Of a stretch of 64,000 nucleotides of DNA, positions 1 through 64,000 are shown piece after piece. Source of the DNA: Candidatus Enterousia sp. (GTDB lineage Bacteria; Pseudomonadota; Alphaproteobacteria; Rs-D84); assembly GCA_045592905.1 (NCBI GenBank), contig JAZNVR010000001.1, positions 16,219 through 80,218 of the forward strand. The letters are read 5' to 3'. Made by a program: the position numbers and the translations under genes. Position 1 is the first letter of the stretch; every line of letters begins with the position of its first letter. The notes beneath the pieces were generated by a model. It ran no database searches and was not told where the DNA came from. It saw nothing but the letters and a program-made list of their open reading frames with translations.

Positions 1-1332
1 CCAGAACGTGCCATGGCAGATGCCGCTGCATCTGATGCCAGACGTGCATCTGGCGATGCCATGCCCCTGGATGGTATACCGTTGGCAATGAAAGATTTGT
101 TTGCAACACGTGGTATTCGTACAACTGCCGCTTCACGCATGCTAGAAAATTTTGTTCCAGAATACGAATCTACCGTTTCACAAAATTTAATTAATGCAGG
201 TACGGTATTATTAGGTAAAGCAAATTTGGACGAATTTGCAATGGGCACGTTCAGCAAGACCAGTTTCTTTGGTGCACCAATAAACCCATGGCAAATTGAA
301 AAACAATTAACTGCTGGCGGTTCTTCTGGCGGTTCTACATCTGCAGTTGCAGGTGGTCTGGCGTTATGTGCAACTGGCACAGACACAGGTGGTTCAATCC
401 GTTTTCCTGCTGCAATTACAGGTATGGTTGGAATGAAACCAACATATGGTCTGTGTTCACGTTGGGGCTGCGTTGCATTTGCATCTTCGTTGGACACACC
501 AGGTCCAATCACACGTACTGTTGATGATGCAGCGTTAATGTTATCATGTATGGCCGGTCACGACGAGAAAGATTCAACAAGCAGTACAAACGGTTTTACA
601 TGCAACAAACCACTAGAACCAATATTAGGCGATGGCAAAAAATTACGTGTTGGTATCATCAAAGAATTTGCAGACGTTACAATTTCATCTGATATGAAAG
701 AATTATTTGAAAAACGTATTGCTGATTTGAAATCTATGGGTGCAGAAATTGTTGAAGTATCAATTCCAAACATTCTGGATGCATTGGCGGCATACTATAT
801 CATCGCCCCAGCCGAAGCATCATCAAACCTGGCACGTTATGACGGTATGCGTTATGGTCTGCGTATAGAAGGCAAAGATATTTATGACACATTCAAAAAG
901 ACACGTGCTGCCGGTTTTGGTGACGAAGTACAACGTCGTATGATTATTGGTACAGCTGTTCTGTCCAGCGAATCGTACGATGTATATTTCATGCAGGCTG
1001 CACGTGTTCGTCGTATGATTGCAGACAGTTTTAATTCTGCATTTGAACAGTGTGATTTAATTATATGCCCTGCATCAGCAGGTACTGCAATGCCACTGAA
1101 CACATCATTATCACCACTGGAATTCTATGCATTAGATTTATTCACCGTTGCAATGAATTTAGCAGGTATTCCTGCATGCAGTGTACCATGTGGTCTGGCA
1201 CAAAATGGTCTGCCACTAGGGATGCAGGTTGTTGGCCGTCGTTTTGATGACATGCGTGTATTACAGTTGGCAAAACACATTGAATCAGCGGCTGGTGTTA
1301 ACAACCGCCCAACAACAATTATGGGGAAATAA
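1..1332 (+). CDS. gatA: Glu-tRNA(Gln)/Asp-tRNA(Asn) amidotransferase subunit A, 5' end outside window
   Basis: Amidase signature with the GGSSGGS motif. The reading frame is open from position 1 and lacks about 50 N-terminal residues. gatB follows. Confidence 0.9.
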   Translation, partial: PERAMADAAASDARRASGDAMPLDGIPLAMKDLFATRGIRTTAASRMLENFVPEYESTVSQNLINAGTVLLGKANLDEFAMGTFSKTSFFGAPINPWQIEKQLTAGGSSGGSTSAVAGGLALCATGTDTGGSIRFPAAITGMVGMKPTYGLCSRWGCVAFASSLDTPGPITRTVDDAALMLSCMAGHDEKDSTSSTNGFTCNKPLEPILGDGKKLRVGIIKEFADVTISSDMKELFEKRIADLKSMGAEIVEVSIPNILDALAAYYIIAPAEASSNLARYDGMRYGLRIEGKDIYDTFKKTRAAGFGDEVQRRMIIGTAVLSSESYDVYFMQAARVRRMIADSFNSAFEQCDLIICPASAGTAMPLNTSLSPLEFYALDLFTVAMNLAGIPACSVPCGLAQNGLPLGMQVVGRRFDDMRVLQLAKHIESAAGVNNRPTTIMGK

Positions 1333-1398
1333 AGTGAATGAATAATATACCTTTCGGGAATAAAAAAACGACCACAACGGTCGCACCTAGAAAGGAGA

Positions 1399-1474
1399 TG
1401 GTGGCTAGGGACGGAATCGAACCGCCGACACAGGGATTTTCAGTCCCTTGCTCTACCAACTGAGCTACCTAGCC
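1399..1474 (-). tRNA. tRNA-Phe (anticodon GAA)
   Basis: The reverse complement reads GGCTAGGTAGCTCAGTTGG...GGTTCGATTCCGTCCCTAGCCACCA. Anticodon stem AGGGA/TCCCT encloses loop CTGAAAA. CCA is encoded. Confidence 0.85.
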
Positions 1475-1529
1475 AATGCGGGACAAATAATAAGATACAA
1501 AAAACAAAAAAGCAAGGGAAAAAGACAAA

Positions 1530-3050
1530 ATGTTTACAATAAAAGGCAAAACAGGCGATTGGGAAGTTGTAATTGGACTGGAAACACATATTGAAGTACT
1601 GTCCGAATCAAAATTATTCAGTGGTGCATCTGCCGATTATAATCCAACCGTATCACCAAACACCCAGGTTTCAATGGTTGATGTTGCAATGCCAGGCATG
1701 TTGCCTGTATTAAACAAATACTGTGTTGAACAAGCAATTAAGTTTGGCTTGGGTATTAATGCTGAAATATCCCGTCACAGTCGTTTTGCACGTAAACAAT
1801 ACTTTTACCCTGACCTGCCCCAAGGCTATCAGATTTCGCAACCTGCTGACGAACCACCTGTTGTTGGTCGTGGATGGGTTGAAATTATGGGTGATGATGG
1901 TAACCCTAAAAAGATTTTCATTGAACGCGCACACATGGAACAAGATGCGGCGAAAAACAAACATGATATGCACCCAACAAAATCATTCGTTGATTTTAAT
2001 CGCACCGGTGTAATGTTACTGGAAATCGTAACTTTCTTGGACACAAAAAATCCAGAAAACAATTCATACATATCATCCCCAGACGAAGCAGAACGTTATC
2101 TTCGTGCGATTCGTGAAATTGCACGTGCGTTGGGTGTTTCACGTGCCAACATGGAAGAAGGTTCAATGCGTGCCGATGTAAATGTATCTGTACGCCCTGT
2201 GGGGTCAACCGAATTCCGTACCCGCACAGAAACCAAGAACATGGTATCTTTTAAATTTATTAAAACAGCCATTGAATATGAAGCACGTCGTCAAATTGAA
2301 ATATATGAAAATGGCGGCACCGTTACCCAAGACACAATGCGTTTCCACCAAGATGATGGTACAACATCTGTTGCACGTTCAAAAGAAGACGCACTGGATT
2401 ATCGTTATTTCCCAGATCCAGACTTGTTACCAATTGAAATTTCTGACGAACAAATTGAACGCATACGCAGTACTATGCCAGAATTACCTTCTGCGACACG
2501 TGCACGTTATATAACAGAATTTGGACTATCTGAATATGACGCGGCCAGATTGACAGAAAACACAAACATATCAAAATGGTTTGATGCAGCAGTAAACAGC
2601 AAAAAACAAAATGCAAAATCAATCGCAAACTGGATGATAAGTGAACTGTTTGCACATCCAGAAAACTGGGATGAAAAGAATGAAAAGTCAGGCATAATTG
2701 ATGACGTGCGTATAATTACACCATCTGATTTATCTGAACTGGTTGAAATGATTTCCGAAAACACAGTTAATGGCAAACAAGCCAAAGAAATCTTTATCAA
2801 AATGTTAGATGGGGAAAATGGCACACCACGTGAAATTGCAGATAAATTCGGCATGAAGCAAATGACAGACACTGGTGCAATTGAAAAAATCATTGATGAT
2901 GTAATTGCATCTAATCCAGCCCAGGTTGAACAATACAAATCTGGCAAAACCGGTTTGCTTGGATTCTTTGTTGGAAATGTTATGAAGGCAACATCTGGCA
3001 CTGCAAATCCAGCCGTTGTAAACGAAATACTGCGTAAGAAATTATCATAA
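1530..3050 (+). CDS. gatB: Glu-tRNA(Gln)/Asp-tRNA(Asn) amidotransferase subunit B
   Basis: 506 aa with GatB N-terminal and YqeY-like C-terminal domains. It lies next to gatA. Confidence 0.9.
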   Translation: MFTIKGKTGDWEVVIGLETHIEVLSESKLFSGASADYNPTVSPNTQVSMVDVAMPGMLPVLNKYCVEQAIKFGLGINAEISRHSRFARKQYFYPDLPQGYQISQPADEPPVVGRGWVEIMGDDGNPKKIFIERAHMEQDAAKNKHDMHPTKSFVDFNRTGVMLLEIVTFLDTKNPENNSYISSPDEAERYLRAIREIARALGVSRANMEEGSMRADVNVSVRPVGSTEFRTRTETKNMVSFKFIKTAIEYEARRQIEIYENGGTVTQDTMRFHQDDGTTSVARSKEDALDYRYFPDPDLLPIEISDEQIERIRSTMPELPSATRARYITEFGLSEYDAARLTENTNISKWFDAAVNSKKQNAKSIANWMISELFAHPENWDEKNEKSGIIDDVRIITPSDLSELVEMISENTVNGKQAKEIFIKMLDGENGTPREIADKFGMKQMTDTGAIEKIIDDVIASNPAQVEQYKSGKTGLLGFFVGNVMKATSGTANPAVVNEILRKKLS

Positions 3051-3069
3051 AAAACAAAAAGGGAAAAAC

Positions 3070-3243
3070 ATGGCAAAAGTAATTACAATCGTTGAAAACA
3101 ATCACATCACAGGCGTTGTATATGGCACAGTAAATATTCCAGACACAGAAATCAAACAATCACCAAAACATCAGCAAATGGCTGCAAAAGTAAGCAAGGC
3201 ACGCATACAGCAACTGCGTAATCAGCACATAAAACAAAAATAA
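3070..3243 (+). CDS. small hypothetical protein (57 aa)
   Basis: Good RBS, aaaaagggaaaaacATG. Basic protein with no recognisable family. Confidence 0.25.
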   Translation: MAKVITIVENNHITGVVYGTVNIPDTEIKQSPKHQQMAAKVSKARIQQLRNQHIKQK

Positions 3244-3246
3244 GAA

Positions 3247-3603
3247 ATGATTATTATCTTTGCAAAGCAATTATCAGACGATATAAAAACAAAATTGCTG
3301 GCCGAAATTGAAAAAATTCGGCCAGACATGTGCATCACATTTGTACAACAAACACCCAAGGATATAAATGCAGAATTGTTGACTGAAACCGAAGAACTTC
3401 GGAAAGTGGAAGAAAAGATATTAGAATTCATTCCTGAAATGTGCGAAAATCCACCCAGACAAATAATAGATAAATCTGGGCTATCGTTTGATGAAAAAAA
3501 CGCACGCAAGCATCACACAAAAAATATGGTAAAAAGTTTTAATATCGCGAAAAAAAGATACGCCAAACAAAACTATCATAATGGCAGAAACAAAATAAGG
3601 TAA
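3247..3603 (+). CDS. hypothetical protein (118 aa)
   Basis: ORF in the gatB-miaB intergenic block. No recognisable motif. Confidence 0.3.
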   Translation: MIIIFAKQLSDDIKTKLLAEIEKIRPDMCITFVQQTPKDINAELLTETEELRKVEEKILEFIPEMCENPPRQIIDKSGLSFDEKNARKHHTKNMVKSFNIAKKRYAKQNYHNGRNKIR

Positions 3604-3607
3604 ACAA

Positions 3608-3787
3608 ATGCATATTCATATTTATGATGACATCATTCGCATGATGCGAGAAATGACAAAGTGGGAAGCAGACATAAAAATACATAATCGTGAAAAACGT
3701 TATAAAAAGAATTATATTCTGCGTACGAACAAATGGTCACAAATAAAACATTTACAAACAAGATATAACAACACAAAGCATAAATAA
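3608..3787 (+). CDS. small hypothetical basic protein (59 aa)
   Basis: ATG at 3608 and stop at 3785-3787. Lys/Arg-rich. Confidence 0.2.
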   Translation: MHIHIYDDIIRMMREMTKWEADIKIHNREKRYKKNYILRTNKWSQIKHLQTRYNNTKHK

Positions 3788-3791
3788 AATC

Positions 3792-5099
3792 ATGAAAAAA
3801 TTCTTTATCCAAACTTTTGGCTGTCAAATGAATGTATATGATGGTTGGCGAATCGCTGCAATGCTGGAACACCGTGGAATGTGCCGTACAGACAACATTT
3901 CTGATGCAGACATTATTATATTAAACACATGTGCTGTTCGTGCCAAAGCAACAGATAAAGTATTTTCTGCACTGGGACGTATTAGACGTGCAAAAAAGCC
4001 ATCTGCCTTGTTTGGCATTGTTGGTTGCGTCGCACGTGAATCTGGCAGCGATGCATTTCGCAGAATTCCTGAATTAAATTTTGTATTGGGACCACAAAGT
4101 TATCATAAATTACCACAAATTTTGGAAAACCCAGATGCAAGATTATTTAACATTGACCTGGGTGGATTGGAAAAATTTGATGAATTACCACAAATGGAAA
4201 AATCACCAACTGTTGCGTATATTCCAATTCAAGAAGGCTGTAATCATGTCTGTACATATTGTATTGTGCCATATACACGTGGTCGTGAAATATCACGTAA
4301 ATTTGACGATTGTGTTCGTGATACAATTCATGCCGCAAATACGGGTGCAGTAGAAATATGTTTCTTGGGTCAAAATGTAAATGGATATAAATATACAGAT
4401 GAAAACGGCACAACATATCGCCTGTCTGATTTAATCCGCCAAGCCGCAAAAATAGAATCTGTAAAACGAATCAGATTTACATCCAGTTACCCAACAGAAA
4501 TGACAGATGATTTGATTGAAATGTTTGCTATTGAACCAAAATTACTACCATTTTTAAATATGCCTATTCAAAGTGGTTCACAAAATGTTCTGACACGCAT
4601 GAACAGACCATATTCATTAGAATTATACACAGACATTATTCATAAATTACGAATCGCACGTCCAGACATTCAAATTTCTTCTGACTTCATCGTCGGATTC
4701 CCAGGTGAGTCAGATGATGATTTTGAACAAACAATGCGAATCGCCCAAGAAATTAAATATATAAATTCATATTCGTTTAAATATTCCCCACGACCACATA
4801 CAGCCGCTGCACTGATGCCTGATCAAATTCCTGAAAACATCAAGGCGGAACGTCTTGCAAAACTAGATACATTCTTGAATGAAATACAACGTGAATTTAA
4901 TATTAATTGTGTTGATAAAGATATGGAATGCCTGCTAGAAGGGCCTGACAAAACAGGTAAACATCTAATATATCGTACGCCATATATGCAACAATGCATT
5001 ATTGAAAAAACAGATAATATCACCCCTGCTCCAATTATGGCTATGATTCATATCACTAATGCAAACAAGGCATCGCTACGTGGAAAATTTATAGAATAA
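3792..5099 (+). CDS. miaB: tRNA methylthiotransferase, radical SAM (MiaB family)
   Basis: N-terminal MTTase domain FGCQMN, radical-SAM motif CNHVCTYCIVP, and a TRAM-like C-terminus. Confidence 0.75.
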   Translation: MKKFFIQTFGCQMNVYDGWRIAAMLEHRGMCRTDNISDADIIILNTCAVRAKATDKVFSALGRIRRAKKPSALFGIVGCVARESGSDAFRRIPELNFVLGPQSYHKLPQILENPDARLFNIDLGGLEKFDELPQMEKSPTVAYIPIQEGCNHVCTYCIVPYTRGREISRKFDDCVRDTIHAANTGAVEICFLGQNVNGYKYTDENGTTYRLSDLIRQAAKIESVKRIRFTSSYPTEMTDDLIEMFAIEPKLLPFLNMPIQSGSQNVLTRMNRPYSLELYTDIIHKLRIARPDIQISSDFIVGFPGESDDDFEQTMRIAQEIKYINSYSFKYSPRPHTAAALMPDQIPENIKAERLAKLDTFLNEIQREFNINCVDKDMECLLEGPDKTGKHLIYRTPYMQQCIIEKTDNITPAPIMAMIHITNANKASLRGKFIE

Positions 5100-6707
5100 T
5101 TAAAACGTTATACTTATATCAAACTCTGCCTTGTATGTAACGATATCCAGCATATTTGTAACAGACAATCCGATATTTGCCCCTATTCTATCCAACGGTG
5201 AAGAAAAACCTATTTTTCCCATTACTGTAAATGCACTATCAGTATCCGCAAACGCATAAATATCATAGTTATATTTCATTCCTGACAGTTCATAATTATA
5301 CCCTGTGCCAATACCAATACGTACAGCATGTTCAGACAAAGAAAAATTTTCCATTTTATAAAACTGACTTTTCATACCGACAACAGACGATAAATACAAC
5401 GAATCGCCAATATTAAATTTACGCCCGACATCTAATGTTACCAATCCAAAATATGCAGTTGGATTTTCAATAATGTTATTATCATGCAATATTGCACTAA
5501 TATCAAAATCTGCCATACCATAACGCATCTTGCTATGAACAAATAAATCATTATCAAACGTGTATTTTATTCCTAAATCCAATCCATAAAACACACTGTT
5601 ATATTTATCAATATCCGAAGAATATGTAATTTGCCCAACATTCAAACCAACGTTAAAACCAATTCCATAACCAACCAAATCAACAAGATTTATATCAGCC
5701 CCATATACATAAAAATCATCTGATTTCATACCATATACAGATGCACCAACACTAAAATCTGTTTCCAAAACATTATCTGTAAAACCCTGTGTATTAACAA
5801 TTTGTAATGGGGTTATCAACTTATCTATATTAAACAAAACAGAACGATTCATAAGATTTGTTATTTCTGTTAAATTGTTTGCATTATCTAATAAATATAA
5901 AAAGTTATTATGACCAGAACTGTTACGCAATTGATTCAAAAAGACACCCGTATTATCATCCTTGAAAATCAAAGTATAATCTGTTTGTCTAACACGTTCT
6001 ACATACAACACACCATTTACTAAATATCCCACATCCGAAAACAAAACATCGCTTTCATTATTAATAAAACGAACAAATGCATTGCCAGATATATTATTTA
6101 GCAAAACTTTATTCCGAATATCAGGATTATCCGTAATTATTAATTTTACATTTTCACCAAATGTAATTTTCCCATTTGTATTATTCGGCACTTTATCTAA
6201 ACTTAATGTTATATTTTCAAATACGATATTTGATGCAGTATCTGTTAAATCAACAACATCTGCCAACGATAAAACATCATTACTTTTTACAATCATTGTA
6301 TAATCTGCACCAAAATATGCCGTTTTCATACCATCCTTATCGGAAATAATCTGGAACAGGTGTGCATCGTTTCCCAAATTAAACACTGTATTTACAACGC
6401 CATAATTTTCTACATACACGTCGCAACCATCATAAACGTTTACAGTATCCGGGACAAGATTACCGTTATTTGTAATAACAATTGAGTTTGTAATTGTTAA
6501 AAGATTTGGCTTAACATTAACGCCATCTGCAATTATTGTATCATTAGATAGCTTCTTGTTTACACCACCAATATCAAACAACAGTGTTTCTGCACATAAG
6601 TCTGGCAGACAACAAAAACAAATAATCCAACAGATAAAAAATCTATATATCTTTAACATGCTTTGGCATGTTAACACACAAGAATAAAATCTTAAAGAAA
6701 AAAACAC
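5100..6707 (-). CDS. outer-membrane beta-barrel / autotransporter-like surface protein
   Basis: N-terminal hydrophobic signal. Repetitive Asn/Val-rich passenger-like region. C-terminal beta-barrel with alternating hydrophobic residues that ends in Phe (ISITF). The true start is possibly at the internal Met (MLKIY). Confidence 0.5.
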   Translation of the reverse strand: MFFSLRFYSCVLTCQSMLKIYRFFICWIICFCCLPDLCAETLLFDIGGVNKKLSNDTIIADGVNVKPNLLTITNSIVITNNGNLVPDTVNVYDGCDVYVENYGVVNTVFNLGNDAHLFQIISDKDGMKTAYFGADYTMIVKSNDVLSLADVVDLTDTASNIVFENITLSLDKVPNNTNGKITFGENVKLIITDNPDIRNKVLLNNISGNAFVRFINNESDVLFSDVGYLVNGVLYVERVRQTDYTLIFKDDNTGVFLNQLRNSSGHNNFLYLLDNANNLTEITNLMNRSVLFNIDKLITPLQIVNTQGFTDNVLETDFSVGASVYGMKSDDFYVYGADINLVDLVGYGIGFNVGLNVGQITYSSDIDKYNSVFYGLDLGIKYTFDNDLFVHSKMRYGMADFDISAILHDNNIIENPTAYFGLVTLDVGRKFNIGDSLYLSSVVGMKSQFYKMENFSLSEHAVRIGIGTGYNYELSGMKYNYDIYAFADTDSAFTVMGKIGFSSPLDRIGANIGLSVTNMLDIVTYKAEFDISITF

Positions 6708-6722
6708 CCCAAATGGGGTGTT
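6695..6722 (-). terminator. rho-independent terminator after the lipoprotein gene
   Basis: Hairpin ACACCCC-AAAT-GGGGTGT with an A-tract on the plus strand, which is a T-tract on the minus strand. Confidence 0.5.
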
Positions 6723-6744
6723 CTAACATCCAAGCCAATTATTA

Positions 6745-7332
6745 CTATTTTTCTAATTTTCCCCAGCCTGCTTTATAACCACCATCACGTTCTAGATAAA
6801 TGTTTGCACCATCTAATTGTGCTGCATTCAAGCCTTGAATCATATAAGTTTGTTCCAAGCGACCTGTATGGCCTGTTTCCAGCATTGGTAATTTTACATT
6901 CAACATACGGGAACTGTTACAGCATTTTGCATCATTATAACAATTACCACATTGATATAATTTCACCGTATAAGGAACATTTGGACGCATATCTTTCAAA
7001 TCTACTTCCATTTTCAAGCCGTTTGCAGTTTCACGAAATTTAATATGCCCCATCTTTGATTCGCCACCACGACTGCTATGTGTATACATTTTTGCATACA
7101 GATGTTTAATATCTGCGTCTTCATGTGTTTGATATACAACAATTGTATCAGATTCAATAACTTCAACAGGTTGTACATATTGTGCCTTTTGCATTTTATG
7201 TCCATGGTGCTTTTTTGCGGGGCATGTTGAACAACCAGTTAACAATGCAAATGCACCCAAAACAGATGCTGCAACACAAGTTTTTTTAATCAAGTTTGTC
7301 ATTCTTGTTTCTCCTTTGTTTATTATGAACAC
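6745..7332 (-). CDS. lipoprotein, Cys/His-rich, possibly metal-binding
   Basis: Signal peptide with lipobox LTGC. HHGH and CGNCYNDAKCC clusters. Confidence 0.45.
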   Translation of the reverse strand: MFIINKGETRMTNLIKKTCVAASVLGAFALLTGCSTCPAKKHHGHKMQKAQYVQPVEVIESDTIVVYQTHEDADIKHLYAKMYTHSSRGGESKMGHIKFRETANGLKMEVDLKDMRPNVPYTVKLYQCGNCYNDAKCCNSSRMLNVKLPMLETGHTGRLEQTYMIQGLNAAQLDGANIYLERDGGYKAGWGKLEK

Positions 7333-7487
7333 ATAAAACAGTCTACTATAATAACAAATTTTTTCCGCAGGTTTGATTACCTAGGAATATCAGGAAATAC
7401 AACGTATAGAACGCTTTTCAGAAATCTATCCTATACAAAATAATATAAAAATAATATAGCCTGTACAACAACCACAGGAGGGAAAAA

Positions 7488-7844
7488 ATGTATGAACTGA
7501 TACAATATTTAATTGCTTTCAAATACGCATGCAAAATAAACCATTGGTCAACAGACAATTATTCCAAACATCTATTATTTGATAGACTAAACGAAGATTT
7601 AGACACATGGATAGATACAATTGCAGAAACATATTTTATGGCAAACGACAACAAATCTATTTTCAAATCAGATTTATTAAATCCAAAATTTGTAAATACA
7701 AATCTTGTTAAGTCTTGTGAACACATAATCTCATTACTAGAAAAATTAATCAATGACAACGACACAAATGAAGGCATTGATTCTCTATTAAGTTCCATAG
7801 AAGAAGGTTTTCTAAATAAACTGGCATTAGCAAAATTAATATAA
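7488..7844 (+). CDS. hypothetical protein
   Basis: RBS AGGAGGG upstream. Followed by a terminator. Confidence 0.35.
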   Translation: MYELIQYLIAFKYACKINHWSTDNYSKHLLFDRLNEDLDTWIDTIAETYFMANDNKSIFKSDLLNPKFVNTNLVKSCEHIISLLEKLINDNDTNEGIDSLLSSIEEGFLNKLALAKLI

Positions 7845-7845
7845 A

Positions 7846-7871
7846 GAAAGCCCAACAAAGGGCTTTTTTTT
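7846..7871 (+). terminator. rho-independent terminator
   Basis: GAAAGCCC-AACAA-GGGCTTT followed by T8. Confidence 0.6.
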
Positions 7872-8032
7872 GCGACATGAATACCTGACATAATCATTTT
7901 GTATTTATACAAAACAAACACCCAAAATTTATATACAAAAAATATCTGCTATTAATCCAACCCGAAATAACGGTATAAATTTATACAAACAAAATGCAGT
8001 TATATATCAGTAATTTTTATTTTATGTTCTAT

Positions 8033-8062
8033 AAAAAAACGTCCCAAATGGGACGTTTTTTT
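8033..8062. terminator. bidirectional terminator hairpin
   Basis: A7-CGTCCCA-AAT-GGGACG-T7, directly 3' of the OMP gene on the minus strand. Confidence 0.6.
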
Positions 8063-8675
8063 AGAACATAAATCTGATACCTACATCTGCACCAAAATTA
8101 TGTAAACCCGATTCTATATCAACATATGTATATCGGGCAGCAACATCAACTGCGAAACGTTCCATATCAAATGTCATACCCAATGTACCCATTGCAGAAA
8201 CGCGTGTTTTGTTATCACTTTGTGCTGGTACCAATGCACCATAGTGTTCAACATCTGTAAACGCCATACCAACACCCAAACCTGCAAATGGACGTATCAT
8301 ATCATAAGAACCAAATTCCATATAGTTATTCCATAACAACGTTTGCATTTTAGCTTTTACATCAATTGTACCTGCTGGGCCAAAATCTGCTTGGTCTGAT
8401 GTTTTTCCGAAATAAGTCCATTCAATTTCAGAACGAACTGTATCGCAAACTTCTAAACCTAATGCTGCACGTCCTTGAAAAATAAAATCAGTAATAGATT
8501 CTTTATCGCCATTATATTTATAGTTCAAGTTTGTATAACTCATACCGCCTCTTAAACCAATGTATGGATCCATTCCCCACATTTGCCAAGAACTGCCCTG
8601 ATCTGGATGATTAATACCCGCAAATGCAGGACATGCCATCAACACTGCCAATGTTGAAATTACTATTTTTTTCAT
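8061..8675 (-). CDS. outer-membrane beta-barrel protein (OmpA-like 8-strand / porin family)
   Basis: Signal peptide and a beta-barrel with a C-terminal Phe (GIRFMF). Confidence 0.55.
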   Translation of the reverse strand: MKKIVISTLAVLMACPAFAGINHPDQGSSWQMWGMDPYIGLRGGMSYTNLNYKYNGDKESITDFIFQGRAALGLEVCDTVRSEIEWTYFGKTSDQADFGPAGTIDVKAKMQTLLWNNYMEFGSYDMIRPFAGLGVGMAFTDVEHYGALVPAQSDNKTRVSAMGTLGMTFDMERFAVDVAARYTYVDIESGLHNFGADVGIRFMF

Positions 8676-8796
8676 ATTTTCTCCTTTTATTTTGTTTTTA
8701 TAATTAAAAGTTTCATGTCAACAATTTGATTTTATCAGTCTTATTTGAATATTTATATAGGTATGAATCCCTGGGAAAAATAATACATATAGATAA

Positions 8797-8833
8797 CATA
8801 AAAAACAAAACGGCCAACACTGTGGCCGTTTAT
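8797..8833 (-). terminator. terminator downstream of tRNA-Lys
   Basis: Perfect 9-bp stem AAACGGCCA/TGGCCGTTT, with T-rich sequence on the minus strand. Confidence 0.55.
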
Positions 8834-8835
8834 CT

Positions 8836-8911
8836 TGGTGGACGCGCAGGGACTCGAACCCTGGACCCACTGATTAAGAGTCAGTTGCTCTACCAACTGA
8901 GCTACGCATCC
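8836..8911 (-). tRNA. tRNA-Lys (anticodon CTT)
   Basis: Reverse complement GGATGCGTAGCTCAGTTGG...TTCGAGTCCCTGCGCGTCCACCA. Anticodon stem ACTGA/TCAGT encloses loop CTCTTAA. Confidence 0.85.
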
Positions 8912-8943
8912 TGAACTAATATAATTTATCAGAACGGGGCTAA

Positions 8944-10170
8944 TTATAGACTTTTTTCTGTTAAATGCAAGTTTTTATCACAATTTATATTGCGATGTCG
9001 TAATTTTGTATTTTTTATATCCTGTATTGTTTTTGTTCCTGCCAATGTCATAACACGCCTTAGATCTGATTTTAAATAATCAAACACAGATACCACACCA
9101 CGCCATCCACCCAATGCCAATCCATAAATCACCGGTCTGCCGATTGCAACGACATCTGCACCACTTGCAATTGCCTTGAATATATGTTGACCACGACGCA
9201 CACCACTATCAAATATTATTGGGACACGTTTATTAACACGCATCGCTATTTCTTGTAAAACATCAAATGATGCTGGGGCCCCATCTAATTGACGACCTCC
9301 ATGATTAGATACCCATATTGCATCTGCACCATACGCAATCGCTATTTCTGCATCATCAGGATGTTGTATTCCCTTAACAATAACTGGCAATTTCGTCATT
9401 CGTTTGACGTGTATTATATCATATGGCGTTAACTTGTTTTGTGATGCTGCAAAAATTTGATTGATTCCGCTTCCTTTGGTTGGTCCAGTTTTCTGTGCAA
9501 CATTAGGCATCGCCAAAGGAAACTTAAAATCATTTTTTTTATCACGAATTCTGTTACCACCAACTGGTGCATCAACCGTTAATATAATTGCAGAAAAACC
9601 CAACTGTTCTGCTTGATTAACGATTGCACGATTGAACGCATCGTCTTTACTTAAATATAGTTGAAACCATTGTGGGGCACCATTACCTGCCCTTGCAATC
9701 TCTGCCAATGGTGAACTTGCATAATTACTAACACTCATTATTGTACCACTTGCGGCAGCCCCACGTGCAGTACCCGCTTCGGCTGAAACATGTGCCAAAC
9801 CATGTGCCGCAGCAGGTGCCACAATCACAGGCAAAGAAATATCTATTCCCAAAATATTGGTTGTAATATCTGGCATATCAACACCCGTCAAAACACGTGG
9901 AATGATATCAACATTATCAAATGCGGTTGTATTTCTATGCATTGTACTTTCTGTTTCTGCACCGCCATAAATATAATCAAAACCATCACGTGGAATTATC
10001 TGTGCAGCACGACTTTCCAAATCATCTATATCATAGATAACAATTTCTGTATCAGACACTGGTGCATTGTATTTGTAATTAGGTGCAATATATTTATTAA
10101 ATTTTATAACCAGCCATACTGTCAACAAAACAATCAAAATGACACATAAAATAAAAATTACTTTTCGCAT
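8944..10170 (-). CDS. FMN-dependent alpha-hydroxy-acid dehydrogenase/oxidase (L-lactate/glycolate oxidase family) with an N-terminal membrane anchor
   Basis: TIM-barrel FMN dehydrogenase motifs (SNHGGRQLD, GADVVAIGRP). The N-terminal 25 aa are hydrophobic. Confidence 0.7.
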   Translation of the reverse strand: MRKVIFILCVILIVLLTVWLVIKFNKYIAPNYKYNAPVSDTEIVIYDIDDLESRAAQIIPRDGFDYIYGGAETESTMHRNTTAFDNVDIIPRVLTGVDMPDITTNILGIDISLPVIVAPAAAHGLAHVSAEAGTARGAAASGTIMSVSNYASSPLAEIARAGNGAPQWFQLYLSKDDAFNRAIVNQAEQLGFSAIILTVDAPVGGNRIRDKKNDFKFPLAMPNVAQKTGPTKGSGINQIFAASQNKLTPYDIIHVKRMTKLPVIVKGIQHPDDAEIAIAYGADAIWVSNHGGRQLDGAPASFDVLQEIAMRVNKRVPIIFDSGVRRGQHIFKAIASGADVVAIGRPVIYGLALGGWRGVVSVFDYLKSDLRRVMTLAGTKTIQDIKNTKLRHRNINCDKNLHLTEKSL

Positions 10171-10253
10171 ATAAACACTCCTTGTTTATATGCACGATAA
10201 CATAAAAGAAAATTATATTTGATACGACAGTATTCACAAAGGATAAGACCAAT

Positions 10254-11573
10254 CTACTTTTTCAGATATACTGATGGATTATATGCCTTGGTTCCTTTAC
10301 GTATTTCAAAATGTAATTGTGGACTGTCCACTTTACCTGTTTGTCCGACAGTTCCTATTTTTTGTCCGACATTAACACGTGTTCCACGTCGTACATTCAT
10401 TGAATCCATATGTGCATACACAGTCATCCAACCGCCTGAATGCTGTATAATCACTAAATTTCCCATACCTTTTACTTCATTACCAGCATATGCAACCACA
10501 CCATTTTCAGCGGCATTTACTGCATTTCCACGTGCAGCAGAAATATTAATTCCATCATTAAACAATCCATTAGACTTTGCACCATACGCAGATAAAATCT
10601 TACCACGTACAGGCCACGCAAATTTAGATGACGATCGTGCAGAAATCGCAGGCAACTTCTTTGACGGATCCGAAGAAATCTTTTTAGGTTCTGTTTTTAC
10701 AGTTTTTACCTGTTTAACATCTGCCACAGTTTTATCTTGTTTGCTAACAGCAACTTCTTGTGTAACAGATATTGTTTTTTCAGGTGTATTTGCCTTGCTT
10801 ACTTGTACAACTGGTGCATTCGCCAAATTAGGCACACGTAATTTCTGTCCAATATGCAAATTAAATGGTGCAGACAATTTATTCATAACTGCCAAATCAT
10901 TAACTGGAATTGAATATTTTCTAGATAACGAATACAGCGTATCACCCGCAGCAACACTGATTTCTTGTAATTCAACACGTGTTGTTGTTGCAACACCACT
11001 AATAGTTTTTTTTGCATGTAATACATCATCAGACGAAACATCTTCTGACAAATGTAATCGTTGCCCCACAGACAATGTATACGGTTTATCTAGGTTATTA
11101 ATATTTGCCAGTTGTTCAACCGTCGTTCCATGTTTTTTTGCCAATCCATATAATGTATCACCACGCTGAACAATAATATCTGTACTTGCTAAATCTGCTT
11201 TTTTATATTCAGGCACACGTAATGTATCATCAGACACAACAGATTCGTTATCTACAAGTGCCTGACCATACAATGCATGTGAATTTTCATCCTGTATTTG
11301 TGGTGGGACAATATAATCATCAACACTGGCATAAACAACATAATCATCATCTTGCGATAAAGAACCATACAATTTTGGCGATGCATACACACCATAATCA
11401 GACACCGCAGAATTATAAATTTCTGGTTGTGCATAAGGGTCCGCCAACAATGCAGGATATCGTGCAGAAATAAATTCACCAACCGTATCAGGAAATGCCA
11501 ACACCCTTGGTTGCAAATCACATGCACTTTGCGTTAAAACAAGACCAACAAAAATCAAACAGATTTTTTTCAT
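10254..11573 (-). CDS. LysM-domain M23 family metallopeptidase (NlpD/EnvC-like)
   Basis: Signal peptide, two LysM repeats, and a C-terminal M23 peptidase domain (GNLVIIQHSGGWMTVYAHM). Confidence 0.75.
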   Translation of the reverse strand: MKKICLIFVGLVLTQSACDLQPRVLAFPDTVGEFISARYPALLADPYAQPEIYNSAVSDYGVYASPKLYGSLSQDDDYVVYASVDDYIVPPQIQDENSHALYGQALVDNESVVSDDTLRVPEYKKADLASTDIIVQRGDTLYGLAKKHGTTVEQLANINNLDKPYTLSVGQRLHLSEDVSSDDVLHAKKTISGVATTTRVELQEISVAAGDTLYSLSRKYSIPVNDLAVMNKLSAPFNLHIGQKLRVPNLANAPVVQVSKANTPEKTISVTQEVAVSKQDKTVADVKQVKTVKTEPKKISSDPSKKLPAISARSSSKFAWPVRGKILSAYGAKSNGLFNDGINISAARGNAVNAAENGVVAYAGNEVKGMGNLVIIQHSGGWMTVYAHMDSMNVRRGTRVNVGQKIGTVGQTGKVDSPQLHFEIRKGTKAYNPSVYLKK

Positions 11574-11593
11574 AAAGTAATTATATCATAAAA

Positions 11594-12301
11594 TTAGTCC
11601 CGACGCATAAATAAAATACTAATTTCAAATAAAAACCACATTGGTAACGCCAATAAAATTTGCGACACAATATCTGGTGGTGTTAAAACGGCAGCAACAA
11701 CAACAATAGATACAATTGCATACCTTCGTATTTGTAACAAATACTGTCGCTTTAAGATACCAATCCTGTTTAACAGTACCATAATTAATGGCAACTGAAA
11801 TACAACGCCAAACACCTTCATTAAACCAATTGCAAAATGTAAATAATCCCTTGCAACAGGAAACAAAACACTTGGCACATCAGTAACTTGATTTAATTGA
11901 ATAAAAAACCTGAAAATAACAGGTAACAAAAAATAAAATGCAAATACAGCACCACACATAAATAATATTGGTGATAGTAACAATATCGGAAAAATAAAAT
12001 TTTGTTCTGATTTTTTCAATCCGGGCGACACAAACGCCCACACATGCCATAAAAATACAGGCATCAACACAATTAACCCAACCAACCCCGCCAATGATAA
12101 ACGAATCATTAAGCCATCTGATAATCCTGTATACAATAATATTCCATCAGGCCAAACAGACAATAATGGTTTTGTCAAAAAATTTTGAACCAAGGGTGCA
12201 ATATACCACCCAATACCAAACGTTATTACAAATATAAGCACACACCACAATATACGACGACGCAGTTCTGAAAAATGTTGTAACATTGTCATTTTTTTCA
12301 T
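11594..12301 (-). CDS. tatC: twin-arginine translocase subunit TatC
   Basis: Six-TM TatC topology. Overlaps tatB by 4 bp. Confidence 0.85.
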   Translation of the reverse strand: MKKMTMLQHFSELRRRILWCVLIFVITFGIGWYIAPLVQNFLTKPLLSVWPDGILLYTGLSDGLMIRLSLAGLVGLIVLMPVFLWHVWAFVSPGLKKSEQNFIFPILLLSPILFMCGAVFAFYFLLPVIFRFFIQLNQVTDVPSVLFPVARDYLHFAIGLMKVFGVVFQLPLIMVLLNRIGILKRQYLLQIRRYAIVSIVVVAAVLTPPDIVSQILLALPMWFLFEISILFMRRD

Positions 12302-12594
12302 TTACGAATCCTGCCACGTTTTTTTTGTACATTTGTTTTTTTTCTTGGAATTACAGCAGAAAATTCATTCAACACATCATTTGTTGTTGAACGAATCAAA
12401 TCATCAATGGGTTTTTCTAAATCTATTTGTTGTTTTATATTTTCAGACGCATCTGTTATTTTCCATATAACCTGTCGCACAAAACTAACAACTTTGGCCA
12501 AGAACCTTGCGACATCTGGCCACATGCGTGATGGAATAACCAACACTGCGACTAATATAATTACAAAAAATTCAGCCCAACTAATTCCAAACAT
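12298..12594 (-). CDS. tatB: twin-arginine translocase subunit TatB
   Basis: TatA/B fold (N-terminal TM helix plus amphipathic helix, MFGISWAEFFVI), located upstream of tatC. Confidence 0.65.
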   Translation of the reverse strand: MFGISWAEFFVIILVAVLVIPSRMWPDVARFLAKVVSFVRQVIWKITDASENIKQQIDLEKPIDDLIRSTTNDVLNEFSAVIPRKKTNVQKKRGRIRK

Positions 12595-12597
12595 TTT

Positions 12598-13215
12598 TTA
12601 ATCATAAAAATCATCACCACCACTGGTACTGATTGTTTTATGTCGCCCAATTTGAAAGAAATTTTTACCAAAATTAGTTTTTTCTGTCAAACCACGAAAC
12701 GCAACATCAGTTGTCATTCCTGTTGCATCAACAACAGACCAAGAGTTTAATTTCACTGGTTTTTTATCAAAAATAACTGTCATATAACCCAACCCCTCTT
12801 GTCCACGCAAATTCATTTTTAACGAGAATGTTTTTTGCATATCATTTGTTTCAACAACACTAATATCTGAATTTTTCAAATCTATATTTTTCCTTATTAA
12901 AATCCCTGCTGGTGTACTGGTCAAAGGCACTGTTGTAATCTGATCTAATGATTTATCAAAAAAATATAAATCCTGGCCATCTGAAATCAGTTGAATTGGC
13001 ATATTATCATAGTCCAATCTGACACGACCTGGACGCAACATTGAAAAAGTCCCCTGCTCTTGCTTGCCATTAGCGGTTTGTATAAAAGTACCTGTTAACC
13101 CAGTTACAGAATTTAGATATTTTTCAGCATCAGATATCAATTTTGTATCCACACCCGCAAATGCACCAACGAACACAAACATGCACATACAAGAAACCAA
13201 AATTTTTTTCAACAT
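12598..13215 (-). CDS. LolA-like outer-membrane lipoprotein carrier protein
   Basis: Signal peptide. Roughly 200-aa soluble beta-rich protein with an LolA-like profile. Confidence 0.45.
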   Translation of the reverse strand: MLKKILVSCMCMFVFVGAFAGVDTKLISDAEKYLNSVTGLTGTFIQTANGKQEQGTFSMLRPGRVRLDYDNMPIQLISDGQDLYFFDKSLDQITTVPLTSTPAGILIRKNIDLKNSDISVVETNDMQKTFSLKMNLRGQEGLGYMTVIFDKKPVKLNSWSVVDATGMTTDVAFRGLTEKTNFGKNFFQIGRHKTISTSGGDDFYD

Positions 13216-13218
13216 ACC

Positions 13219-14184
13219 TTATACCTCCTTGAACAAATCCAAAACACGTGTCCGAACATTTTCCAAATTATCTTTCACAATTGCACCCGCAGCACGTTCG
13301 TGGCCACCACCACCCAACGCAACAGCAATTTCATCAATCGGTTTTTTACGACTGCGTATAGAAATACCAATTTGTTCTGACTTTTGTTCTTTCAACAGAA
13401 CAATATATTCAACACCATGAATTTGTCCCAATAAATTTAATACTGTTTCACCACGTCCATCCAAATATTTATAGTCTTTTTTACAAACAGTGGCCAACGC
13501 CAAACGACCACCATAAAAGAACTCTGCATTTGCAGCGGTTCGTGCCTCTAATTGAACAGCCTTGCGTTGCTTATTATTCATTAATTCTATCAGATTACGA
13601 ATATTTACACCACTATCAACCAAATCAGCCATTACACGCAGTGCATCACCATTACGTACAAATTTGAAATTTCCAGTATCAGTTAAAATTCCCAACGCCA
13701 ATAAATCTGATGCACATGCATCTATTTTCAATCCAGACATTTGAATTATTTTATACACAATTATTGCCGTTGCAGCAGCAGTATCATCATTGATACACAA
13801 ATGACCAACTGTATTTTCATTTTTATGATGATCTATTTCAATTACAAACCCAGCACTATCAACAATTGGTTGTGCACCACCAATATGGGCGGGATTCCCA
13901 TAATCCATAACAATCGCCAAATCAAATCGTGTATTCATATCTACACGTTCAAAATATCTTATATGATTGCGTAATGGTATATTGTCCAAACTATCCGAAA
14001 TATTGCCATCATATACACACACAGGACGTACACCAAAGTTTATTTCTATTATATGTGCCAGTGCCAAAACACTGCAAATAGAATCACCATCTGGGTTTTT
14101 ATGTCCCATAATCGCAATTGTTTTTGCAGAACGTATATGTTCTAAAAAATCTTTTATTTTTACATTCATCTTTCTATACAGCAA
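13219..14184 (-). CDS. nrnA: DHH/DHHA1 phosphoesterase (NrnA-like nanoRNase / pAp phosphatase)
   Basis: DHH motif GHKNPDGDS and DHHA1 motif GGGGHERAAG. Confidence 0.7.
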   Translation of the reverse strand: MLYRKMNVKIKDFLEHIRSAKTIAIMGHKNPDGDSICSVLALAHIIEINFGVRPVCVYDGNISDSLDNIPLRNHIRYFERVDMNTRFDLAIVMDYGNPAHIGGAQPIVDSAGFVIEIDHHKNENTVGHLCINDDTAAATAIIVYKIIQMSGLKIDACASDLLALGILTDTGNFKFVRNGDALRVMADLVDSGVNIRNLIELMNNKQRKAVQLEARTAANAEFFYGGRLALATVCKKDYKYLDGRGETVLNLLGQIHGVEYIVLLKEQKSEQIGISIRSRKKPIDEIAVALGGGGHERAAGAIVKDNLENVRTRVLDLFKEV

Positions 14185-15925
14185 TATCTTCTAGTACGAA
14201 TTGAACATTTGTATGTCCATTATATTCGTTTTCTTTCAGTTTACCCAACATCATTATTTTAGTATTTGTATTCGCATCGTCTAGTAAAAAATTACCAACA
14301 GGCGTTCCGACCAAGTTAAAGCCAACAAACGCCAATTGTGTACCTGCACTGGTTACAACTGTTCCACGCAAATGATTACCAGCACTACCCATAACAGATG
14401 CAAAACGCAATGACGCACCACGCAATACCAACATTGGTTCAGGATTTCCTTGGCCAAATGGTTCCAACACATTTAACTGTTTAACTAATTTCATTGTTGC
14501 ACCACCTGCATCTAATTGTGCATCAACAAAAACTTCTGGTTGCGGAATATGACCATGCAACTGTTCCATAACAGCACGTTCCAAGAATTCACAAAAATCA
14601 TTTTGTTTATCTTCTGTTAACGAGAATCCAGCAGCTGCAGCATGTCCACCACCTTCACTAATAATACCAGCAGCCAGCGCATCATGAATAATTTTTCCCA
14701 AATCTACACCTGGTATTGAACGACCAGAACCATTTATCTGTCCATCTGATTTTGTTGCGACACATGACGGCAAATTAAATTTATCCTTTAATCGTCCAGC
14801 GATAATTCCCATCACGCCACCATGCCAATTATCACCACAAACAAACAAACTACATTTTCCAGACTGGCAACATTTTTCTGCCATTTGCGTTGCAGATAAC
14901 ATAATTGCATTTTGAATATCAATACGTTCTTGATTCATTTGATGCAATTTATTTGCCAAATCATTTGCGATTAACGGATTATCAGTTAACAATAATTCCA
15001 ATGCAGGCGATGCAGAATCCAAACGCCCTGCGGCATTTAATCTTGGCCCCAATGCAAATCCTGCAGCATATACAGAAGGTTTTTTTATTCCAGCCAAATC
15101 CATCAAAACACGCAATCCCAGATTTTGACGCAATCCCAAAACCTTTAATCCAGTTGAAACAAAAGCACGATTTAAGCCCACCAATGGCATCGTATCACAA
15201 ATGGTTCCCAATGCGACTAAATCAAGATAATTTAATAAATTTTCATTCTGTAATTTATTCGCCAAAACAGCATCAAGATTTCTAGATTTCAGTTCACGAT
15301 TAACTGCAACTAATGTTAAAAAAGCAACACCAACACCGGCCAAATAAGACAACCCAGACTTATCATCAATACGTTTTGGATTTACTACCGCATCTGCATT
15401 TGGAATTATATTATCTGGGGAATGATGATCTGTTACAACAACACTTAATCCATGTTTTTTAGCAAAATCTACTTCTTCAATTCCACTGATTCCACAATCA
15501 ACAGTTATCATTAAATCAACATTATCATTAACAATATCTGCAATTGCATCATTATTTAATCCATAACCTTCACCTTCACGTGTAGGCAAATGCCAAACAA
15601 CATCAACCCCCAATGCACGCAGATATTTTACAAATACCGCAGTTGACGTAATACCATCAACGTCATAATCACCATATATTGCTATTTTTTTATGATTTTC
15701 AATTGCATCTGCAATCAATTGCGATGCCACATCCATATCTTGCAACACAGATGGGTTTGGCATATATTCTTTGATACTGGGGGACAAAAAAAGTTCAATA
15801 TCCGCATCAGACACAATCCCACGTCCTTTTAGAATATTTTTCACTAAATTTTCAGTACCACAAACATCATCATACACAGACACCCATGCCATCCCCAGCA
15901 TGGATTTATCAACTATTCTCTTCAC
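14174..15925 (-). CDS. recJ: single-stranded-DNA-specific exonuclease RecJ
   Basis: DHH (IYGDYDVDG) and DHHA1 (GGGHAAAAG) motifs, 583 aa. Overlaps nrnA by 11 bp. Confidence 0.85.
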   Translation of the reverse strand: MKRIVDKSMLGMAWVSVYDDVCGTENLVKNILKGRGIVSDADIELFLSPSIKEYMPNPSVLQDMDVASQLIADAIENHKKIAIYGDYDVDGITSTAVFVKYLRALGVDVVWHLPTREGEGYGLNNDAIADIVNDNVDLMITVDCGISGIEEVDFAKKHGLSVVVTDHHSPDNIIPNADAVVNPKRIDDKSGLSYLAGVGVAFLTLVAVNRELKSRNLDAVLANKLQNENLLNYLDLVALGTICDTMPLVGLNRAFVSTGLKVLGLRQNLGLRVLMDLAGIKKPSVYAAGFALGPRLNAAGRLDSASPALELLLTDNPLIANDLANKLHQMNQERIDIQNAIMLSATQMAEKCCQSGKCSLFVCGDNWHGGVMGIIAGRLKDKFNLPSCVATKSDGQINGSGRSIPGVDLGKIIHDALAAGIISEGGGHAAAAGFSLTEDKQNDFCEFLERAVMEQLHGHIPQPEVFVDAQLDAGGATMKLVKQLNVLEPFGQGNPEPMLVLRGASLRFASVMGSAGNHLRGTVVTSAGTQLAFVGFNLVGTPVGNFLLDDANTNTKIMMLGKLKENEYNGHTNVQFVLEDIAV

Positions 15926-15966
15926 GATATACTCTTTTTTATTATCAAGTATATTATAATCTAAAT

Positions 15967-17601
15967 TTATTCAAATAGCAATGGCAGTATAGCATTTAAG
16001 ATTTTTGCAGTTGTTGGCACCGCATTTTGTGATGCTGTTCGCCACCAACCGCTTTCCGCAACACGTTGTGGTTCGTCCAGCACAACCAACATTATATACT
16101 GTGGTGCTTCAATTGGAAACACTGTTACATACGATGTTATATTACGATGTTTATCAACTTTATTATTTGTATATTTTTCTGCTGTTGATGTTTTTCCGCC
16201 AATATTAATACCTGCAATACGAGCCTTTTTACCACTTGTTTCTTCTGCAACACGCAACATAATTGGACGAATTTGTGCAGACACCTCGTCTGACAATACA
16301 CGTTCACCATGGACTGCACCTATATTTCTTTTTTGCAACGTTGGATAAATATAAATACCACCATTTGTAACTGCATTTACCCCCAGCATTAAATGCATTG
16401 GCGTAACAGCATACCCCTGGCCATATGCAACCGTTGCACGTTCCACAGGGCCCCACTTTTTTTGTGGTAATGTATTTTCTGTACGTCCAAAATCCAGGCT
16501 TAACGCCTTATCCATATGTAATCTTTCAAAAAACTCTTTTTGTGCACCATCTGGCAATTCCAACGCAATTTGTGCACTTCCCACGTTGCAAGAATGCAGC
16601 ATTATTTCTTCTACATTTAAATTCGGACGTGGTGGCTTAAAACTGCTAATATCAGAAATTGTACGTTCTATTTTATTATGCTTATTATAAATCGGGAATG
16701 GTTTTGACACAGGATATTCTTTTTTCAATGAAATCCCATTTTCCAGTGCCAATGCTGTATTAAATATCTTAAAAATAGATCCTAATTCATACACATTACG
16801 CATTGGTTTGAACGTATGATTTGCAATTGGGTCAGAACGCAATTCTGGATCAAAATCAGGCAACGATACCATTGCCAACATTTCCCCCGTACGAGAATTC
16901 ATCAACATTCCCATTGCCGCTTTGGATTTATATATTTGCATTGCCTGTGATAATTGTTCATAAAATACACTTTGTATTCTGGAATCAACAGACAAACGTA
17001 ACGGATCCTTATTTTCTTTCAAATAATCATTGAAATAAGATTCTGCCCCCTCTTGTCCTTCGCCATTACGCCCAACGATACCAACAACATGTGAAAACAA
17101 TCGTCTTTTTGGATACGTCCTAATCTGATGTTCTGTAACATCCAGGCCTGTTAAATGTGCATTTTTCACTAATTTTATTTGTCGTTCTGTTGCCCTATCC
17201 GTCAACAGCACATACCCTCTTTCTGGTTTAACCAACTTTAAGGCATCTGACAATGAATATTTATAAGGGAACATTTCATGAATTAATCCTGCGATTTTTT
17301 CCCTGTCTTTATCTTTCACATGCTTGTTAATTAATTCTATCCGACCAGACGCAACATTTTTCGCCAGAATATCACCATTTCTATCAACGATATCTGCACG
17401 CTGAATCGCCCATTCTTCAACAGTTCCTGCGGAACGAACCCTGTTTGTACCCTGAATTGTCAGTTGCAACGTACGCCCTGCGAATAGAATAAACGCACCC
17501 ATAACACAGGTACATATAAACTTTAACCTGCCCCGCACATACGTATCATCACGCAGTGCCACAAATTTATGTTTTAAAACATCCTTTCCTACTTCAAACA
17601 T
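15967..17601 (-). CDS. ftsI: peptidoglycan D,D-transpeptidase FtsI (PBP3)
   Basis: N-terminal TM. Transpeptidase motifs SxxK (GSIFK), SCN and KTS/KTG. Confidence 0.8.
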   Translation of the reverse strand: MFEVGKDVLKHKFVALRDDTYVRGRLKFICTCVMGAFILFAGRTLQLTIQGTNRVRSAGTVEEWAIQRADIVDRNGDILAKNVASGRIELINKHVKDKDREKIAGLIHEMFPYKYSLSDALKLVKPERGYVLLTDRATERQIKLVKNAHLTGLDVTEHQIRTYPKRRLFSHVVGIVGRNGEGQEGAESYFNDYLKENKDPLRLSVDSRIQSVFYEQLSQAMQIYKSKAAMGMLMNSRTGEMLAMVSLPDFDPELRSDPIANHTFKPMRNVYELGSIFKIFNTALALENGISLKKEYPVSKPFPIYNKHNKIERTISDISSFKPPRPNLNVEEIMLHSCNVGSAQIALELPDGAQKEFFERLHMDKALSLDFGRTENTLPQKKWGPVERATVAYGQGYAVTPMHLMLGVNAVTNGGIYIYPTLQKRNIGAVHGERVLSDEVSAQIRPIMLRVAEETSGKKARIAGINIGGKTSTAEKYTNNKVDKHRNITSYVTVFPIEAPQYIMLVVLDEPQRVAESGWWRTASQNAVPTTAKILNAILPLLFE

Positions 17602-17918
17602 TACTTTTGCTTTTTATTTGGCAGATTTTCAATTTCAACAGACTTGTTGAAATTAATAACTTCTGACTTTGGTGATTTTTCTTTGATAATATTTCCCAAT
17701 ATTTCAAACCGCAACATTGACGAGAATTTTGTTTTTTCTTTTGCAACCATTTGTTGTGTATCAACAATCTGTTTATGAACCATATCAATTTCTGTTCTTT
17801 GCACACGATACGCCACCTGTAACACAGCAGCCAACATTGCCGCAACAATCAAAGAACACCAACCTATATTAAACAGTTTATCATCATCATTCATGTTATT
17901 ATTCCCACATACAATCAA
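17601..17918 (-). CDS. ftsL: FtsL-like cell-division protein
   Basis: Small bitopic protein with a coiled coil, immediately upstream of ftsI. Confidence 0.4.
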   Translation of the reverse strand: MIVCGNNNMNDDDKLFNIGWCSLIVAAMLAAVLQVAYRVQRTEIDMVHKQIVDTQQMVAKEKTKFSSMLRFEILGNIIKEKSPKSEVINFNKSVEIENLPNKKQK

Positions 17919-17934
17919 ACTATTGCATATTGTA

Positions 17935-18297
17935 TCACAAATTATGCAAAAAACGAACCATAGAATTTACACCATTTAATCTTGAAGCACCCAAATTCAA
18001 ATTTAAATCTTGAAACATTTTCAATAAATCTATCTGTCTAAATTCATCTGGTTTTTTACCATCAATCATAGATAAAATTATTGCGACAATTCCACGCACA
18101 ATTGCCGAATCGGCACGACCATAAAACCTATCTCCAAGCCGACATATTTGCACAAAAGACGAACAACCAATAATATCTGTACACGTTGCATTATCTGGCA
18201 CAGGTTCTAGTTTTTTTCCAAAATCCATAACCATTTCTAATTTTTCAACTGGACTGGGTATTGAATCTAAAATTTTTTGTATATCTTGAAATTTCAT
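17935..18297 (-). CDS. sufE: cysteine desulfuration protein SufE
   Basis: Conserved active-site context IIGCSSFVQI. Confidence 0.7.
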   Translation of the reverse strand: MKFQDIQKILDSIPSPVEKLEMVMDFGKKLEPVPDNATCTDIIGCSSFVQICRLGDRFYGRADSAIVRGIVAIILSMIDGKKPDEFRQIDLLKMFQDLNLNLGASRLNGVNSMVRFLHNL

Positions 18298-18300
18298 TTA

Positions 18301-18615
18301 TTACCATCCCTGATTTGTCAAATCTAATTCCAAACGTGCCACATCCGACATTCGTGATAAATCCCATGGCGGATCCCAAACCAAATCAACACGTACAGGT
18401 ATTTCGCCTGCGACAGCCTGTGCAGAAGAACGTACTTGTTCCAACAATTCTTCCATCATTGGACATGTTGGACTGGTAAAAGTCATTTTTATCACAACAA
18501 TATCGTCTGCGATATCTATATCATAAATCAAACCCATATCCCAAATATTAACTGGAATTTCTGGATCGTATATTTTTTTGAACGCATTTATAAAATCTTG
18601 TTTATCTATCGTCAT
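18301..18615 (-). CDS. sufT: Fe-S assembly protein SufT (DUF59/MIP18 family)
   Basis: DUF59 signature (FTSPTCP). Confidence 0.65.
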   Translation of the reverse strand: MTIDKQDFINAFKKIYDPEIPVNIWDMGLIYDIDIADDIVVIKMTFTSPTCPMMEELLEQVRSSAQAVAGEIPVRVDLVWDPPWDLSRMSDVARLELDLTNQGW

Positions 18616-19700
18616 TGCACAATATCTTTGATAACCTTAACAACATCTTTGATTTCATCAATTGTATTATATCCACCAACAGAAATTCTGATACTGCCAT
18701 CAATTCCCAGATATTTATGTATCCATGATGCACACATATTACCGGCACGAACACAAACATTATGTGCACCAATTAATGTTCCAACATCCAACACATGCAT
18801 ATCTGTTACCACAAAAGACAACAGCACAGAATCACGTTTTGATATTATTTTTATTTTATCAATACTGGATAGTTCATCATATAAATATCGTATCAAACTT
18901 AAATCCGGTCTGTTATCAATTATATTTTTTATTGCAACCCCCATCCCAGCGATTTGTGTTAATGGTAATGTTCCTGCTTCAAATATATCTGGTGCACAAT
19001 TAAACAAAATATCATCACCGACAATTTTATTTACCATTCCACCACCAAAAACAACAGGATGAAACATATTCGGATTTTTTATATATAAAACCCCTATACC
19101 TGTATCTGCACCAATTTTATGTCCAGAAAAACACAAAAAATCACAATCCCAGTTTTTTACATCTATTTTATTATGTACAACAAATTGTGCAGCGTCTATC
19201 ACAGTTATAACATTTGGATTTTTTTGTTTTGCAGCACTAATTATTTTCTGCACATCTTGTGCAACACCAATAACATTTGACATTGCCGTTATAACCAAGA
19301 CATCCACACATGGAATATTGTATACATCTATATTTAACGCATCATCCAATGGACATACAATGATATTTGCCCCTGTCATAACAAATGGTAACCTGGCACT
19401 ATGATGATCCAAATCAGATACACCAACACGCATTTCAGATGACAGATTTAACATTTTTGCAATTAAATTCATTCCCGCAGTTGTACCAGATGTAAATACA
19501 ACATTTTCCGTATCTGCACCAATAAATTCAGCCACACATTCCCTAGCATTTCTAAGCATTATATCTGTATAATCTGCCCGTTTACAAATTCCACGTCCGG
19601 AATTAGCATAATGATTCGTTAAAAAGTCCACCTGTGCATCAATAACAGACTGTGGTTTCAAATAACTTGCCGCAGCATCTAAGTATATGATTTTATTCAT
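18612..19700 (-). CDS. sufS: cysteine desulfurase (class V aminotransferase, SufS-like)
   Basis: PLP lysine motif SGHKIGADTG. 4-bp overlap with sufT. Confidence 0.8.
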   Translation of the reverse strand: MNKIIYLDAAASYLKPQSVIDAQVDFLTNHYANSGRGICKRADYTDIMLRNARECVAEFIGADTENVVFTSGTTAGMNLIAKMLNLSSEMRVGVSDLDHHSARLPFVMTGANIIVCPLDDALNIDVYNIPCVDVLVITAMSNVIGVAQDVQKIISAAKQKNPNVITVIDAAQFVVHNKIDVKNWDCDFLCFSGHKIGADTGIGVLYIKNPNMFHPVVFGGGMVNKIVGDDILFNCAPDIFEAGTLPLTQIAGMGVAIKNIIDNRPDLSLIRYLYDELSSIDKIKIISKRDSVLLSFVVTDMHVLDVGTLIGAHNVCVRAGNMCASWIHKYLGIDGSIRISVGGYNTIDEIKDVVKVIKDIVQ

Positions 19701-19775
19701 TTATGATTTCTCTTGCATTTTACGATGATTATAATACACTCGCTTGGAATATCAACAAAAGAAGGAGAAAAAAAG

Positions 19776-20099
19776 ATGGCTTTGGAACACGCAAACGATA
19801 CAACAATTGATACATTAATCAGTGATGGTATTACATTGGTTGACTTCTGGGCATCTTGGTGCGGCCCATGCCGTATGTTTGGTCCAATATTTGAAGCAAC
19901 ATCACAAAAAGTATCTGATGTTACATTTGTAAAATTTGAGATTGACGAATCAAACCGACGAACCCCTGCAAAATACGGCATACGCAGTATTCCTAGTGTG
20001 TTGGCATTCAAAAATGGCGAATTAGTTGAGGCTCGCACAGGTCTGATGGACGAAGATACATTACTTGATTGGATAAATGAATTAAAAGGGGTACAATAA
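19776..20099 (+). CDS. trxA: thioredoxin
   Basis: WCGPC active site. RBS GAAGGAGA precedes the ATG at 19776. The ORF-track start at 19713 is an unlikely extension. Confidence 0.85.
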   Translation: MALEHANDTTIDTLISDGITLVDFWASWCGPCRMFGPIFEATSQKVSDVTFVKFEIDESNRRTPAKYGIRSIPSVLAFKNGELVEARTGLMDEDTLLDWINELKGVQ

Positions 20100-20527
20100 T
20101 GGCAAAAGCAAATTACAAGACAATTGAATTGCCTGCAAAATACACACCAAAAAAAACAGAACCATATATGTGTCCTGAACAATTGGCATATTTTTATAAT
20201 ATCTTGAAAACACAAAAAGATGAACTAGAAAGCGACAGTGATTCGGTATTAAACGCTGTACGTATGGCAGAAAAAACAGAAAGTGTCGGTGTTGGTGACG
20301 AATCGGACAACGCATCTTACAACCAAGATATAACCATGGATTTACGTATATCCGAACGCAACAATAAATTATTGCAAAAAATTAATGCCGCCTTGGCCCG
20401 CATGGAAAATGGCGAATATGGATACAGCGTAATATCTGGCGACGAAATCGGATTAAAACGTATGATGGCACGACCATTGGCCACCATGACAATTGAAGAA
20501 CAAGAAGAATACGAAAATCGCAGATAA
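20099..20527 (+). CDS. DksA/TraR-family RNA-polymerase-binding protein, apparently lacking the C4 zinc finger
   Basis: Coiled-coil with Asp-rich tip (DESD), DksA-like length, and an ATGA overlap with trxA. The C-terminal Cys residues are absent. Confidence 0.5.
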   Translation: MAKANYKTIELPAKYTPKKTEPYMCPEQLAYFYNILKTQKDELESDSDSVLNAVRMAEKTESVGVGDESDNASYNQDITMDLRISERNNKLLQKINAALARMENGEYGYSVISGDEIGLKRMMARPLATMTIEEQEEYENRR

Positions 20528-20553
20528 AAAAACCGGCTTTTGCCGGTTTTTTT
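20526..20553 (+). terminator. rho-independent terminator
   Basis: AACCGGC-TTTT-GCCGGTT followed by T7. Confidence 0.7.
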
Positions 20554-20579
20554 CAACCCGCTATCTCACCATAAAAAAC

Positions 20580-20607
20580 TTGACAAACATTATTTTTATA
20601 CTATATT
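20580..20607 (+). promoter_or_regulatory. sigma70-like promoter (TTGACA-N16-TATATT)
   Basis: Near-consensus -35 and -10 boxes upstream of the 20634 ORF. Confidence 0.45.
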
Positions 20608-20633
20608 CTGCCTATTAAAATTAGGTAATAAAT

Positions 20634-20882
20634 ATGAATAGCGAAAATAAAAATAATCTTTTTAACGGCATAGATTTTATACGCCTTATGTATAACGGTA
20701 TGGCAACTGGTCAAATAATTCATGGTTCAAAAGAACTGATACAAAATGGATACGACAAAGAAAAACTTATTACTTTACTTATGTGGACAGTACTTTTTGT
20801 ATATTCCGCAGGACGTTTGTATCAATCATATAAAACCAGAAAAGAAAACCAGGAAACTCAAAACAACCAATATCAAAGATAA
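20634..20882 (+). CDS. hypothetical small membrane protein
   Basis: 82 aa with one hydrophobic helix. Confidence 0.3.
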   Translation: MNSENKNNLFNGIDFIRLMYNGMATGQIIHGSKELIQNGYDKEKLITLLMWTVLFVYSAGRLYQSYKTRKENQETQNNQYQR

Positions 20883-20908
20883 AAATACCCGCCAATTGAC
20901 GGGTAATT

Positions 20909-21106
20909 TTATTTCTTTTTAACAGATTTCTTTTTAGCAACTGTTTTTTTATTAGTTGGCTGTTTTACTTCCTTGACCTCTTTCTTAAATACTTTCAATC
21001 CATCAGCCAAATTTTTCATCATGCCTGGAATTTTATTTGAACCAAACAAAATAACAACCAGCACAACTATTATTAATATCTCTGCCCATCCTAAACGTCC
21101 AAACAT
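20909..21106 (-). CDS. tatA: twin-arginine translocase subunit TatA
   Basis: MFGRLGWAEILIIVVLVVILFG followed by an amphipathic helix and a Lys-rich tail. Start taken at the internal Met. Confidence 0.75.
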   Translation of the reverse strand: MFGRLGWAEILIIVVLVVILFGSNKIPGMMKNLADGLKVFKKEVKEVKQPTNKKTVAKKKSVKKK

Positions 21107-21120
21107 AATTTTACCTCTTA

Positions 21121-21882
21121 TTATTTTGTTATATAACAATCCAAGCCATCTGCTTTGGCATTACGGCAAAATCCGTTTGCGTCTGCAGAAGAATTAAACC
21201 CAACACGTAATCTGTATGTAGAAGTACCGTTTTTCAATTGTGCTGCCAATATAACAAACTGTTTGCCATTAAACAAACCTGCATGTGATTTTTGCATTTT
21301 TGCCTGTGCAGCCTCTGCCAATGCACGTGTGCTATAAGAACCAAATTGAACATACCAATTTGATACTGGGGCAACGTTCTGTGGTTTTGCCGTTACTTTT
21401 TTCGGTTTTGCCACAGTATTTTGTTTTGCCTTGGCCGGCTCAAACTTAACTTCCTTGCGATCCTGCACAACACGTACAGGCGACGTAACAGGCTGTGGTC
21501 TTGATTGAACCTGTGGTTCAGATTTCTTTTCTGGTACAGGTTCTGCAACTGGTGCTGGTGCAGTTACAACCGGTGCTGGTTTTGCTTTTTCTGGTACCGG
21601 TGCTGGTTTAACCGGTGGCATAACATTCATTTCCACAGGTGCCGCATCTTCAACCACTGCAACAGGTGCATCCAAATCCACTTCAATAGACGAAGACGAA
21701 TCACCACCAATTGAACGAATAATTATATATGATGACAATACAATTATCACCATTCCCAAAGTCAATAACAACCATGGTTTTTTTGGTTTTGGTGCAACGA
21801 ACGCAGGTACTTCTGGCAATGTATCTACGGCATTATTATCATCTAAATCTAATAAATCCAGGCTATTATCTTCGTTATTCAT
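21121..21882 (-). CDS. SPOR-domain cell-division protein (Pro-rich linker)
   Basis: N-terminal TM, a PAPV repeat linker, and a C-terminal SPOR domain. Confidence 0.6.
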   Translation of the reverse strand: MNNEDNSLDLLDLDDNNAVDTLPEVPAFVAPKPKKPWLLLTLGMVIIVLSSYIIIRSIGGDSSSSIEVDLDAPVAVVEDAAPVEMNVMPPVKPAPVPEKAKPAPVVTAPAPVAEPVPEKKSEPQVQSRPQPVTSPVRVVQDRKEVKFEPAKAKQNTVAKPKKVTAKPQNVAPVSNWYVQFGSYSTRALAEAAQAKMQKSHAGLFNGKQFVILAAQLKNGTSTYRLRVGFNSSADANGFCRNAKADGLDCYITK

Positions 21883-21962
21883 AACAAATATCTCCTATAA
21901 AATATACTCAGACATATTATATCATAAAAAAAGCAAATAACCAAACAGATATAAATAAAATT

Positions 21963-22106
21963 TTATTTTGGCATATTACCAAAGTTTGGCGGAACAATCA
22001 GTTTATGATTTTCTGCAACAATCGGTTCTACCTCGCATTTTTTTGTGCAACCAGAAACAATCACTGGTGTCAAAATCAAACAAATCAAGAATAATGTTTT
22101 TTTCAT
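21963..22106 (-). CDS. small lipoprotein (47 aa)
   Basis: MKKTLFLICLILTPVIVSGC lipobox. Below the ORF-track size cutoff. Confidence 0.25.
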   Translation of the reverse strand: MKKTLFLICLILTPVIVSGCTKKCEVEPIVAENHKLIVPPNFGNMPK

Positions 22107-22157
22107 ATTACTTCCTTTCTTTTGCTTTATGGGGCAGATTACCCTGCCCCATAAATT

Positions 22158-23891
22158 TTACAATGGCATCTTAATTGCATTTTGCATCATTTGAACAAAT
22201 TCAGACAGTGGAACTGTTTCCTGATTTTGCTGACCCAAACGACGCAGAGTAACCGTTTTATCTGCCATTTCTTTTTCACCGACAACTGCAACGATTGGTG
22301 TTTTTGCCAATGACAATTCACGAATTTTATAGTTTACCTTTTCATCACGCAAATCTGCACGTGTATTTACACCAACGCTGCGTAACGCAGACACAACTTC
22401 GTTTGCATAATCTGCATACTTTTCAGAAATTGGCGTGACAACAACAGGTTCTGGTGACAACCACAATGGTAAATGTCCACCTGTTGATTCTAACAATATT
22501 CCCATAAATCGTTCAATAGACCCCAATATCGCACGATGCAACATAATTGGACGATGTTTTTCGCCATCTTCACCGACATAACTTAAATCAAATCGTTCTG
22601 GCAAATTCATATCCAACTGTACCGTACCGCATACCCATACACGACCAATTGCATCACGCATTGAAATACCAATCTTTGGTCCATAGAATGCACCTTCGCC
22701 TTCTGCAACAGTGTAATTTGCATTTACAGATTTTAACGCATTATGTAATGTACTTTCTGCGAAGTCCCAAACCTCGTCAGAACCAATACGGAATTCAGAA
22801 TCCGGTCTTGTTTCCAACGTCATATGCAATTCATTAAAGCCCAGTGCGCTATAAACACTTTTTATCAGATTTAATGCCTTGGCAACTTCCTCTTCCATCT
22901 GTTCTTCGGTACAGAAAATATGAGCATCATCTTGCGTCATTTCACGCACACGCATCAACCCCGCCAACGAACCAGACGATTCATAACGATGAACCTTGCC
23001 AAATTCTGCCAGATACATTGGCAAATCTTTATATGATGTAATACCATGACCGAACACCAACATACCGCCCGGGCATGACATTGGCTTTACACAGAAATCT
23101 TTACCATCTTGTGTTTTACCCGCATAGTTATGCGATGCATATTTTGCCCAGTGACCACTGCGTTCCCACAATGCACGTTCCATAACAGTTGGTGTTGATA
23201 TTTCTAAATACCCTTCTCTATTCTGACGTTCACGTATAAAGTCAATCAATTTACGATATACTTTAAACCCTTTGTTATGCCAGAAAACAGAACCTGGTGC
23301 ATAATCTGGTTCAAAATGGAACAAGTCCATGTCACGACCCAGTTTTCTGTTATCACGTGCTGCGGCTTCTTCTTGCATTTTCAAGAACGCATCCAATTCT
23401 TCTTTGCTTGCAAATGCGTCAACATAAATACGTTGCAGCATTTTATTTTTTGCATTCCCCTTCCAGTATGCACCTGCAACACTGCGGATTTTGAATGCAT
23501 CCCTTGGTAAATCTTTGGAACTTTCCACATGTGGACCACGACACAAGTCAACAAAATCACGGAAAGTATAGATTGATAAATCTTTACCTGCGGCATCATA
23601 TTCGTTTAACCATTCCATTTTATATGGCTGAGATGCAAAAATTTCCTTGGCTTCATCCAAACTAACATTTCTTTGTTCAAAGCGACCATTAGACTTAATC
23701 AAATCACGCATTTCCTTTTCAATTTTTGCAAAATCTTCTTCGGAAAAACGATATTCCGTATCAAAGTCATAATAGAAACCATTTTCAATTGCCGGCCCCC
23801 CTGCGAATTTAACATCAGGGTGCAATTTTTTAACCGCTGCCGCCATAACGTGTGCCAACGAATGACGAATTATTTCAATATCATAAGACAT
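22158..23891 (-). CDS. thrS: threonine--tRNA ligase (lacks N-terminal TGS domain)
   Basis: N2 editing domain HSLAHVMA begins at residue 9. Class II catalytic core and anticodon-binding domain present. 577 aa. Confidence 0.9.
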   Translation of the reverse strand: MSYDIEIIRHSLAHVMAAAVKKLHPDVKFAGGPAIENGFYYDFDTEYRFSEEDFAKIEKEMRDLIKSNGRFEQRNVSLDEAKEIFASQPYKMEWLNEYDAAGKDLSIYTFRDFVDLCRGPHVESSKDLPRDAFKIRSVAGAYWKGNAKNKMLQRIYVDAFASKEELDAFLKMQEEAAARDNRKLGRDMDLFHFEPDYAPGSVFWHNKGFKVYRKLIDFIRERQNREGYLEISTPTVMERALWERSGHWAKYASHNYAGKTQDGKDFCVKPMSCPGGMLVFGHGITSYKDLPMYLAEFGKVHRYESSGSLAGLMRVREMTQDDAHIFCTEEQMEEEVAKALNLIKSVYSALGFNELHMTLETRPDSEFRIGSDEVWDFAESTLHNALKSVNANYTVAEGEGAFYGPKIGISMRDAIGRVWVCGTVQLDMNLPERFDLSYVGEDGEKHRPIMLHRAILGSIERFMGILLESTGGHLPLWLSPEPVVVTPISEKYADYANEVVSALRSVGVNTRADLRDEKVNYKIRELSLAKTPIVAVVGEKEMADKTVTLRRLGQQNQETVPLSEFVQMMQNAIKMPL

Positions 23892-24168
23892 AATAAAATA
23901 CCTTTACTTTTATTTAATTTTTTAAACTGATTTATTATAGAAATTTGTGCGGTTCACCGCAATAGAAATTACACCCCCAAAGGGGTTGTAGTTGTTGTAG
24001 TAAAGATAAATCTAAACAAATTCATGATTTATATACTATTACCACAAAATACAAAAGTCAACAAAAACCCGCCATACGGCGGATTTCTTGTTATTTATCT
24101 AATTTGTATAAATTTTAAACCAATCAATTTTAGAAATTTCTATATTTAGCCGTTTTTTGAAAAAAATC

Positions 24169-24196
24169 TTGACAAACGCAAATATTGTCTTATGAT
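24169..24196 (+). promoter_or_regulatory. sigma70-like promoter (TTGACA-N16-TATGAT)
   Basis: Near-consensus boxes. The annotated ATG at 24192 lies inside the -10 box, so translation probably starts at 24231. Confidence 0.5.
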
Positions 24197-24230
24197 ACAA
24201 ACACAAAATCTAAATAAAAAGGATTCCAAA

Positions 24231-24746
24231 ATGAATATACCAACAGATTGGTCTAAGATATCAGATGAAGAAGCATTAAAATATATCGCTTACTTAGATA
24301 AACACAGCTATAAATACAAAATAACTATGGACGAAAACAATATTATACACATTGGCAATGTCGCCAACATAGCGTATACATATAATAAAGCAATGGAATG
24401 TTCTGCAGTAAAAATAAATAATAAACATTTCTTTGCAGAATTTGATTGTCTATGCCCGTTTGATAAAGCATATGATTTATATCGCAAAATGCAACATAAG
24501 TTGCTGCCATTTAAAACCAAAGCAAAAGAATGGTGGGAAAATTATTATGATAAAGTATTGATTGCAACAATGTTGACATGTGCTATGGGGGGTATTTTAG
24601 TAAGCACAAAAATACTAAGCGATAATAACAAACGCAGCAAAGAACAATTTAAACAAGAAATCATAAATGAGGCACTGGAACGATTTAAACAAGAACAACA
24701 AAAAAATAATTCAACTATTCAATACCCTATACAGAAATCTAAATAA
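24231..24746 (+). CDS. hypothetical protein with C-terminal TM helix
   Basis: RBS AAAAAGGA precedes the ATG at 24231. Confidence 0.35.
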   Translation: MNIPTDWSKISDEEALKYIAYLDKHSYKYKITMDENNIIHIGNVANIAYTYNKAMECSAVKINNKHFFAEFDCLCPFDKAYDLYRKMQHKLLPFKTKAKEWWENYYDKVLIATMLTCAMGGILVSTKILSDNNKRSKEQFKQEIINEALERFKQEQQKNNSTIQYPIQKSK

Positions 24747-24792
24747 ATATTGACGCTATCATAAAACCAACAAATTCCCCATCCCACAGGGA

Positions 24793-24830
24793 GGGGATTT
24801 TATTTATCCAAAATACAGCGAAACAAAAAC
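24793..24830. repeat. left direct repeat flanking the DUF559 cassette (diverged copy of the hemolysin-III 3' end)
   Basis: GGGGATTTTATTTATCCAAAATACAGCGAAACAAAAAC matches 25276-25312. Its reverse complement encodes ...FLFRCILDK*. Confidence 0.7.
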
Positions 24831-24866
24831 ACACCGTAAAATTCCCCTCCTTGGGAGGGGTGGTGG

Positions 24867-25235
24867 CTATGCCACCAGGGAGGGTTTAAGTTTCTCAATA
24901 TTAAACTGTATCCACTCTAACACCCGTGGCATATCTTGTTTTACATCTTTATCTTCTATTCTCAATACGGTTATACCAATTGAACGCATATATTCATCAC
25001 GACCAACATCATACTCATATTTATCATCATGCGAAGAACCGTCAACCTCAACAACTAGTTTTAATTCCTTGCAATAAAAATCAGCAATATAATTCCCTAT
25101 TGGTTTTTGTTTAGTAAATTTTACCCCCAATGCAGAACGTTTTAATTCGTTCCACAATAACACTTCTGACAAAACACCCGCATGACGATTCATACGGGCA
25201 AAAACATTTAATTTTTTGTCATAAAGTTCAACCAT
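24867..25235 (-). CDS. DUF559 (Vsr/REase-like) endonuclease-domain protein
   Basis: 122 aa with a DUF559-like profile (…IADFYC…LVVEVDG…H…). Flanked by GC-rich palindromes. Confidence 0.6.
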   Translation of the reverse strand: MVELYDKKLNVFARMNRHAGVLSEVLLWNELKRSALGVKFTKQKPIGNYIADFYCKELKLVVEVDGSSHDDKYEYDVGRDEYMRSIGITVLRIEDKDVKQDMPRVLEWIQFNIEKLKPSLVA

Positions 25236-25275
25236 TAAATAACCCTCCCCGCCCTGCGGGCACCCCTCCGACGGT

Positions 25276-25312
25276 GGGGAATTTATTTATCTAAAATACA
25301 CCCGAACAAAAC
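25276..25312. repeat. right direct repeat (true 3' end of the hemolysin-III gene)
   Basis: GGGGAATTTATTTATCTAAAATACACCCGAACAAAAC. Its reverse complement encodes the genuine C-terminus ...VLFGCILDK*. Confidence 0.7.
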
Positions 25313-26053
25313 GGCAAAGAAAAAGCACACACTGCCACCAATTACGAACAGGTGCCAAATGCCATGTGAAAACTTCATACGACGCCATAAATAGAATGTT
25401 ACACCAATCGTATATGACAATCCACCCGCCAGAATAAACCATAAACCACGAATTGGAATATTACGAATCATGGCCGGCAATATAAACAATAATGTCCAAC
25501 CCATTGCAACATATAATGCAACCATCCAACGTGGCTGTTGTTTTGGATTTTTAATTTTCATATAAGAACCAAACAATACAATTCCCCATAAAATTGCAAA
25601 TACAACCCACCCAATAATTCCACGCAAATTCACCAACAAAAATGGCGTATATGTCCCTGCAATCAACGCATAAATCGCAACACTGTCCCATACTTCAAAG
25701 AAACACTCGTGCTTTTTACCAATTGTCGCATGACACATTGTTGAACCAAAATACAATGTTATCATTGTCACACCAAAAATCGCACATGACACAATTGCCC
25801 ATGGATCACCTTTTAAACTAGCAAACACAACTAATAATGTTAAAGCAGCAACCGCAAGCCCAATCCCAACACCATGCGTTAAAATATTAACAATTTCTTC
25901 TGCATGAGTAGATGGTTTTTCCCAACGAAACAACCCGGTTGCACGCAAAACCTTTAACAATTTTGATGCATGACTATCTTTCTTTACAGCCCTAATTCTG
26001 GCCCGTTTTTCCTTGGTCATTTTATCTTCCCCCCCTTTATATTTTAAAATCAA
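25283..26053 (-). CDS. hemolysin III / PAQR family channel protein
   Basis: Seven-TM hemolysin III profile. Confidence 0.7.
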   Translation of the reverse strand: MILKYKGGEDKMTKEKRARIRAVKKDSHASKLLKVLRATGLFRWEKPSTHAEEIVNILTHGVGIGLAVAALTLLVVFASLKGDPWAIVSCAIFGVTMITLYFGSTMCHATIGKKHECFFEVWDSVAIYALIAGTYTPFLLVNLRGIIGWVVFAILWGIVLFGSYMKIKNPKQQPRWMVALYVAMGWTLLFILPAMIRNIPIRGLWFILAGGLSYTIGVTFYLWRRMKFSHGIWHLFVIGGSVCFFFAVLFGCILDK

Positions 26054-26714
26054 CTAACTTTATCGGTTTTATATCTTTTTCATCAAATTCACCACGAGCA
26101 TTTGGTATTTTTCCAATATATTTTGGTTCCCCCATCATATCAATCAATGCCAAACGTTGTGATTCATAATGTCCAGAACCAAAAATTGCGAATACGGTAT
26201 CATACTTATTTAATGCTGTTGCAATATTTTCTAGCATAAATTTATCACGACCAAACTTATTTAACGTGCCACCCATTTCACCAAACTCTCCGGATGAACG
26301 CATCGGGGCTGTTCTTAAAATTTTACGTACAACACTTTCATCAAAAACATAATTTGGATAATGTGCCTGTAATACATCTTGCTTTTCTTTATGCGACAAA
26401 TCAGCAAACACAACAGGTATATTTTGTTTTGATGCCACAGCTGCTGCATAAATCAGCGTATTTGTTTGTGAATCATGCTTACCTACTTCACGACCTGCAT
26501 TTTCAAATTCCGTAATTAAAATATCCGGCTGCTTAAACTTTCCAGACTTAAAACAAAAATCTACCATATCAAACGATTCGTTTTCACCATGCCAGTCACA
26601 CATATACACCAGTGTTTTGCCATTTTTTTCAAACAATGCGACATACGCACCAGGATACATACGTTGTGCATCTTCCCATGCTTCTAACAAATCAAAATTT
26701 GGTTTAAATTGCAT
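26037..26714 (-). CDS. TraB/GumN family protein (putative)
   Basis: GRDKFMLENIA and FGSGHYESQ resemble TraB/GumN motifs. Confidence 0.35.
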   Translation of the reverse strand: MQFKPNFDLLEAWEDAQRMYPGAYVALFEKNGKTLVYMCDWHGENESFDMVDFCFKSGKFKQPDILITEFENAGREVGKHDSQTNTLIYAAAVASKQNIPVVFADLSHKEKQDVLQAHYPNYVFDESVVRKILRTAPMRSSGEFGEMGGTLNKFGRDKFMLENIATALNKYDTVFAIFGSGHYESQRLALIDMMGEPKYIGKIPNARGEFDEKDIKPIKLVDFKI

Positions 26715-28278
26715 TTTGCACCCTTTGTTTTACACGTTCCCCGCCCATAACTGTCATTATAGAATACAGGTCTGGTGTATTTGTACGGCCCGATAATGCC
26801 ACACGCAAATTCATCGCAACATCACCGTTTTTAACACCCAATGTTTCGGCCACTGCGACAATTTTTGCCCACCATGTGTCTTTATCATCTGCCGCATTAT
26901 ACGTTTCCAAAAACGCACGCAACGCATCCCGATTAAATTCATATTCTGTATTTGGCACAAACAATTCATCCCAGAAAAATGCAACATTTTCCAATGTCTG
27001 GGACCAAGTGATAAAGTCTTTACGTACACGCTTTGGATTATCACGTTCAATACCCAACACACCTGTCAGATATTTAACATCTGCAACCTGCATTTTGTTA
27101 ACATCTGTTCCATATTCATTTGCCCATTTAACAACACGTGCAACCAATTCTGGCACCGGCAGCGAACCGATAAATTCTTTGGCCCACCATTCCAGTTTTT
27201 TCATATCAAACAACGACCCAGATACCGGCATTTTCTTTGGACGCATTTCGTAATCCCAGAACGATTTAACCTGGCCCTTTACTTTTGCTTCTTCATATCC
27301 CGGTGCCAAAATATTTCCCAGATATTCAATCACAGATTCAACTGGCCAACCCGCTTCCAAGAAAAATGCAACATTTGCCTCTGGGTCTTTACGCTTTGAC
27401 AATTTTCTTTGCTTGCCTGTTTCTTCATCAATCTTATCCAATGTCGCAATATGAACATATGCAGGCAAATCCCAGCCCATCATACGAAACATCTGAACAT
27501 GCATTGCAAACGTTCCAAAATAAGACTCATCACGAACAACATGTGTTGTGTGCATAAAGTGATCATCACACAAGTGTGCAAAATGATACGTTGGCAACCC
27601 ATCCGTAGATTTAATTAAAACAGTATCTTCATTATGTTCTGGCACAGACAGCGACCCACGCACCGCATCTTTGCAGAAAATACGCTGTTCTGGATTACCA
27701 ACCGAATACAAACGAATTGACGGCACCAACCCCTTATCCAGATGTGCAATAATTTCTTCTTCGGTTAAATCCCTATCACGTGCAAATTCACCATAGATAC
27801 CAGTTGCAAAACCTGCCGCTTTTTGATTTTCACGAATTTCGTCCATTTCTTCCTGGGTTAAAAAGCACGGATATGCCAACCCACGTGCCAATAAATCTGC
27901 CGCCACAGAATGATAAATATCTTTACGTTCTGATTGATAATATGGTCCATACACCGGATCGTTTTCATACGTAATTCCAAATTCAGCCAACGAATTTATG
28001 ATAATATCAACTGCATCTTTATTTTCACGCTTTGTATCTGTATTTTCAATACGTAACAAGAACACACCACCTGACTGTTGTGCCAACTTATAACTAATCA
28101 GTGCACTATACAAATTACCCAAATGCATATAGCCTGTTGGACTGGGGGCGAATCGTGTCACTTTAACCCCTTCGCCCAGATTGCGTGGTGGGAATTTTTC
28201 TTCTAATTCTGCAACAGTATATTTTGGTGCACCGCCCAACACACGTGCGATTAAATCTTTTGATAAACCATTTCTCAT
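26704..28278 (-). CDS. gltX: glutamate--tRNA ligase (probably non-discriminating, given gatAB)
   Basis: SPTGYMHLGN (HIGH-type) and KLSKR (KMSKS-type) motifs. 524 aa. Confidence 0.85.
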   Translation of the reverse strand: MRNGLSKDLIARVLGGAPKYTVAELEEKFPPRNLGEGVKVTRFAPSPTGYMHLGNLYSALISYKLAQQSGGVFLLRIENTDTKRENKDAVDIIINSLAEFGITYENDPVYGPYYQSERKDIYHSVAADLLARGLAYPCFLTQEEMDEIRENQKAAGFATGIYGEFARDRDLTEEEIIAHLDKGLVPSIRLYSVGNPEQRIFCKDAVRGSLSVPEHNEDTVLIKSTDGLPTYHFAHLCDDHFMHTTHVVRDESYFGTFAMHVQMFRMMGWDLPAYVHIATLDKIDEETGKQRKLSKRKDPEANVAFFLEAGWPVESVIEYLGNILAPGYEEAKVKGQVKSFWDYEMRPKKMPVSGSLFDMKKLEWWAKEFIGSLPVPELVARVVKWANEYGTDVNKMQVADVKYLTGVLGIERDNPKRVRKDFITWSQTLENVAFFWDELFVPNTEYEFNRDALRAFLETYNAADDKDTWWAKIVAVAETLGVKNGDVAMNLRVALSGRTNTPDLYSIMTVMGGERVKQRVQNAI

Positions 28279-28324
28279 CTATATATTCCTTGTGTTTTTA
28301 ACACGCTAATTCTATACTAAATAT

Positions 28325-28945
28325 ATGGAAAAACAAGAAATAAGAACATTTGGTCGTCGTCATGGCAAGAAATTATCGCTGCGTCAACAAACACTGATTG
28401 ACGAATTATTACCAACCCTTGCCCCAGAAAATGGCGATATTTTGGAAATTGGATTTGGTGCTGGCGAACATTTACGTGATTTGGCACATGACAACCCACA
28501 AAAAATCATAATCGGTGCCGAACCATTTATGAACGGCGTGGCAAGTTTATTGTCTGCAATTACCGACGACAAAACGAATCGGGTACTGGATGAATACAAA
28601 AACATTCGCATCTGGGCAGATGATGTTCGTGATTTCTTACGTAAAACACAATCAAAATTTGAACAAATTTGGATACTGCATCCCGACCCATGGCCGAAAA
28701 GCCGTCATGAAAAACGCCGCCTGCTGTCTGCAGATTTTCTAAACATGTTATCAAAATATCTGACAAACAATGGCGAAATTATAATTGGCACAGACCACTG
28801 GGAATACTTTGATTGGATTCTGGACCAAATAAAACACACAAACCTGAACGCCACAATTCCAGACATGGAAATAATTCAGACCAGATATCAACATAAAAAC
28901 AAGGCCGGCACCACCGCACCAAAATATTTAGTTTTACATAATTAA
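28325..28945 (+). CDS. trmB: tRNA (guanine46-N7)-methyltransferase
   Basis: TrmB profile, with SAM-binding motif EIGFGAGEH. Confidence 0.8.
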   Translation: MEKQEIRTFGRRHGKKLSLRQQTLIDELLPTLAPENGDILEIGFGAGEHLRDLAHDNPQKIIIGAEPFMNGVASLLSAITDDKTNRVLDEYKNIRIWADDVRDFLRKTQSKFEQIWILHPDPWPKSRHEKRRLLSADFLNMLSKYLTNNGEIIIGTDHWEYFDWILDQIKHTNLNATIPDMEIIQTRYQHKNKAGTTAPKYLVLHN

Positions 28946-29718
28946 TAATTTATAAAAAATTTTGTTATCCGCACCAGTTCTGGACGAACGCTTTTCATTA
29001 ATCGCAAAACCTGCTCTATACGGCAGAAATCCTGACCCAGAATAAAATGCAAATCAAAATTATTATTAGAATCCCACGAATCCAACATTCCATAAATTCG
29101 CCCAACAAAATCAGACTTATCACCATCATCTTTGGTTAACACCAACGTTAACGCAGACGCATTTATTTTTTGCATACATAAAAACAATTCATTCCAATCA
29201 CCAGAATCTATATCTTCTAGTGATAATCCCAACGACAAATATTTATTAAAGAACAAATCATCTCGGATAACATGCGTTTGTTCAACCAATCCATCTAATG
29301 CAGAACGATGTAAAAACACCATTGCACCAGATGCACCACCCTTAAAACTATTATTTATAGCACCGGTTAAATCAGAAATTTGCGATTCGGAAACCTTTTT
29401 ATCATTCAAATAAAATCTTGCTAATATTTTGGCATTTGTTTTTTCAATCCATGGCCACAAGGTTAATACCATATTGGGTGCCACAGACACAATCGGCACA
29501 TTACGTTTAATAATAACATCTGCAACACGTGCCAGTTCCCCAGAATCAATTCCATCTTCACACCACATTGCAGCATTACTTGAAAAATCATCAAAAATTA
29601 TATTTTTATTTATCATAACACTTTCTACTTTATCATAAATATGATACAATAAAAACAGTAATGAGAAATAAATTTGATAATTTTTTACTTGGCACATTAT
29701 GGTTGTTAATATCAACAC
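28942..29718 (-). CDS. hypothetical protein
   Basis: No recognisable motif. The start is probably at the internal Met (MINKN). Confidence 0.3.
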   Translation of the reverse strand: MLILTTIMCQVKNYQIYFSLLFLLYHIYDKVESVMINKNIIFDDFSSNAAMWCEDGIDSGELARVADVIIKRNVPIVSVAPNMVLTLWPWIEKTNAKILARFYLNDKKVSESQISDLTGAINNSFKGGASGAMVFLHRSALDGLVEQTHVIRDDLFFNKYLSLGLSLEDIDSGDWNELFLCMQKINASALTLVLTKDDGDKSDFVGRIYGMLDSWDSNNNFDLHFILGQDFCRIEQVLRLMKSVRPELVRITKFFINY

Positions 29719-30545
29719 TGGGATTGTGTTTTTGGTTTAACATTCGGTTTGGTTTTAACCTGTTTTCTGCATCGCACTGGCAACATTTATCATACATGCA
29801 AGCAACACGTGCACAGATATCACCATCATTTTATATCTCGTTAATTATTGGCGTATTTTTTATGATACTTGGTTTATATATAGTTATACGTCCACGTTTT
29901 AGAAAAATAAATTTAACATCATCAACTACAGAAACAAAAAATACAACGGCACAACAAACACCTGTATCCCAAGATACCCAAGCATACGACAATTATCTTA
30001 GTCGTCCAAAGCGTCTAAACAACGATATACAACCGGCACCAGTTGCATCAAATCCTGTACCGTTCACAGCCCCAGTTATAACAAACAACACATCACCCCA
30101 GGCACCAGAAATACCACACAATTCACATGATTCAGAAATCCCAGAACTGCGTAATATATTTGAATCCACTGGATATATTGTAAAAAAACCATTAAAAATA
30201 CGTGGTGCTGAAATTCCCTTGGTTGCAATTGGTATAAATGAAACCGTTTGGATTGGTGCTTTTGACATTGAAACATCTACACTAAGAAGTGTAATTGACA
30301 CTATGCAACAAGTGTTTGCAGACACACTTGAAGACATTGAAATAAAAACTATTGGCTTTGTAATAAACGCATCTGACGCCACATCTCCAACGGCATCTGA
30401 TATATTAACATTTGCAACTTTATCTGATTTATATCAATATATGCATCAGCATCCAAACCCACCATCAGATGCCGAAACCACAGAAAATTTTGAGGCATTC
30501 TCAAATTATATAACCACAGTACTTGAATACATAGGACGATTATAA
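29661..30545 (+). CDS. hypothetical membrane protein (2 TM, Pro/Gln-rich linker, C-terminal globular domain)
   Basis: Hydrophobic N-terminus. First gene of three overlapping plus-strand ORFs. Confidence 0.35.
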   Translation: MRNKFDNFLLGTLWLLISTLGLCFWFNIRFGFNLFSASHWQHLSYMQATRAQISPSFYISLIIGVFFMILGLYIVIRPRFRKINLTSSTTETKNTTAQQTPVSQDTQAYDNYLSRPKRLNNDIQPAPVASNPVPFTAPVITNNTSPQAPEIPHNSHDSEIPELRNIFESTGYIVKKPLKIRGAEIPLVAIGINETVWIGAFDIETSTLRSVIDTMQQVFADTLEDIEIKTIGFVINASDATSPTASDILTFATLSDLYQYMHQHPNPPSDAETTENFEAFSNYITTVLEYIGRL

Positions 30546-31051
30546 TGCAAATGAACGCCAGCGTTGCAGAAAAAAAGATTTCCGAATTGGGCATGAAAGA
30601 TATGCCGCTGGCAGAACACAAACCCGTTGCGACACGTGTAAGTGCAAACTGGTTTTCAGAATACAAAAAATTATGCCGTAATTTTATGATAGAACTGTCA
30701 GATTGCATTGAAGAATTAGCGTTAATGAACATGTCCCAAGATGATTTTATGGATTTAATTATGGGCAAGAAAATCCCAGAAAACCTGTCTATACGATTTC
30801 GTATACCATTGGTCTGGGGGGGGGATTTAAGCATTGATAATATGTTCATGTGTAAAACATTTCCACATTCATACAATATGGACAGATTTATAATTATGCA
30901 AAGTGGTAACGACACAGTCTGGTTACCAGACCCACCGAAAAAAATCTATTTACCGGTCAGCACACTTAGTGGTGGTGATGGTGGAAATGGGACCGAAGAC
31001 AGATTAACAGAAACAATAGCATCACAAATTGTTGCGGATCGTGACATATAA
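30545..31051 (+). CDS. hypothetical protein
   Basis: Start overlaps the stop of the upstream gene (ATAATG). Confidence 0.35.
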   Translation: MQMNASVAEKKISELGMKDMPLAEHKPVATRVSANWFSEYKKLCRNFMIELSDCIEELALMNMSQDDFMDLIMGKKIPENLSIRFRIPLVWGGDLSIDNMFMCKTFPHSYNMDRFIIMQSGNDTVWLPDPPKKIYLPVSTLSGGDGGNGTEDRLTETIASQIVADRDI

Positions 31052-31502
31052 AACAAAAGGTAAAACTATGACATGTGCTGAATTTTTATCTGCAATGCAA
31101 TCACGCGACGCAAAAATTTTTGCACCCGCACATCAAAATCAAGTTTTATTATTAAATGGTGCCTTGCAACAACGCAGGTACGCCATGTTACCATCTTCGT
31201 TAAACGAACTATACGGTCAAATTGGTGCAATAAATCTGGATATGGGATATATATTTGGTCCAAATGAAATCATGCGAAAATCAACATATCCAATTCCCAG
31301 CATATTAAAAATAAATGATGATATTGCACCCCTGGGTAAAACGATGGGAAAAACAATATTTGGCAGAAATGATTTATTCTGGTTTGCCTTTGATGCATTT
31401 GGCACATTTTATATGTTGGACAATTTGCATTTAACACCATTACGAAAATACGATGAACCATATCATGCAATGATTGATTGTTTAATTTCTGGAAAAATTT
31501 AA
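31029..31502 (+). CDS. hypothetical protein, weakly SMI1/KNR4 (SUKH)-like
   Basis: LPSSLNELYGQIG and LFWFAFDAFGTFYMLD resemble SUKH immunity-protein motifs. Tentative. Confidence 0.3.
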   Translation: MLRIVTYKTKGKTMTCAEFLSAMQSRDAKIFAPAHQNQVLLLNGALQQRRYAMLPSSLNELYGQIGAINLDMGYIFGPNEIMRKSTYPIPSILKINDDIAPLGKTMGKTIFGRNDLFWFAFDAFGTFYMLDNLHLTPLRKYDEPYHAMIDCLISGKI

Positions 31503-31503
31503 T

Positions 31504-31722
31504 ATGAAAAAAATATCTGTATCTTTATCGGGCCACCAAACCAGCATTACACTGGAAACAGAATTTTTTGATGCGTTACAAAAACTGTCTATACGGCAGA
31601 ATCGTTCGGTCGCAGCAATTATAAACGAAATTGATTCCACACGAACCCCCGACAGAAATTTATCATCTGCGGTACGTGTTTGGGTATTACAACAAACAAT
31701 TCTGCGTTTCAGCGATAATTAA
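31504..31722 (+). CDS. ribbon-helix-helix protein (RHH_4, PF13467-like)
   Basis: VSLSGHQTSITLETEFFDAL...NLSSAVRVWVL matches the alphaproteobacterial RHH_4 consensus. Confidence 0.6.
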   Translation: MKKISVSLSGHQTSITLETEFFDALQKLSIRQNRSVAAIINEIDSTRTPDRNLSSAVRVWVLQQTILRFSDN

Positions 31723-31976
31723 TTTTTTGCCTCATCTTTCTGCCAAAAGAAATCAAATTGTTTTGATTGGGTTCTCCCACCTGCAGCCACCGGCGACCAC
31801 TTTTTGGTATAAACGCCATTATTTTTCAAACCATCCAACATTTTGCCATTTTTAATATCTTGACGTGATGCATTTTGAAATTTTCTTTCATCTGATAACT
31901 TTTTTGTTTCTTTAGCAACACTAACAATTATACTCTGTTCACTAGAATAATCATCAATGGCCTTATCATATTGCAT
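31719..31976 (-). CDS. hypothetical protein
   Basis: 85 aa. Overlaps the end of the RHH gene by 4 bp on the opposite strand. Confidence 0.3.
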   Translation of the reverse strand: MQYDKAIDDYSSEQSIIVSVAKETKKLSDERKFQNASRQDIKNGKMLDGLKNNGVYTKKWSPVAAGGRTQSKQFDFFWQKDEAKN

Positions 31977-32206
31977 AAATGCATCAAAAAAATTAATAAC
32001 AAGAATAAACCACTTGATTTTTCAAGTGGCAGGAGATTCAGAACTATCTTAACGGAAATAGCATTGTGCTTTCAATATATAACACAATTCTCCTGCCTGT
32101 TGCAGGAGTGTTTTCGTTCACCGAACGCCGTTAAAATATGGGTTCTGAAACCCAACACCTTAATATCAAGATGTCATAAGGATTACAACATAAAATAAAA
32201 TTTTTT

Positions 32207-34204
32207 TCAATCACGTGTTTTGGAAAATATAACTGTACCAAGTATTGACACAATCAGTATTATCATCATCCAATAATTTAATCCAGTATCACGATAAACT
32301 GTATTATGTGCACCCCACACAAATCCATCCAATACACCAGACACACCAACTGGCAAAGATGAAATTATCGTACCATCAGATGCAACAAATGCACTGATGC
32401 CAGAATAATTTGCACGTACAATTGGCAATCCCGATTCAATTGCATAACGACGCACCATATCCAAATGCTGATATGTACCGGGCGTATTTCCAAACCAGTT
32501 ATCATTTGTAATATTCACAATTGCATTAGCATTTGTATTATCTGGCAATAATGAATCAGAAAAAATTATTTCATAACATACAGCCGGCACAAATGTAAAA
32601 TCACCGACACTAATAATTTCTGGCCCATCACCTGGGACAATATTTGCAGGTGATGGGAATATTCCAAACGGACTATATTCACCAAACGGAACCAAATGTG
32701 ATTTATTATAAATTCTTTCTATACGTCCGTTTTCATTCGTTACAACCATTGAATTAAATACACCACCAGAATCAAAAGTATTCGCCCCAAACACAACTGG
32801 CTTTTTCAACACAGAAGCCATTTCTATATTATCCGATGGCAAAACCACAAACGGATAAGATGTTTCTGGCATAATAATAATATCAAACACGCCATCAACA
32901 GACGATAATGCGACTAAATTACTTAAATTATATTCTGCACGCTGTAATGCTTCTACCCTATTATGTGTTGCCTTTTGTGATTGCGATGCTGCAGGTTGAA
33001 CAATACGCAATATATGTGTTGCATCATTCATACCATTGCGTGCATTTACAATATTTTGTTCACCAAGTTGCACACCATATACAAGCATTCCAGAAAACAT
33101 CAATAAAACAATCCATACAAATATATTCTTTTTATGTCTTAACAGTTCTACAAAACCTGCAACCATTCCGACGATAATAAACGTCAATCCCAACGCCCCC
33201 CACACAGACATAGAATTTGCAATTACAGGCATTTGAATTGTAACATTTGCAATTGGATTCCATGGGAACCCTGTTAACACCCACTCACGTGCCCACAAGA
33301 CCAAGGTCCAAACACATGCAAATAAAAATATTCTGGATGCAGATGACGTTTTCTTTTGAGATATTGCAACAAACGGCCACGAAAATATTAACCACCCTGC
33401 CAACATCAAACCAATCGCCCCAGGCACAGTCCACATTGCGTATTGTTCGGCAATTTCAGGTGCAACATATATAGAATGTAACACCCACCAAAACATAAAC
33501 AGACCATACATTGCCCCAAATGGTGCCACACGTAAAAATGAGTGCCAAAAACCACCAATTTTTTTATTACGTACCGTTAACCAATACGCACCCCCAACAC
33601 CTAATAATGTCATCCACCATTGATAAAAAGGTGCAAAACCAAACGACGCAATCGCACCAAACACACCGTATAGAACATATTGTTCAACACTATTAACTTT
33701 AACTTTTATTTTTTGTAAAAAATTAATTAACGATGCCCCTGGGCAACAAGAACCATCTGAACAAGAAATACTAAATTCATTTGCATACGGATTTTTTATA
33801 CCCATTTTTGACAGAATTTTTGTTTCTTTGTTTTCCATAACAATTGCATCATCATTATTTATATGGTCATATCCTAATAAATGCAATACGCCATGCACAA
33901 CCATATGTGAAGTATGATTCTTTAATGATATTTTTTCTTGTTTTGCTTCACGTGCAACTGTATCCAACGAGATATAGATATCGCCCAACAAAATATCATC
34001 CCCCAATTCAAAAGACAGTACATTTGTTGGTTTATTAATATTCCGATATTTATGATTAATTTTTTTTATTTCTTTATCATTTGTTAAAATGATAGATACT
34101 TCTGAATTTTTATATTTATCACCCACAACCGCACTTACGATTTTTCCAAAATTTATTTTATATTTTTTCCAACGATTATCATGAATATCAACATATACTT
34201 TCAT
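32207..34204 (-). CDS. fused rRNA maturation endoribonuclease YbeY / apolipoprotein N-acyltransferase Lnt
   Basis: Residues 1-135 are YbeY (PTNVLSF, HGVLHLLGYDH). A Cys-rich linker follows. Residues from about 150 to 665 are Lnt (multi-TM N-terminus, CN-hydrolase domain with AVCYEIIF). One continuous ORF. Confidence 0.7.
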   Translation of the reverse strand: MKVYVDIHDNRWKKYKINFGKIVSAVVGDKYKNSEVSIILTNDKEIKKINHKYRNINKPTNVLSFELGDDILLGDIYISLDTVAREAKQEKISLKNHTSHMVVHGVLHLLGYDHINNDDAIVMENKETKILSKMGIKNPYANEFSISCSDGSCCPGASLINFLQKIKVKVNSVEQYVLYGVFGAIASFGFAPFYQWWMTLLGVGGAYWLTVRNKKIGGFWHSFLRVAPFGAMYGLFMFWWVLHSIYVAPEIAEQYAMWTVPGAIGLMLAGWLIFSWPFVAISQKKTSSASRIFLFACVWTLVLWAREWVLTGFPWNPIANVTIQMPVIANSMSVWGALGLTFIIVGMVAGFVELLRHKKNIFVWIVLLMFSGMLVYGVQLGEQNIVNARNGMNDATHILRIVQPAASQSQKATHNRVEALQRAEYNLSNLVALSSVDGVFDIIIMPETSYPFVVLPSDNIEMASVLKKPVVFGANTFDSGGVFNSMVVTNENGRIERIYNKSHLVPFGEYSPFGIFPSPANIVPGDGPEIISVGDFTFVPAVCYEIIFSDSLLPDNTNANAIVNITNDNWFGNTPGTYQHLDMVRRYAIESGLPIVRANYSGISAFVASDGTIISSLPVGVSGVLDGFVWGAHNTVYRDTGLNYWMMIILIVSILGTVIFSKTRD

Positions 34205-34223
34205 AAGTACTTTCCTTTTTGAT

Positions 34224-35615
34224 TTAAGTCAAATTACCACTATATTCTGTTCCATACAACAAAACATCCCGTCTGGCATTTTTCGTATTTTTCTGTCTGA
34301 TTTGTCGTATTGCAGAATTAAAAGAAATTGTTTTGGCGGGCACATCAATTTTATCCTGTTGTACAAAATCCAAGACACTTTTACCTTCTGCGAACTGAGA
34401 TAAGAACGATTTAACTGTTGAAGACTTGCCATATATTTTTGCCTGTTTTAGTGCATATTGCACAGTTTGTTCATTAATTATAAAATGCCCATCTTGATAA
34501 ACCTGTGCCAATGTTATTGATGAAAAAGCATCACGTGGCAAATCAAAAAAATCTTGGGCACTTATTGCACCGACCGCAAAGGCAGCACACCACCAACGTC
34601 TTTTCATTGTACCATCCCGCCATTTTTTTACCCCAGGATAATATTGAAAAGCATCTGCGATTTCTTGTGATGATGTTGCATTTGATACAGCATCTGCAAT
34701 ACTTACCATATCCGATGGGCGCTGATAACCCGCCATCAAAATCGCAATTGCTTGTTGTGCATATATATTTTTTTTATCTTTTATAGCGTTTTTTAGTTTT
34801 GGTAATGTTTCATATATTAAATGTCTTTGTACTTGTTGGTAATTATAATCATGTGTCCACTGTTTTGTTTTACCAGGTGTATTTGGATGTTTATGCAGTA
34901 CAGCATTGTTATCATAAATATAATGCCACGTCAGTCCCAATCCATTTGTTTCACGACTTTCACCAATTTGCAACACAGATTTTTCACGATATGTTTCTAG
35001 TTCTGTTAAACCAACCGCTATATATGGCCAATATTCCGTTAACGATTTTTTTACAAAATCTGCATCTGATGGATTAATTGTTTTTGACTTTACCGTTGTT
35101 CTTATACCAAACGGTCCCTGCTCTTGTTTCTTTTCTACTATTTCTTTTTCATCTTCTGAATTAGAACTTATTTGATTTGAAACCACATGTCCACCGGCAA
35201 ACATCATACTTGCAAAAACCATATAGTACATCAAATAACTTTCCACCCATGGATGCATTGTTGTAAATTTTGTACTGCCTTTATTTTTAGTTGCCTGTTC
35301 TGTATTTCTGATAATAACATTGTCCACCAACAGATAATTTAATCCACGTGTTATATATTCAGACATCCACAGCATTCCAACACCAGACCATTTAGCAAAT
35401 TGTTGTGCATTTTCTTTTAACCAAACAGCCAAATTGTCCAAATCAAGTTGAAAATCCATTTTACCGAAAGCATTCTTATATATTGCACCAACTTGATTCA
35501 AACGAACCGTATCTGGGATGTTTTTTTTCATCAAATTTTCACGCATTTTTTTCAATTTATCTGCGGCACGACGAACATCATCACCACGTTTTTGTGCAAC
35601 TGTTTTTGCAGACAT
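34224..35615 (-). CDS. large hypothetical protein with no signal peptide
   Basis: 463 aa with no recognisable domain. Confidence 0.4.
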   Translation of the reverse strand: MSAKTVAQKRGDDVRRAADKLKKMRENLMKKNIPDTVRLNQVGAIYKNAFGKMDFQLDLDNLAVWLKENAQQFAKWSGVGMLWMSEYITRGLNYLLVDNVIIRNTEQATKNKGSTKFTTMHPWVESYLMYYMVFASMMFAGGHVVSNQISSNSEDEKEIVEKKQEQGPFGIRTTVKSKTINPSDADFVKKSLTEYWPYIAVGLTELETYREKSVLQIGESRETNGLGLTWHYIYDNNAVLHKHPNTPGKTKQWTHDYNYQQVQRHLIYETLPKLKNAIKDKKNIYAQQAIAILMAGYQRPSDMVSIADAVSNATSSQEIADAFQYYPGVKKWRDGTMKRRWWCAAFAVGAISAQDFFDLPRDAFSSITLAQVYQDGHFIINEQTVQYALKQAKIYGKSSTVKSFLSQFAEGKSVLDFVQQDKIDVPAKTISFNSAIRQIRQKNTKNARRDVLLYGTEYSGNLT

Positions 35616-35617
35616 GG

Positions 35618-35974
35618 CTACCCCCTTCCCAGTCCTGATTTTTTAGCAATTCGTGATCGTTTTCTGGAATACGCAGGTGCCACAAACGGATAGTCATTTG
35701 GCAACCCCCATTTTTCCCGATATTGCTGTGGTGTCAGATTAAATTTTCTTTTGATATATCTGCGTAACATCACATGCCATGTTCCATCTTCCAAGCATTG
35801 TATTTTATCAGGATGTACAGAATCTTGAATTTGTTCTTCGGTAACCGTTGTACCACGCAGTATTTCACGTGCATTTTTTACTGCCATTTCCATAGTTAAT
35901 TTTGGATTTGCAGAAATTGCCGCTGCTGCCAAATTCGCAACAGCCAACGTAAAATCAGAATTTTTATTTACCAA
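35618..35974 (-). CDS. mucR: MucR/Ros family transcriptional regulator
   Basis: C-terminus CLEDG...LTPQQYREKWGLPNDYPFVAPAYSRKRSRIAK matches Ros/MucR. A likely TTG start with RBS AAGGA lies near 35974. The ORF-track extension to 36094 would overlap rarA. Confidence 0.7.
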   Translation of the reverse strand: MVNKNSDFTLAVANLAAAAISANPKLTMEMAVKNAREILRGTTVTEEQIQDSVHPDKIQCLEDGTWHVMLRRYIKRKFNLTPQQYREKWGLPNDYPFVAPAYSRKRSRIAKKSGLGRG

Positions 35975-36044
35975 CTTGCCATTTCCTTTATATTTTAATA
36001 GAATAATTATATCACAAATAAACCATAAATAAAAGCCAAGTAAA

Positions 36045-37313
36045 ATGACACGACCACTTGCAGATTTGATGCGTCCGAACACAATAAATGACATTGTAGG
36101 TCAAACTGCATTACTGGGCGAAAACGGCATTGTTCGTCGCATGGTTGAAAACAAAAAATTATCAAATTTGATTCTGTGGGGGCCGCCCGGCTGTGGAAAA
36201 ACAACAATTGCACGTGCATTGGCAAATTCTGTTGATATGGATTTTGTTCCGATGTCTGCAGTATTTTCTGGCACCGCTGATATAAAAAAAGCAATGGATG
36301 CGGCACGTATGAATCGTGACATTGGTCGCAGCACATTACTGTTTATTGATGAAATTCATCGCTTTAATAAAACCCAACAGGATACATTACTGCCATATCT
36401 TGAAGATGGGACTGTTGTATTTATGGGTGCAACCACCGAAAACCCCAGTTTTAATTTGAATAATGCATTATTATCACGTTGCCATATTGGCGTACTGTCG
36501 GGACTGTCCAGCGAAGATTTATTAACATTGATGGCACGTGCTGAAAAATTCTTGGGCAAACAATTACCACTGGATGAAAACGCCCGCACGCACTTGGCAC
36601 AAATGGCAGATGGCGATGCACGATTTTTACTGAACACTGTTGAATATTTAGCAAACGCAAATTTCAAAGACACTTTAACCCCAGATGCCTTGGATTCTGC
36701 CGTACAGAAACGTGCACCACTATCAGACCGACATGGTGACGAACATTATAATTTAATATCTGCGGTGCATAAATCCCTGCGTGCCAGTGATACAGATGCG
36801 GCATTATATTGGGCGGCCCGCATGATGACATCCGGCCAGGACCCAATGTATTTATTTCGTCGTTTGACCCGCTTTGCGGTTGAAGATGTGGGACTTGCCG
36901 ACCCAAACGCATTACAGGTTGCGATTGCGGCATGGAACGCATATGAACGTCTGGGCAGTCCCGAAGGCGACTTGGCCCTGACCCAATTGGTTATATATCT
37001 TGGCACTGCCCCAAAAAGCATTGGCAATTACAAGGCACAAAAGGCTGCATACGCTGCCGCCCACGCCACCGGTTCATTGATGCCACCCAAAAATATATTA
37101 AATGCCCCAACAAAAATGATGAAAGATTTGGGTTATAACGATGGATATATTTATGACCCAGACACAGCAAACGGATTTTCTGGTCAGAATTGTTTTCCCG
37201 AAAGTATGGGTCGTCAAAAATATTATTTCCCTGTTGAACGTGGGTTTGAACGTGAAATCAAAAAGCGTCTTGAATACTGGGACAAACTGCGTGAACAATT
37301 AAAGAAAGATTAA
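36045..37313 (+). CDS. rarA: replication-associated recombination protein A (AAA+ ATPase)
   Basis: Walker A motif GPPGCGKTT and the MgsA C-terminal domain. Confidence 0.85.
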   Translation: MTRPLADLMRPNTINDIVGQTALLGENGIVRRMVENKKLSNLILWGPPGCGKTTIARALANSVDMDFVPMSAVFSGTADIKKAMDAARMNRDIGRSTLLFIDEIHRFNKTQQDTLLPYLEDGTVVFMGATTENPSFNLNNALLSRCHIGVLSGLSSEDLLTLMARAEKFLGKQLPLDENARTHLAQMADGDARFLLNTVEYLANANFKDTLTPDALDSAVQKRAPLSDRHGDEHYNLISAVHKSLRASDTDAALYWAARMMTSGQDPMYLFRRLTRFAVEDVGLADPNALQVAIAAWNAYERLGSPEGDLALTQLVIYLGTAPKSIGNYKAQKAAYAAAHATGSLMPPKNILNAPTKMMKDLGYNDGYIYDPDTANGFSGQNCFPESMGRQKYYFPVERGFEREIKKRLEYWDKLREQLKKD

Positions 37314-37340
37314 AAAATCCCCCAAACGGGGAATTTGTTA
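37312..37340. terminator. hairpin terminator between convergent genes
   Basis: TCCCC-AAAC-GGGGA followed by T-rich sequence. Confidence 0.45.
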
Positions 37341-38102
37341 TTTGTTATTCATCCAAGGATTATTCCATTGTGCATTTTGACTGCGTGCCTCATTATATAA
37401 TTTATTGATATTAGACCTATGATGATTCAAGCAACTCTGAAAATTTGCTTTTTTCCCCAAATAAGTTGTGCTTTTACAATTATTCAATGTATCACCCTTG
37501 CATGGGTCGTCTGTCTTGTCTGTACTTGGCATTGCATTACAAATTAACTCATAATCTTTGCCCAACTGCTTTTTCACCGCAGGAGTTGACGGCGATGTGC
37601 CATTACCAGACATATTATAAATTGTCGTATAATTTTCATTAAAACATTCTACCCGTTCCAGTGCATCCATTATTGAATTACAATCTTTGATACCGGTCAT
37701 AAAGATATTCATATTTGTTTGTTTGTACGAAGCATCAGAAGTATCTTCTCTGTTTTTACTGGCACCAGCGGCCTGCAAGTTTGTTGTTAAAACCGCTTTT
37801 TCAAGTTGTGTTTTGAATCGCCGCAACATAGATTCCATTTGTTCATAATGGCGATACATCTGTTGTGTTATCAATTCGGTTTTCATTGCGACAACATCAC
37901 GCATTAAATCACGTTCTGCAGACGTTGGGTTGCTTGTATTTCCAATATTATATGCATGCGTTGAACACAATGCGAATTCAGCCGCAATCGCATCATTATC
38001 ATCATTTTCACAACCATTATCTGCGAAAGTCGGCATAACAACAGCCATCAGCATTACACTGACCATCAAAATTTTAGCAAAGATTTCTTTTATTGTTTTC
38101 AT
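37338..38102 (-). CDS. secreted cysteine-containing hypothetical protein
   Basis: Signal peptide. 4-bp overlap with the upstream gene indicates an operon. Confidence 0.4.
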   Translation of the reverse strand: MKTIKEIFAKILMVSVMLMAVVMPTFADNGCENDDNDAIAAEFALCSTHAYNIGNTSNPTSAERDLMRDVVAMKTELITQQMYRHYEQMESMLRRFKTQLEKAVLTTNLQAAGASKNREDTSDASYKQTNMNIFMTGIKDCNSIMDALERVECFNENYTTIYNMSGNGTSPSTPAVKKQLGKDYELICNAMPSTDKTDDPCKGDTLNNCKSTTYLGKKANFQSCLNHHRSNINKLYNEARSQNAQWNNPWMNNK

Positions 38103-40102
38103 TTTTTTGGTTTTTGTAGAATTTTTTGCATCATATCACTTATTTTGTTTTTGTCTTCTACTGTTAGACTAGCGACACTTCCGGTTAATTTTGTTTCAAT
38201 TTTTCCTTCAACACACCAGTGTGTATTATAGTCTGTTATTACTTTATCATCACAATAACATTTACCATCACGATATTCACCCAGAGCAATAGTTTCACAC
38301 TGCCTTTGTTGTGCAGTATCTTGTTTTATTAACTTTTCCTTTTCTTTTATAGATCTAATTGACTCCCCATCCCAACAATAGTCACTGCTGGTAATCTTAC
38401 ATAACATTTCTTCATATCTACAATTAGTATTACTATCTGCACAACCCCAGTCAAGATCCGCATATGCATGCAATTCATCAATTTGATCACACGCAGCCTC
38501 ACTTACATAAATATATTTTGAACAATTATCTCTAAACACATAATCACCATAACCAATTACACCTTCGGTTGCAATATTACGATACAGGTCATCATATGAA
38601 ACACAAATGTTACTGGACGGTAATTTCTTTTGTGAAATTGCATTACGCAGACGTTCATATCCACGTGGTGTCAACGCACAATATTTTGTCTTTTCCAGTG
38701 CTGCATCATTCGCCCGGGGCATAAACCTATTATTGCCAGAATATTCCGGTGCATCTTGTAAAATCATACGTTCCAGGGTTTCTAAATCAACCGTCCTGTT
38801 TTTATTACTTTTTCTGCGTCCCAATACAGAAATTGATTCCAATGCCGATGTTGCACAGCCAACACGTATTAATTTTTCCCCATCATACGCTTCACTTAAC
38901 CAGTTACGTTCAACTGTATCTTCATCACTGTCCCCGGTAATAATACCAATTTGCGAACAACGAACATCATCTTGGGGTGGAATAATTTGATTTTTATGAC
39001 ATTCTTGGTTACCACGACTATATGTACCATTAACAACAGATTTTCCACCTACGCAGTCATCTTCATACTTTTTTGGTTGATGCTCAGTCGTGCCATCACC
39101 TGTGCACATATATTTTCCCCACTTGTTGCACGTTCCAGACAACATCATAATAACATCAGATATATCAACGCCAACCGCCAATGCTGTATCCAATGCATCA
39201 TACATTTCATCTGCAATCGCATCATATGGTTCAAAAAAACCCATTGCTTTTTCTTTGAATATTTTCACACGCTTTGGTCCGGTACAATTATTACCACGTG
39301 CATCACAACCCGCATATTGAAAAATATTATCCATTGTTCTTTTCAATTCTTTTAATTGTGCTTCGGCATTTTCAATAGAAGATAAAATTTGACCAGAAAC
39401 CTGTTGGCGTACCAATATATCTTCGGAAACACCAGAATCAATTGCGGCCTGTTGTGCAACGGTAACGCCCTGTGCCGTTTGTGCATCAATTTTTGCCTGT
39501 TGGGCAGCCGCAGCCTGGGCTTGGGCCTGGGCGACCAATGCCTTTTGTTCATCCAATGCCGCCTGCATAGATGCCATTTGTTGTGCATTTTGTTGTGCAT
39601 TTTGTTGCTGCAGTTGTGCCTGCATCTGTTGCATTTGTGCCTGCATTTGTTGCATTTGCTGACTGTTTTGTGCGGCGGCTGCCTGGGCCGCAGCAGTTTG
39701 AGCCGCCAATTGTTTCTCTTGAAATTTTGCATTAGCATTGGCAACAATCTGTGCAGCAATAGACTGCACCAATGTATCGCCATGCTTTTTACAATTTGTA
39801 TTTGAATTTACACAACCTTCTACAATTGGTTTCGCAATTTCCAAACTGGTACATGCACTGCATTTTGGTTGTGCACAACGCATAATCAACGCATCACAAT
39901 TTCCAAAATCTGCAGTTGGTGCCGCACCCCCACTGGCCAATGTGCGGTTGTTCATCAACGTATTCCAATTATTATTATTTGTTGCACCACTGTTACCATT
40001 CCATGCGGTTAAATTACTGCCCGCAGTGGTTGCAACATTTGCCCCAGAAACACATGGGACAAAAAACATCAGCAACAATAAAAATCGCTTAAAGTATTTC
40101 AT
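38099..40102 (-). CDS. secreted cysteine-rich protein with poly-Q/A coiled-coil tract
   Basis: Signal peptide MKYFKRFLLLLMFFVPCVSGA, more than 40 Cys, and a Gln/Ala repeat region. Confidence 0.45.
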   Translation of the reverse strand: MKYFKRFLLLLMFFVPCVSGANVATTAGSNLTAWNGNSGATNNNNWNTLMNNRTLASGGAAPTADFGNCDALIMRCAQPKCSACTSLEIAKPIVEGCVNSNTNCKKHGDTLVQSIAAQIVANANAKFQEKQLAAQTAAAQAAAAQNSQQMQQMQAQMQQMQAQLQQQNAQQNAQQMASMQAALDEQKALVAQAQAQAAAAQQAKIDAQTAQGVTVAQQAAIDSGVSEDILVRQQVSGQILSSIENAEAQLKELKRTMDNIFQYAGCDARGNNCTGPKRVKIFKEKAMGFFEPYDAIADEMYDALDTALAVGVDISDVIMMLSGTCNKWGKYMCTGDGTTEHQPKKYEDDCVGGKSVVNGTYSRGNQECHKNQIIPPQDDVRCSQIGIITGDSDEDTVERNWLSEAYDGEKLIRVGCATSALESISVLGRRKSNKNRTVDLETLERMILQDAPEYSGNNRFMPRANDAALEKTKYCALTPRGYERLRNAISQKKLPSSNICVSYDDLYRNIATEGVIGYGDYVFRDNCSKYIYVSEAACDQIDELHAYADLDWGCADSNTNCRYEEMLCKITSSDYCWDGESIRSIKEKEKLIKQDTAQQRQCETIALGEYRDGKCYCDDKVITDYNTHWCVEGKIETKLTGSVASLTVEDKNKISDMMQKILQKPKK
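39490..39720. repeat. imperfect short tandem repeats (CAG/CAA-rich) encoding the poly-Q/A tract
   Basis: Reiterated units tgcctgcatYtgttgcatttg / ttgttgtgcatt. Confidence 0.6.
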
Positions 40103-40159
40103 ATTCTCTCTATAAATAAAATTTTACCATATTTTAAGTTTATATAAAAGCAAAAAATG

Positions 40160-40327
40160 ATAAAAGTGGCGAGTGTAAATTGCCAGCACCACTTATAGAT
40201 GAATTATTATCCGCTAATTTAGAAATAAATTATAATGATTTAGATACGCAAAAACCCGAAACCGTAGTGTACAGACGTTACATAAGGGTTCGGATTTGTG
40301 TGTAGATGAATTATTATAATTTATTTA
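40160..40327. repeat. composite hairpin repeat element, copy A (two tandem units)
   Basis: Unit pattern is stem, loop containing (G)AGTGTA(A/C)A, stem, then AGATGAATTATTAT. It shares TAGATGAATTATTATAATTTATTTA, AATGATTTAGATAC and GTAGTGTACA with copy B at 54738-54916. It ends at the ftsK stop codon. Confidence 0.7.
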
Positions 40328-42580
40328 TAATATGTGGCGTTTGTTATTTGCATCCGGTGCAGACACAATACCATCTGCCTCCATCCGTTCCATAAAGCCC
40401 GCAGCCTTGTTATAACCAATTTGCAAGCGACGCTGAATATATGAAATTGTCGGCTTTTTATCACGTAAAACACATTCTTTGGCACGTGCATACAGGTCAC
40501 CATCTTTATCACCAGTTCCCCCACCAAATCCACCAGATATATCACCACCACCAGATTCCGCAGAATCTGTAACACCTTCGGCATATTCTGGTTCGCCCTG
40601 GGAACGCAAGAAATCACCAATACGTTTTAATTCCTTGTCGTCAATAAAGGCACCATGGATACGAACTGGGACACGTCCTGCCTCGCTAAACAACATATCG
40701 CCCATTGCCAACAGTTGTTCTGCACCACCTTCGCCCAGACATGTCACACTGTCAATACGGCTGCGTGCTTGAAAGGATATACGTGTTGGGAAATTCGCCT
40801 TGATAACACCGGTAATTGTTGTTGCGTCTGGGCGCTGGGTCGCCATAACAAGGTGAATACCGGCGGCACGTGCCTTTTGTGCAATACGTTGAACACACGC
40901 TTCTACATCCTTGCGGGCCAGACTCATCAGGTCTGCCACCTCGTCAATAATGATGACCATATATGGCATATCAGATAAATCAACTTCTTGGGTTTCAAAT
41001 AACAATTCCCCTGTTTCTGGATCAGTACCCACAGCAACTTGTTTTGTAACCTTTTCACCACTTTCACGTTTTTGTGCAGCAATTTCATTATAACTTTCAA
41101 TATTACGTGCATTTAATACCTGTAATTGTTTATATCTTTCTTCCATTTCACGTACAGCCCATTTCAATGCATTAACAGCTGGCTCTGGTTCCAACTTTAC
41201 AATTGGGGTAATCAAATGTGGAATATCATCCCAGAACCCAAAGTCAACACCCTTGGGGTCAATGATAATCAATTTACATTTATCAGGCGTAAAGTGATAA
41301 ACAATTGATGTAATAATTGATTGAACAAACACAGATTTACCAGACCCTGTACGCCCAGCCACCAACATATGCGGCATTTTTGCCAAATCAAAATACATCG
41401 GATTGCCACCGATATTAACACCCAAGGCCAATGGTATTTTATATTTTGATTCAACAAACAGTTCGTCTTCCATCAATCCACGATAACGCACCGTCTGACG
41501 TTTCAAGTTTACCATTTCAACGCCAATTAACTGTGTCTTTGGGATATGTGCAATACGAATACTTTCTGTTGCCATCGCACGTGTCATATCCGTAACAGTT
41601 TTATTAACATCCGCCATACGTGTTCCTTCGTCTGGCATAAATTCATACAATGTAACAATTGGTCCTGGTTTAATACCAACAACTTTGCCATGAACGCCAT
41701 ATTGCGAAAATTTTACTTCCATACTGCGGGCATTTTGTTTCAATTCTGGCGTTACAGAATATTTACTAAAATTAGAACGTTCCAAGAATTTAGTATCTGG
41801 TAATTCATACGCATTTGCACTGCGAACTTTTGGTAAACTGGTTGTAACTGCCACTTTCTTTTCCGTCTTGGCACTTTGTTTTTTCAACAAATTACGTTTC
41901 GTTTTTTCTTTGACTTTTTCTTCTGTTGGTTCGTCTGTTTTAACATTCGTTTCCGCAGAAGCGGCATACTTTACCAGACCAAATGCAGATGCCAACCAAC
42001 GCCCCCAACGTATAACAACCTTTATTCCCCAACGAATATGTTCTAATTTAACATGCAACAACATACCCGCCATAATAAAAAATCCCAACAAACATAAAAT
42101 ACCAACAATTATACATCCAACATTTCCAATCAACATAACAATATCAGCCGCAGCAACAGCCCCAAACATACCACCATATACAGATCCAGGAACAATTGCA
42201 CCAAACCCAATTGCACCCAAACACAATGCAACAAACGCACGTAACGCATTATATTCTGGGAAACTTTCTTCTAAATCTAGACCTAATGCCTTGGTTGCCC
42301 CCCATCGTATCAAACATAAAAAAACAAATAATCCTGGGATAACACCAATTGCATAGCGAACCATACCAACAAAATATCCCATAACAGACTGATTACCAAA
42401 ATTACCAGAAACATTAAAACCATCCAGATATGGGTTATACAACAACATCGCAAACGTTGCCCAAACAAACAATACAAACACAAACACACCCAATATGCGT
42501 TGTGCAAACTTCTTTAACGCCCCAGACAAACGTTCTGGCAAAAATCTTGACTTCCTTTTTCCTGTCATAATGATAGTCAT
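40325..42580 (-). CDS. ftsK: DNA translocase FtsK
   Basis: N-terminal TM segments, Walker A motif GRTGSGKS, and a C-terminal gamma winged-helix domain. Confidence 0.9.
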   Translation of the reverse strand: MTIIMTGKRKSRFLPERLSGALKKFAQRILGVFVFVLFVWATFAMLLYNPYLDGFNVSGNFGNQSVMGYFVGMVRYAIGVIPGLFVFLCLIRWGATKALGLDLEESFPEYNALRAFVALCLGAIGFGAIVPGSVYGGMFGAVAAADIVMLIGNVGCIIVGILCLLGFFIMAGMLLHVKLEHIRWGIKVVIRWGRWLASAFGLVKYAASAETNVKTDEPTEEKVKEKTKRNLLKKQSAKTEKKVAVTTSLPKVRSANAYELPDTKFLERSNFSKYSVTPELKQNARSMEVKFSQYGVHGKVVGIKPGPIVTLYEFMPDEGTRMADVNKTVTDMTRAMATESIRIAHIPKTQLIGVEMVNLKRQTVRYRGLMEDELFVESKYKIPLALGVNIGGNPMYFDLAKMPHMLVAGRTGSGKSVFVQSIITSIVYHFTPDKCKLIIIDPKGVDFGFWDDIPHLITPIVKLEPEPAVNALKWAVREMEERYKQLQVLNARNIESYNEIAAQKRESGEKVTKQVAVGTDPETGELLFETQEVDLSDMPYMVIIIDEVADLMSLARKDVEACVQRIAQKARAAGIHLVMATQRPDATTITGVIKANFPTRISFQARSRIDSVTCLGEGGAEQLLAMGDMLFSEAGRVPVRIHGAFIDDKELKRIGDFLRSQGEPEYAEGVTDSAESGGGDISGGFGGGTGDKDGDLYARAKECVLRDKKPTISYIQRRLQIGYNKAAGFMERMEADGIVSAPDANNKRHIL

Positions 42581-42632
42581 TTTATCATAAAAAAAGACAA
42601 AAAAATAGACGATTTTTACATCGTCTTATTTT

Positions 42633-43322
42633 TTATTTATCTGACTTCTTTAATAAATACCACTTTACAATATCGGCAATCACCATACCAATAAACGCCC
42701 CAAATATTACATCCGATGGCCAATGTGCCCCAACTGCAACACGTGAAACAGCAACTAATATCGCCAACAACCATGTAAATACTTTATATTTTGGCAACAA
42801 CATACCAATCATAACCAGCCCTGCAAAACTGATTGCAGTATGTCCAGATGGCATTGAATTAAACGCCCAATCTGTTGAAGGTGGGAAAAAGCCAGTCATA
42901 TCTAAAGCCTCAAAAAATATTGGTCTGGCACGCCCAATACATGTTTTCAAAATTTTTACAATAATCCCTGTACATAAAACACTATAAAAAATCAAAAAAG
43001 CATGACTGTTTTTCGTTTTCAAGAAAATATTTTTTATACCAAAAAATAAATTAAAGTTATTTTCCTTATCTATAAAAGAAACTTCTGATTTTAGGTATTT
43101 TTTTACACACAATACACATGCCGCAACAAACGATATTAGCAACCAAATTTTACCACTAAAAATAATGCTAAAAAATCTAAACACACTACAATCAAAATTA
43201 CGGATAAAAAAGAATAATGGCTTATCAAACCAAAAAATTCCACAGCATACCAAAACAACTGTAACAATCGCAGCAACAGCCATTTTATTCCATTTAATTT
43301 GATTATTTTGCATCAAAAACAT
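42633..43322 (-). CDS. PAP2 family membrane phosphatase
   Basis: Motifs KxxxxxxRP (GRARP), PSGH and SRVAVGAHWPSD. Confidence 0.6.
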   Translation of the reverse strand: MFLMQNNQIKWNKMAVAAIVTVVLVCCGIFWFDKPLFFFIRNFDCSVFRFFSIIFSGKIWLLISFVAACVLCVKKYLKSEVSFIDKENNFNLFFGIKNIFLKTKNSHAFLIFYSVLCTGIIVKILKTCIGRARPIFFEALDMTGFFPPSTDWAFNSMPSGHTAISFAGLVMIGMLLPKYKVFTWLLAILVAVSRVAVGAHWPSDVIFGAFIGMVIADIVKWYLLKKSDK

Positions 43323-43346
43323 TTACACACCCCTAAAATTAAACTA

Positions 43347-44852
43347 TTACTCTATTAAATTATTATAAACCTTTGAATCTGTTAAAATTTTCACACCAAC
43401 AGCCATTGATAACGCATCTTCATCTGTACCACTGGCGATTATTGGACAGCCCTGACGAACATCGTTAACATTAACATTTTTTTCTTTATTAAAATCACGT
43501 GCATTAAAATCGCCATTAATAACATTCAGGAAAAAAGCATTTTGTTGTTGATTGGAACGAATATTAGACAGACACACAATAGGAAACACACCACGTCCAT
43601 CAATAATATTACCAGCCCCTGTTTTGATTGATTTATTTAACAACTCTAAGGCACCACCATTATCCAAATCAATCGTAGTGGCAATTCTTGCATTTCCAGA
43701 TGTTGGTGTACCGACCAAAACACCACGTTTATTTTCATAAAACGTTGCAGATAACGCTTCGGCTGTACCACGTGTTTGATCAGACATTAATACAACCACA
43801 GGAACATCTGTAACCGCATCACCCCCAGGTACAACTTCTATTTCATCCATCGCAGTTTCAACAATACGCATAATCGGTTTTTTACCAACAAATAACCCTG
43901 CAAATTTTGCCACAGCACGTTCATCATCACCAGTCGCAGCACGTAAATCTAATAAAATGCCCCCAACATCAGAATACGTATTTAACGCATTTTTAACAAT
44001 ATCAACAGCCCCTTCTGATATTTTATGAACAACAAGTTCCAAAATTCCACCATTATTCAAATCAGAACGATGAATAATATCAGCATCTGCCACAACAACT
44101 GTTGCACGACGCAAGACAACATCTTTGCTGCCACGTGGCGATAAAATTTTTATTTTTGATGTTCCTGAATTAAAACCACTAATAACAGATGCCAATTCTG
44201 CATCAGACATATTTTTTACTAACTTTCCATTAATTTGAACTATCAAATCCCCTGCCCGAATTCCTGCTGTATCTGCTGGTGCCCCCTTAAACACACCATC
44301 AACACTAAAATTACCACGCACATCACGTCCACCTTCAAGACCAACACTGGTCAACAATCTGCCATCTTCTGCAATCTGTGCTGTCTTGGAAAATATATAT
44401 TTACCATTCTCGTCCAAACCACGCATAATACTGTCTACGACATATTGATATATTTCATTTTCAGACAACGAATGTATAAATTCATCATTTTCACGAAATT
44501 TTAGAACTAATGCTGTTGTTATCTCTCCGAAACCATTCCAATCATTCTTGTCTGGTCGTGGAAAATTAGCAATAATTGTATCCTTCCATACCAACACAAC
44601 ACGTTCATCTGTTGCAGCAATATGTGCATCTTGGTTCAAATTTTCTAAACTTTCAATTGCCACATTCAGATTTTTTCCACCCCACTTCACCCCATTTAAT
44701 TTTTCATAAACATCGGCAAAATTTTTTGACATTGTAAAAACAGGCAATCCATCTTGTATGGGTTCATCTTCATAAAACAATGTACTGGCATATGATGGCA
44801 CTAAAACCAAAACGGATAAAAAGACACCGCAAATTAAATTCACTATTTTCAT
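43347..44852 (-). CDS. ctpA: carboxy-terminal processing protease (S41) with PDZ domain
   Basis: Signal peptide, PDZ motif (GIRAGDLIVQING), and S41 catalytic region. Confidence 0.8.
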   Translation of the reverse strand: MKIVNLICGVFLSVLVLVPSYASTLFYEDEPIQDGLPVFTMSKNFADVYEKLNGVKWGGKNLNVAIESLENLNQDAHIAATDERVVLVWKDTIIANFPRPDKNDWNGFGEITTALVLKFRENDEFIHSLSENEIYQYVVDSIMRGLDENGKYIFSKTAQIAEDGRLLTSVGLEGGRDVRGNFSVDGVFKGAPADTAGIRAGDLIVQINGKLVKNMSDAELASVISGFNSGTSKIKILSPRGSKDVVLRRATVVVADADIIHRSDLNNGGILELVVHKISEGAVDIVKNALNTYSDVGGILLDLRAATGDDERAVAKFAGLFVGKKPIMRIVETAMDEIEVVPGGDAVTDVPVVVLMSDQTRGTAEALSATFYENKRGVLVGTPTSGNARIATTIDLDNGGALELLNKSIKTGAGNIIDGRGVFPIVCLSNIRSNQQQNAFFLNVINGDFNARDFNKEKNVNVNDVRQGCPIIASGTDEDALSMAVGVKILTDSKVYNNLIE

Positions 44853-44882
44853 ATTTTACCCCCTACCTTAGTGCCATCAATA

Positions 44883-45746
44883 TTAATTATCTGTATCACG
44901 CAAATTAAAGTTATACAGAATCATATTTGAAATAAAGATACTTGTAAAGGTTCCCATAACAACCGAGAATCCCATTGCCAACGCAAATTCACGCAGCATC
45001 TGTCCACCAAACAAATACAATCCAACCATTGCCAGCATTGTAGATACACTGGTTAACATTGTACGTCTAAACATTTCGCTAACAGACAAATCAATCAAAT
45101 CGGCCATTGGCATTTTATGATATCTTTTTACATTTTCATCAATTCGGTCATAGTTTACAACCTTGTCATTAATGGAATAACCAATACCTGTCAAAATAAC
45201 CGCAATTGCATTTTGATTAAATTCTAAACCGGTCATAGAATAAAAACCAAACATCAACACAAAATCTAAAAACAAAGAAGACAACGCACCAACAGCATAA
45301 CCACCTTTGTAGCGAATCCAAACATAAACAGCCATCATAATAAACGCAAAGAATATTGCCAAGATGCCACCACGAATCAATTCGCCACCGATTTTTGGTC
45401 CAACAATTTGAACTTGCGAATAATCAACTTTATTTCCTAAAATTTCTTTTATCTGTGAAACTCGTTCATTTTGTTGTGCATCCGTTGCACCCTTTGGTAA
45501 TCCTAAACGAATTAAAATAGATTTCCCATCAACCTGTTGCAATTCAGGACTAAATTTAGATAAATCCGAACGCATTTCATCAATGGTATACGACTGTTCC
45601 ACTGGTGTTACTTCCATTGAAATACCCCCAGAAAAGTCAATTCCATAATTCAACCCACGTACCATCAACGACAATACAGATAATAATACCAACGCACCAG
45701 ATACAATGTACGCTATTTTACGATATTTCATAATACATAATTTCAT
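44883..45746 (-). CDS. secF: protein translocase subunit SecF
   Basis: SecF profile, downstream of secD. Confidence 0.85.
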   Translation of the reverse strand: MKLCIMKYRKIAYIVSGALVLLSVLSLMVRGLNYGIDFSGGISMEVTPVEQSYTIDEMRSDLSKFSPELQQVDGKSILIRLGLPKGATDAQQNERVSQIKEILGNKVDYSQVQIVGPKIGGELIRGGILAIFFAFIMMAVYVWIRYKGGYAVGALSSLFLDFVLMFGFYSMTGLEFNQNAIAVILTGIGYSINDKVVNYDRIDENVKRYHKMPMADLIDLSVSEMFRRTMLTSVSTMLAMVGLYLFGGQMLREFALAMGFSVVMGTFTSIFISNMILYNFNLRDTDN

Positions 45747-45760
45747 ACCAAGACCCCTAT

Positions 45761-47314
45761 TTATTTTGCATAACCAATTTTTTTATTTTTACCGTTCATA
45801 TACCAATCAATTAAAACCTTTGACAACAAAACACATGTAAACAATGTTGTCAAAATACCAATTGACAATGTAACCGCAAACCCACGAATTGGACCAGCAC
45901 CGAACTGGAACAAAACTAACGCACAAATTAATGTTGTTAAATTTCCGTCCAGAACCGTTTTCATTGCACGATCAAAACCAATATTTACAGCACGCAAACT
46001 TGGTGTACCTGCCTTGATTTCATCCCTGATACGTTCAAACGGCAAAACATTTGCGTCAACCGCCATACCCAACGTTAAAACGATACCCGCAATACCAGGT
46101 AATGTCAGCGTTGCACCAAACAAGGCAGTCAAACCAACAATCATTCCTAAATTTATCATCAACGCAATACCGGCAATCACACCAAATAAACGATAGACAA
46201 ACAACAAGAATATAAAGATAAATATTACACCAACAACCGCACCAATTTTACCAGATTCAATTGTGTCCGCACCAAGCCCGGCACCAACAACACGCTCTTC
46301 AATTACTTGCAATGGTGCAGGCAACGCCCCAGAACGCAGCAAAACCGCCAAATCCTTGGCACCTTGCAATGTAAATCCGCCTGAAATCTGACCACGTCCA
46401 CCTGGAATAGGCTCACGAATAACAGGTGCAGACAAAACCTTGCCGTCTAAAACAATTGCAAATCTTTCATTTACATGTTCTGTTGTTAATTTTGCAAACC
46501 TACGTGCCCCGGACGCATCAAACACCGTTGAAACCACCGGCATATTATTTTGGTCAAATTCTGCCTGTGAATCTTTTAATGATTCCCCAGACACTTCAAC
46601 ACGTGAATACACAGCAATTGGCAATCCACCCATATCTGCATATGGTAAAAATTCCGTACCATTTGGTGCACGACCAGATGCAATTTGTTCACTGGTTACG
46701 TTTTCATTAACCAAATGAAATGACATTTTAGCGGTCTGACCAATTAAATTTTTAATATGTTCTGGATTATCAACCCCTGGCAACTGAATCAAAATATATT
46801 TTCCGCCCTGGCTTTGAATAGAAGGCTCTTTTGTTCCCAATGCATCAATACGACGACGAACAATTTCAATACTACGCCCTAACGCATCTTTTATCATTTC
46901 TTGTTTTTGCACTTCGGAATACGTCAACATTATTGTTTTATCATCAGAAGAAATATCAACCGTATTACCAAACGTTGCCTTCAAACGCCCCTTGGCATCA
47001 GAAACTTGTTTTTCATCACGAACAACCAACGACACCACACCATCATGATTACGTAAATTAGAAAAACGAATAACACCCTTGTTTCTGTCAATCAAGGCAC
47101 TGCGTGTTTCTTCATACAATTGTTGTGTTTTTTCTTGCAACATTGTATTTGTATCAACCTCTAACAGCAGTTGTGCACCACCCTTTAAGTCCAACCCCAG
47201 CGGCACTGGCCCAATCCAAGATGGAAAATACGGAGCCAATTTTGGCGACATTGTTGGCACAGCCAGCAACACACAAAATACCGCAACAAAAATTATCGCC
47301 AATTTCTTAAACAT
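45761..47314 (-). CDS. secD: protein translocase subunit SecD
   Basis: SecD profile, 517 aa. Confidence 0.85.
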   Translation of the reverse strand: MFKKLAIIFVAVFCVLLAVPTMSPKLAPYFPSWIGPVPLGLDLKGGAQLLLEVDTNTMLQEKTQQLYEETRSALIDRNKGVIRFSNLRNHDGVVSLVVRDEKQVSDAKGRLKATFGNTVDISSDDKTIMLTYSEVQKQEMIKDALGRSIEIVRRRIDALGTKEPSIQSQGGKYILIQLPGVDNPEHIKNLIGQTAKMSFHLVNENVTSEQIASGRAPNGTEFLPYADMGGLPIAVYSRVEVSGESLKDSQAEFDQNNMPVVSTVFDASGARRFAKLTTEHVNERFAIVLDGKVLSAPVIREPIPGGRGQISGGFTLQGAKDLAVLLRSGALPAPLQVIEERVVGAGLGADTIESGKIGAVVGVIFIFIFLLFVYRLFGVIAGIALMINLGMIVGLTALFGATLTLPGIAGIVLTLGMAVDANVLPFERIRDEIKAGTPSLRAVNIGFDRAMKTVLDGNLTTLICALVLFQFGAGPIRGFAVTLSIGILTTLFTCVLLSKVLIDWYMNGKNKKIGYAK

Positions 47315-47330
47315 AACAAAACCCTTTTAC

Positions 47331-47645
47331 CTATTGTTCTACCCCAGCCACAGCGTTTTTTGCAACTTCAATTACAACACCCTTGGCAACTTCTAAATCT
47401 ATTGTTTTTTCGTTCACTTTTTTAACAGTACCATAAATACCAGCCGCCATTACACGATTTCCAACCTGTAAAGAATCCAGCATTTTCTGATATTCTGCCA
47501 TACGTTTTTTGTTTGGACGAACCATTAAAAAATAAATGATACCAAAAACAACAACGCAATATAAAACCATACCCCAAAAACTATTTTGTGGCACATTTGC
47601 ACCGGTTTGCACAACCGTATCAACAACTTCTGCTGTTTGTTCCAT
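47331..47645 (-). CDS. yajC: preprotein translocase subunit YajC
   Basis: Single TM, 104 aa, upstream of secD. Confidence 0.75.
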   Translation of the reverse strand: MEQTAEVVDTVVQTGANVPQNSFWGMVLYCVVVFGIIYFLMVRPNKKRMAEYQKMLDSLQVGNRVMAAGIYGTVKKVNEKTIDLEVAKGVVIEVAKNAVAGVEQ

Positions 47646-47716
47646 GTATTTCTCCTTGATTTAATACAGGAACATTAGTAAAAAAACCCAGATTTGTAAA
47701 GAGAAAATACAAAAAA

Positions 47717-49450
47717 TTACAATCTTTCAAACCAAGTATCAATTTCTGTTATTGGAACAAATTTATACACTGGTCGTCCATGATTACATTGCCCGCCCCG
47801 TTCTGTTTTTTCAATATCCCGTAACAACGCATCCATTTGAAGCAACTCTAATTTTTGTCCTGCACGCACAGAATGATGACATGCATAATTCGCCAATTTC
47901 AAATGCAATTTTTCTTTTAATTGTGACGAATGTTCATTTACACGAACTTCATCTGCAACATTATGCAACACAGTCGCCCAATCTAAATCCCAATCCGCAG
48001 GTTTTTCAAATATTGCCACAGCATTATCACCAAAAGAATCAACATGCAATCCAGATTGTTTTAATTCATCTATAATTGATACAATTGCAACGACATCTTC
48101 TTCACGTAGATTCACAATAATTGGCGTTAACAGCGGTTGTGTTTTAATTTTATTACTACGCAGTTTTTCATATATAATTCGTTCATGTGCAGCATGCTGG
48201 TCAATTATAACCATATTATTGTCTTTTTGGGCAATAACATACTTGTTTGCAATTTGACCAATTACACGTCCCAATGGTAAATCCACAAAGATTTCATCAA
48301 CCGGTGTTTCCTTGTGTTTTGCGACCACCGGGGCAGACACATGAAACGCACTATGTACAGGCGTTACAACATTCTCATTTACACGCCACAAATTTTGTTT
48401 TATTCCGAACTCAAATCTAGGTGCTGTACCAATTGTTTGTTTCAATTTCTGTTCTGGAATTTTAGGTTGCATATTTTCCATCGTTTTTGACAACCTGTCC
48501 CGCAATGTTTTAATTATAAAGGAACGCACATGTGCCGGTTCCAAAAAATGCACTTCCGTTTTGGCGGGCGACACATTTACATCCACAGCATTCGTTGGCA
48601 ACCACAAATACAATGCACACAATGGAAATTCACGTGCATGCATTACATCCATATATGCGGCACGTAACGCACCAACTAACACCTTGTCTTTGACTGGACG
48701 CCCATTCACAAACAAATACTGATCAACAGATGACGCACGTCGCAATGTTGGTTCAGATATAAATCCAGTTAATTTCATCGCTGTATTTGATCCAGACGTG
48801 GCATCAATTTCCAACATACGCCCATCAACATCTTCGCCCATAACGCTTGTTATTCGTTCCAACAAAGGCTGATTTTTTGGATATATCCACTTATTATTCA
48901 ATACAAATCCAACATCCGTTCGTGCCATTGCCAACTTTTTTACAACATCCAGCACAGACATTAATTCCGCCTTGTCCCCACGCAAGAATTTTAATCTTGC
49001 CGGTGTTTTTGCAAACAAATTTTGCACACGAATACGTGTACCATTTTCCCAGTCAGACGGTTTAACAATTCCTGTATTGCAATCTATCTGCCATCCATGT
49101 TCATCTGCAATATTATGTGTATCAATTGTCATATCAGAAACAGATGCAATTGATGGCAATGCTTCGCCCCGAAAACCCATAAAGTTAATATTTAGCAAAT
49201 CATCATCCGGTAATTTTGATGTTGCATGTCGTGTAATCGCACGTGGCAAATCATCGTGTGTTAATCCACAACCGTTATCAATAACACTTATTAAAGTACG
49301 CCCACCATCTGTTACATCAACAACGATTTGCGTTGCACCAGCATCCAATGCATTTTCAATCAATTCTTTGACAACGCTGGCCGGACGTTCTACAACTTCG
49401 CCTGCTGCGATTTGATTGATTAAAAAATCTGGCAATACACGAACTGTCAT
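47717..49450 (-). CDS. mutL: DNA mismatch repair protein MutL
   Basis: GHKL ATPase motif LINQIAAGEVVERPASVVKELIENALDAGAT. Confidence 0.85.
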   Translation of the reverse strand: MTVRVLPDFLINQIAAGEVVERPASVVKELIENALDAGATQIVVDVTDGGRTLISVIDNGCGLTHDDLPRAITRHATSKLPDDDLLNINFMGFRGEALPSIASVSDMTIDTHNIADEHGWQIDCNTGIVKPSDWENGTRIRVQNLFAKTPARLKFLRGDKAELMSVLDVVKKLAMARTDVGFVLNNKWIYPKNQPLLERITSVMGEDVDGRMLEIDATSGSNTAMKLTGFISEPTLRRASSVDQYLFVNGRPVKDKVLVGALRAAYMDVMHAREFPLCALYLWLPTNAVDVNVSPAKTEVHFLEPAHVRSFIIKTLRDRLSKTMENMQPKIPEQKLKQTIGTAPRFEFGIKQNLWRVNENVVTPVHSAFHVSAPVVAKHKETPVDEIFVDLPLGRVIGQIANKYVIAQKDNNMVIIDQHAAHERIIYEKLRSNKIKTQPLLTPIIVNLREEDVVAIVSIIDELKQSGLHVDSFGDNAVAIFEKPADWDLDWATVLHNVADEVRVNEHSSQLKEKLHLKLANYACHHSVRAGQKLELLQMDALLRDIEKTERGGQCNHGRPVYKFVPITEIDTWFERL

Positions 49451-49463
49451 ATTATATCTGTTA

Positions 49464-49934
49464 TTAATCTCTGAATTTTACTTCTAATATTTCGTATTCT
49501 TTTTCGCCACTGGGCAATCTAACAACACAAGTATCCCCCACACAACGTCCAATCATTGCACGACCAACCGGTGATGTACACGAAATAACAGTACGACCAT
49601 CAGATTCAACATCTGATAAAATTCTGCATTGCATTTTGTTTCCATCTTCATCTTCGGCAACGACACACGCACCAAAAACCACCCTGTCACCAGACAACGA
49701 ATCAACATCAATAACAGATGCATTTTTTATTACATCTTCAATAAATCTGATACGAGAATCAATCTGTCGTTGTTTTTCTTTGGCAGCACTATAATCTGCA
49801 TTTTCGGATAAATCACCCAAAGAACGTGCCCATTGGACAGTTTTCAATATTTCTGGTCTTTGATTTTCTTTCAAATCTTTCAATTCTTTAATCAGGCTAT
49901 CAAACCCTGCCCTTGAAATTGGTTTTTTTTCCAT
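49464..49934 (-). CDS. greA: transcription elongation factor GreA
   Basis: GreA N-terminal coiled coil and C-terminal FKBP-like domain. Confidence 0.85.
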   Translation of the reverse strand: MEKKPISRAGFDSLIKELKDLKENQRPEILKTVQWARSLGDLSENADYSAAKEKQRQIDSRIRFIEDVIKNASVIDVDSLSGDRVVFGACVVAEDEDGNKMQCRILSDVESDGRTVISCTSPVGRAMIGRCVGDTCVVRLPSGEKEYEILEVKFRD

Positions 49935-50027
49935 TTCTTAATCCTATTTCATCTTATAAATTCTTAAAAATTATACGCATTCATTTTAATTTTGCAATTA
50001 TCAAATGAAAAATGTATAATTTTGCTT

Positions 50028-51086
50028 ATGTTTAGGCTAAATATCTTAAATCGTTTTTTGCTACGCAGATTTTTTTCTGGCGTTGGTTTGGTATTATTGG
50101 TCGTATGTGGCATTATTTTTGCCGTAACATTTGTTGAACGTCTGCCATCTAACCCAAGTGCATTTATGGCACTATACGACGCATGGATACGATTATTGGA
50201 ATATATACCACTGTTTCTTCCAATGGCTGTATTTATGGGAACATTATTAACATCTTATAATCTTACAAAATCAAGTGAAGGTATTATTATATCCAGTGCT
50301 GGCATGTCACCATACCAAGCAACACGTCCATTTTTTATTGGTGCTTTTTTAATTGGTTTGTTTGCGACAACTGTTGTTAATCCTTATTCTGTAAGCATCA
50401 GTTCTAAAAATATTAGTTCTAATAATTTAAACTTGGTTGATGGCATGATATGGTTACGTGAAAACAATACGACCAAAACAATTACACTAAATGCACAAGA
50501 CCTAAACAAAACAGACAACGGATTGGTATTTATAGATACAACCATATATATTCAGGGCGAAAATCTTAAATTACAAGAACGTATTGATGCAGAACGTGTT
50601 GAATTAACCAACAACAAAATTTACGCCAAAGATGCACATATTTGGCAATCAAACGGTATATCACAAACTGGTGAATGGGAAACCCAAACGCAATTAACAC
50701 CACAAACAATACTGGACAGATATCTACAGCCAGATCAAATATCATTCTGGCAATTACCTGCCTTTATCAAAAAGATGCAGAATATTGGCGTACCTGTGCG
50801 TGGACATTTAATGCAATTGTGGACATTGTTATTCTTACCATTAACAATGATTTCCATGGCAACATTAGGTGTTGCATTTTCACAGACAAAACAACGCAGA
50901 AATTACAGTTTTGGAATAAAATTTAGTATGGGTATCGTAACTTGTTTCGCTTTATATTTTCTAATAAATCTATTTAATGCATTGGGGGCAACAGGTACAT
51001 TACCACCATTATTATCTATTATTGCACCACCATTAATTATTATCGCAGGTGCTGGAATATTTATGAACAGTTTTGACACAATATAA
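50028..51086 (+). CDS. LPS export ABC permease LptF/LptG family
   Basis: YjgP/YjgQ profile. Start chosen at the internal Met (MFRLNILNRFL). Confidence 0.6.
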   Translation: MFRLNILNRFLLRRFFSGVGLVLLVVCGIIFAVTFVERLPSNPSAFMALYDAWIRLLEYIPLFLPMAVFMGTLLTSYNLTKSSEGIIISSAGMSPYQATRPFFIGAFLIGLFATTVVNPYSVSISSKNISSNNLNLVDGMIWLRENNTTKTITLNAQDLNKTDNGLVFIDTTIYIQGENLKLQERIDAERVELTNNKIYAKDAHIWQSNGISQTGEWETQTQLTPQTILDRYLQPDQISFWQLPAFIKKMQNIGVPVRGHLMQLWTLLFLPLTMISMATLGVAFSQTKQRRNYSFGIKFSMGIVTCFALYFLINLFNALGATGTLPPLLSIIAPPLIIIAGAGIFMNSFDTI

Positions 51087-51238
51087 AGCACAAAGGGTTT
51101 ATAAAATATGCCTATAAGAAAAAAGAAAAAAACTAATTTTCGGATAATAATAATTTGGACAATTATCGCAGTTTTATTACTGCTGATGATTGTGTCATTT
51201 CCTGCAACACAACACATGACAGAAATTGTGGTATATCC

Positions 51239-52096
51239 ATGAATTACATAGACATATTCTTAGAAGCATTGTCTGCAGAAAAAGGCCGCAGTGAAAAAAC
51301 ATTAATCAGTTATGCATCTGATTTACACTTGGCAAACGATGCAATAAATGGTGGACTAATAAATGCAGATGCGTCAGACATCCAGTCTTATTTATCATCG
51401 TTGTCCGACAAGCCGTCATCAATTGCCCGCAAAGCATCTGCCCTGCGTGGATTTTATAAATTTTTAATGTTGGAAAAAATCATCACATCTAATCCGACTG
51501 CTAATCTTGAACTGCCCAAACGAAATCGTACATTGCCAAAATTTCTGACCGTTGAAGAAATTGAATTATTAATATCTTCTGCTGGTGACGTACGAAATTC
51601 ACTTCGTCTGCGTGCAATGATTGAATTATTATATGCATCAGGGCTGCGTGTATCAGAACTGTGTGAACTACCAACATCTGGGATATTGGGCGACAAATTA
51701 TTAATTCATGGCAAGGGTGCAAAAGAAAGACTGGTACCGATGCATGATGCTGCAATACGTGCATTAAACAAATGGATGGATATGCGTGGTGATGTAAATT
51801 CCAAATATGTATTTCCATCAAATGGCAAATCCGGACATATAACACGTGATGGTTTTTTCAAAATATTGAAAAAATGTGCAATACTATCTGGTATTGACCC
51901 CAATCGTGTTAGTCCACACGTCTTGCGTCATTCGTTTGCATCACATTTACTAGCAGGCGGTGCAAATCTGCGTGCAATACAAACAATGTTGGGCCACGAA
52001 GATATATCTACGACCCAGATTTACACACATGTCATGCCAGAAAAACTAAAAGAAACAGTATCTAAACATCATCCATTGGCAAATAAAAAGGTATAA
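51239..52096 (+). CDS. xerD: site-specific tyrosine recombinase XerD/XerC
   Basis: N-terminal SAM-like domain. Catalytic R...HxxR...Y (LRHSFASH...THV...). Start chosen at MNYIDIFLEAL. Confidence 0.75.
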   Translation: MNYIDIFLEALSAEKGRSEKTLISYASDLHLANDAINGGLINADASDIQSYLSSLSDKPSSIARKASALRGFYKFLMLEKIITSNPTANLELPKRNRTLPKFLTVEEIELLISSAGDVRNSLRLRAMIELLYASGLRVSELCELPTSGILGDKLLIHGKGAKERLVPMHDAAIRALNKWMDMRGDVNSKYVFPSNGKSGHITRDGFFKILKKCAILSGIDPNRVSPHVLRHSFASHLLAGGANLRAIQTMLGHEDISTTQIYTHVMPEKLKETVSKHHPLANKKV

Positions 52097-52099
52097 GAA

Positions 52100-52603
52100 A
52101 TGATAAAAAAATGTGATCATTTGGGATGCACCAAGGCTGGCACATGTCGTGCCCCAAAAACACGCGATTTAAAAGAATACTGGTTTTTTTGCCAAGAGCA
52201 TGCTGCCGAATACAATAAAAACTGGAACTTTTATGCCAACATGACACCCGAAGAAATAGAAGCAGATTGGGAAAGACAAACATTTGGCGAACCATTAAAA
52301 AATACAAAAGACGCAAACGCAGACGCATCAGATTATGCAAATTTTATAAACGACTTTATTACTGGACGCAGCAAATTTGACCGCATGCCACTAAAAAGCA
52401 AACTACCAACAACTGTTGTATCTGCATTAAAAATATTTGATTTGGGCATATCCGCCACATGGCGTGATGTGGGCGTTAAATATCGTGCGTTGGCAAAAAA
52501 ATATCACCCTGATACCGCAACAGACAAAAAAAATGCTGCTACAGAATTTGCAAAAATATCTGCGGCATACGACATATTAAAAAAACATTTCGGCAAGAAA
52601 TAA
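52100..52603 (+). CDS. J-domain protein with N-terminal Cys-rich region
   Basis: C-terminal J domain with an HPD motif (KKYHPDTATD). N-terminus carries CDHLGC...C...FCQEH. Confidence 0.55.
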   Translation: MIKKCDHLGCTKAGTCRAPKTRDLKEYWFFCQEHAAEYNKNWNFYANMTPEEIEADWERQTFGEPLKNTKDANADASDYANFINDFITGRSKFDRMPLKSKLPTTVVSALKIFDLGISATWRDVGVKYRALAKKYHPDTATDKKNAATEFAKISAAYDILKKHFGKK

Positions 52604-52658
52604 GGCTTTTTTATAACGCTTTTTTATGATATAATTTTACACAAAAGGAGAATTATAC

Positions 52659-53912
52659 ATGAAAAAGCAACTTTCTGTTATTATTGGTGCATTGGCAATA
52701 TTGGCCACAACCAATTCATATGCTGAAACAAATTTAGGAACACGTGCCGCATCCAGTGCAAACCTGTCTGGATCACCATCTACACGTACACGTGAAACGG
52801 TTAATTACAAAAAATACACAACCCAGAAAAAAACCTATACAACCAAGGATTCTGGCGACTTATATTACACAAAACCTGCAAACCGCAGTGCATTATATAA
52901 GCAATACAATGGTGCAAATTCATCTGCGGCAACAGCAACAAAAACAACTGTACGCAAGACACGTTCTGAAACAGCAATTACAACTGCAAAAAGAAAATAT
53001 TTCTTGGCCCATCCATTCTTTCAACCATTGGGTGGAAAGTTCGGTTCAATAACAGATGCGTCTTTCACAAACAGTTCATATGATTTTACAATTAATCAAA
53101 CATTACCAATGTATGACGAAATTGGAAACGTTGTATATCCATTGAACGGAATAACCGCATCATGGGAAACAAAACAATTATCAATCAAAGAGGATTTCAG
53201 TTATGGTATTACCGATCGCTTTGCAATTTTGGGTATGCTGCAATACAACTCTTCTGATTATGAAATTTCATATTCTGACGGTTCCAAACCAGACAAAATG
53301 GATGACAGTGGTCTGAATCTGTATGGTTTGGGCGTTCAATGGCGTTTTGTTGATAACGACAAATGGATTGCAATGGCGTCTGGATATTTCCAGCATCAAA
53401 AAGACATTGCAAATAATTTCTTATTAGAAGCCAAAGCCGGATATAAAATCCAACGTTCTACAATCTATGGATTGGCACGTGGATGGTATATCGACCTGGA
53501 TGGGAACACATATGGAAATGCAATTGTTGGTACAGATGAGAACAATGATCCTGCAATGTTCTATATCCCATATCAAATTGGCGACACTGGTGTAACATAT
53601 TTAGAAGCAGGCATCGGTGTATTCAGTGTATTAAACAAAGACTGGACACTGAATGTAGAAGGAATATTTGGAAATTACGACTGGCACAATCAAGCATCCG
53701 TCAAAGCTGCAATCGCATGGCAGCCAAATGATTGGTTCGCTTTGGATTTATACGCAAAAACATCATTATTTGATGATGCGGATGAAAAAACACTTGATTT
53801 AATGTGGCAATACCCAAGTGCAGATTTGAATGATTTAACAAAAATCGGAACAGCAGATTTGAATAAATATTCAGAAACAACTGTTGGCCTGCGTGCAATA
53901 TTCCAATTTTAA
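52659..53912 (+). CDS. outer-membrane beta-barrel protein (porin/surface antigen)
   Basis: Signal peptide and a C-terminal aromatic beta-barrel signature (AIFQF). Confidence 0.5.
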   Translation: MKKQLSVIIGALAILATTNSYAETNLGTRAASSANLSGSPSTRTRETVNYKKYTTQKKTYTTKDSGDLYYTKPANRSALYKQYNGANSSAATATKTTVRKTRSETAITTAKRKYFLAHPFFQPLGGKFGSITDASFTNSSYDFTINQTLPMYDEIGNVVYPLNGITASWETKQLSIKEDFSYGITDRFAILGMLQYNSSDYEISYSDGSKPDKMDDSGLNLYGLGVQWRFVDNDKWIAMASGYFQHQKDIANNFLLEAKAGYKIQRSTIYGLARGWYIDLDGNTYGNAIVGTDENNDPAMFYIPYQIGDTGVTYLEAGIGVFSVLNKDWTLNVEGIFGNYDWHNQASVKAAIAWQPNDWFALDLYAKTSLFDDADEKTLDLMWQYPSADLNDLTKIGTADLNKYSETTVGLRAIFQF

Positions 53913-53985
53913 ACATAAAATTCAATATCCCTGTTACCACACAGGGATATTGTAAAAACATCCAGAACGAGAGAGAGAAGTCATA

Positions 53986-54723
53986 ATGCATAAAATATTA
54001 TCTACGTTTTTAATCAGTGCTTTTATTGCCTTGCCTGTGTCATCATATGCAAATCAACTGGAACACGACACATCAGATCCACTTTATCTGTTGGCCCAAG
54101 AAGAAATATTAAGTCAAACATCTATATCTTATTGGAATCACATGCTGCGTATTGGCCAAGGCCTTTCATATGGAATGAACGAACGCCTGTCTATTGGTGC
54201 AAACATTCATTATCAACATCACTTTAACGGCAATCAAGATGGATTTTCTGCAATTGATTTGGGTGCAACATATCGTATGACACGTGCAAGCGATACAGAT
54301 TCACATATGATTTCAGACCTGTTGTTCGGATTTAAGTTTGGCGGCAGTTCACATGTACGCACACCATATTATGCAGATTCAACATATTATGCAGGTATTC
54401 GTTTTGGTCGTCAATGGGCCGGGTTAACATTGGCAGCAACCGTAAAATCCAGTTGGGTTTTTGATGAAACACGTGGCATGTCATTTATTGATTTTATGCC
54501 AGAAGCATATTTTAGAATTGCCCCAGATTGGCGTATTGGTGGTGGCTTTACAATTCGCAAAGCAACCAACAACGACCCACAAACAGGCGATGATTATGAC
54601 CAAGAATGGTTGCATACGAAACTTGTACGCCAATATGGTCGCACACAATATATCGGACATATTGACTATGAATTTGAAAGCGACGAAATACAACTGGGCG
54701 GAAAAGTAAATATTGTATTTTAA
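53986..54723 (+). CDS. outer-membrane beta-barrel protein
   Basis: Signal peptide. Ends in NIVF. Confidence 0.5.
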   Translation: MHKILSTFLISAFIALPVSSYANQLEHDTSDPLYLLAQEEILSQTSISYWNHMLRIGQGLSYGMNERLSIGANIHYQHHFNGNQDGFSAIDLGATYRMTRASDTDSHMISDLLFGFKFGGSSHVRTPYYADSTYYAGIRFGRQWAGLTLAATVKSSWVFDETRGMSFIDFMPEAYFRIAPDWRIGGGFTIRKATNNDPQTGDDYDQEWLHTKLVRQYGRTQYIGHIDYEFESDEIQLGGKVNIVF

Positions 54724-54737
54724 ACAAAAGAAAAAAA

Positions 54738-54916
54738 CGATGGCGTAGTGTAACGTGATATTACACAAGCCATCGTAACCATCCACAGATGAATTATCAT
54801 CCGATAAATAAAATAAATTAGAATGATTTAGATACAAGTAATGCCGACAGTGTAGTGTACATAACGCTACATGAACTGTCGGCACCGCTTGTAGATGAAT
54901 TATTATAATTTATTTA
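54738..54916. repeat. composite hairpin repeat element, copy B (two tandem units)
   Basis: Unit 1 is CGATGGC[GTAGTGTAACGTGATATTACACAA]GCCATCG plus CAGATGAATTATCAT. Unit 2 is GCCGACAGT[GTAGTGTACATAACGCTACATGAA]ACTGTCGGC plus GTAGATGAATTATTATAATTTATTTA. It overlaps the last 4 codons and the stop of trxB. Confidence 0.7.
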
Positions 54917-55799
54917 AGTATGCGATTGCATCCATACCTGCACTGCACCCTGTTCCAACAGCTGTTGCAATTTGCATTTTTAAATCACTATGCACATCAC
55001 CGGCAACAAACATACCATCTGGTAATGCGGTTGGTGCCAAACGCCCCAACCCATCACGTTTAATTTCTTCGGATAAAAAGTCAGTATTCGCCTCGTGTCC
55101 AATTGCGACAAAAACACCATCAACAATTATTTGTTCGCCACTTGTTGTTGTAACAACCAATTCGCCATCTGACGAATCTGGCTTTTCAGCGATTTCTGCC
55201 AAATCTGTATTAAACAAACATTTAATATTTTCACGTTCTGCAACACGATCACGCAAAACTGCTTCGGCCCGGAAAAATTCAGACTTACGATAAACGATTT
55301 TAACTTCTTTTGCCAAGTCTGCCAAATACAACGCATCATTTAACGCACTGTTTCCGCCCCCCATAACAATAACTGTTTTACCACTATAAAAGAACCCATC
55401 ACATGTCGCACAATACGAAACACCACGTCCCATTAACTCACGTGCACCTGTTATCTCCAACTTTCGTGGACTGGCACCAGTTGCAACAATAACTGTTTTA
55501 CCAACATATTCTTTGTTGTTTGCAGTAACGACAAAAACACCATCTGAATTTTTTTCAACATTTGTCGCAACAACAAATTCAACTGTTGCCCCAAATGTTT
55601 CTGCCTGATTTTTCATAAATTCGGCCAGTTCTGCCCCACTGCCAGCCCAACCCGGATAATTTTCCAGCGTGGCAATTCCAGCCATTTGACCACCCAACCT
55701 GTCGCCACCCAAAACAATTGTTTTTTTATTTGCACGTGCCGCATACAACGCTGCCGTTAATCCAGCAGGTCCAGAGCCTAAAATAATTACATCATACAT
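54903..55799 (-). CDS. trxB: thioredoxin-disulfide reductase
   Basis: FAD/NAD(P) motifs and the redox-active CATCDG. Confidence 0.85.
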   Translation of the reverse strand: MYDVIILGSGPAGLTAALYAARANKKTIVLGGDRLGGQMAGIATLENYPGWAGSGAELAEFMKNQAETFGATVEFVVATNVEKNSDGVFVVTANNKEYVGKTVIVATGASPRKLEITGARELMGRGVSYCATCDGFFYSGKTVIVMGGGNSALNDALYLADLAKEVKIVYRKSEFFRAEAVLRDRVAERENIKCLFNTDLAEIAEKPDSSDGELVVTTTSGEQIIVDGVFVAIGHEANTDFLSEEIKRDGLGRLAPTALPDGMFVAGDVHSDLKMQIATAVGTGCSAGMDAIAYLNKL

Positions 55800-56051
55800 T
55801 TTGCTTTTCTTCCTTTTTACTTGGGGTCAATATAACAAAATAAACAATACTACACAACCAAAATAATCATAAATTAAACAAGTTGAAAAAAAACTAAGAA
55901 CAATCTATAATTCACTGTGTTATGACATTAATTTATATATTTTTTAGTTTATCTTCATCCCCATTGGGGGAATAGTTTTTATGCAATTTCTTTACAAACA
56001 TTACAAACCGTTATAAAATACAATCCAAATCTATGAAAAAGGAAACAAATT

Positions 56052-57329
56052 ATGTTGGATATAAAATTTATTCGTGAAAATCCAGATGCTGTAAAACAAG
56101 CATGTAAATTAAAAGGCTATACAGATTATACCGACCAAATATTGGAATTGGATGCACGCGTTCGTGAACTAAGAACAATTACACAAAGCAAAACTGCTGA
56201 AAAAAACAAAATCACACGTGAAATTCCAACTGCCACAGACAAGGGGCCACTAATTGCAAAATCCAAAGAAATTAATGCAGAAATTGCAAACGACATGGCA
56301 GAATTGGCCGAACGTGAAACACAACTGGATGAACTGTTGCGTTGCGTGCCACAAATTCCATCCAGCGATACGCCATTTGGTCATGACGACACAGACAATG
56401 TTGAAGTTCGTCGTGTTGGCACCCCGCGTGAATTTGACTTTACACCACGTCCACAATGGGAATTGTTGGAAATGAATAATTGGTACAGACCTGAAAAAAT
56501 CGCATCAATTTGTGGCACACGCACATATGCCCTGTTTGGCGAAGCAGCAGAACTGGAACTGGCGATTCAAACATATGTAATTCAGAAATTAATTGCCAAA
56601 GGATTTACATTTGTAAACTGTCCTGCGATAACAAAACCACAAACAATATTTAATGCAGGTCACTTCAAGGGAACAGATACATCTGTTATGGCGGGTGATG
56701 TATTTATGCTGACAGATACAGACAGATGTCTGGCTGGAACTGCAGAAATTATTCTAAATTCATTGCACAGTGACGAAGTATTAAATGAAAAAGATTTGCC
56801 AATTAAATACGCTGGATTTTCACCATGTTTCCGCAAAGAAGCCGGTGCTGCTGGTCGTGACACACGTGGTATTGTACGTATACATCAATTTAACAAGGTT
56901 GAACAGTACATCTATTGCACACCAGCGCAATCTGATGAAATGCACGAACATTTATTAAATAACCTGTGCGAAATTATGGAAGATTTGGAATTACCATATC
57001 GTGTTATCATGGCATGCACAGGTGACATGGGATTCAACAAGGTAAAAATGCACGATGTAGAAGCCTGGTTCCCAAGTGAAAACACATATCGTGAACTTGG
57101 GTCTTGTTCATCTATTGGTCAATTCCAAGCCCGCAGAACAAACACACGTTTTCGTGCATCGGATGGCAGTATGCAATTCTGTGCAACATTGAACAACACT
57201 GGTATTGCCCTGCCACGTGCGATTGTACCTGTTATTGAAAACCACCAAAACCCAGACGGTTCTGTAAATATACCACGTGCATTACAGCCACTGATGGGTG
57301 GACGCACAAAAATCGGGGGAAAACATTAG
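56052..57329 (+). CDS. serS: serine--tRNA ligase
   Basis: N-terminal coiled coil and class II motifs. 425 aa. Confidence 0.9.
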   Translation: MLDIKFIRENPDAVKQACKLKGYTDYTDQILELDARVRELRTITQSKTAEKNKITREIPTATDKGPLIAKSKEINAEIANDMAELAERETQLDELLRCVPQIPSSDTPFGHDDTDNVEVRRVGTPREFDFTPRPQWELLEMNNWYRPEKIASICGTRTYALFGEAAELELAIQTYVIQKLIAKGFTFVNCPAITKPQTIFNAGHFKGTDTSVMAGDVFMLTDTDRCLAGTAEIILNSLHSDEVLNEKDLPIKYAGFSPCFRKEAGAAGRDTRGIVRIHQFNKVEQYIYCTPAQSDEMHEHLLNNLCEIMEDLELPYRVIMACTGDMGFNKVKMHDVEAWFPSENTYRELGSCSSIGQFQARRTNTRFRASDGSMQFCATLNNTGIALPRAIVPVIENHQNPDGSVNIPRALQPLMGGRTKIGGKH

Positions 57330-57404
57330 TAAGTATAAGCGATTACTACATGTGGTGAATGTCGGAAATATTAATTATTCATTCACTATCCACTAATACT
57401 AGTC

Positions 57405-57438
57405 ACTAAAAAAACTCCCATCTGGGAGTTTTTTTTAT
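57405..57438. terminator. bidirectional rho-independent terminator
   Basis: A7-CTCCCA-TC-TGGGAG-T8, between convergent genes. Confidence 0.7.
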
Positions 57439-57983
57439 TTCTGTAAACCTTGCTTCATCAATATAAATGGTCGTACAACACATTTTGCTGATTCATATTC
57501 TAATTTATTTTTCGCCAACTTTGCCATATCTATAATTTCTTTTGCATATGTATCACTGTGTTCATCATACATCCACTGTTGCACAGCATTACAAAAGCGG
57601 TTGTATACTGCACCATTTCCATCAAAAAATACATACTTTATATTATTCAACACAATTCCTGTTGGGTCTTGCACAATATAATAAGCACTTTTTAAATCAT
57701 GCAATTTTTTTAGTTTTGCATAATCTAATGCACGCTTAATCCATGCTGCTTCTGTTGCAGAACGAGAAAAGTAAGCATCTGGATTTTTTGCAACCTGTTC
57801 CATAAAAACAAAACTGCGTGCCGCAGCACATTGTTCTTGCAATTTCATATTTTTCCATTCTGCCTTTACACGAACACGTGCCAAATTGGTTAACGCCTTG
57901 AAGCCCCCCTTAATTGCATTATACACATCTTGTTCACTATATTTTTTGTTCATACCAAAACCTTTAATAATAAAGTTAAACAA
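57435..57983 (-). CDS. hypothetical protein
   Basis: 182 aa with no recognisable motif. Confidence 0.3.
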   Translation of the reverse strand: MFNFIIKGFGMNKKYSEQDVYNAIKGGFKALTNLARVRVKAEWKNMKLQEQCAAARSFVFMEQVAKNPDAYFSRSATEAAWIKRALDYAKLKKLHDLKSAYYIVQDPTGIVLNNIKYVFFDGNGAVYNRFCNAVQQWMYDEHSDTYAKEIIDMAKLAKNKLEYESAKCVVRPFILMKQGLQK

Positions 57984-58109
57984 TTTATTTGATTATAGAC
58001 GAACGCTTTCAAATGTCAAATTTTTCATCCGAAACATTCATATATTCTTGAAAATTGTTTTTTTTGGGTATACCCTGTATTGGAAACATAAAAAATATGG
58101 GGCAAAATT

Positions 58110-59942
58110 ATGAAGATACGCAATATTGCAATTATTGCACACGTTGACCATGGAAAAACAACACTGGTTGACAATATGTTAAAGCAAGCAGGTACATTTC
58201 GTGAAAACGAAAAGGTAGAAGACCGTGTTATGGACAGTGGTGATATTGAACGTGAACGTGGTATTACAATTTCTGCGAAACCAACATCTATTCAATGGGG
58301 CGAATACAAGATTAACATTGTTGACACCCCTGGACACGCTGACTTTGGTGGCGAAGTAGAACGTATTTTATCCATGGTTGACGGTGTTGTACTGTTGGTT
58401 GACAGTGCCGAAGGCCCCCTGCCCCAGACAAAATTTGTATTGTCCAAGGCGTTAAAACTGGGACTGCGTCCGATTGTATGTATTAACAAGGTTGATCGTG
58501 CCGACGCCAGACCAGATGAAGTTTTAACGGAAACATTTGATTTATTTGATAAATTGGGTGCAACAGATTCACAACTTGATTTCCCATATTTATATTCTGT
58601 TGGTCGTGATGGTTGGGCAGTTCGCAATTTGAACGACGAAAGAAAAGATTTAACCCCACTATTTCAATTAATTGTTGACCATGTACCGGCCCCAGATTGT
58701 AATGGCGAACGTTGTCAATTAGACGCACCATTTACGATGTTGGCAACAACACTGGAAGCGGACCCATATGTTGGCCGAATATTAACAGGAAAAATTGAAT
58801 CTGGCACTGTTCGTGTTGGGCAATCTGTCAAGGCCATCAATCGTAATGGTGAATTTATTGAAAACGCAAAAATCACAAAAATTATTGAACATCGTGGTGT
58901 TGAAAAGATTTCACGCGACACTGCATCTGCTGGTGACATTGTTGTTGTTGCAGGATTTACACGTGCAACTGTGGCAGACACATTGTGTGACCCATCTGTT
59001 ACCGAACCAATACCTGCGATGCCAATTGACCCACCAACGCTGACAATGACATTTTTTGTAAACACATCACCATTGGCGGGTAAATCTGGTAAAAAATTAA
59101 CATCCCGCATGATTGGCGAACGCCTGTTCAAAGAAGCAGAAACAAACATCGCATTAAAAGTTGAACAAAGCGAAAACAACGAGGCATTTGAAGTATCTGG
59201 TCGTGGCGAATTACAACTGGGAATATTAATTGAAACAATGCGTCGTGAAGGATTTGAATTAAGTGTCAGCCGTCCACGTGTTGTTATGCAAACAAATGAA
59301 AACGGTGAAAAACTGGAACCAATTGAAGATGTCGTAATTGATGTTGATGATGAATTTAGCGGTGTTGTTATTGAAAAAATGACAAAACGCAAAGCAACAA
59401 TTACAGAAATGAAGGCATCTGGTGGCGGAAAAACACGCATTGTATTTTCTGCACCATCACGTGGTTTAATCGGATATTTATCAGAATTCCGCACAGATAC
59501 ACGTGGCACAGGAATTATGAATCGTGTATTTGATAAATACGATGTTTATCGTGGTGCGATTCAACAATATCGTCCAGGCGTATTGGTATCAATGGAAAAA
59601 GGTTCGGCAGCCACATATGCATTATTTAATTTGCAACCACGTGGCACATTGTTTATTGACCCACAAACAGAAGTATATTCTGGTATGATTATTGGCGAAC
59701 ACAGCAAAGAAAACGACTTGGAAGTAAACCCGATTAAGGGCAAAGAACTGACCAATATGCGTTCTGTTACTGCGGATGAAAAGTTATTCTTGGCCCCACC
59801 ACGTCGCATATCTTTGGAAGAAGCGTTGTCATATATCTTGGATGATGAATTGGTTGAAATTACACCAGACACAATTCGTCTACGCAAGAAAGAACTGGAC
59901 AGTAATACACGCAAAAAACTGAAAAAACATACAGAAGAATAA
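58110..59942 (+). CDS. typA: translational GTPase TypA/BipA
   Basis: G-domain AHVDHGKTTL and DTPGHADF. 610 aa. Confidence 0.9.
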   Translation: MKIRNIAIIAHVDHGKTTLVDNMLKQAGTFRENEKVEDRVMDSGDIERERGITISAKPTSIQWGEYKINIVDTPGHADFGGEVERILSMVDGVVLLVDSAEGPLPQTKFVLSKALKLGLRPIVCINKVDRADARPDEVLTETFDLFDKLGATDSQLDFPYLYSVGRDGWAVRNLNDERKDLTPLFQLIVDHVPAPDCNGERCQLDAPFTMLATTLEADPYVGRILTGKIESGTVRVGQSVKAINRNGEFIENAKITKIIEHRGVEKISRDTASAGDIVVVAGFTRATVADTLCDPSVTEPIPAMPIDPPTLTMTFFVNTSPLAGKSGKKLTSRMIGERLFKEAETNIALKVEQSENNEAFEVSGRGELQLGILIETMRREGFELSVSRPRVVMQTNENGEKLEPIEDVVIDVDDEFSGVVIEKMTKRKATITEMKASGGGKTRIVFSAPSRGLIGYLSEFRTDTRGTGIMNRVFDKYDVYRGAIQQYRPGVLVSMEKGSAATYALFNLQPRGTLFIDPQTEVYSGMIIGEHSKENDLEVNPIKGKELTNMRSVTADEKLFLAPPRRISLEEALSYILDDELVEITPDTIRLRKKELDSNTRKKLKKHTEE

Positions 59943-59943
59943 A

Positions 59944-59970
59944 TAACCGCCATTTGGCGGTTATTTATTT
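59944..59970 (+). terminator. rho-independent terminator
   Basis: TAACCGCC-ATTT-GGCGGTTA followed by T-rich sequence. Confidence 0.65.
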
Positions 59971-60019
59971 GCTAAAACTATTAAAATCTGATACAACATG
60001 TGAAAACAAGGGAAAAAAA

Positions 60020-60893
60020 CATGAAAACACCATTAATGACCGTCGTTGTACCAATGTACAATGCATCCAAATTTATTCGCAAATCATTGGAACATTTAAC
60101 CCGTCAAACATATAAAAACCTTGAAATAATTATTGTTGACGATGGCAGTACTGATGATTGTGCACAAATCATCAAGGAATACGCAAAACAAGATAAACGT
60201 ATCAAATTAATACAACAAAAAAATAGCGGTGTATCTGTTGCGTCTAATACTGGGATTCTGGCTGCAACGGGCGAATACGTTTCAATACACGACCATGATG
60301 ATTTTGTAAATCTTGATTACTTTGAAAAAATGGCAAATGCTGCAATTGCAACAGATGCAGATATTTTATGTGGCGAAGTTAACGAACCAGGATGGTCTTT
60401 TCCTGAATTCAAATCAATTGAAATCGCAACCAGTTTAGCAGACAGAATCAACACAACACACGCAAACGGATTTAATTGTGCATGGCGATATGCATATAAA
60501 ACAGAATTTTTACGCAAAACAGAATTACTGTTTGAACCATCTGTTTGGGGTGCCCAAGATATCATATTCTCAAAATCTGCAATTGTATTGGCAAACAGTG
60601 TTGCGACTGTTCCTGGGGCAATATACAACGTTGTTGATCAACCAACATCTTTGGGTAAAGATAAAAAGAAGAAAAAGGCCAACAGCACAGAAGAAACAGT
60701 CAAGGCATGGCAACGTTATGGCCAACTGCTTGCAAAATATGGTGCAACAGAATTAATAAACGCACCAGACAAACCGTCTGGAATCAACACTTTCAAAATA
60801 TTTAATAAAACTATATTCAAAACAGAAATATTTCCACGCAAAAAAAGATATTATCTGTTCGGTATAAATATTGGAACATTACACATGGATTAA
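60020..60893 (+). CDS. family 2 glycosyltransferase
   Basis: VVVPMYNAS...IIVDDGSTD, DxD-type GT-A fold. RBS upstream of the ATG at 60020. Confidence 0.65.
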
Positions 60894-60895
60894 AC

Positions 60896-60925
60896 AGAAA
60901 ACTGCCAATACGGCAGTTTTTTTTA
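60896..60925. terminator. bidirectional terminator
   Basis: AAACTGCC-AATAC-GGCAG-T8. Confidence 0.65.
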
Positions 60926-62125
60926 ATCTATTCTTAATTTACTTTTCATCCATCTTCTATAAATCCCCCTGTTTTCACGTCCAGGTATAAAACATGCAGA
61001 AATTCTTACAAAATTTTGTTTTACAGATAACATGAACAATGTTCCATTTTCTTGCTTATAATCTGCCAAATGTTGAACATATTCTTGCCATATTTGTTTA
61101 TCCATAACCGGCAAATTTTTATCATAAACAAAACCAAACTGGTCAAAAAATTGACGCACATATTTATTCAATCCTATTATTTGTGGAACTGACACAAAAT
61201 GAGATGTTGGCTTTTTTTCAATAGACCCACTAATAAAAACACCTGTTAATTTTTTTACTTTATTAACCAAATGCTGTGTTGATGCACTGTCTTTGTTTTT
61301 CTTGTTTCTTTTAATTTGTATAACAGTCCCACCAGGCTTCATAAACACCGCCAAATGCAATGCCGTTCCAGCACATCCGGCCAAAACTTTACAATTACTA
61401 ATTAATTGAATTTGTTCTATTAACGATAATTTTTCTGGGTATATAATTTTGAATCCATTTTTCTCAAAAATCTTTGACACATATTTTTCACCATATGTAC
61501 GTCTAAGTTTTAACGCATCACGTGAAACAAAAATTTTTTCATAAATTTCTGTTGGTTTTCCTGCATTTTCAACCATAAAATCAAACGTTTTTCCAAACTC
61601 TTCACATGTATAAACAGGCAAATTATATCCCTGGGTTGGTATATAAACATTTCTAAATTGCGTTGTTTCATTCAGAATAATTATTCTATCACGACTAATT
61701 CCCATTAATTCAAGGAACACGTACATATATTCCGGCACAGACTTAACATCTTGATTATTTATCAACACAACATGCATTTTGCGATATTTTTCATCTAATA
61801 ACGCCCATGCCCGATTCATTTGTTCCAGCAAAAAATGTCCAAATTCTGGATATACTAATCCAATAAAGACCACATTTTTATCAACAAAGGGGATGTTTTC
61901 GTGGTTAAATCTTGGCACAAATTGCCCATTGTTTCTACGTACTTGTTCAGAAGATTTTATAAATTCAAAATTCTGATTAAAAATACCAAATCCGCTAAAA
62001 TGTTCATTTACAATAATTCCACGTTCAACATGTTCAATATGAACATCCTGCATATATTGACGTTTTATATCATGTAATAAATATCTTTTATACTTATTAT
62101 CAGAAAAAATATAAAAATCTTTCAT
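60923..62125 (-). CDS. putative glycosyltransferase (DUF563/GT61-like)
   Basis: EFGHFL motif. Neighbours are polysaccharide biosynthesis genes. Confidence 0.35.
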   Translation of the reverse strand: MKDFYIFSDNKYKRYLLHDIKRQYMQDVHIEHVERGIIVNEHFSGFGIFNQNFEFIKSSEQVRRNNGQFVPRFNHENIPFVDKNVVFIGLVYPEFGHFLLEQMNRAWALLDEKYRKMHVVLINNQDVKSVPEYMYVFLELMGISRDRIIILNETTQFRNVYIPTQGYNLPVYTCEEFGKTFDFMVENAGKPTEIYEKIFVSRDALKLRRTYGEKYVSKIFEKNGFKIIYPEKLSLIEQIQLISNCKVLAGCAGTALHLAVFMKPGGTVIQIKRNKKNKDSASTQHLVNKVKKLTGVFISGSIEKKPTSHFVSVPQIIGLNKYVRQFFDQFGFVYDKNLPVMDKQIWQEYVQHLADYKQENGTLFMLSVKQNFVRISACFIPGRENRGIYRRWMKSKLRID

Positions 62126-62169
62126 TTTTCTTTAACCCTTTGTTGCAAAATTAAAATAAAACGTGTAAA

Positions 62170-63036
62170 TTGTATACCATGAAGAAAGAAAAATCTATGA
62201 ATAAACGTTTATTTTTATTTGCAGGTTATAACAAACAAGGCATTGTTGACCCTGCATTGGTATACTATCTGAACGCACTTTCCAAGTTTGGCGACATTAT
62301 TTTGTTTATGGATTCTGATTGTCCTGACTCCGAATTGGCAAAGGTAAAAAAATATACTATTCACGCATCTGCAAAACGCCATGGTGAATATGACTTTGGT
62401 TCATACAAACGTGGATATATTTGGGCGATGGAAAATCTAAAATTATCTGATTATGATTTTGTATATTTGGTAAACGATTCTGTATATGGTCCATTATATC
62501 CATTGGACAGGTATATTAACGCAATGGAAAACATGGGACATGATGCATTTGGTATTGTAAAAAACCCGCATCGCAAACATCCACATATTCAGTCTTGGTT
62601 CATTGGGACAAAGCCTGTAATATTCCTGTCAAAATGGTTTAATGATTTTATGTTAAGTATTACACAGCAACCCGATAAATATGAAATAACCAAACTGTAC
62701 GAAGATGGTTTTTCTAATTTAGTAACCGAACATAATCACACATGGGATGGTTTATATTCCGTTCCCAGACGTGGTGTTTATAATAAAATAAAGCATTTAT
62801 ATTTAATTGGAATGCCTTTTATGAAAAAAGTTGCATTTCAACGTCATCATGGCGGATTAAGTGATCAAACAATATTCGTCTTGGAACATGTTAATAAAAA
62901 ATTATCTGATGCAATATTACAATCTGCAATACAACAATATGGCAAGAAATATATTGACTGGTTATTAACAACAAATCCTATAAAAATAGCATTCAGAAAA
63001 GCATATCATGCTGTATATAAATTATTTGATTGGTAG
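62170..63036 (+). CDS. putative polysaccharide biosynthesis protein
   Basis: Genomic context only. Weak resemblance to RgpF/WbsX-type proteins. Confidence 0.3.
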   Translation: MYTMKKEKSMNKRLFLFAGYNKQGIVDPALVYYLNALSKFGDIILFMDSDCPDSELAKVKKYTIHASAKRHGEYDFGSYKRGYIWAMENLKLSDYDFVYLVNDSVYGPLYPLDRYINAMENMGHDAFGIVKNPHRKHPHIQSWFIGTKPVIFLSKWFNDFMLSITQQPDKYEITKLYEDGFSNLVTEHNHTWDGLYSVPRRGVYNKIKHLYLIGMPFMKKVAFQRHHGGLSDQTIFVLEHVNKKLSDAILQSAIQQYGKKYIDWLLTTNPIKIAFRKAYHAVYKLFDW

Positions 63037-63043
63037 GGGCAAC

Positions 63044-63895
63044 ATGACAAAAACACCAGCACACAGCACAAAAAAAATAGCCGTTATTACGATGGCTCGT
63101 AATGACGTGTTTTTTTTATCCCGCTGGATAGAATACTATGGCACGCAATTTGGAAATGAAAATCTGTACATATATTTAGATGGCACAGACCAAGATGTTC
63201 CAGAAAATGCAGATGGTGTTCACATAACAAAAATACCACATCGTGATATGTCCCGTTCAGATGGCGACAGATACAGAATAAATTTAATGTCTGATTTGGC
63301 AAAAAAACTGTTAATGGAATACGATATCGTTATCGGATGTGATTGCGATGAATTTTTAATTGTTGATCCTGACCTAAATACTAATTTATGCGATTATTTA
63401 TCACAACTGCGAATTAATACATCTGTTTCTGGACTGGGGTTAGATATTGGTCAAAATATGACACATGAAAAATCACTTGATATCACAAAGCCATTTTTAT
63501 CCCAGCGTCATTTTGCACTATTGTCAACCAGATACACAAAACCAGTTGTTATAAACCGCCCTGTTCGTTGGGGATCTGGCTTTCATCGTATCAAGAATCA
63601 TAATTTCCACATTGATAATAATTTATATTTGTTACATTTTGGGGCCGTTGATATGAAAATGTTGGAAACCAAGGCTGCTGCACGTGGTGCTGATTGGTTA
63701 AACCACTTGAAACGTCGTGGCAATGGGACAATAAACGACGTTACAAATCGTACTGCACATGGCGAATATTGGATTAAAATTGCACGTATAATTCAGACAT
63801 ACATTCGTGCACCATATGCAATAAACAAGCCAAATATGCTGGGAATAAAAATCGTTGTCAAAATTCCAGAACGTTTCAGAAAATCGGGGGTATAG
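63044..63895 (+). CDS. putative glycosyltransferase (DxD: DCDEF)
   Basis: RBS AGGGG precedes the ATG at 63044. IAVITMARND...DCDEFLIVD. Confidence 0.4.
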   Translation: MTKTPAHSTKKIAVITMARNDVFFLSRWIEYYGTQFGNENLYIYLDGTDQDVPENADGVHITKIPHRDMSRSDGDRYRINLMSDLAKKLLMEYDIVIGCDCDEFLIVDPDLNTNLCDYLSQLRINTSVSGLGLDIGQNMTHEKSLDITKPFLSQRHFALLSTRYTKPVVINRPVRWGSGFHRIKNHNFHIDNNLYLLHFGAVDMKMLETKAAARGADWLNHLKRRGNGTINDVTNRTAHGEYWIKIARIIQTYIRAPYAINKPNMLGIKIVVKIPERFRKSGV

Positions 63896-63896
63896 C

Positions 63897-64000
63897 ATGT
63901 CAGATATGAAAATTGATATTGTTTATTTATGGGTTGATGATTCCGACAAAAAATGGCGTGCACAAAAAAACAAATGGCTTAAAATAATCAAGGGTCAAAG
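63897..64000 (+). CDS. Stealth-family (CR1) capsule phosphotransferase-like protein, 3' end outside window
   Basis: IDIVYLWVDDSDKKW matches Stealth conserved region 1. Confidence 0.45.
   Translation, partial: MSDMKIDIVYLWVDDSDKKWRAQKNKWLKIIKGQ

Follow-up and report, generated by a model that had tools for sequence, protein, structure and literature searches.

The window is a stretch of 64,000 nucleotides from Candidatus Enterousia sp., in which an entire repeat unit, designated copy B, lies directly behind the trxB gene and overlaps with its 3′ end. A second copy, copy A, lies behind ftsK. The layout of the two loci is as follows.

53986-54723, plus strand: convergent ORF of 245 aa, no Pfam match, with its stop 14 nt before hairpin 1
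54724-54737, minus strand: U-rich tail UUUUUUUCUUUUGU on the trxB strand, immediately after hairpin 1 (sequence and minus-strand fold)
54738-54775, plus strand: hairpin 1 of a decayed distal unit (partial covariance-model match, model positions 37-74, E 0.07; fold)
54776-54807, plus strand: right-arm remnant of a second, distal unit (CAGATGAATTATCATCC) and linker GATAAATA (direct-repeat family D5)
54808-54916, plus strand: copy B, full gene-proximal repeat unit (covariance-model match of 112.2 bits, E 3.7e-23, whole model covered)
54809-54835, plus strand: left (gene-distal) terminal inverted repeat TAAAATAAATTAGAATGATTTAGATAC, near-invariant in the 24-unit alignment
54843-54883, plus strand: GC-rich stem and apex, GCCGACAGT (54843-54851) pairing with ACTGTCGGC (54875-54883)
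54852-54874, plus strand: conserved apex GTAGTGTACATAACGCTACATGA inside the GC-rich stem
54891-54916, plus strand: right (gene-proximal) terminal inverted repeat GTAGATGAATTATTATAATTTATTTA, with a 25-mer that is exact in both window copies
54903-55799, minus strand: trxB, thioredoxin reductase (ORF and translation; homologue names; Pyr_redox Pfam domains)
40166-40219, plus strand: decayed distal unit of copy A, consisting of hairpin GTGGCGAGTGTAAATTGCCAGCACCAC (40166-40192) and arm remnant/linker (40193-40219)
40220-40327, plus strand: copy A, full repeat unit (covariance-model match of 103.1 bits, E 4.8e-21; inverted repeat I1)
40325-42580, minus strand: ftsK, with its stop TAA (40325-40327) at the element junction and the C-terminus ...KRHIL

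The plus orientation of copy B was set by the covariance model, and the adjoining trxB gene is on the opposite strand. The unit is 109 nt in length and can be aligned with 23 other units. In the consensus fold its left and right repeats are paired, and the G.U pairs that this involves on the plus strand are conserved. The right repeat overlaps with the codons and stop codons of trxB at 54900-54916. The TrxB sequence ends with ...AIAYLNKL followed by a TAA, a second in-frame TAA lies at 54900-54902, and the last 14 nt of trxB (54903-54916; part of an L codon, N, K, L, and the stop) are within the repeat. The reverse complement of the right repeat, TAAATAAATTATAATAA, has TAA in three frames, and the earlier note was right that this gene-proximal end closes the trxB frame. 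On the distal side, the loop of hairpin 1 begins with the apex motif GTAGTGTA, and the distal terminal repeat is absent. The stem of CGATGGC (54738-54744) with GCCATCG (54769-54775) and the inner GTGTAA/TTACAC pairing of the loop, both of which had been described before, are present, and an added A-T pair extends the stem to 8 bp. All sequence statements of the earlier note hold. The type of remnant/linker junction seen at 54776-54807 was also found in loci L018, L023, and L008. Since the 245-aa ORF stops 14 nt before hairpin 1, the composite element occupies the entire intergenic space between this ORF and trxB (54724-54902). As far as the predicted fold can tell, hairpin 1 and the U-rich tail look like an intrinsic terminator of trxB; a simple terminator scan passes over hairpin 1, whose loop is above the limit of the scan. 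The copy B region folds far better than shuffled sequences (z = -13.4 for the plus strand and -8.9 for the minus strand).

A covariance model built from 24 units found only two full units in the 64 kb, at 54808-54916 and 40220-40327, and the two regions are alignable over about 180 nt (z = -5.9 for the plus strand of the copy A region). Each window copy is a composite of an intact gene-proximal unit and a distal unit decayed to a hairpin and an arm remnant, and the decayed hairpins of both copies are directly followed by a U-run on the gene strand (the ftsK strand in the case of copy A), which is terminator-like. A close relative, L155, has a less decayed distal unit with an intact apex. The 25-nt block GTAGATGAATTATTATAATTTATTT at 54891-54915 is identical at 40302-40326 and, as stated in the earlier note, is used there in a different frame at the ftsK stop (TAA at 40325-40327, minus strand). 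That the two copies resemble each other merely as coincidental A/T-rich sequences has next to no probability. The terminal block is indeed A/T-rich and the native trxB end (TTAAATAA...) has a microhomology of 7-8 nt with it, but no chance match of the 25-mer is expected (100 shuffles gave 0), the E-value of the covariance model is about 1e-23, and more than 100 related units with compensatory stems exist.

How widespread is this repeat? A first scan of a genome collection with a 21-mer query yielded 25 loci, nearly all of them in Candidatus Enterousia or in uncultured gut alphaproteobacterial MAGs; L002 and L005 were chance matches with no element there. Searched with the covariance model, the fetched loci gave more units, some of them of a second terminal-repeat subfamily, and a metagenome scan with an apex pattern added 37 further units with other terminal repeats, all confirmed by the model. 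In each of the subfamilies from the metagenome scan, the left repeat complements the right repeat. In total, 106 units were validated in the window and the fetched loci. Because a loose regular-expression scan for the apex brought in many unrelated sequences, all counts given here are of units validated with the covariance model. A single apex match in viral contigs (L034) was not confirmed by the model and is a chance match.

In the 24-unit alignment, the order from left to right is T(A)n-TAAATTAGAATGATTTAGATAC, a short spacer, a GC-rich stem arm of 9-14 bp, the apex, the complementary stem arm, and GTAGATGAATTATTATAATTTA(T)n. The units are about 108 bp in length and non-coding, with stops in all frames at both ends. 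The apex, GTAGTGTACA-N5-TACATGA, is invariant across the 24 units. The consensus fold (RNAalifold) has 43 pairs, 16 of which show compensatory double changes, all in the GC stem; the GC-rich stem differs between copies by fully compensatory replacement. The AT-rich terminal inverted repeats are imperfect and 25-30 bp in length, and their left and right sides co-vary across at least 15 subfamilies. The apex starts with GTAG, located 3′ of the GC stem, in subfamily 1 and with YAGAT in other subfamilies. Among the validated units, the apex stays constant and the terminal repeats and stems vary, the constancy being partly imposed in the metagenome set since that scan chose for the apex. MITEs usually show the opposite pattern. 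A search of the whole window against Rfam at the gathering threshold found two tRNAs only, and a search of the element at an E-value threshold gave weak chance matches only (plasmid RNAIII, which at 23 bits falls short of the threshold of 60, and miRNA precursors). Literature searches on the element sequences and on repeats in Enterousia papers returned nothing relevant. This palindromic repeat family, previously undescribed, occurs in Candidatus Enterousia and related Rs-D84 gut alphaproteobacteria. Enterousia genomes are 0.75-1.0 Mb in size with a coding density of about 90% (PMC12306168).

Does the element replace the C-termini of its host proteins? It had been proposed that the codons LNKL and both TAA stops of trxB are element sequence. 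Among 120 TrxB homologues of 81-92% identity, the tails read ...LNKL, LNKN, LNKI, LNKQQ, LNSRS, and similar, with LNK conserved in most. The only element-free trxB, that of L029, has the 3′ end TTC TTA AAT TCC AGG GCT TAA and thus ends with ...AFLNSRA* rather than ...AYLNKL*. An ...AYLNKL* end in an element-free relative was what the earlier note had named as refuting its reading, and L029 does not show it. Since L029 has TTA AAT without the element, the L and N of TrxB are native. In L026, L027, and L081, which carry another repeat subfamily, the L and N codons are outside the element, and in subfamily 2a loci the element begins after CTT AAT. On the other hand, the residue after LNK tracks the repeat subfamily: AAATTATAA gives KL* (AAA TTA TAA), AAAAATTAA gives KN* (AAA AAT TAA), and AAAATCTAA gives KI* (AAA ATC TAA). 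This covariation argues that the last residue of TrxB and the stops are derived from the element, while the K remains ambiguous because LNK is conserved in most homologues. Thus, the proposal holds for the final residue and both stops but not for L and N. Nor does replacement extend to FtsK, whose ...KRHIL is kept in orthologues down to 63% identity, including element-free ones; the FtsK C-terminus is native according to these alignments, with at most the AA of the stop shared with the element. L028 has a trxB end of ...AAT AAG CAA CAG TAA followed by the element, and the window junction may be the product of a 14-nt deletion between two TAAATAA repeats from an L028-like start. A 6-nt erosion of such a junction was found between the orthologous sites of L024 (ARIKD*) and L001 (ARVKK*), the stop of the latter lying within the element.

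The position behind a stop codon is common to almost the whole family. The 106 validated units include 96 that are nearest the gene in their array, and in 92 of the 96 a long ORF on the opposite strand ends from -9 to +11 nt of the right edge (two are at +46, the ORFs reading 46 nt into the element). The stop codon is TAA in 84 of the 92. These ORFs belong to 36 gene families, trxB being the commonest (10 loci and the window) and ftsK being represented three times. Among the four exceptions, L019 lies at a contig end, L011:5118 and L152:4243 are apparently distal array units more than 70 nt from the next unit, and L036 has no clear explanation. The unit of L028, whose core is inverted relative to the gene, is outside the 96. 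The left edge lies 42-220 nt from the start of the downstream gene or touches the stop of a convergent gene, and a long same-strand ORF ends at the left edge of 12 units only. In multi-unit loci, all units of a locus have one orientation. When gene-linked and replication-linked polarity were compared by the local majority gene strand at convergent sites, the count was 10 versus 12, an even split that short loci centred on a convergent junction show by construction and that carries no information on the question. About 23 gene families carry the element in several species; ancient retained insertions could explain this as well as ongoing mobility could, which weighs against the explanation preferred below.

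What else occupies this position? A simple terminator lies no more than 45 nt behind the stop in 12 window genes, and in 9 of them it starts 0-6 nt after the stop. Likewise, element-free orthologous sites have a plain terminator at the stop (trxB of L029; ftsK of L030 and L156). The element therefore sits in the terminator slot of a compact genome. The earlier note had described the element as tolerated only at gene termini; this description leaves the near-absolute polarity unexplained, and native terminators, too, start 0-6 nt after stops. In a full unit, no U-tract adjoins the GC stem and the terminator scan finds none. A single full unit therefore does not look like a canonical intrinsic terminator, an observation that also speaks against the preferred explanation. 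Scans for sigma-70 promoters and terminators gave nothing above the shuffle expectation in either window copy.

The earlier note had pointed to empty sites in relatives as a check, and such sites exist. Of seven ftsK sites, those of the window and L155 are filled and five (L030-L033 and L156) are empty, as confirmed by an unfiltered covariance-model search. The five element-free relatives have FtsK proteins of 74-86% identity and ordinary spacers of 78-358 nt, the promoter-proximal part of which is recognisably homologous to that of the window. In the window and L155, whose FtsK sequences are 98% identical, the composite is placed exactly at the ftsK stop. At trxB, most relatives are filled, and the one empty site is that of L029. 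Orthologues of genes carrying the element elsewhere were sought in the window as further empty sites, and none is present there. The occurrence of orthologous ftsK and trxB sites without the element indicates dispensable DNA of an inserted type, and, together with the dispersal of the family, agrees with the miniature-mobile-element behaviour proposed in the earlier note. The differences between filled and empty sites may reflect gain or loss alike. No consistent direct repeat was found in the flanks as a target-site duplication; the unit ends are A/T homopolymer runs of variable length.

The units seem to be replaced and exchanged. L155 and the window share flanks and terminal repeats, while their GC stems are completely different. 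Copies in the same genome tend to have common stems (L001, L003, and L012; also L009 and L024), and orthologous sites in different genomes have different stems. Hybrid units with arms from different stem types were found in L019, L022, L011, L013, L018, L027, and others, apex-truncated units in L155 and L020, and an apex-deleted unit in L025. Damaged units are mostly gene-distal, and gene-proximal units are almost always intact. Gene order beside the units differs between relatives, and the block of gene and unit of L008 is located elsewhere in another genome (L018, L023). This turnover pattern fits ectopic gene conversion and recombination among copies, to which repeated insertion at the stop, with older units pushed outward, may have contributed.

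The hairpin is asymmetric between the strands. Of 87 distinct units, 84 fold better, by about 10 kcal/mol, on the strand antisense to the abutting gene (mean -49.7 versus -39.7 kcal/mol for the gene-sense strand). Where the arms differ, the antisense strand has G.T and the gene-sense strand A.C, a rule that at least 15 terminal-repeat subfamilies follow. A mutational strand bias was considered as the cause and was rejected: the window has a C-rich plus strand (GC skew about -0.2), on which the element arms are G-rich, and an asymmetry opposing the skew of the genome makes mutational bias an unlikely cause. The asymmetry points to selection on a single-stranded antisense form, RNA or DNA. It may come from an antisense-transcription insulator, from a folded-DNA substrate of a strand-specific enzyme, or from selection weakening the mRNA hairpin. 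If the element acted purely within the mRNA 3′ UTR, the antisense strand would not be expected to have the stronger hairpin, and this too runs counter to the preferred explanation.

The family resembles several known systems without being identical to any. Like MITEs, the units are shorter than 300 bp, non-coding, and dispersed in many copies, with terminal inverted repeats and presence/absence polymorphism. REPs lie close to the 3′ ends of upstream ORFs and at variable distances from downstream ORFs, and supply stop codons (PMC3733652). The Enterousia units are similar to REPs, BIMEs, and REPINs in being dispersed extragenic palindromes that occur as single, dimeric, or clustered copies with genome-specific master sequences, in lying no more than 20 bp from where the upstream ORF ends, with termini that often give the stop codon (PMC3733652), and in having a GTAG motif. 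Their location is thus that of REPs. In contrast, REPs are GC palindromes of 20-40 bp, whereas these units are about 108 bp with AT-rich terminal inverted repeats of 25-30 bp; the unpaired 5′ GTAG/CGTC tag of REPs was not found, GTAG being placed in the apex, 3′ of the GC stem. BIMEs alternate in orientation, whereas the polarity of the Enterousia units relative to the gene is near-absolute, and no RAYT gene of the REPIN-RAYT type was found in the fetched flanks.

Correia elements of Neisseria have a characteristic 26-bp terminal repeat, TATAGTGGATTAA.... The Enterousia units show no sequence resemblance to them and no Rfam match above threshold, and differ from them in that Correia elements have a TA target duplication and an IHF site and occur in both orientations, whereas the Enterousia family conserves the apex and diversifies the terminal repeats. 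The likeness to Correia (CREE/NEMIS), RUP, and ERIC elements lies in the size of about 100-155 bp, the terminal inverted repeats, the long RNA hairpin, the stops in all frames, and the lack of a known linked transposase (PMC2229807). Those elements are also co-transcribed with neighbouring genes (PMC2229807), as the Enterousia units presumably are. In Coxiella burnetii, QMITE1 and QMITE2 extend 1-50 bp into the 3′ ends of functional genes, whose C-terminal residues and stops they alter or supply (PMC5896051). They are likewise small non-autonomous palindromic elements of a reduced or host-associated genome, and an indel can carry the stop across the element boundary in either direction, enhC being an example (PMC5896051). 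However, their sequences are unrelated, they come with target duplications and occur at other genomic places too (PMC5896051), and they are not reported to have a strict polarity or a conserved apex. Rickettsia palindromic elements are also palindromic, tolerated in contact with coding sequences of a reduced alphaproteobacterial genome, and lack a known transposase, but they are in frame inside genes and are translated, whereas the Enterousia units lie behind the stop and close the reading frame.

Taken as a whole, the explanation that I consider probable is that copy B is a member of a non-coding, MITE/REP-like palindromic repeat family of about 108 bp that is specific to Enterousia / Rs-D84. 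The units occupy, in one fixed polarity, the slot behind the stop where terminators of an A-tract, a hairpin, and a T-tract otherwise go. With TAA in three frames in the gene-proximal repeat, small junction deletions just shift the stop into the element. Copies are replaced in place, with hybrid and apex-truncated units gathering gene-distally in arrays. The element may be selfish or dispensable DNA and is probably transcribed together with the upstream gene as its 3′ UTR; its long hairpin may stabilise or insulate the 3′ end, while the decayed distal hairpin with its T-tract would be the actual intrinsic terminator in both window copies. Spread and homogenisation may be due to a strand-specific enzyme, to gene conversion between copies, or to both. 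Against this explanation, no transposase or autonomous parent element was found in the fetched loci, which are up to 15 kb, and no clear target-site duplication, the ends being A/T runs.

Could the element instead be a functional cis-acting RNA or DNA module, selected as a 3′-end insulator or terminator or as a modulator of translation termination, rather than selfish DNA? This is possible on a tentative footing, as is its specific form in which antisense or divergent transcription would be stopped before entering the gene. The exact terminator-slot position, the recurrence of the same genes across species, and the intactness of gene-proximal units beside decaying distal ones would suit such a module, and an antisense transcript would carry the stabler hairpin, with a T-run after it at the gene-side end. 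E. coli REPs located within 15 nt of a stop modulate translation termination, and the stalling of ribosomes by REPs at this distance is cited in PMC12306157. But orthologous sites without the element manage with ordinary terminators, tandem arrays, decayed copies, and rearrangement breakpoints are as expected of selfish repeats, and a single unit lacks the canonical stem plus U-tract. A rather doubtful reading takes the element as a structure-specific ssDNA site whose apex (GTAG and a mini-hairpin) is recognised or cut by a dedicated strand-specific enzyme; the enzyme, with equal doubt, could be a HUH/RAYT-like Y1 transposase or a folded-DNA recombinase as at integron attC. Such a mechanism would account for the polarity, the absence of target duplications, and the exchange at the apex. 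It is favoured by an apex that at least 15 terminal-repeat subfamilies have in common despite their differing stems and terminal repeats, by the fixed orientation, by arms with G.T on one strand only, by the lack of a visible target-site duplication, and by the proposed mobilisation of GTAG-tagged REPs by RAYTs (PMC3733652). Breakpoints at the apex are seen in the hybrids of L019, L022, and L011, the truncations of L155 and L020, the apex-deleted L025, and the inverted core of L028, although generic palindrome instability can also give these. In the fetched loci, however, no RAYT or transposase lies near any unit and no gene is flanked by an inverted pair of units; every multi-unit locus has one orientation; the motif, where it reads GTAG, is 3′ of the GC stem and not 5′ as in REPs; and the strand exposed at the fork in genes co-oriented with replication is the gene-sense strand, which folds more weakly.

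Integron-type attC sites marking gene cassettes come to mind as well, since attC sites are imperfect palindromes directly behind ORFs in a fixed orientation, with a functional folded strand antisense to the ORF and repeats that are homogeneous within a species. The imperfect palindromes of about 108 bp described here share these traits, including the favoured antisense fold; some loci (L014) even have a gene-unit-gene-unit pattern, and the L008 block of gene and unit lies at another place in another genome (L018, L023). This identity is nevertheless very improbable and is contradicted by the features tested. The ends read AAAATAAATT... and ...AATTTATTTT and lack the RYYYAAC/GTTRRRY core sites (R″/R′) of attC; the conserved part is the apex and not the base, whereas the tip of attC is variable; trxB and ftsK, unlike the promoterless mobile cassettes arrayed next to intI and attI, are housekeeping genes that keep their neighbours whether the unit is there or not (serS beside trxB, and a PAP2 gene upstream of ftsK); and no intI gene or integron integrase was seen beside the arrays. 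A further reading is unlikely: the units would be substrates of a strand-specific, structure-reading enzyme that recognises the conserved apex hairpin on the strand antisense to the gene and places or exchanges units precisely at stops, which would make them stop-codon-homing mobile hairpins with swappable stems. If this is true, the units would double as recombination hot spots that reshuffle gene order in 1-Mb genomes.

Palindromic repeats that supply stop codons are already known; what is new here is how strictly the units are oriented, an apex that is conserved among varying terminal repeats, and a hairpin that differs in strength between the strands. The apex, the polarity, and the G.T asymmetry on one strand only are handles toward a new recognition mechanism or 3′-end function. 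For the annotation of Enterousia MAGs, the family accounts for C-termini that vary, for contig breaks, and for breakpoints in synteny. The repeats visibly shape protein C-termini, the TrxB tails being KL, KN, or KI by repeat subfamily, and with their stop-rich ends they would protect genes from the erosion by deletion that reduced genomes typically undergo. Mobile-type repeats persist even in gut symbiont genomes of about 0.9 Mb and 90% coding density by way of the one slot, behind the stop codon, where a hairpin is expected.

The minus strand of the window carries 36 of the 57 putative genes, and TAA serves as the stop codon in 44 of the 57. Between 4 kb and 56 kb there is a strongly negative GC skew (about -0.1 to -0.3), which falls away to almost zero in the stretch from 56 to 64 kb. 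When the whole window was searched against Rfam at the gathering threshold, there were no matches beyond two tRNA genes:

1402-1474, minus strand, tRNA gene
8839-8911, minus strand, tRNA gene

Native terminators consisting of an A-tract, a GC hairpin, and a T-tract, and thus bidirectional, were found at the following positions and at other 3′ ends:

8036-8063, native bidirectional terminator
57410-57437, native bidirectional terminator; the stop TAA at 57435-57437 is part of its A-tract
60898-60925, native bidirectional terminator

These terminators correspond to D7, a loose repeat family from the direct-repeat search of the window, and start 0-6 nucleotides after the stop codon.

Many metagenome matches to the apex pattern share a conserved context, TAGTAATTGTATAA-GTAGTGTACAAGAAATACATGA-GGACTCTATCAAGT, which is unrelated to the units (loci L038, L045, L057, L061, L064, L074, L078, L083, L087-L089, L092, L098, L108, and others). 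Since pairing arms are absent around this context and the covariance model does not match it, it represents a different conserved sequence, from other organisms.

At the same ftsK site, a composite is present both in the window (40166-40327) and in L155 (1368-1570; FtsK 98% identical), while the GC stem of the L155 composite is entirely different from that of the window copy. The distal unit in L155 is less decayed than its window counterpart and ends right after the apex. In L028 (2397-2508), beside a trxB orthologue ending in FLNKQQ, the outer repeats of the element have diverged, and its core (stem and apex) has the inverted orientation with respect to the gene. Thus, the rule of fixed polarity is broken there; the 96 counted units do not include this element. 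In L025 (3156-3206), the apex of one unit has been precisely deleted, leaving a perfect palindrome, CGGTGCCGGCACCG, flanked by subfamily-2-type arms.

Several of the genes that adjoin a unit are short ORFs and have a Cys-rich C-terminus; their products may be small peptides that are secreted or modified:

L006, L011, L135, ending in CCPKSGGDCFPPIK
L025, L096, L144, L153, ending in VKNAVNCCIE
L015, L130, ending in VYDCPCK

In one MAG (L008:2414-4543), a 313-aa gene and a 189-aa gene are separated by a block made up of a unit and a 531-aa repeat-protein gene. A second MAG (L018:2395-2596 and L023:7498-7705) has only a single array between the 313-aa and 189-aa genes, and its 531-aa gene is located elsewhere. 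The units here mark a rearrangement breakpoint. The serS-trxB synteny is conserved, but each of the relatives examined has a different gene downstream of trxB (L026-L029 and window 53986-54723), including an OMP-like ORF, DnaJ/XerC-like genes, hypothetical genes, and a BipA-like GTPase gene. The 3′ end of trxB is a recurrent synteny breakpoint.
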